Assembly (NCBI GenBank): GCA_964388035.1 | Contig: CAYLZE010000122.1 | Span: 1 to 14,451, forward strand | Origin: an uncultured archaeon | GTDB lineage: Archaea > Asgardarchaeota > Lokiarchaeia > Sigyniarchaeales > SOKP01 | Reading direction: 5' to 3' | Length of the DNA stretch: 14,451 nucleotides | Shown here: positions 1 through 14,451 of the stretch, in pieces | Layout: each line of letters starts with the position of its first letter | Numbering within the stretch: the stretch's first letter is position 1 | Position numbers and translations under genes: made by a program | Notes under the pieces: generated by a model | Databases searched by the model: none | What the model saw: the letters and a program-made list of their open reading frames with translations, nothing else | What the model was told of the DNA's origin: nothing

Positions 1-56
1 CATTAATAATAAAATGGGAAATCTAATAAATTAGAAAAATAATAAATTCAATCCAC

Positions 57-69
57 TTTTAAACAAAAT
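57..69 (+). promoter_or_regulatory. Putative archaeal TATA-like box (TTTTAAACAAAAT) upstream of the M24 gene
   Basis: TTTTAAA lies about 30-35 nt before ATG 93, with AAGGA shortly before the ATG. A similar TTTAAACAA element occurs at 1286-1294 and 10937-10945. The AT-rich context makes this weak. Confidence 0.35.
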
Positions 70-92
70 TATACATTAAAAAAGGAATAAAA

Positions 93-1226
93 ATGGCTCA
101 ACCAATTGGATATAGAAAAGAAAAAGCAAGAGAGGTATTAAATAAACACAATATCGATCTTCTCATTGCTTCTTCTCCCGTAAATGTATTCTATACTACG
201 GGATTACCGGTACTTCATGTAGCACCCAATCCCATTCTCTATGTACTTTCAAATCAATATCCTAACTTGTCAATGGTTCAAAAGAATGGAGAGCTTAGTG
301 CCTTAATATGGTCTCTATATGATAGCGTGGAAGGATTCTCTTGGGTTCCTCCCAGTGAGGTAATTCGAGTAGGATCATTGGAAGGAGCGGTCAATACTCT
401 TTTAAAGAAGGTAAAAGATTTGGACATGGCAAGCAAAACGATAGGGTTGGAATCATTAATGCCTCGTTATCAATCCGAAGCTCTAAGAAAAGAGTTTCCC
501 AATGCTAAGTTCGTGGAGGGAGATGCCGCATTTTTAGACATGCGATTAGTTAAAACCGAAGAAGAAGTGAGGAGAATCAGAAAGTCAACGGAAGTAGCAG
601 AAAAAGCCATTCAAGCTTGCATAAATGCAACGGAATTAAATCTCCCTGACACGAAATTATTGGAAACTGCACGGAGGACAATTGTAAATGAGGGAGCATG
701 GGGCTGGGATCATTTAACCATGAGCATTGGTCCCTCGGATCCAGAAGCGCCTGGTTTAGGTATACCTGTTACTCCCAACGACTTAGTTAGATTCGATATC
801 GGAGCAGTGTGGGAAGGATATATTTCTGATTTAAGTAGAGGTGTTGTGATTGGAGAAGTTCCGGCAAAAGCTAAAGAAGCCATGGATATCATGATTCAAG
901 TTCAGGAATATTGTGTCGACAATATTAAGCCCGGCATAAATGCAAATAAGTTAAGTGAGGATGCAAGAAATTATTTAAAATCTATTTCCAAGAGAGGTTT
1001 TTATTTGATAACGGGACATAGCATAGGCTTAGAATGTGAGGAAGCTCATCTTTTCGGGCCAACGGGAGGAATGGATGTTCCTTTTGAAGAAAACATGGTG
1101 TTAGATATTGAAGTATGGTTGAATGTTAGAGGACAAGGCTTAGTAGGGGTGGAAGATTGTTATAGAATAACTAGTAATGGATGTGAAGCACTATCAACCC
1201 TTGATAAGGAAATTGTAGTTAAATAA
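93..1226 (+). CDS. M24 (pita-bread fold) metallohydrolase, Xaa-Pro peptidase/creatinase-like, with creatinase_N domain
   Basis: N-terminal 'IDLLIASSPVNVFYTTG', linker 'DMRLVKTEEEV', and five metal ligands in 'FDIGAVWEGYISDLSR' (D,D), 'GHSIGLE' (H), 'DIEVW' (E), 'GVEDCY' (E). Confidence 0.88.
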   Translation: MAQPIGYRKEKAREVLNKHNIDLLIASSPVNVFYTTGLPVLHVAPNPILYVLSNQYPNLSMVQKNGELSALIWSLYDSVEGFSWVPPSEVIRVGSLEGAVNTLLKKVKDLDMASKTIGLESLMPRYQSEALRKEFPNAKFVEGDAAFLDMRLVKTEEEVRRIRKSTEVAEKAIQACINATELNLPDTKLLETARRTIVNEGAWGWDHLTMSIGPSDPEAPGLGIPVTPNDLVRFDIGAVWEGYISDLSRGVVIGEVPAKAKEAMDIMIQVQEYCVDNIKPGINANKLSEDARNYLKSISKRGFYLITGHSIGLECEEAHLFGPTGGMDVPFEENMVLDIEVWLNVRGQGLVGVEDCYRITSNGCEALSTLDKEIVVK

Positions 1227-1325
1227 ACAATTTTTATTAATTTCTAAAATAAAAAATATTATAATAATTAATGGAATTTAGTTATTTTAAACAATAAATA
1301 ATCCAAGAATTTAGTTCAAGTAAAT

Positions 1326-1330
1326 GGTGA
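1326..1330 (+). promoter_or_regulatory. Shine-Dalgarno GGTGA for SDR-1
   Basis: GGTGA followed by a 5-nt spacer and ATG 1336, which favours 1336 over 1324 as the start. Confidence 0.6.
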
Positions 1331-1335
1331 TTAAA

Positions 1336-2112
1336 ATGAAATTGAAAGACAAGATCGTAATAATGACGGGGGCAGCTTCAGGAATTGGAAGATCTACTGC
1401 TATATTGTTTGCAAAAGAGGGGGCAACATTGATTCTATCGGATATAAATGAACAGGAGCTAAAAAAAACTCTTGATATGATCAAGGAAGGGAAAGATAGA
1501 GTCACTATCATGAAACTAGACGTGCGGAAGCCAGAAGAAGTAAAAAAGATGATAGATAAAACGGTCGAAAAATATGGAAGAATTGACGTATTAGTAGTCA
1601 ATGCGGGAGTCGTGCGTGTTGGACCCGTAGAAGATTTTCCTGATGAAGATTATAATCTTTTAATAGATGTGAATCTAAAGGGAACGCATTATACTTGCAA
1701 ATATGCGGTTCCCTACTTTAAAAAGCAGAAATTTGGCTCAATTATCACGTTAGCTAGCGTAGCTGCTCATATAGGGCAAGTTGCTCATGCTAATTATTGC
1801 TCCACCAAAGCAGGAGTATTGGGATACACCAGAGCTCTTGCATTAGATTTAGCCCCCTACAATGTTCGAGTAAATAGTGTTTCACCAGGAGCCACGGATA
1901 CTCCGATGTTACAGAGTGATGTGGGCAAGCAAGCGAGAGATAGAGGAGTACCATATGAGGAAGTTAAAAAAGAGTTTGAACAAGAAGGAGTCATGGGCAG
2001 ATGGGCTAAACCCGAAGAAATTGCGACAGGGATCTTATTTTTAGCAACAGAGGATTCATCCTACATGACGGGAGCCGACTTGCGTTTAGATGGAGGTTGG
2101 ACTACTCGATAA
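1336..2112 (+). CDS. Classical short-chain dehydrogenase/reductase (SDR-1), probably NAD(H)-dependent
   Basis: TGAASGIG Rossmann motif, Asp after beta-2 ('LSDIN'), NAG, catalytic Ser ('LASVAA'), YxxxK ('YCSTK'), 'VNSVSPG', C-terminal 'DGGW'. The ORF track starts at 1324; the SD and the matching N-terminus of SDR-2 (MKLKDK/MKLNDK) favour 1336. Confidence 0.93.
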   Translation: MKLKDKIVIMTGAASGIGRSTAILFAKEGATLILSDINEQELKKTLDMIKEGKDRVTIMKLDVRKPEEVKKMIDKTVEKYGRIDVLVVNAGVVRVGPVEDFPDEDYNLLIDVNLKGTHYTCKYAVPYFKKQKFGSIITLASVAAHIGQVAHANYCSTKAGVLGYTRALALDLAPYNVRVNSVSPGATDTPMLQSDVGKQARDRGVPYEEVKKEFEQEGVMGRWAKPEEIATGILFLATEDSSYMTGADLRLDGGWTTR

Positions 2113-2137
2113 TTAGGAAGCTCCGTAAAAATTGAAC

Positions 2138-2270
2138 TTTTTCTTATTTTTAATTTTAACACTAGCGATTTAGTAACGAACAAAAAATCTTCAATATAAG
2201 GAAAATAGAGTAAAAAAAGAGTTTACCTTAACTTTGAATGTTCCTAACTTCGCTTTGAAATGAACTCTTT
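2138..2270. terminator. Probable bidirectional termination zone between the convergent SDR genes
   Basis: T-rich tract 2138-2157 on + after SDR-1. On the minus strand an 8-bp inverted repeat (AAAGAGTT 2216-2223 / AACTCTTT 2263-2270) runs into a T7 tract (A7 at 2212-2218). Confidence 0.4.
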
Positions 2271-2280
2271 GGTTTTAAGT

Positions 2281-3027
2281 TCACATGGTCATTCCACCGT
2301 CGATGGATATGCTAGCACCCGTGGTAAATTCATTGCAAGCGAGAAATAGAACTCCTTCAGCGATTTCTTCGGGAGCTCCCAAACGGCCTAACTTTTGGCG
2401 GGCAATGAAATCTTGCCTTGCTTTCTGGGGGTCCTCAAATTTGGCCAATCTACCTGCTAAAGAAGGAGTGTCAGTAGTTCCTGGGCAAATAGCATTCACT
2501 CGTATTCCATCCTCTATATAATCTGTAGCCATTGCACGAGTCATGGATAAAACTGCTCCTTTCGATGCGGTATAAGCAGCGCGATCTTTTACACCTTTTA
2601 GTGCCACAGAAGAAGCATTATTTATGATAGTTCCCCTCGTCTTTTTCAAGTAAGGTATGGCATATTTGGAAACTAGATAGATCCCGCGCACGTTTACCGC
2701 CATGGTCCTGTCCCAATTTTCGGTTGAAATGCTATCTATGCTCCCGGGTATCACAATCCCGGCATTATTGAATAGAATATCGATTTTTCCAAAACGTTGA
2801 ACGCTTTCTTCTACTATTCTTTTAGCATCTTGTTCATTGGATACATCACCTTGAATAAATAGTGCCTCTCCACCGGAACTATTAATAGCATTCACTACTT
2901 TCATTCCCGATTTGGATATGGAATTGCAGCTTACTTTTGCCCCTTCTTTTGCAAATAACAACGCTGTTGCTTCTCCTATTCCAGCTCCTGCTCCCGTCAC
3001 AATTGCCACTTTATCGTTTAATTTCAT
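2281..3027 (-). CDS. SDR-2, BDH2/DHRS6-like hydroxy-acid or 2-keto-3-deoxy-sugar-acid dehydrogenase
   Basis: TGAGAGIG, NNAG, 'NASS', 'RAAYTASK'. The segment 'ICPGTTDTPSL...ARQDFIARQKLGRLG.PEEIA' resembles the BDH2/L-KDF dehydrogenase subfamily. The ORF track start is 3036; the second ATG at 3027 follows an SD-like GAGATGA. Confidence 0.9.
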   Translation of the reverse strand: MKLNDKVAIVTGAGAGIGEATALLFAKEGAKVSCNSISKSGMKVVNAINSSGGEALFIQGDVSNEQDAKRIVEESVQRFGKIDILFNNAGIVIPGSIDSISTENWDRTMAVNVRGIYLVSKYAIPYLKKTRGTIINNASSVALKGVKDRAAYTASKGAVLSMTRAMATDYIEDGIRVNAICPGTTDTPSLAGRLAKFEDPQKARQDFIARQKLGRLGAPEEIAEGVLFLACNEFTTGASISIDGGMTM

Positions 3028-3058
3028 TTCTCTCATCTCAGTTTAATATGATAACGTG

Positions 3059-3856
3059 TTAAATTCCAATAATTTTTCGGGCTTCAGAAGGATCTGCAAC
3101 TTCCCGCCCCATTTCATTGCTTATTTTAATCATTCGCTTGACAATTTCTGCGTTATTTTTAGCGGGAACACCTTTTTTTATAAAGGGATAATCTTCTGTT
3201 CCTACACGAACGTTTCCACCATGAGAGATTGCTAATGTTGCAATTTTTGTTTGATGTTCACCCATGATGCTCACCGTGTGCAAACATTTATCCGGAATGT
3301 ATTTAATTCTATGTAAATACTCATCTGCAGTTGCTGGTGACCATGTCCCTCCCGGCCAATTAAAGAACAAGGTGCAAATATAGGGAGGATCTAACAGTTT
3401 TCTTTCTATTAAATAATTCAAATTCCAATAAGAGCCCAGATGCCACACCTCAAATTCGGGTTTGATTTTAAATTGCCTGCATTTATTGCTATATTCTTCT
3501 AATTCTTTTATCGGATGAAGAACATCCACGATAACTTGAGTAAAATGCTCCGCATGATGATTAAGTATGATTGATAACATGTCAGGTCTTGCTTGAAAAT
3601 CCCCTTCTCTTTTTGGGATGGATTCACTGGACATTCCTGCTTGAATAATTATGTCACATCTTTCTCTTATTCTTTTAACTACTTCAACTTCTTCTCCTCT
3701 AGGTAAATGTACATGGGCTAGCGATGCTCCTGCCTCATAGCATTGCACCACATCTTCTATTAATTGATCGGTTGTTTGTGGCCAATTCTTTACATCAGGA
3801 TATATCCATGAATTAGCGGTAGTTATGGTCAAAACCATTTTCTCATTTTCAGACAT
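3059..3856 (-). CDS. Beta-keto acid cleavage enzyme (BKACE / DUF849 / Kce family)
   Basis: 'CYEAGASLAHVH' (Zn-binding HxH), 'KPEFEVW', 'GGNVRVGTEDY' (catalytic Arg, Zn-ligand Glu, Asp), 'NAEIV', C-terminal 'GREVADPSEARKIIGI'. Confidence 0.9.
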   Translation of the reverse strand: MSENEKMVLTITTANSWIYPDVKNWPQTTDQLIEDVVQCYEAGASLAHVHLPRGEEVEVVKRIRERCDIIIQAGMSSESIPKREGDFQARPDMLSIILNHHAEHFTQVIVDVLHPIKELEEYSNKCRQFKIKPEFEVWHLGSYWNLNYLIERKLLDPPYICTLFFNWPGGTWSPATADEYLHRIKYIPDKCLHTVSIMGEHQTKIATLAISHGGNVRVGTEDYPFIKKGVPAKNNAEIVKRMIKISNEMGREVADPSEARKIIGI

Positions 3857-3919
3857 TTATTTTTCTCTCTTTTTATTATTGGTTTATGTTTAATAGTGAA
3901 AGACTTGAATTTAAAATTT

Positions 3920-4957
3920 TTATCGAGACACTCTTCCGGAAGTATCTCCTCCCATTATGCTGAGTACTTCCTCCACCGAGACGAGATTAAAATCTCCGAT
4001 GATCGTATGTTTTAAACAAGAGGCGGCGGTCGCAAAATTTAAGGCACTTTGGTAATCATCTTTATAGGTCAATAATCCGTAGATTAATCCCGCACAGAAT
4101 GAATCTCCTCCTCCCACTCGATCTACCATGTGCGTTATATCGTATTGAGGAGCCATGTAGAGTTTATTTCCATCGTATAATACTGCCGACCACGTATTAT
4201 GACTTGCAGAAAGAGAGCCTCTCAGCGTTATTGCAACCTTTTTAAGATTTGGAAATATTTTCATTAAATTCTCGCATACATGTTTATATTTCTCGGGGTC
4301 CAACTTTCCAGAAGTGACATCTGTTTCAGGAGCCTTTATGCCAAAAACCTTTTCTGCATCCTCTTCATTTCCGATAGCAACATCACAGTATTTAACTAAT
4401 TCAGACATTATTTCTGAGGGTTTTTTTCCATATTTCCATAATTTACTCCTGTAATTTAAATCAGCGGAAATGGTGAGGTTCTTCTTTTTTGCAACTTTAA
4501 CTGCTTCTAAGCACAAATCCGCAAGATTTTGAGATATTGCCGGAGTAATTCCCGTAAAATGAAACCATTCGACATCATTGAATATCGTTTCCCAATCAAA
4601 CATTCCTACTTTAGCCGTAGAAATTGCTGAATTTGCTCTGTCATATATGACTTTACTTCCTCTGGTAGATGCGCCCATTTCAAGAAAATAGATGCCTAAT
4701 CGCTCCCCTCCCCTCATGATGTGGTCCACATTAACCCCATATTGACGTATGAATTGCAAGCACGCATCTCCAACATCATTGGCAGGTAATCTCGTGATGA
4801 AATCAACGGGGATTCCGAAATTTGCAAGGGAAACTGCAACATTTGCCTCTCCACCCCCGTATATCACGTCAAACGATCTTGCTTGAACAAATCTCTGAAA
4901 ACCGGGAGGAGCGAGTCTGAGCATGATCTCTCCGAATGTAACCACTCTTTTTTTCAA
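3920..4957 (-). CDS. kdgK: PfkB-family sugar kinase, 2-keto-3-deoxygluconate kinase type
   Basis: 'VTFGEIMLRL', 'GGGEANVA', 'YDRANSA', 'HFTGITPA', 'DLNYRSKLW', PfkB signature 'DRVGGGDSF', C-terminal 'SGRVSR'. TTG start preceded by GGGAG. Confidence 0.9.
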   Translation of the reverse strand: MKKRVVTFGEIMLRLAPPGFQRFVQARSFDVIYGGGEANVAVSLANFGIPVDFITRLPANDVGDACLQFIRQYGVNVDHIMRGGERLGIYFLEMGASTRGSKVIYDRANSAISTAKVGMFDWETIFNDVEWFHFTGITPAISQNLADLCLEAVKVAKKKNLTISADLNYRSKLWKYGKKPSEIMSELVKYCDVAIGNEEDAEKVFGIKAPETDVTSGKLDPEKYKHVCENLMKIFPNLKKVAITLRGSLSASHNTWSAVLYDGNKLYMAPQYDITHMVDRVGGGDSFCAGLIYGLLTYKDDYQSALNFATAASCLKHTIIGDFNLVSVEEVLSIMGGDTSGRVSR

Positions 4958-5108
4958 TCTTTCTCCCTTTTCCTTTTATTTTATAATTATTAAAATACCT
5001 ATTAGTATCTTATTTTCTAGATATTGTGAATGAGTTATAATGGAAGGTAATGAAAAAGATTATTTTAATTAATGGCATTTTGTAAGAATTGCTTGCATTC
5101 TTTTAAAA

Positions 5109-5131
5109 ATGGGGTAGAGATGGGGTAGAGA
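5109..5131. repeat. Perfect 11-bp tandem duplication (ATGGGGTAGAG x2)
   Basis: Units at 5109-5119 and 5120-5130, read directly, just past the GH20 stop codon. Confidence 0.85.
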
Positions 5132-5142
5132 CAGGAGGCAGT

Positions 5143-6756
5143 CTAAATTTCTCCTCTTGGTTGAGTAAATATGGTAAAAATGCCAAAAAGTGTTTTATAA
5201 GCAGGAGGATCTATTTCTTCCATCTTAGCATGTCCTGCACCTAATAATTGCAGTTTTTTATTGAACACTTTTAATCGATCTTTAAATGACTTATAATTTT
5301 TATTCCTTTTTAAGCTCCATCCTGTTTCCGCTACTGCCACCAATCTTGGAAATGCTTGCCAATACAATCTTTTCCTATTAGGAACCCATTCTGTCCAAAG
5401 AGGGGCTTCTATGCCAAGGACATTCTCGTGATATTCCTCCTCCAAGTTCTTTGGAATAGGTTCATAACGATAAGATTTTCTTAAAGGTGTGAATTCATAC
5501 TTATAGTCTAAGTATACATGCCCAAATTTTGAAAAAACCATGTTTCTCCCTTGTCTTAGGGCATTTATTATTTTTTTATTCCGCCCCATCCAATACTGGA
5601 TAATCACATCCTTTTGCAAACCTTCTTTTAAGATTTGATTCCATCCCATCGTCGCATGTTCCTTAGATGAAAGAAATTGGGCAATCCTATTGGTAAAATA
5701 GGGTTGTAATTCCTCTACATTTTTTAAATTCTCTTCTTGAATTCGCCTCTGGCAATCAAGACAATTTTTCCAGCGATCTTTAGGGACTTCATCTCCTCCA
5801 ATATGAATGATATTTGAAGGAAAGATTTCCATGACTTCTTGTAAAACATTCTCTAAAAACTGAAAGACTTTTTCTTTTCCTACACAGAATACATCTTTTT
5901 TAATTCCAAAAGTGTTAGGGATCTCAAAAGGACCTCCCGTGCAACTCAATTCGGGATACGCAGCAAGAGCAGCCATGCAATGCCCGGGCATTTCTATTTC
6001 AGGTATGATTTCAATAAATCTATCACTTGCATATGAGATGATTTCTTTAATATCCTCTTGTTTATAATGACCCTCATGGGGAGTTTCTTCAATTTTTTTG
6101 CTAATAAATCCCCCTACTTGAGTTCCTTTCCTTTTTGATCCAATTTCTATCAACTTAGGATACTGCTTGCTTTGAATGCGCCATCCTTGATCATCAGTGA
6201 GATGCCAATGAAAGATGTTCAGTTTCAAGAGAGCCATTATTTCAAGCATTGTTTTTACTATTTCTTTACCTTGGAAATGTCGACCTTCATCTAACATGAA
6301 CCCCCGCCAATTAAATCGGGGATAATCTTCAATTCTTAGATGCGGAAGAAAGATTTTGGAATTTTCGCTCATCTCGAAATTTATAAGATTATAGGGGAGG
6401 ATCTGTCGAAAAGTTTGAACACCATGATATAATCCAACGTCCTCCTTTCCAAGAATCTCGACTTTCTCTTCGGAGATACTCAGAAAATATCCTTCCTTAT
6501 CTATATTTAAATCTCTGTCAATCTGCAAGGTAATTTTATGGGAACCTTCTTCTTTCTCCTCGAGAGCCGAAACTTGGAGGTCAAGATTAAAAGCAGGTTT
6601 CAATAAGGTTTGAAGATATTCCCCGATTTTTTTAGCATCTGTGGGAACTTGAATGAAAAAGTCCTCAGTTAACTGCAATTCCCCTTTACCTTCCATGATT
6701 TTGACAGGCTGGGGAATTATTTTCACATTACCTATCACTTTTCTACTTGTAGACAT
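5143..6756 (-). CDS. GH20 beta-N-acetylhexosaminidase, no signal peptide
   Basis: 'IIPQP' start of the GH20b domain, 'EDYPRFNWRGFMLDEGRHF', 'HWHLTDDQGWR', 'PEIEMPGH', catalytic 'HIGGDEVP', 'YLDY', 'LWTEWV', 'FPRLVAVAETGW'. Confidence 0.95.
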   Translation of the reverse strand: MSTSRKVIGNVKIIPQPVKIMEGKGELQLTEDFFIQVPTDAKKIGEYLQTLLKPAFNLDLQVSALEEKEEGSHKITLQIDRDLNIDKEGYFLSISEEKVEILGKEDVGLYHGVQTFRQILPYNLINFEMSENSKIFLPHLRIEDYPRFNWRGFMLDEGRHFQGKEIVKTMLEIMALLKLNIFHWHLTDDQGWRIQSKQYPKLIEIGSKRKGTQVGGFISKKIEETPHEGHYKQEDIKEIISYASDRFIEIIPEIEMPGHCMAALAAYPELSCTGGPFEIPNTFGIKKDVFCVGKEKVFQFLENVLQEVMEIFPSNIIHIGGDEVPKDRWKNCLDCQRRIQEENLKNVEELQPYFTNRIAQFLSSKEHATMGWNQILKEGLQKDVIIQYWMGRNKKIINALRQGRNMVFSKFGHVYLDYKYEFTPLRKSYRYEPIPKNLEEEYHENVLGIEAPLWTEWVPNRKRLYWQAFPRLVAVAETGWSLKRNKNYKSFKDRLKVFNKKLQLLGAGHAKMEEIDPPAYKTLFGIFTIFTQPRGEI

Positions 6757-6944
6757 TTCAAGAATGTTTTTACGGATCTTTTTTTAAAATTCAATAACAT
6801 TCAGATTTAATCTTTTATAAATTCAAATTATTTTTAATATTTTTGAAAATACATTTTGAATATTTATTTGATTGAGCATAGAGAAACATTCTTTAATGCT
6901 AAAAAAATATATGATTATAATTACTAAGGAATTCTTTCTCACCC

Positions 6945-7757
6945 ATGCGTCCTTTATGGTTTGTACATTTATTACAAAAAACATTCCCTAATATTAAAGT
7001 AATTGCCAAATTGACCAACCTTCCCATATTAGGAAAGATCATTGATAAAATCTTTTTCTCGGGCGATGATATCCTTTATCTACCATTAGATAAGGTAATA
7101 TCTATCGATCAATCCATGGGAGAATATGAGGAAATGGTATTACCTTCTCATATTTTGGAACATTTTGTGGAAGAAGCGTCCTATCATTGGATCATGAATT
7201 TTTGTATTTGTAGAGAATCAATGCATTGTCAAGATTACCCTATTGAGTTGGGATGCTTATTCTTGGGAAAAAGCGTCCTGGAAATTAATCCTAAGTTGGG
7301 AAAATTAGTTTCCAAGGAAGAGGCATTGAATCATTTAAAAAAATGTAGAGAAGCGGGCTTAGTTCACATGATAGGAAGAAATAAATTAGATAAGCAGTGG
7401 CTAGGTGTGAAGGACGGGACTCAGCTTTTATCCATCTGTAATTGTTGCGCTTGTTGCTGCCTGTGGCGAATCTCTCCCCTCTTAAATCCTAAAATAGGAG
7501 CAAAAGTTAAAAGAATGTCGGGAATAAGCTTTTTAGTAAATGATAATTGCATAGGGTGCGGTACCTGTACTAAAAATATATGTTTTGTAGATGCAATCCA
7601 CCTTGTTAAAAATAAAGCCGTGATCAGTGATGATTGCAGAGGATGTGGTAGATGCATGGATATTTGTCCTCAAAAGGCAATTGAAATGACGATTTCGGAT
7701 GAATTTTCCATCGATAACGCGATTAAAGAAATAAGTGAACTTGTATTTTTAAAATAA
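6945..7757 (+). CDS. Cys-rich Fe-S protein with C-terminal 2x[4Fe-4S] ferredoxin domain, function unknown
   Basis: C-terminal 'CIGCGTCTKNIC' and 'CRGCGRCMDICP'. Upstream domain contains 'CICRESMHC', 'GCLFLG', 'GLVH', 'ICNCCACCC'. Confidence 0.85.
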   Translation: MRPLWFVHLLQKTFPNIKVIAKLTNLPILGKIIDKIFFSGDDILYLPLDKVISIDQSMGEYEEMVLPSHILEHFVEEASYHWIMNFCICRESMHCQDYPIELGCLFLGKSVLEINPKLGKLVSKEEALNHLKKCREAGLVHMIGRNKLDKQWLGVKDGTQLLSICNCCACCCLWRISPLLNPKIGAKVKRMSGISFLVNDNCIGCGTCTKNICFVDAIHLVKNKAVISDDCRGCGRCMDICPQKAIEMTISDEFSIDNAIKEISELVFLK

Positions 7758-7792
7758 TATATGTTTCAGATAAATAATAATAATTAAATTTT

Positions 7793-8908
7793 ATGAAAAT
7801 TAACGAATTCAAACTCGAGGAATTCTTTGCTAAATACGAGTTTTCGGTAAAATATGTGTTATGTGCCTCTGATTGTGAATCTTTCTCTATTGAAGAATTA
7901 CTTTCACTGGAACGTGATGGGGAAGAGAATTTTAAAAGGTTAAGGTTAGGTTATACAGAAACTCAAGGACATCCCGAATTAAGAGAAGAAATTAGTAAAT
8001 TATACGACGATATTAATAAAGAGGAAGTTCTAGTTTTTTCAGGAGCAGAAGAGGGAATTTTTATTTTTTTCAATACTTTTCTCTCAAAAGGAGACCACGT
8101 GATTGTCCAATTTCCTGCATATCAATCGCTATTCGAAATTGCTAATTCTCTCGGATGTGAAGTTACAAAATGGGAAATGAACGAGGAAAACAAGTGGGAT
8201 CTGGATATTAACTTTTTAGTTTCCAGCATAAAGAAAAATACCAAAGTAATCGTCATTAATTCTCCTCATAATCCCACAGGATCCCTTTTCTCAAAAATGA
8301 AAAATCAAGAAATAATTAAGATTGCTCTTGAGAATGATATTCGTGTTTTCTCGGATGAAGTATATAGATTCTCCGAGCATGATGAAAAGGATAGGTTGAA
8401 AGGAGCTTGCGATTTCTCCCCAAAATGTCTCTCTTTAGGGGTAATGTCAAAATCTTTTGGATTACCGGGACTAAGAATTGGATGGATTGCTTCGAAAGAT
8501 GAAGCGCTCCTAAGGAAAATGGTTTCATTTAAAAACTATACTACAATATGCAATAGCGCACCAAGTGAATATCTTTCCATACTAGCTCTAAGAAATAAAG
8601 TTGTCATCTTAAAAAGAAACAGAAATATCATTTTAGAAAATCTCAAGGTATTGGACATCTTTTTTAAAAACCATGATGATATTTTTGAATGGATAAGGCC
8701 AAAAGCAGGACCTATAGCTTTTCCAAGACTCATTATCGAAGAGGATATCGAACAGTTCTGTTTAAATTTATTGAGAGAAAAAAGGGTATTATTAATGCCC
8801 GGCACGAATTTTGATTTTGGTATGAAACATTTTAGAATAGGATTTGGAAGAAAGAACATGCCTGAGGCTTTAAACCTATTTGATAACTATTTAAAAAGAT
8901 ATAATTAA
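7793..8908 (+). CDS. PLP-dependent fold-type I (class I/II) aminotransferase-like enzyme
   Basis: 'LGYTETQG..ELRE', 'NSPHNPTG', 'SDEVY', PLP-lysine motif 'SKSFGLPGLRIGW', 'HFRIGFG'. It starts 35 nt after the Fe-S gene, so the two are probably co-transcribed. Confidence 0.9.
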   Translation: MKINEFKLEEFFAKYEFSVKYVLCASDCESFSIEELLSLERDGEENFKRLRLGYTETQGHPELREEISKLYDDINKEEVLVFSGAEEGIFIFFNTFLSKGDHVIVQFPAYQSLFEIANSLGCEVTKWEMNEENKWDLDINFLVSSIKKNTKVIVINSPHNPTGSLFSKMKNQEIIKIALENDIRVFSDEVYRFSEHDEKDRLKGACDFSPKCLSLGVMSKSFGLPGLRIGWIASKDEALLRKMVSFKNYTTICNSAPSEYLSILALRNKVVILKRNRNIILENLKVLDIFFKNHDDIFEWIRPKAGPIAFPRLIIEEDIEQFCLNLLREKRVLLMPGTNFDFGMKHFRIGFGRKNMPEALNLFDNYLKRYN

Positions 8909-8919
8909 CACTTAAGTTA

Positions 8920-10392
8920 TTATCTATCCGGAACTACATCAGAGGGTTCCCAAAAAATATTATTAATTTTCAAGTTTTTGATGCGAGTTCTTAATTTTAA
9001 TGCAGATACCGCCTGAACGGTTTCTTTAATGCTATGAAATACGGGAATGCTACTCAACTCTAAGGATTCGATGATGAGGGCGTACTTTTCCACATATGGC
9101 ATGAAAGTCACAATTGGCTTCTTTTTATACGTAACTATATTTGCGATCCTCCTCCCAATTTGGAAGCTAATATTCGGGGGATACGGTAATAAAAGCAAAA
9201 TGATACATTCAATCCTTTCTATCTCCGATAAATATTGGACCATGCTTTCAATATCTCGATCCAGCACCGACCCCGTCAAATCAATAGGGTTGTTGAATGA
9301 AGCAATATCACGAGCAACTTCATTCAAAATCTCATACATTTCCTTTTTTTCTTTATCCGTGAACTTTACGGGAGTTAACCCGTACTTTTTTAACATGTCC
9401 GCACAAATGACACCATGACCCCCTGAAACGGATAAGATCACTACATTACCGTAGATGATTTCATTCTTGCCAAACGGCTGTTTTTTCTCCTTTTTGTAGG
9501 ATAACACATCATAGACCTTCAGAAAGGTAAGTAACTCTTGCTCTGAATGAGGGCGTATGATGTAATTTTGCTTCAAAGCAGCAAATAAAATTTTAGAATT
9601 ACCTGCTAAACTCGCGGTATGGGATTGAGTAGCAATGCGACCTTGATCAGTAATCCCGCCAAAAAATGTAATAATCATATCGTCGGATTCCTTGGCAAGT
9701 TGTAAAAACTTTCTTGCCTTATTCTCCTTAAATCCCTCCAAATAAAAGGCAATATTACTAGACTCCTTGTCAACCTTACTAAAATATTCTAAAAGCATGG
9801 ACTCATCTACCACGGCACGGTTCCCGATAGAAACTGCGGTAGAAACTCCAATATTTCGTTCTTTAAATTTTACGAAGAATTGATCGATGAGCACCCCTCC
9901 TGATTGGCTAATTAATGCAACACTTCCTTTAGGGGGACGAGTTATGCGCTCTGTAGGGAGAAAAATAGTATCAACTAGAGGAGGAGCATATACTCCAATA
10001 CAATTTGGACCCAGCACCGCAATATCATTATCAAAAGCTAAACGCTGAAGTTTCTCTTGTCTTTTAATACCTTCTCCTCCGATTTCGGCAAAACCGCCCC
10101 CAATAATCACGCAAGAGGGAATGTGTAAATCTACACACTGCTGAATATAATCTAACGTATCGTCAGCTCCCACTGCAATAACTAATAAATCTGGAATTTC
10201 CGATAGTTTATCCAAGCGTTCATATAAGGAGACTCCTTCAATTTCACCACCTTGAGGGTGAATTCCATATACTTTTACGTTCATCTCGAATTCATTTTTT
10301 AATAAAATGATTCTTCCAGGGCTAAGAGGATTGCTTCGAGAGACGCCTATGACCGCCATGATTTCAGGTTTGAATAATTTTTCTAAATTCAT
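8920..10392 (-). CDS. acdA: ADP-forming acyl-CoA synthetase, alpha subunit (CoA-binding and ligase domains, no ATP-grasp)
   Basis: 'LFKPEIMAVIGVS', 'GGFAE', 'GPNCIG', 'SQSGG', 'SIGNRA', 'YLEG', phospho-His loop 'QSHTASLAG', 'SGGHGV..AD', 'NPIDLTG'. 490 aa fits an alpha chain alone. Confidence 0.88.
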   Translation of the reverse strand: MNLEKLFKPEIMAVIGVSRSNPLSPGRIILLKNEFEMNVKVYGIHPQGGEIEGVSLYERLDKLSEIPDLLVIAVGADDTLDYIQQCVDLHIPSCVIIGGGFAEIGGEGIKRQEKLQRLAFDNDIAVLGPNCIGVYAPPLVDTIFLPTERITRPPKGSVALISQSGGVLIDQFFVKFKERNIGVSTAVSIGNRAVVDESMLLEYFSKVDKESSNIAFYLEGFKENKARKFLQLAKESDDMIITFFGGITDQGRIATQSHTASLAGNSKILFAALKQNYIIRPHSEQELLTFLKVYDVLSYKKEKKQPFGKNEIIYGNVVILSVSGGHGVICADMLKKYGLTPVKFTDKEKKEMYEILNEVARDIASFNNPIDLTGSVLDRDIESMVQYLSEIERIECIILLLLPYPPNISFQIGRRIANIVTYKKKPIVTFMPYVEKYALIIESLELSSIPVFHSIKETVQAVSALKLRTRIKNLKINNIFWEPSDVVPDR

Positions 10393-10704
10393 CTTTCTTA
10401 TTGTTATGGGTTATTTCAAGTTCATCTAACTTTCGAGAGCATTTCATTTCCGGATCTTTTGGTCCATGAGTATCGGGAAGGATACAGACTACATGATAAC
10501 CGGAAATTTATTTATTTTCTCCCTAATTATTAGAGATTCATCAAGAATTTGAGTATATTTTTTGGTCTTCTTTCTTTTCGGTACTTTTCCAATTCAATAT
10601 TTACTATACTCAAAATCATATTTCAATATTAAATTAAAGAAACCTTTAATTATTTAGTTTCAGTATTTAAGATATTAAAATGAAAAGGGGAAAGTAAAGA
10701 AGAG

Positions 10705-10860
10705 ATGAAAACAGTTATATAAGAAAACTATGAAGCCCCATATGTTCTTCATCTTAAAGAAATAGATAACCCACTACCCAGAGATGATGAAATCCTCATT
10801 AAAATACATGCTACCTCAAGTATATCAATTCCAGCAGGATTTTTTTTTTCTAAATATTAA
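10705..10860 (+). pseudogene. 5' remnant of an MDR-family (zinc-binding ADH / quinone oxidoreductase-like) gene
   Basis: Manual translation gives [37 protein letters not shown]. This follows the MDR N-terminal pattern MKA(I/V)xYxxYGxPxVLxLxE(V/I)xxPxPxxxE(V/I)L(I/V)K(V/I)xA. In-frame TAA at 10720-10722; resemblance ends near 10818. Confidence 0.8.
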
Positions 10861-10962
10861 TTGTAGATTTTAATTATAAAATCTAGCAATAAATCTTAAA
10901 TAATTACATTCTTATTATACTACTAATATAATACAATTTAAACAAAATAGAACCAAAAAAAA

Positions 10963-11943
10963 ATGAAAACAATTAAGAAAAAGGGTTTAATTTTCATTTC
11001 CTTGGCATTTTGTGTAGCTTTTTTTTTTATTACTCTAACATCTCCATCTTCAACTGCTTTATCAAAAAATTGTACGACCTTGACTCTTACTAGAAATAAT
11101 AAAATCTATTTTTGTGGGAATGAAGATTATAATCCTCAACACATGAGAATGTGGTTTTATCCAGCCACCGCGGATAAATACGGAACAATCCTTTATGGAT
11201 TCATGACATATGATGTTTTTAATCCCCTTGCGGGAATGAATGATCAAGGATTAGCTTGCGATGAAATGGCAGTGCCTTTTACTCCGGTCAAGAGAGATCC
11301 CAATAAAATTGATTATACTCAAACGCATTTATTTGTTAAAATTTTAGAAGAATGTGCCAATGTAAATGAAGTAATTCAATGGGTCAGCTCCTATAATCTG
11401 GTGACCTTTGAAATGAGTCCGGTTCAAGTACAATTTGCGGATATAACAGGAAATGCGGTTATATTAGGATTGGATTCAAATGGAGAGACTCATATCACTT
11501 ATAAGCAAGGAGACTATTTATTGGGAACGAATTTCAATGTTGCACAAGGAAGACAACCCGATTGGAGATATGATGCTGCTGAGAAAATATTAAAAGGAAG
11601 CAATAAAGCGTCAATTGAATATTGTACTTCGATTTTAGAAGCCACGGCTCAAGGAACTTCCTATAGTTGGTATACAAAATATTCCTACATTATTGATCTA
11701 AATACGGAGACCATTTATTTCTACTGGAATAGAGATTTTTCGCATTTTGCCATGGTGAATGTGAATGAGGAACTAGCTAAAGGAGTTCATTCTTACGATA
11801 TAGCAACTTATGTTTCACAACACGGGAATAAACCCTTCAATATGGCTCCAATAATATATGGCATCGTGATTCTTGGACTAACATTGATAGGATGTAGTTT
11901 GATATGGATGAAAAAAATAAGGCCTCAATTCAAGCACATATGA
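10963..11943 (+). CDS. Secreted, C-terminally membrane-anchored Ntn hydrolase (choloylglycine hydrolase / penicillin V acylase / C45-like)
   Basis: Basic plus hydrophobic signal peptide, nucleophile Cys37 in 'CTT', 'GNEDY', 'GMNDQGL', 'ADITG', 'TNF', and a C-terminal TM helix 'IIYGIVILGLTLIGCSLIW' followed by KK. Confidence 0.82.
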   Translation: MKTIKKKGLIFISLAFCVAFFFITLTSPSSTALSKNCTTLTLTRNNKIYFCGNEDYNPQHMRMWFYPATADKYGTILYGFMTYDVFNPLAGMNDQGLACDEMAVPFTPVKRDPNKIDYTQTHLFVKILEECANVNEVIQWVSSYNLVTFEMSPVQVQFADITGNAVILGLDSNGETHITYKQGDYLLGTNFNVAQGRQPDWRYDAAEKILKGSNKASIEYCTSILEATAQGTSYSWYTKYSYIIDLNTETIYFYWNRDFSHFAMVNVNEELAKGVHSYDIATYVSQHGNKPFNMAPIIYGIVILGLTLIGCSLIWMKKIRPQFKHI

Positions 11944-11993
11944 AGAAAAGGTTGTTTAATGTTATTAATTAAGAAATTTAGGTGAAATTTAAC

Positions 11994-12629
11994 ATGGAAG
12001 AACATCAAAAAAGCATAAAAGAGCAAGAGAAAAGAGATCAAGAAGGTAAATGCAATAATAAGAAGTTTATTGCTATTACTATAATATATATTGGATTGCT
12101 TATTGCATGTACAAGCTTTTTAAGAATACCATTTCGATTTAATACGGCAATCACTTATAGTATCGTGGTTCAAATGCATGTTGCTTCAATTTTAATTTTC
12201 TCTGCAGGAATAATGTACAAGCCATGGTCTGCATTTTTCATATGTGTTCTTGGCTCAGTCTTAGGAGAATTCCTTCAATGTTTAATGTTTGGATGTGGCG
12301 AAGAAATGCCTGCCTATCTAATGTACATGATATTATCCCCGGGATTGGCAGGCGGGATCATCTCCCTTGTAAAAGAAAAATTAAATCCAACCTTGAAAAA
12401 AGAGATTATTTCCCAATTGATTGGCGCCACATGGCAAATTTTCGGATTACTGCTGGGTGTTATTATTTGGTTAGCATTAATTTTGCAGTTCAGAAATGTT
12501 CTCGTCATTGTTTTTTATCCTTTATTGGCAACAATCTTTGATTTCTTTTTTATTCCGGTATCCATTCTCTTGAATGAAATAATCCGACGTGTTTTAAAAG
12601 TAAAGTACGTGAGTGATCTAGTAGAATAA
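11994..12629 (+). CDS. Integral membrane protein, ECF transporter S-component-like
   Basis: About 210 aa with 5-6 hydrophobic helices. 'LRIPF...HVASILIFSAGIMYKPWSAFFICVLGSVLGE' resembles the S-component helix 2-3 pattern. The ORF-track GTG at 11982 lies inside the SD GGTGA (11981-11985), so ATG 11994 is the likelier start. Confidence 0.6.
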   Translation: MEEHQKSIKEQEKRDQEGKCNNKKFIAITIIYIGLLIACTSFLRIPFRFNTAITYSIVVQMHVASILIFSAGIMYKPWSAFFICVLGSVLGEFLQCLMFGCGEEMPAYLMYMILSPGLAGGIISLVKEKLNPTLKKEIISQLIGATWQIFGLLLGVIIWLALILQFRNVLVIVFYPLLATIFDFFFIPVSILLNEIIRRVLKVKYVSDLVE

Positions 12630-12653
12630 TTTTCAAATTCTAAATTTGGTTTG

Positions 12654-12666
12654 TTTTTTTTTTTTT
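12654..12666 (+). terminator. T13 tract, archaeal-type intrinsic terminator
   Basis: 13 consecutive T starting 25 nt after the stop of the membrane-protein gene. Confidence 0.55.
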
Positions 12667-12768
12667 ATTATAGGACCTAAACCAATTGGCTATTCTTCAA
12701 ATCTTTTTTTAAAAGCTTAAATAGATTGCAAGTGAATTAATAATCATCCAATATTATAATCATGTTAG

Positions 12769-14451
12769 GTGATAATTATTAATTCAAAAAACTTCTTAGA
12801 GCAAATAACAGAAGAAACCGAGGAAGGGCAATATAAAAACATTGGCCGCTTGGTAAGAAAAGCGAAAAGAGAGAACTATTCGAAGGAAGATATCGTAAAA
12901 GCTCTTTCTGAAGGTATAAAAAGTGCTAGTGATCGCTACAAAACCAAGGGCATGTACCTTGATGATATTGTTAAAGCAGCGGCGGCATTTGAAGTGGGTG
13001 CTCAATCACTAGGACTCAATTTGGAGGAAAAAAAAAGACCCGAACAACGAGTTGTTATAGGGGTGATGGGAGGACCTTGGACTATTGGTTCGAGCATTGT
13101 TGCATCCAATTTACGGGCAAATGGTTTTGAAGTAATAGATGCTGGCTCCGATATCACTCCAGAAATGATTGCTAAAACTGCAGCACAGTCAGGAGCCCGC
13201 ATTGTAGCTTCAGCCATTTATTTAATGCAAACAGAGCCCGATGTCGCGAAATTAGAAGAAGAATTATGGAAAACTGGTATTCGTCATAAAGTTAAAACTA
13301 TTCTTAGTGGACCCGCAGGATCAAGAACTCTTGCTGAGAAATATAATGTGGATGCTTATATGGAAAATGTAAATGATCTTATAATCAAAGTAAAAGAATT
13401 TTCCGAAGAATTAAAAACAGAGATGACCCCTTATGAAAGGGTAATGACTTCCGTAAAGCATGAAGAACCGGATAGAGTACCTTTCATGCCTTTTGCTCAA
13501 ACTTTTTGTGCTAATTTTGCGGGAATCGCTTTTTCAGAATACGTGAGTAAAGCAGAGAAATTTTTAGAGGGTCAAATGAAAGCTTACAATGCTTTTGGCT
13601 GGGATGCGTTATGTTTTTCTTCAGATGTAGGAATGTATGCTGGTGCACTAGGAGCAAAAATAGCATTTCCTCATGATGATGTACCGCGTATCGTTGAGCC
13701 CCTTTTACATCATGACTCGGTCTATAAAGATTTCCAAAAGTTATCCCTTCCAGATCCCTGGAAAGCCGGTCGTTTAACAGAATCTATAAAAGCAATTGAA
13801 CTTGCCAAAAAAGAATTAAAAGGGGAGGTCCCCATAATTGGATGGATAGAAGGCCCCTTTCAGGGCGTTAGCTTGTTGGCCGGGGCTAATCACTTGATGC
13901 TTTTCTACGTTTTAGATCATCCCGATGAATTCAAAGAAATTCTCGATTGGTATGCTGATTTTCAAATCGAAATCGTTAAAGCCATGCATTCTGCTGGCGC
14001 AGATATCATTGGAGTGGGTGAAACTGCCGCCTATTTCATGTCACCCACCTTCTTTAAGCAATATTGTCTGGAACCCGAAAAAAGACTCTGTAAGGCCATA
14101 CGAGAATTAGGAATGATTCCGTTAATACATTGCTGTGGATATGTTCCTCAATGCATCCCTTTTGCTGAAGAAACTAATCCGGGAGGTGCCATTCAATTTG
14201 ATTATCAAGTAAATTTAACATGGGCAAAAAAAGAACTTAAAAAGAAGGTGACTATTATGGGAAACTTGAATTATAATAAGTTAACAAAAGCAACCGTCAA
14301 GGAAGTATATGAAGATTGCCAAGCGCATCTAAGGATTGCAGCAGAAGGAGGGGGATACTGGTTAGCTTTTGGATGTGAGATTCCACGCGAATTACCAATC
14401 GAGAACATGAGAACTATCATGCGAGCCACAAAAACGGTCGGTAAGTATTAA
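12769..14451 (+). CDS. Fusion of corrinoid-protein domains (helical cap plus B12-binding Rossmann, non-canonical ligand loop) with an MtaA/CmuA-type (URO-D fold) methyltransferase
   Basis: Cap 'DIVKALSEGI..ASDRYKTKGMYLDDIVKAA'. B12 domain 'VVIG...IG..IVASNLRANGFEVIDAGSDITPE'. The URO-D-fold domain starts at M219 'MTPYERV...EEPDRVP' (13423) and contains 'GRL', 'EGPF', the Zn motif H454-C-C456 and C536 ('FGCEIP'). Exact start uncertain (12769-12778). Confidence 0.88.
   Translation: MIIINSKNFLEQITEETEEGQYKNIGRLVRKAKRENYSKEDIVKALSEGIKSASDRYKTKGMYLDDIVKAAAAFEVGAQSLGLNLEEKKRPEQRVVIGVMGGPWTIGSSIVASNLRANGFEVIDAGSDITPEMIAKTAAQSGARIVASAIYLMQTEPDVAKLEEELWKTGIRHKVKTILSGPAGSRTLAEKYNVDAYMENVNDLIIKVKEFSEELKTEMTPYERVMTSVKHEEPDRVPFMPFAQTFCANFAGIAFSEYVSKAEKFLEGQMKAYNAFGWDALCFSSDVGMYAGALGAKIAFPHDDVPRIVEPLLHHDSVYKDFQKLSLPDPWKAGRLTESIKAIELAKKELKGEVPIIGWIEGPFQGVSLLAGANHLMLFYVLDHPDEFKEILDWYADFQIEIVKAMHSAGADIIGVGETAAYFMSPTFFKQYCLEPEKRLCKAIRELGMIPLIHCCGYVPQCIPFAEETNPGGAIQFDYQVNLTWAKKELKKKVTIMGNLNYNKLTKATVKEVYEDCQAHLRIAAEGGGYWLAFGCEIPRELPIENMRTIMRATKTVGKY

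Follow-up and report, generated by a model that had tools for sequence, protein, structure and literature searches.

A conserved Asgard archaeal gene module uniting a KDG kinase, a BKACE-family enzyme, and two dehydrogenases, with a possible role in sugar-acid cleavage

The window analyzed here comprises 14,451 nucleotides of archaeal DNA and corresponds to an entire 14.4-kb contig (C122). The relevant genes and features are as follows.

kdgK, 3920-4957, minus strand: PfkB-family 2-keto-3-deoxygluconate (KDG) kinase, 345 amino acids, TTG start
BKACE, 3059-3856, minus strand: divergent BKACE-family (DUF849) zinc TIM-barrel enzyme, 265 amino acids
SDR-2, 2281-3036, minus strand: L-KDF-dehydrogenase/BDH2-type short-chain dehydrogenase, 251 amino acids, predicted 2-keto-3-deoxy-sugar-acid 4-dehydrogenase
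SDR-1, 1324-2112, plus strand: the other short-chain dehydrogenase of the module, in convergent orientation to SDR-2
M24, 93-1226, plus strand: metallohydrolase of the creatinase/prolidase fold, sharing an operon with SDR-1 and belonging to the module
GH20 beta-N-acetylhexosaminidase, 5143-6756, minus strand: upstream of kdgK, a recurrent neighbor outside the core (PF00728, 359 bits)
Intergenic region, 4958-5142, minus strand: 185 nt, AT-rich, upstream of kdgK, read from the sequence

An earlier note on this DNA described kdgK, BKACE, and SDR-2 as co-directional genes with short gaps, and their open reading frames agree. All three lie on the minus strand, with 63 nt between kdgK and BKACE and 22 nt between BKACE and SDR-2 (31 nt from the second ATG). 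A TATA-like box is located about 30 nt before the TTG start of kdgK in the 185-nt intergenic region, which also carries a purine-rich stretch. Judging from these elements, the region is probably the promoter of the three-gene unit; a sigma-70 promoter and terminator scan was uninformative, the host being an archaeon. The observation that the window holds no aldolase gene is also correct, as none of the 12 larger open reading frames matches an aldolase family. Because the window is the whole contig, this absence says nothing about the genome. A search of the genome for archaeal SSU rRNA gave no match. The gene for an ADP-forming acyl-CoA synthetase alpha subunit (8920-10392) was considered as a module member and rejected, since it adjoins the module in only two of 80 loci.

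The neighborhood was compared among 41 related genomes and 80 Asgard species genomes, and the three-gene arrangement is strongly conserved. BKACE, SDR-2, SDR-1, and M24 have identical distributions, each being present in 13 of the 41 related genomes (eight genera), and the co-occurrence of BKACE with SDR-2 is perfect (13/13 versus 0/28 genomes). A Gfo/Idh/MocA gene is found in 12 of the 13 module genomes. In the Asgard species genomes, the gene immediately upstream of BKACE is kdgK in 35 of 66 assessable loci and eda in four more. The gene immediately downstream is SDR-2 in 35 of 73 loci, at a median distance of 43 nt. The gap between kdgK and BKACE has a median of ∼28 nt across loci labeled Lokiarchaeia, Thor-, Hod-, and Hermodarchaeota, where the labels are the names attached to the homologues. 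The gene order kdgK-BKACE-SDR-2 is far from chance. The unit of three genes proposed earlier is therefore conserved, but the functional unit is larger and adds M24, SDR-1, and Gfo/Idh/MocA.

A four-gene core of M24, Gfo/Idh/MocA, BKACE, and an SDR-1-like gene also occurs on GC-rich, apparently bacterial contigs, where the SDR gene overlaps the BKACE stop codon. The SDR that follows BKACE on these contigs is of the SDR-1 type. Thus, the pairing of BKACE with SDR-2 holds within Asgard archaea but not outside them, and SDR-2 cannot be the ancestral partner of BKACE. In locus L065, the SDR overlapping the BKACE stop is 40% identical to SDR-1, and the module is flanked by a nonhomologous kinase and aldolase of other families. 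The genes surrounding the module are variable and include GH20, GH3, GH5, sulfatase, MFS_2, and PIG-L genes; of the 80 Asgard loci, at least 14 have GH20 next to kdgK, and 27 include a PIG-L deacetylase. For a 296-residue protein that recurs in the module, searches of Pfam, NCBIfam, and PDB sequences gave no match.

The kinase gene is well defined. Its product matches PF00294 (122 bits) and the kinase half of NF041633 (530 bits), and it aligns over its full length (residues 4–345, 361 bits) with the KDG kinase of Thermotoga maritima (2AFB), although it falls below the Haloferax equivalog NF041332 (222 versus a cut-off of 440). A tblastn search gave one match, indicating that kdgK is single-copy in this genome. 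Its distribution is wider than that of the module, comprising 27 of the 41 related genomes including all 13 module genomes, and it is adjacent to eda in 12 of the 41. The fact that this TM0067-type kinase adjoins eda in nine of the 14 kdgK-bearing genomes that lack the module leaves the proposal that it acts on a substrate or product of BKACE unsupported. A genome search also contradicts the notion of a pathway without KDPG aldolase. One normal eda (PF01081, 223 bits) lies within a sugar cluster on another contig (G000:C17:15527-16108), and the order kdgK-eda-BKACE-SDR2 is found in genomes G009, G019, and G013 and on one Thorarchaeota contig. In nine module genomes, eda is not adjacent to kdgK.

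SDR-2 matches the SDR family with 215 bits. The top six PDB matches of its substrate-binding half are the L-KDFDH-like 4DQX (115 bits), BDH2 (2AG5, 102 bits), 4GH5 (98 bits), which is an SDR outside this subfamily, and 8Y4J, 8XWK, and 8Y11 (96 bits), with 8Y4J and 8Y11 representing Herbaspirillum huttiense L-KDFDH. Residues R152, T187, R196, and R213 occupy the positions of the ligand residues Arg148, Thr183, Arg192, and Arg214, giving the type-1 ‘R-T-R-R’ pattern, and M249 provides a hydrophobic residue at the Trp252 position. This combination matches H. huttiense L-KDFDH. Across 41 orthologues, the four ligand residues and the catalytic S142, Y155, and K159 do not vary, and 38 of these proteins retain M249. 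By these residues, SDR-2 should be an L-KDFDH/BDH2-type 2-keto-3-deoxy-sugar-acid 4-dehydrogenase, whose predicted products are 2,4-diketo-3-deoxy acids. It had been proposed that SDR-2 makes either a beta-keto or a 2,4-diketo acid; since its ligand residues correspond one by one to those of the 4-dehydrogenase type, it is the 2,4-diketo variant that fits well.

BKACE is a genuine member of PF05853 (165.8 bits versus a cut-off of 24.8, profile positions 17–274), but it is not Kce proper (NF052387, 145.3 bits versus a cut-off of 382) and scores under all NCBIfam equivalog cut-offs. Its catalytic center is intact. The zinc ligands H48, H50, and E221 align with H46, H48, and E230 of Kce, E136 corresponds to the catalytic base (E143 of Kce, E171 of BKACE15), and R217/D222 corresponds to the R226/D231 pair; all six residues are invariant in 80 orthologues. 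The substrate-binding residues appear partly altered. In the HMMER alignment, the ‘IST’ segment of the carboxylate-binding loop that includes Kce S82 is deleted, T106 is replaced by S95, and a two-residue insertion precedes N99, which is equivalent to N108 and is Asn in 67 of the 80 orthologues. The amino-group ligand E14 of Kce is replaced by Ser. An AF2 model (pLDDT 94.2) has the full TIM-barrel BKACE fold and resembles 3LOT, 3C6C, 8RIP/9HNF, and 2Y7D with Foldseek TMq values of 0.83–0.90. The next structural neighbor after the BKACE structures is ObcA, which acts on oxaloacetate. Because the same fold includes a CoA-independent hydrolase, cis-epoxysuccinate hydrolase (5ZMU/5ZMY), the fold alone does not fix the chemistry of this enzyme.

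The best explanation, to which we assign a probability of about one half, is that BKACE cleaves a 1,3-dicarbonyl sugar acid delivered by its SDR partners, whereas KdgK and Eda form a phosphorylative branch. The module would comprise KdgK, in some cases Eda, BKACE, and SDR-2, convergent with SDR-1 and M24, plus Gfo/Idh/MocA, and would be set in Asgard glycan-utilization islands. SDR-2 would oxidize C4 of a 2-keto-3-deoxy sugar acid of the L-KDF, KDG/KDGal, or KDP type to a 2,4-diketo-3-deoxy acid, which the zinc site of BKACE would split by enolate (Claisen/retro-Claisen) chemistry. The cleavage could be hydrolytic, or the acyl part could be transferred to CoA. BKACE would then stand in for the FAH-family hydrolase of the bacterial nonphosphorylative L-fucose and pentose routes. 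KdgK would be an ordinary KDG kinase feeding the Eda of the genome. Since KdgK and SDR-2 share the 2-keto-3-deoxy-acid node, the operon would encode the entries to both the phosphorylative and the oxidative branch. The data show gene content, synteny, phyletic coupling, and residue conservation, from which we infer all substrates and the direction of flux. This explanation does not account for the presence of kdgK in all 13 module genomes or for the kinase and aldolase of other families that flank L065, and a 2,4-diketo acid is no classical BKACE substrate.

The remaining module members may represent an older partner set common to bacteria. A possible order of action is sugar dehydrogenase, hydrolase, 3- or 4-dehydrogenase, and then BKACE, as in the oxidative deoxyribose operon, and SDR-1, Gfo/Idh/MocA, and M24 would probably supply the acid or a second beta-keto substrate. 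Their roles are guesses. M24 matches PF00557 and PF01321, and its five metal ligands (D235, D246, H309, E340, and E354) are all conserved without exception among 52 orthologues. If SDR-1 were an acetoacetate/3-hydroxybutyrate dehydrogenase, then acetoacetate would have been indicated as the BKACE product. We take Gln94, His144, Lys152, and Gln196 (P. fragi numbering) to be the carboxylate-binding residues of 3-hydroxybutyrate dehydrogenase. When SDR-1 is aligned to 3V2H, these four positions are occupied by V, A, H, and D, and its scores are under the curated cut-offs (PRK12429, 243.8 versus 258; TIGR01963, 229.6 versus 307). This assignment was rejected.

Other partners were sought in the neighborhoods. 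No FAH hydrolase gene was found in the ∼1 Mb covering 80 module neighborhoods. This genome has a single FAH gene, on C24, away from the module; G001 yielded only a fragment and G002 nothing. An FAH hydrolase was rejected as a hidden partner because its occurrence shows no correlation with that of the module and it is absent from the 80 neighborhoods. Likewise, none of the 80 neighborhoods contains a known sugar-acid dehydratase (IlvD/EDD, UxaA-like), which excludes these enzymes as hidden cluster partners and places the origin of the 2-keto-3-deoxy acid outside the cluster. Elsewhere in the genome, KDG could come from UxaC with an SDR, a UxaA-like protein, and four IlvD/EDD paralogues. A pathway of the phloroglucinol type, which would use two SDRs, a ring hydrolase, and BKACE, was also dismissed, since dihydrophloroglucinol cyclohydrolase is a member of the ‘cyclase’ family (PMC10470551) and not of M24.

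The main rival explanation, which we consider unlikely, places the BKACE-fold enzyme upstream of KdgK, as a zinc-dependent dehydratase, ammonia-lyase, or isomerase making KDG or KDGal, for example from hexosaminates. GH20 and PIG-L would yield a hexosamine, Gfo/Idh/MocA would oxidize it to a hexosaminate, and the BKACE-fold enzyme would both dehydrate and deaminate this acid to a 2-keto-3-deoxy acid. SDR-1 and SDR-2 would interconvert C4 epimers (KDGal to KDG) via the 2,4-diketo acid, followed by KdgK and Eda. The position of kdgK or kdgK-eda directly upstream of BKACE in 39 of 66 assessable loci fits this route, as do the occurrence of kdgK in every module genome and the nonhomologous kinase and aldolase of L065. 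SDR-2 needs a 2-keto-3-deoxy acid, yet no neighborhood encodes a known dehydratase; however, the genome has the other KDG sources listed above. The frequency of PIG-L and GH20 genes is consistent with a hexosamine origin, and C4, the target carbon of SDR-2, is the position that distinguishes GlcNAc from GalNAc, but the arginine ligands of 2-keto-3-deoxy-acid dehydrogenases are missing from SDR-1. The fold already performs zinc-assisted C–O cleavage beside a carboxylate in cis-epoxysuccinate hydrolase. However, removal of an alpha proton from a plain carboxylate is far harder than the beta-keto-acid chemistry of the family, R217/D222, which serves the beta-oxo group, is invariant, and several unprecedented activities would be required together.

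A bolder version is decidedly unlikely. Here, the BKACE-fold enzyme would be no CoA-dependent cleavage enzyme but a novel zinc-dependent dehydratase or ammonia-lyase of (amino)sugar acids, and the module would be a PLP-independent, redox-neutral route from GlcNAc or GalNAc to KDG. GH20 and PIG-L, Gfo/Idh/MocA, M24, the BKACE-like lyase, C4 epimerization by SDR-1 and SDR-2, KdgK, and Eda would act in that order. If true, this route would meet the uronate route at KDG in Asgard archaea feeding on glycosaminoglycan-like glycans.

It is also quite unlikely that there is no shared pathway, with kdgK serving a uronate branch, the BKACE module serving another sugar of the same sulfated or N-acetylated glycan, and the two being brought together only by co-regulation in a glycan-utilization island. 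The variable gene content of the islands is compatible with this view, the kinase is present in 27 of 41 genomes compared to 13 for the module, in 27 of 66 assessable loci the gene immediately upstream of BKACE is neither kdgK nor eda, and the UxaC-SDR and UxaA-like genes can make KDG. Against it, the short kdgK-BKACE spacing persists across the four labeled groups, and 2-keto-3-deoxy acids are the substrates of both SDR-2 and KdgK. Finally, that BKACE replaces KDPG aldolase and itself cleaves KDPG or KDG, as the earlier note alternatively suggested, is highly improbable and largely refuted by the operons that contain both eda and BKACE: The aldolase-free window and the lack of an eda next to kdgK in nine module genomes are offset by the normal eda on C17, KDPG belongs to neither the beta-keto nor the 1,3-dicarbonyl acids, and although G024 (92% complete) lacks a PF01081 match, its four DHDPS-family genes could serve as KD(P)G aldolases.

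No known prokaryotes are more closely related to eukaryotes than the Asgard archaea, whose carbon sources have mostly been deduced from annotation; a literature search gave no paper linking Asgard archaea to Kce or Lokiarchaeota to fucose and sulfatase. At least 80 Asgard species genomes carry this module of five to six genes, the core of which is found on apparently bacterial contigs as well. Automatic annotation names the key enzyme ‘3-keto-5-aminohexanoate cleavage protein’, a term from lysine fermentation, whereas here it is tied to sugar-acid and glycan breakdown; this systematic misannotation would be corrected under either reading. If BKACE cleaves 2,4-diketo-3-deoxy acids, then the FAH hydrolase has been replaced by a nonhomologous enzyme, and the energy of the C–C bond might be kept as an acyl-CoA. 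If it makes KDG, then the fold would have a new chemistry and hexosamines a new pathway.

Several known systems offer parallels. The end-steps of the semi-phosphorylative Entner-Doudoroff and uronate pathways (T. maritima TM0067/TM0066) share with the present system a close TM0067-type KDG kinase and an Eda, which is in the operon in relatives. Here, however, eda is on a separate contig, and the kinase is in a predicted operon with BKACE and an oxidative 2-keto-3-deoxy-acid dehydrogenase. Characterized members of the Kce/BKACE family (PF05853; Kce 2Y7D-G; P. denitrificans BKACE15 8RIO/8RIP/9HNF) likewise have the TIM-barrel, the HxH...E zinc site, the catalytic Glu, and the Arg/Asp pair. In contrast, the carboxylate-binding loop appears remodeled in the enzyme described here, which at 265 residues is ∼45 residues shorter than BKACE15 (310) and 3LOT (314) and near Kce in length. 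Its similarity to characterized members is slight (145 bits to the Kce model, ∼24% identity to solved structures).

The oxidative deoxyribose/deoxyribonate pathway of Pseudomonas simiae and Paraburkholderia is encoded by a lactonase-SDR-BKACE operon (PMC6365646), which the M24-Gfo-BKACE-SDR1 core of the bacterial contigs parallels. The Asgard module would share the logic of this pathway, in which a sugar dehydrogenase, a hydrolase, and an SDR making a beta-keto acid precede BKACE, and in both cases MFS transporters lie nearby. They differ in that the candidate sugar dehydrogenase is a Gfo/Idh/MocA protein here and the enzyme is a molybdoenzyme there, the hydrolase here is M24, there are two SDRs, one of the 2-keto-3-deoxy-acid type, and the context is one of glycans (GH20, PIG-L, sulfatase).

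The L-fucose and pentose ‘Route III’ of bacteria such as H. huttiense and Xanthomonas uses an L-KDF 4-dehydrogenase and an FAH-family L-2,4-diketo-3-deoxyfuconate hydrolase (PMC11199699, PMC6336799). The Asgard module has no FAH hydrolase, known lactonase family, or dehydratase in its cluster, belongs to an anaerobic archaeon, and includes a KDG kinase within the operon. A BKACE-family enzyme is found in the place of the C–C hydrolase. As in Route III, a candidate sugar dehydrogenase (Gfo/Idh/MocA) and a hydrolase accompany SDR-2, which has the L-KDFDH/BDH2 fold, its closest solved relatives in that group, and all of the substrate-ligand residues.

The window is the complete contig C122 (14,451 bp) of an assembly (G000) of 5.47 Mb in 211 contigs, with 96.7% completeness and 7.3% contamination. 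The names carried by close homologs assign the genome to Promethearchaeota/Lokiarchaeia. ORF calls and family matches confirm the three minus-strand genes with short gaps described in the earlier note. The gap between kdgK and the BKACE (beta-keto acid cleavage enzyme) gene is 63 nt, and that between BKACE and SDR-2 is 22 nt, or 31 nt counted from the second ATG. No aldolase family match is found among the window ORFs. The relevant features are as follows.

93-1226, plus strand: M24 hydrolase, convergent with SDR-2
1324-2112, plus strand: SDR-1, convergent with SDR-2
3036-2281, minus strand: SDR-2, 251 aa
3856-3059, minus strand: BKACE/DUF849 protein, 265 aa
4957-3920, minus strand: PfkB kinase (kdgK), 345 aa, TTG start
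Upstream of kdgK: AT-rich spacer of 185 nt with a TATA-like box
6756-5143, upstream of kdgK: GH20 hexosaminidase
8920-10392, 4 kb from the three-gene unit: ADP-forming acyl-CoA synthetase alpha-type gene
12769-14451: corrinoid-domain/URO-D (MT2-like) fusion, cut off by the contig end

Orthologs of BKACE (63%–80% identity), SDR-2 (E ≤ 1e-70), M24 (E ≤ 1e-80), and SDR-1 (E ≤ 1e-90) are carried by the identical 13 of 41 genomes, which represent 8 of 23 genera, and kdgK is also present in all 13. This co-occurrence is a pattern rather than a statistic, since related genomes are not independent samples. A Gfo/Idh/MocA oxidoreductase (Gfo), the neighbor of M24 in other genomes, is present in 12 of the 13; in G000 it would be expected just past the end of this contig, C122. 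BKACE loci with their flanks were also collected from 80 Asgard species genomes. Of 66 assessable loci, 35 have kdgK immediately upstream of BKACE and 4 others have eda there; SDR-2 is directly downstream at 35 of 73. These counts and the shared 13-genome pattern support conservation of the three-gene neighborhood. Where both flanks reach 6 kb or more (34 loci), SDR-1, M24, and Gfo are each found at 24 loci, SDR-2 at 22, and kdgK at 18.

Variable companions across the 80 loci include PIG-L deacetylases (27 loci), GH20 enzymes (at least 14 loci), sulfatases, MFS_2 transporters, GH3, GH5, and SCP2. At 11 of 73 other Asgard loci, BKACE is followed immediately downstream by a separate URO-D-like gene that Pfam matches weakly (L044:5866-7032, L045:9781-10911). 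The acyl-CoA synthetase gene would fit ATP recovery from an acyl-CoA product, but it is a neighbor of the module at just 2 of the 80 loci. A protein of ∼296 aa (L045:11150-12040) recurs within the module, directly after BKACE or before M24, and is present at 11 of the 34 fully flanked loci. It has no match among Pfam, NCBIfam, or PDB sequences and is a candidate for a missing lactonase or dehydratase step. G000 has two copies that are 70% identical (C43:11704-12591 and 14264-15151) and a paralog (C33:35496-36374). A paralogous mini-set is also found on C33, where a BKACE paralog (31% identity) adjoins an SDR (3348-5276); an M24 paralog (60%), a Gfo (53%), and a 296-aa-protein paralog (47%) lie ∼26 kb away (30926-36374). 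Contigs labeled Ignavibacteria, Nanopelagicaceae, and Dehalococcoidia (L094, L113, L144) carry BKACE genes 67%–73% identical to those of Asgard archaea in the Asgard gene order, which more likely reflects mis-binning than transfer.

The window BKACE matches PF05853 at about 166 bits. It falls far under every NCBIfam equivalog cut-off, including that of the 3-keto-5-aminohexanoate cleavage enzyme (Kce; 145 versus 382), and its public annotation as "3-keto-5-aminohexanoate cleavage protein" is unsupported by this score. G000 encodes eight family members, on C2, C166 (a tandem pair), C33, C176, C131, C164, and C122. The window copy is the divergent one because its Pfam score is the lowest (about 165 bits versus 271–314 for the other seven). 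Residues were mapped by alignment to Kce, with functions as described for BKACE15 (PMC11961710). The zinc ligands (H48, H50, E221), catalytic base (E136), and Arg/Asp pair (R217, D222) are all present and invariant in 80 orthologs. In the alignment the carboxylate-binding loop appears changed: The Kce S82 segment is deleted, Ser stands in place of T106, and N108 is retained behind an insertion of two residues. An AlphaFold model (pLDDT 94.2) superimposes on solved BKACEs with TM scores of 0.83–0.90. It also matches cis-epoxysuccinate hydrolases, which share the fold and work independently of CoA, and the next neighbor is ObcA, an enzyme that joins acetyl-CoA and oxaloacetate by condensation. 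The window BKACE is still expected to hold a 1,3-oxygenated substrate with a carboxylate on its zinc and to remove a proton from the intervening carbon, whether or not it depends on CoA.

Enzymes of the L-KDF 4-dehydrogenase (L-KDFDH) type oxidize C4 of L-KDF, L-KDGal, D-KDP, and D-KDG to yield 2,4-diketo-3-deoxy acids. The substrate-binding half of SDR-2, searched alone, has as its best solved relatives 4DQX, human BDH2 (2AG5), the SDR 4GH5, and the Herbaspirillum huttiense L-KDFDH (8Y4J/8Y11). A 2024 structural paper on the H. huttiense enzyme places 4DQX near type-2 L-KDFDH and gives the ligands as Arg148, Thr183, Arg192, and Arg214, with a hydrophobic residue at Trp252 (PMC11199699). The SDR-2 equivalents are R152, T187, R196, and R213, invariant in 41 orthologs, and M249, kept in 38 of 41. 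This conservation favors the 2,4-diketo-acid variant of the SDR-2 role suggested earlier. SDR-1 resembles beta-hydroxyacid and hydroxyacyl dehydrogenases. Aligned to 3-hydroxybutyrate dehydrogenase, it lacks that enzyme's four carboxylate ligands; the arginine set of SDR-2 is also absent. M24 keeps all five metal ligands.

A non-Asgard BKACE (47% identity) lies on L065, an apparently bacterial contig of 2.77 Mb and 67% GC. Its surroundings (L065:219-10898) run FGGY kinase, 2-hydroxyacid dehydrogenase, class II aldolase, two sulfatases, ABC ATPase, BKACE, SDR, M24, and Gfo. The SDR gene, which overlaps the stop codon of BKACE, encodes a protein 40% identical to SDR-1 versus 35% to SDR-2. The set M24-Gfo-BKACE-SDR1 is repeated on further GC-rich metagenome contigs, and these four genes are therefore taken as the ancient core; among the sequences examined, SDR-2 and kdgK join it only in Asgard archaea. 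The core composition points to an older arrangement in which a sugar dehydrogenase (Gfo), a hydrolase (M24), and SDR-1 would act before BKACE. Three separate lineages link M24 to genes of the BKACE subfamily: the Asgard archaea, L065 with its relatives, and L059. The kinase/D-2-hydroxyacid dehydrogenase/aldolase trio is reminiscent of tetronate (C4 acid-sugar) or fuculose catabolism, a hint that BKACE on L065 may yield a C4 acyl-CoA.

No FAH-family (diketo-acid) hydrolase is found in ∼1 Mb of module neighborhoods, and FAH presence across genomes is uncorrelated with the module. Given the phyletic and positional coupling of BKACE to SDR-2, the predictable chemistry of SDR-2, and this absence, BKACE is the leading candidate for the enzyme that splits the 2,4-diketo-3-deoxy acid. 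We therefore favor, with a probability of about 0.5, a reading in which BKACE cleaves a 1,3-dicarbonyl sugar acid supplied by its SDR partners. SDR-2 would oxidize C4 and BKACE would take the role of the FAH hydrolase; from the shared 2-keto-3-deoxy-acid node, KdgK/Eda would form a phosphorylative branch.

The main alternative, which is rather unlikely, is that the BKACE-fold enzyme makes KDG or KDGal, for example from hexosaminates released by GH20/PIG-L, with SDR-1 and SDR-2 epimerizing C4. Real weaknesses of the favored reading lend weight to this rival: No known dehydratase occurs in any cluster among the 80 loci, the parts played by M24, Gfo, and SDR-1 are guesswork, all 13 genomes with the module have kdgK as well, and a non-homologous kinase/aldolase pair sits beside the bacterial-type version on L065. 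We also consider it improbable that kdgK and the BKACE module are co-located through co-regulation alone.

The kinase matches the Thermotoga maritima KDG kinase 2AFB over its full length (361 bits) and the kinase half of an NCBIfam aldolase/kinase fusion model (530 bits). Its orthologs occur in 27 of 41 related genomes, and it directly adjoins eda in nine genomes without a BKACE ortholog. By tblastn, G000 has one kdgK, the window gene, and one eda, which encodes a canonical Eda (PF01081, 223 bits; C17:15527-16108). As far as sequence can tell, G000 thus has a normal eda served by KdgK, one of the findings that the earlier note gave as counting against its proposal, and the reading without KDPG aldolase fails. 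Around eda (C17:12000-18000; L042:6059-12934) is a sugar cluster with a GPI-like cupin, an ADP-ribosylglycohydrolase, an MFS_2 transporter, and a 600-aa D-2-hydroxyacid-dehydrogenase/metallo-beta-lactamase fusion; cupin and 2-hydroxyacid dehydrogenase genes also lie beside the nearest non-Asgard BKACE relatives. Uronate genes on other contigs could provide the kinase with KDG: On C7 the UxaC gene (671 bits) follows that of a 327-aa SDR (C7:13990-16590; L063:6991-9589), and on C1 genes for a UxaA-like dehydratase, a DHDPS-like aldolase, and an IlvD/EDD dehydratase stand in a row (C1:99704-103600; L064:4705-8608). UxuA and KduI were not found in G000. The further suggestion that BKACE substitutes for the aldolase is very hard to sustain, because the order kdgK-eda-BKACE-SDR2 in three related genomes (G009, G019, G013) and one Thorarchaeota-labeled contig places BKACE in one operon with Eda.

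The searchable literature offers nothing that connects BKACE with Asgard archaea or with KDG metabolism. New elements are the assignment of SDR-2 at residue level, the identical phyletic distribution of four genes, a bacterial-type core with SDR-1 as the partner, and the lack of FAH and of known dehydratases at the 80 loci. The module would be a variation on the known oxidative sugar-acid routes. FAH-family hydrolases split the 2,4-diketo-3-deoxy acid in the non-phosphorylative L-fucose and pentose routes of bacteria; in the Asgard module BKACE would stand at this position. The bacterial core of Gfo, M24, SDR-1, and BKACE mirrors the lactonase-SDR-BKACE deoxyribose operon (PMC6365646).

Follow-up and report, generated by a model that had tools for sequence, protein, structure and literature searches.

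In corrinoid methyltransferases, the lower axial histidine and its Asp-Ser relay are regarded as the switch among the Co(I), Co(II) and methyl-Co(III) states. Here we examined a gene that encodes a corrinoid module with a tryptophan at the position of the histidine. The gene lies in a window, i.e. the whole stretch of DNA analyzed, of 14,451 nt (contig CAYLZE010000122.1, assembly GCA_964388035.1) from a Sigyniarchaeales archaeon of the Asgardarchaeota. An earlier note had described the substitution and had offered three readings, namely a base-off/His-off corrinoid site, a site for another tetrapyrrole, and a cofactor-free domain. The reading frame, which the earlier note had called open, is uninterrupted and complete, and its product is matched over the full length by homologues of 555-576 aa (99% coverage). 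The last base of the stop codon is the last base of the window and the end of the contig. Searches of the 560-aa protein against Pfam retrieved B12-binding and URO-D only, and a radical SAM domain (CxxxCxxC) was absent. The existing annotation as a "uroporphyrinogen decarboxylase family protein" conceals both the corrinoid module and the Trp substitution. The positions of all features are compiled in Table 1.

Table 1. Features of the Trp-type corrinoid/methyltransferase gene, with positions in the window
Feature	Position	Strand	Basis
Whole gene, 560 aa, corrinoid module and MtaA-type methyltransferase	12769..14451	+	GTG start, stop at 14449-14451
Helical cap, four helices, residues ~9-80	12793..13008	+	AF2 domain model; TIGR02370 over 23-203
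Rossmann-type B12-binding domain, residues 93-218	13045..13422	+	Pfam B12-binding; Foldseek
Loop G101-G-P-W-T-I-G107, in place of G-D-x-H-x-x-G	13069..13089	+	DNA and alignments
W104 (codon TGG), position of the cobalt-ligating His	13078..13080	+	DNA; aligned to His102 of 4jgi
A149-I150-Y151, S-x-L position (triad Ser, nucleotide-pocket Leu)	13213..13221	+	Alignments
S180-G181-P182, G-G position	13306..13314	+	Alignments
URO-D fold, MtaA/CmuA-like methyltransferase domain, residues 219-560	13423..14448	+	Pfam URO-D, 211 bits
H454-C455-C456, His-x-Cys zinc ligands	14128..14136	+	Aligned to "hicg" of MtaA 4ay7
C536, third zinc ligand	14374..14376	+	Aligned to Cys of "pgcg" in 4ay7

The N-terminal residues 1-218 form a helical cap followed by a Rossmann corrinoid module of the MtaC/MttC type. 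In phmmer searches against PDB chains, the module matched MttC (7xcn), MtmC (3ezx), 1y80 and CobDH (4jgi) with E values from 7.5e-18, for MttC, to 6e-10. The Rossmann domain scored 39.3 bits with Pfam B12-binding, above the cut-off of 32.1 bits, whereas the score of the module with TIGR02370 was far below the curated cut-off (82 versus 215.3 bits). B12-binding_2 is precomputed for many homologues of the protein. When the corrinoid domain was modeled alone with a mixed alignment, AF2 yielded a pLDDT of 90 and placed the cap helices at residues 9-18, 22-34, 39-60 and 64-80; in the model of the full-length protein, the N-module reached a pLDDT of merely 55-79. Foldseek superposed the domain model on 1y80 with an rmsd of 1.2 A over 119 columns, and also retrieved 7xcn, 3ezx, 4jgi, 2i2x and MetH. 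The protein thus shares the cap, the Rossmann fold, recognizable sequence homology and the Gly of DxHxxG with MtaC, MttC, MtmC, MtbC and CobDH, and the scaffold is still recognizable, as the earlier note had stated.

The loop that carries the cobalt ligand in these relatives reads V-I-G-V-M-G-G-P-W-T-I-G-S-S. In the phmmer alignments, W104 stands opposite the cobalt-ligating His of 7xcn, 3ezx, 1y80 and 4jgi. The residues D100, H102, G105 and S147 are described as conserved in the CobDH paper (4JGI), with the His as the cobalt ligand, and they pair with G102, W104, G107 and A149, respectively. Hence, the Asp-His-Ser triad has been replaced completely, and merely the Gly of DxHxxG remains. The loss of both Asp and His that the earlier note had reported is therefore real, and the alignments also bear out its statement that the loop is one residue shorter than the canonical one. 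It had further described altered downstream motifs, and these changes are present as well (SxL to A149-I-Y151, GG to S180-G181, followed by P182); only the assignment within "SAIYL" had to be corrected, as the counterpart of the triad Ser is A149 and not S148. An alternative His or Cys ligand for the cobalt could be ruled out. The N-module contains no Cys, and its single His, H173, is 87% conserved and lies where a strand begins, on the side of the sheet opposite to the cofactor face. No other His or Cys of the corrinoid domain is conserved that could take the place at the cobalt.

Next, the conservation of the loop was quantified. The earlier note had suggested that homologues be collected to see whether GPW is conserved across a clade. 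Of 120 homologues, two do not cover the loop and were left out of the motif count; all remaining 118 contain GPW[T/S][I/M][G/S], and in 115 the motif is GPWTIG. Even a homologue with 39% identity (P0125) has the loop GPWTVG. In these alignments, the conservation of GPW is far beyond chance, and it extends over Asgard archaea and bacteria. The position of G102 is occupied by Gly, but by Asp or Glu in some members of the clade. The other motifs have shifted with similar uniformity: all 13 Trp-clade sequences compared contain (A/G)x(Y/F) at the SxL position and SG at the GG position, whereas S-x-L is found in 96 and GG in 138 of 139 His-type sequences. Within the module, G102-P103-W104-I106-G107 and S180-G181-P182 were invariant in the homologue alignment, so that by this measure its strongest conservation sits on the loops that face the cofactor.

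In the phylogenetic tree, the Trp clade is monophyletic with a support of 1.0 and a stem of 0.65. On average, homologues are 65% identical to the query in the Rossmann domain and 72% identical in the URO-D domain. Because dS was saturated in most orthologue pairs, only the closest pair was informative for dN/dS; it gave values of 0.098 (corrinoid module) and 0.093 (URO-D domain), indicating that purifying selection acts on the corrinoid domain as strongly as on the catalytic domain. Orthologues that keep DxHxxG combined with relaxed selection on this copy, which would have marked a decaying gene, were thus not observed. A sequencing or assembly error, or a decaying paralogue, has a negligible probability: the location at a contig end notwithstanding, nothing in favor of it was found, every homologue covering the loop carries GPW in independent assemblies, and the frame is intact over the full length at a dN/dS of about 0.1. 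The argument that His to Trp requires three base changes, and hence more than a single sequencing error, fits with this, and error and decay were rejected on the basis of conservation, monophyly and dN/dS.

The gene is single-copy and patchily distributed. Identities of 65-79% across Asgard orders had suggested a housekeeping role, e.g. as a novel methionine synthase, but this idea was set aside because just 13 of the 201 genomes from the phylum were found to contain the gene. Fusion with URO-D was the only form in which the Trp-type domain was encountered. A search among the shorter matches yielded no convincing stand-alone Trp-type corrinoid protein; they were labeled partial, continued into URO-D, or lay on short contigs.

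The C-terminal domain resembles MtaA/MtbA in its fold, its length and its HxC...C zinc ligands. Foldseek aligned it with MtaA (4ay7) at a TM score of 0.89 and an rmsd of 2.4 A, and H454, C456 and C536 are invariant in 42 homologues. This zinc triad is retained in just 3 of the 29 URO-D frames of the genome, the Trp-type gene included. However, the identity to 4ay7 is just about 22%, and the scores stayed below the cut-offs both for TIGR01463 (158.3 versus 235.4 bits) and for the MtaA/MtbA equivalogs (106.5 bits versus 400 and 600). The substrate class of the MtaA-like family is the corrinoid-bound methyl group. To our knowledge, the host is not known to make CoM; therefore, the acceptor or donor must differ from that of MtaA/MtbA.

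The same genome contains 12 other corrinoid-domain loci, most of them stand-alone genes, and all 12 keep every canonical motif that they cover. It also encodes about 28 other URO-D paralogues, a RamA/RACo-type activase and three MtrH homologues. Judged by this gene content, the organism relies heavily on corrinoids. One of the 12 loci is split by a TAG codon; pyrrolysine was considered as the cause of this in-frame TAG, and a search for PylS returned nothing above the cut-off.

Taken together, we regard it as probable that the N-terminal module, a derived MtaC/MttC-type domain, binds a corrinoid in a base-off/His-off state, with W104 as a non-coordinating block, and serves as methyl carrier for the fused methyltransferase. 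The corrinoid would be held without a nitrogen ligand from either the protein or the nucleotide, and W104 would lie under the corrin at the His site as a bulky residue. The cobalt would then alternate between four-coordinate Co(I) and five-coordinate methyl-Co(III). Removal of the lower ligand stabilizes Co(I) and eases the re-reduction of oxidized Co(II), so that the loss of the ligand may have the same redox consequence here. The zinc domain would shuttle the methyl group between the corrinoid and a small substrate, which from family resemblance is most likely a thiol or thioether. A single zinc site may perform both half-reactions, as has been proposed for MtsA/MtsB and for MtsD/F/H; alternatively, a second methyltransferase could act in trans, for which the three MtrH-type enzymes of the genome would be available.

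A precedent for a blocking Trp is TokK, in which Trp76, from the loop bearing the His in MetH, lies under a four-coordinate cobalt and cannot ligate it, resulting in a His-off site (PMC13331322). An Arg serves the same blocking purpose in QueG and TsrM, and alignment indicates a Trp likewise in ThnK and CysS (PMC13331322). In our alignment, W104 of the present protein likewise stands at the position of the His. The likeness concerns mechanism and not family, as TokK lacks the cap and the URO-D domain and is homologous in the Rossmann fold only. In addition, TokK is a radical SAM enzyme that transfers methyl radically via Co(II), whereas the partner domain here is a zinc methyltransferase of the SN2 type, and a radical SAM domain is absent. 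The comparison with CoFeSP that had been drawn before holds as a His-less precedent, but only loosely, as the residue beneath the corrin is a Thr from a helix (PMC13331322) rather than a loop residue.

The arrangement in one chain also has precedents. MtsD, MtsF (CmtA) and MtsH of Methanosarcina acetivorans combine a corrinoid domain and an MtaA-like MT2 in one polypeptide and have been proposed to catalyze the two half-reactions with CoM and methyl sulfides, with CmtA using methyl-H4MPT as well (10.1101/548461). These enzymes belong to CoM-using methanogens, whereas the Trp-type family, which lacks the His, is found in Asgard archaea that are not methanogens and in some bacteria. Likewise, CmuA unites MTI and the corrinoid protein in a single chain (PMC13222342). 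In a CmuA-like database protein (P0220), the His is also missing and replaced by Gln, GG is kept, and the methyltransferase domain comes first, in contrast to the N-terminal corrinoid module of the present protein. CmuA itself probably has Gln in place of His as well. The tree places the Trp clade separately, and its pairing with P0220 was unsupported (0.066). Compared with proteins of the MtaC/MttC type, with which it shares the expected role as methyl carrier for a URO-D-type methyltransferase, the module differs in the replacement of the triad by Gly (Asp/Glu in some), Trp and Ala/Gly, in the altered SxL and GG motifs, in the shorter loop, in its score below the curated cut-off, and in its fusion to its methyltransferase.

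Several points do not fit easily with a His-off corrinoid carrier, among them the low TIGR02370 score of the module and the lack of a conserved neighboring methyltransferase or activase gene in the contexts inspected. The axial imidazole was reportedly suggested by in vitro work on MtaA to aid the thiolate demethylation of the methyl-corrinoid; if so, a His-less carrier on an MtaA-type domain is counter-intuitive. Furthermore, not only the His but also residues of the nucleotide pocket have changed jointly (Ser and Leu of SxL, the first Gly of GG); therefore, the usual base-off insertion of the tail may be altered or impossible. One explanation would be a cofactor that is incomplete or differs from the usual one, bound in a pocket adapted via the Trp, Tyr and Ser substitutions, e.g. 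a corrinoid of the cobinamide or cobyrate type that lacks the nucleotide loop, a cobamide whose lower base is smaller or does not coordinate, or a tetrapyrrole of another kind. The joint shift of GPW, (A/G)x(Y/F) and SG(P), fixed throughout the 13 clade members and set against the near-uniform GG and frequent SxL of the His-type relatives, is in line with this, as is the placement of Y151 and S180 where the benzimidazole tail would go; we take these to be the positions at which the canonical domain, in the MetH and CobDH structures, has space for that tail. However, Gly107, the cap and the overall fold are retained, and no sequence feature is diagnostic of a cofactor of this kind. The other 12 loci with corrinoid domains keep the standard pocket motifs that they cover, so the main cobamide of the cell fits a standard pocket. 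We consider a different cofactor unlikely.

The lost triad and the changed tail-pocket motifs would also agree with a former corrinoid domain that has become a structural, docking or autoregulatory appendage, with methyl groups delivered by separate canonical carriers, for which the other, mostly stand-alone loci are possible candidates. That AF2 folded the domain confidently without ligand carries little weight either way. Conservation that peaks on the cofactor-facing loops would be surprising in a domain that is only a scaffold, and the cap, under which the corrin lies in related proteins, is retained. Moreover, its dN/dS equals that of the catalytic domain, and the Trp-type domain occurs exclusively in fusion, as the shorter matches all look partial. 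A cofactor-free module thus appears rather improbable. In summary, of the three readings of the earlier note, the His-less one stands because the Trp is clade-wide, purifying selection acts on the domain, and another conserved His or Cys is lacking; its His-off form has gained the precedent of Trp76 in TokK. The other two retain some weight because the nucleotide-pocket motifs were lost in concert, and sequence alone cannot separate the three.

The replacement of His by Trp across an archaeal and bacterial clade points to a hitherto undescribed mode of tuning for the B12 chemistry of methyl transfer. More speculatively, this clade, which lacks the canonical cobalamin signatures and yet is as constrained as the fused enzyme, may rely on a state of the cofactor that has no known counterpart among SN2 corrinoid methyltransferases, e.g. 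a permanently ligand-free cobalt in an unusual or tail-less corrinoid. We found no paper that describes a His-less, Trp-type corrinoid/methyltransferase fusion or contains "GPWTIG", and the literature on Asgard corrinoid methyltransferases yielded only CdmB-type homologues in Sigynarchaeales. Conserved natural carriers in which His is exchanged for Trp and the tail pocket is remodeled would offer a direct test of the ligand's share in the chemistry, and they would connect methyltransferases with QueG, CoFeSP and the cobalamin radical SAM enzymes, in which ligand-free sites have recently come to light. If ligand-free cobalt and self-sufficient reductive activation hold true, the module would represent a novel class among the modules for B12-type methyl transfer. 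As the host Asgard genomes carry genes for corrinoid methyltransferases by the dozen, knowing the substrate of this family would extend the picture of methyl-group metabolism in these organisms of the sediment.

Lastly, the gene neighborhoods were inspected. A conserved adjoining methyltransferase or activase gene was sought in seven contexts, and none was found. The only recurrent neighbors were a gene for a divergent GPH-type MFS transporter on four related Asgard contigs and a CGGC-domain gene on two bacterial contigs.

The window constitutes an entire contig of 14,451 bp (C122) from a genome of 5.47 Mb and 33% GC, and the gene under study is complete, ending exactly at the contig end. Pfam models detected a B12-binding domain at residues 96-185 (39.3 bits, cut-off 32.1) and a URO-D domain at residues 221-556 (211 bits). 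Two NCBIfam models also matched, albeit under their curated cut-offs, namely TIGR02370 for methyltransferase-cognate corrinoid proteins (residues 23-203) and TIGR01463 for MtaA/CmuA (residues 218-556). By these domain matches, the protein consists of an MtaC/MttC-type corrinoid module (cap and Rossmann domain) fused to an MtaA-like methyltransferase. It scores under the cut-offs of the MtaA equivalogs. In public records, its close protein relatives bear the labels Lokiarchaeota, Promethearchaeota, Hodarchaeota, Thorarchaeota and Hermodarchaeota.

Features of the window and their coordinates
Feature	Position	Strand	Remark
KDG-kinase-like PfkB protein	3920-4957	-	matches only the kinase half of the 'KHG/KDPG aldolase/sugar kinase fusion' model (530 bits)
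GH20 hexosaminidase	5143-6756	-	
EFR1-type ferredoxin	6945-7757	+	
ADP-forming acyl-CoA synthetase alpha-like protein	8920-10392	-	
Two-gene module, gene 1	10963-11943		
Two-gene module, gene 2	11982-12629		
Fusion gene	12769-14451	+	complete, 560 aa; stop codon is the contig's final triplet
W104 codon (TGG)	13078-13080	+	DNA read directly

The earlier note had claimed that the cobalt-ligating His of the corrinoid loop is replaced by Trp (GGPWTIG), and this was confirmed. Nucleotides 13051-13110 encode V-V-I-G-V-M-G-G-P-W-T-I-G-S-S-I-V-A-S-N, and a phmmer search against all PDB chains aligned the module with four corrinoid proteins of known structure: MttC (7xcn; the best, E 7.5e-18), MtmC (3ezx), a Moorella corrinoid protein (1y80) and CobDH (4jgi). 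In all four alignments W104 lies opposite the His of DxHxxG. In the CobDH alignment G102, W104, G107 and A149 correspond to D100, H102, G105 and S147. In CobDH itself the conserved residues are Asp100, His102 and Ser147, and it is the His that ligates Co (PMC3727330); the whole Asp-His-Ser triad has therefore been replaced, beyond the His alone. The SxL position is occupied by A149-I-Y151 and the GG position by S180-G181, followed by P182. Both of these changes had been noticed before and are real, but the counterpart of the motif Ser is A149 and not S148. In the triad, in SxL and GG, and in its score against the TIGR02370 cut-off, the protein departs from the canonical family. The module contains no Cys, and its sole His, H173 (87% conserved), is situated just before a strand; from the known topology, it would be on the side of the sheet facing away from the cofactor.

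The loop is covered by 118 of the 120 closest database proteins, all of which contain GPW[T/S][I/M][G/S], and 115 the exact GPWTIG. They include bacterial proteins of 46-49% identity with D-G-P-W-T-I-G (one labelled Candidatus Abyssubacteria). A more distant 571-aa fusion, of 39% identity, has GPWTVG. Of 159 aligned corrinoid domains, 13 belonged to the Trp clade and 139 were His-type. All 13 Trp-clade members have W at the His position, (A/G)x(Y/F) at the SxL position and SG at the GG position; the His-type domains have H in all cases, and SxL is kept in 96 and GG in 138 of the 139. The Trp clade is monophyletic (SH-like support 1.0); its stem is long, at 0.65 substitutions per site, and its sister group is poorly placed. 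GPW is therefore conserved across a clade, a point that the earlier note had wished to see settled. For the closest orthologue pair, the remaining pairs being saturated, dN/dS was 0.098 for the corrinoid module and 0.093 for URO-D (dS about 1.5). Purifying selection is equal in both halves, and neither orthologues with DxHxxG nor relaxed selection, which would have argued for a decaying copy, were found. Identity to the query averages 65% in the Rossmann domain and 72% in URO-D, and the invariant module residues G102, P103, W104, I106, G107, S180, G181 and P182 are grouped on cofactor-facing loops.

Loss of the His is not unique to the Trp clade, because stand-alone corrinoid proteins in the database have Gln (P0136, P0142, P0170 and P0180), Phe (P0174) or Thr (P0210) instead, and P0220 also has Gln. 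These variants keep GG, and none forms a large conserved clade in the data set. P0220 is a CmuA-like fusion with the opposite domain order, methyltransferase first. Of 201 sampled genomes of the phylum, 13 have a Trp-type module, the window's own genome among them; without the latter, the counts are 10 of 40 genomes in its family and 2 of 6 in one other family. Every one is single-copy and lies inside a frame of 557-576 aa; searches for stand-alone versions, limited to shorter proteins, gave partial genes only.

The full-length AF2 model (pLDDT 78) was confident for the URO-D barrel, which matched MtaA 4ay7 (TM 0.89, rmsd 2.4 A), and less so for the N-module. A domain-only model of the latter (70 sequences, pLDDT 90) matched MttC, MtmC, CobDH, MtaC and the MetH cobalamin domain, with an rmsd of 1.2 A between its Rossmann part and 1y80. 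The corrinoid-carrier scaffold is thus intact, and the W104 indole would lie under a bound corrin.

The zinc ligands of MtaA correspond, in the alignment, to H454, C456 and C536 of the catalytic half, which are invariant in homologues. Only 3 of 29 URO-D frames in the genome have this HxC...C triad: the fusion gene, C45:23300-24352 and C9:46378-47484. The majority of the rest exceed these in length, have other residues and resemble O-demethylase or CdmB-type MTI enzymes; CdmB does not need zinc (PMC13222342). Because the triad is kept, unlike in most paralogues and zinc-free CdmB, the domain is MT2-like by its residues, MT2 being the class of enzymes for methyl transfer between methyl-corrinoid and a thiol. 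The roughly 28 other URO-D paralogues are mostly 365-450 aa, MTI-like and often beside a corrinoid gene.

The 12 other corrinoid-domain loci of the window's genome keep all canonical motifs that they cover (GDxHxxG, SxL, GG), and elsewhere the genome encodes one RamA/RACo-type activase and three MtrH homologues. Its corrinoid methyltransferase complement is very large. One of the 12, the canonical corrinoid gene at locus L003 (C66:7927-8574, minus strand), is split by a single TAG in frame, at a residue of the G-x-E/A-V-x-D-L-G strand that varies. As no PylS was found above cut-off in this genome, the TAG probably does not encode pyrrolysine but marks a pseudogene or a mistake in the assembly.

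Our preferred reading, which we consider probable, is that the module still carries a corrinoid in a base-off and His-off state, in which Trp104 occupies the space beneath the cobalt, and that the fused zinc domain shuttles methyl groups to or from this carrier. Cobalt that has no lower ligand is more stable as Co(I) and has a higher Co(II)/Co(I) potential. A His-off cobalt in the module would have such a raised potential, and reactivation of the carrier would be easier. MtsD/F/H and CmuA also combine a corrinoid protein and an MT2 in one chain; for MtsA-type enzymes one site has been proposed for both half-reactions with methyl sulfides, and MtsD/F/H represent this proposal in a single chain (10.1101/548461). 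By loop position, the Trp resembles the block at the lower face of cobalt in the cobalamin radical SAM methylase TokK, in the solved structure of which Trp76 from the equivalent loop leaves the cobalt four-coordinate; a similar arrangement is predicted for ThnK and CysS, and Arg in QueG and TsrM and Thr or Leu in CoFeSP and Mmp10 serve the same end (PMC13331322).

This reading is weakened by the tail-pocket motifs SxL and GG, which changed together with the His. Because of these changes, the cofactor might instead be an unusual or tail-less corrinoid, which we regard as unlikely, or it might be missing from the module, for which the chances seem slightly lower still. That the Trp is an error or the gene a pseudogene is excluded for practical purposes by the presence of GPW in every loop-covering homologue and the dN/dS of about 0.1. 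A literature search turned up no paper on this form of the methyltransferase corrinoid carrier; the Trp variant is real and strongly conserved, and it appears not to have been described.

In the contexts read, no second methyltransferase or activase was a conserved neighbour of the fusion gene. In four related Asgard contigs, a GPH-type MFS transporter gene lies upstream and divergent. MFS transporters are likewise associated with a methyltransferase operon in Methermicoccus, namely mto (PMC8630106). The fusion enzyme may accordingly serve in the catabolism of some methylated compound that is imported, but the evidence for this is weak, since the four contigs are syntenic relatives. The 5.5-Mb genome has about 79 paralogues of this GPH family (melibiose/glucuronide-type), several of which adjoin URO-D or corrinoid genes (for instance C65:2694-4004 by 4267-5397 and C1:78751-80136 by 80660-82018), and the orthologue of the relatives' transporter appears fragmented (C8:85634-86453). 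GH20, CoA-ligase and ferredoxin genes recur near the fusion gene in the comparison loci L022 and L013, which indicates regional synteny and not an operon.

The two-gene module next to the fusion gene has two further copies in the genome (L026 6646-8316 on contig C45; L027 4391-6083 on contig C46). The product of gene 1 is C45/Ntn-hydrolase-like (Pfam AAT/CBAH) and has a hydrophobic segment at its N-terminus; that of gene 2 is a membrane protein of about 210 aa and no family. The contig C46 copy weakly matches an ECF riboflavin S-component model (E 1.5e-4). MtaA-type URO-D genes adjoin two of the three copies (the fusion gene and C45:23300-24352), and the contig of the closest orthologue (L020) has two AAT genes 3 kb downstream. 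In the bacterial contigs L014 and L015, the same 171-aa protein of no family precedes the Trp-type fusion gene, and a gene for a 118-aa CGGC-domain protein (PF08821; 9786-10142 and 2728-3084, respectively) comes after it on the other strand.
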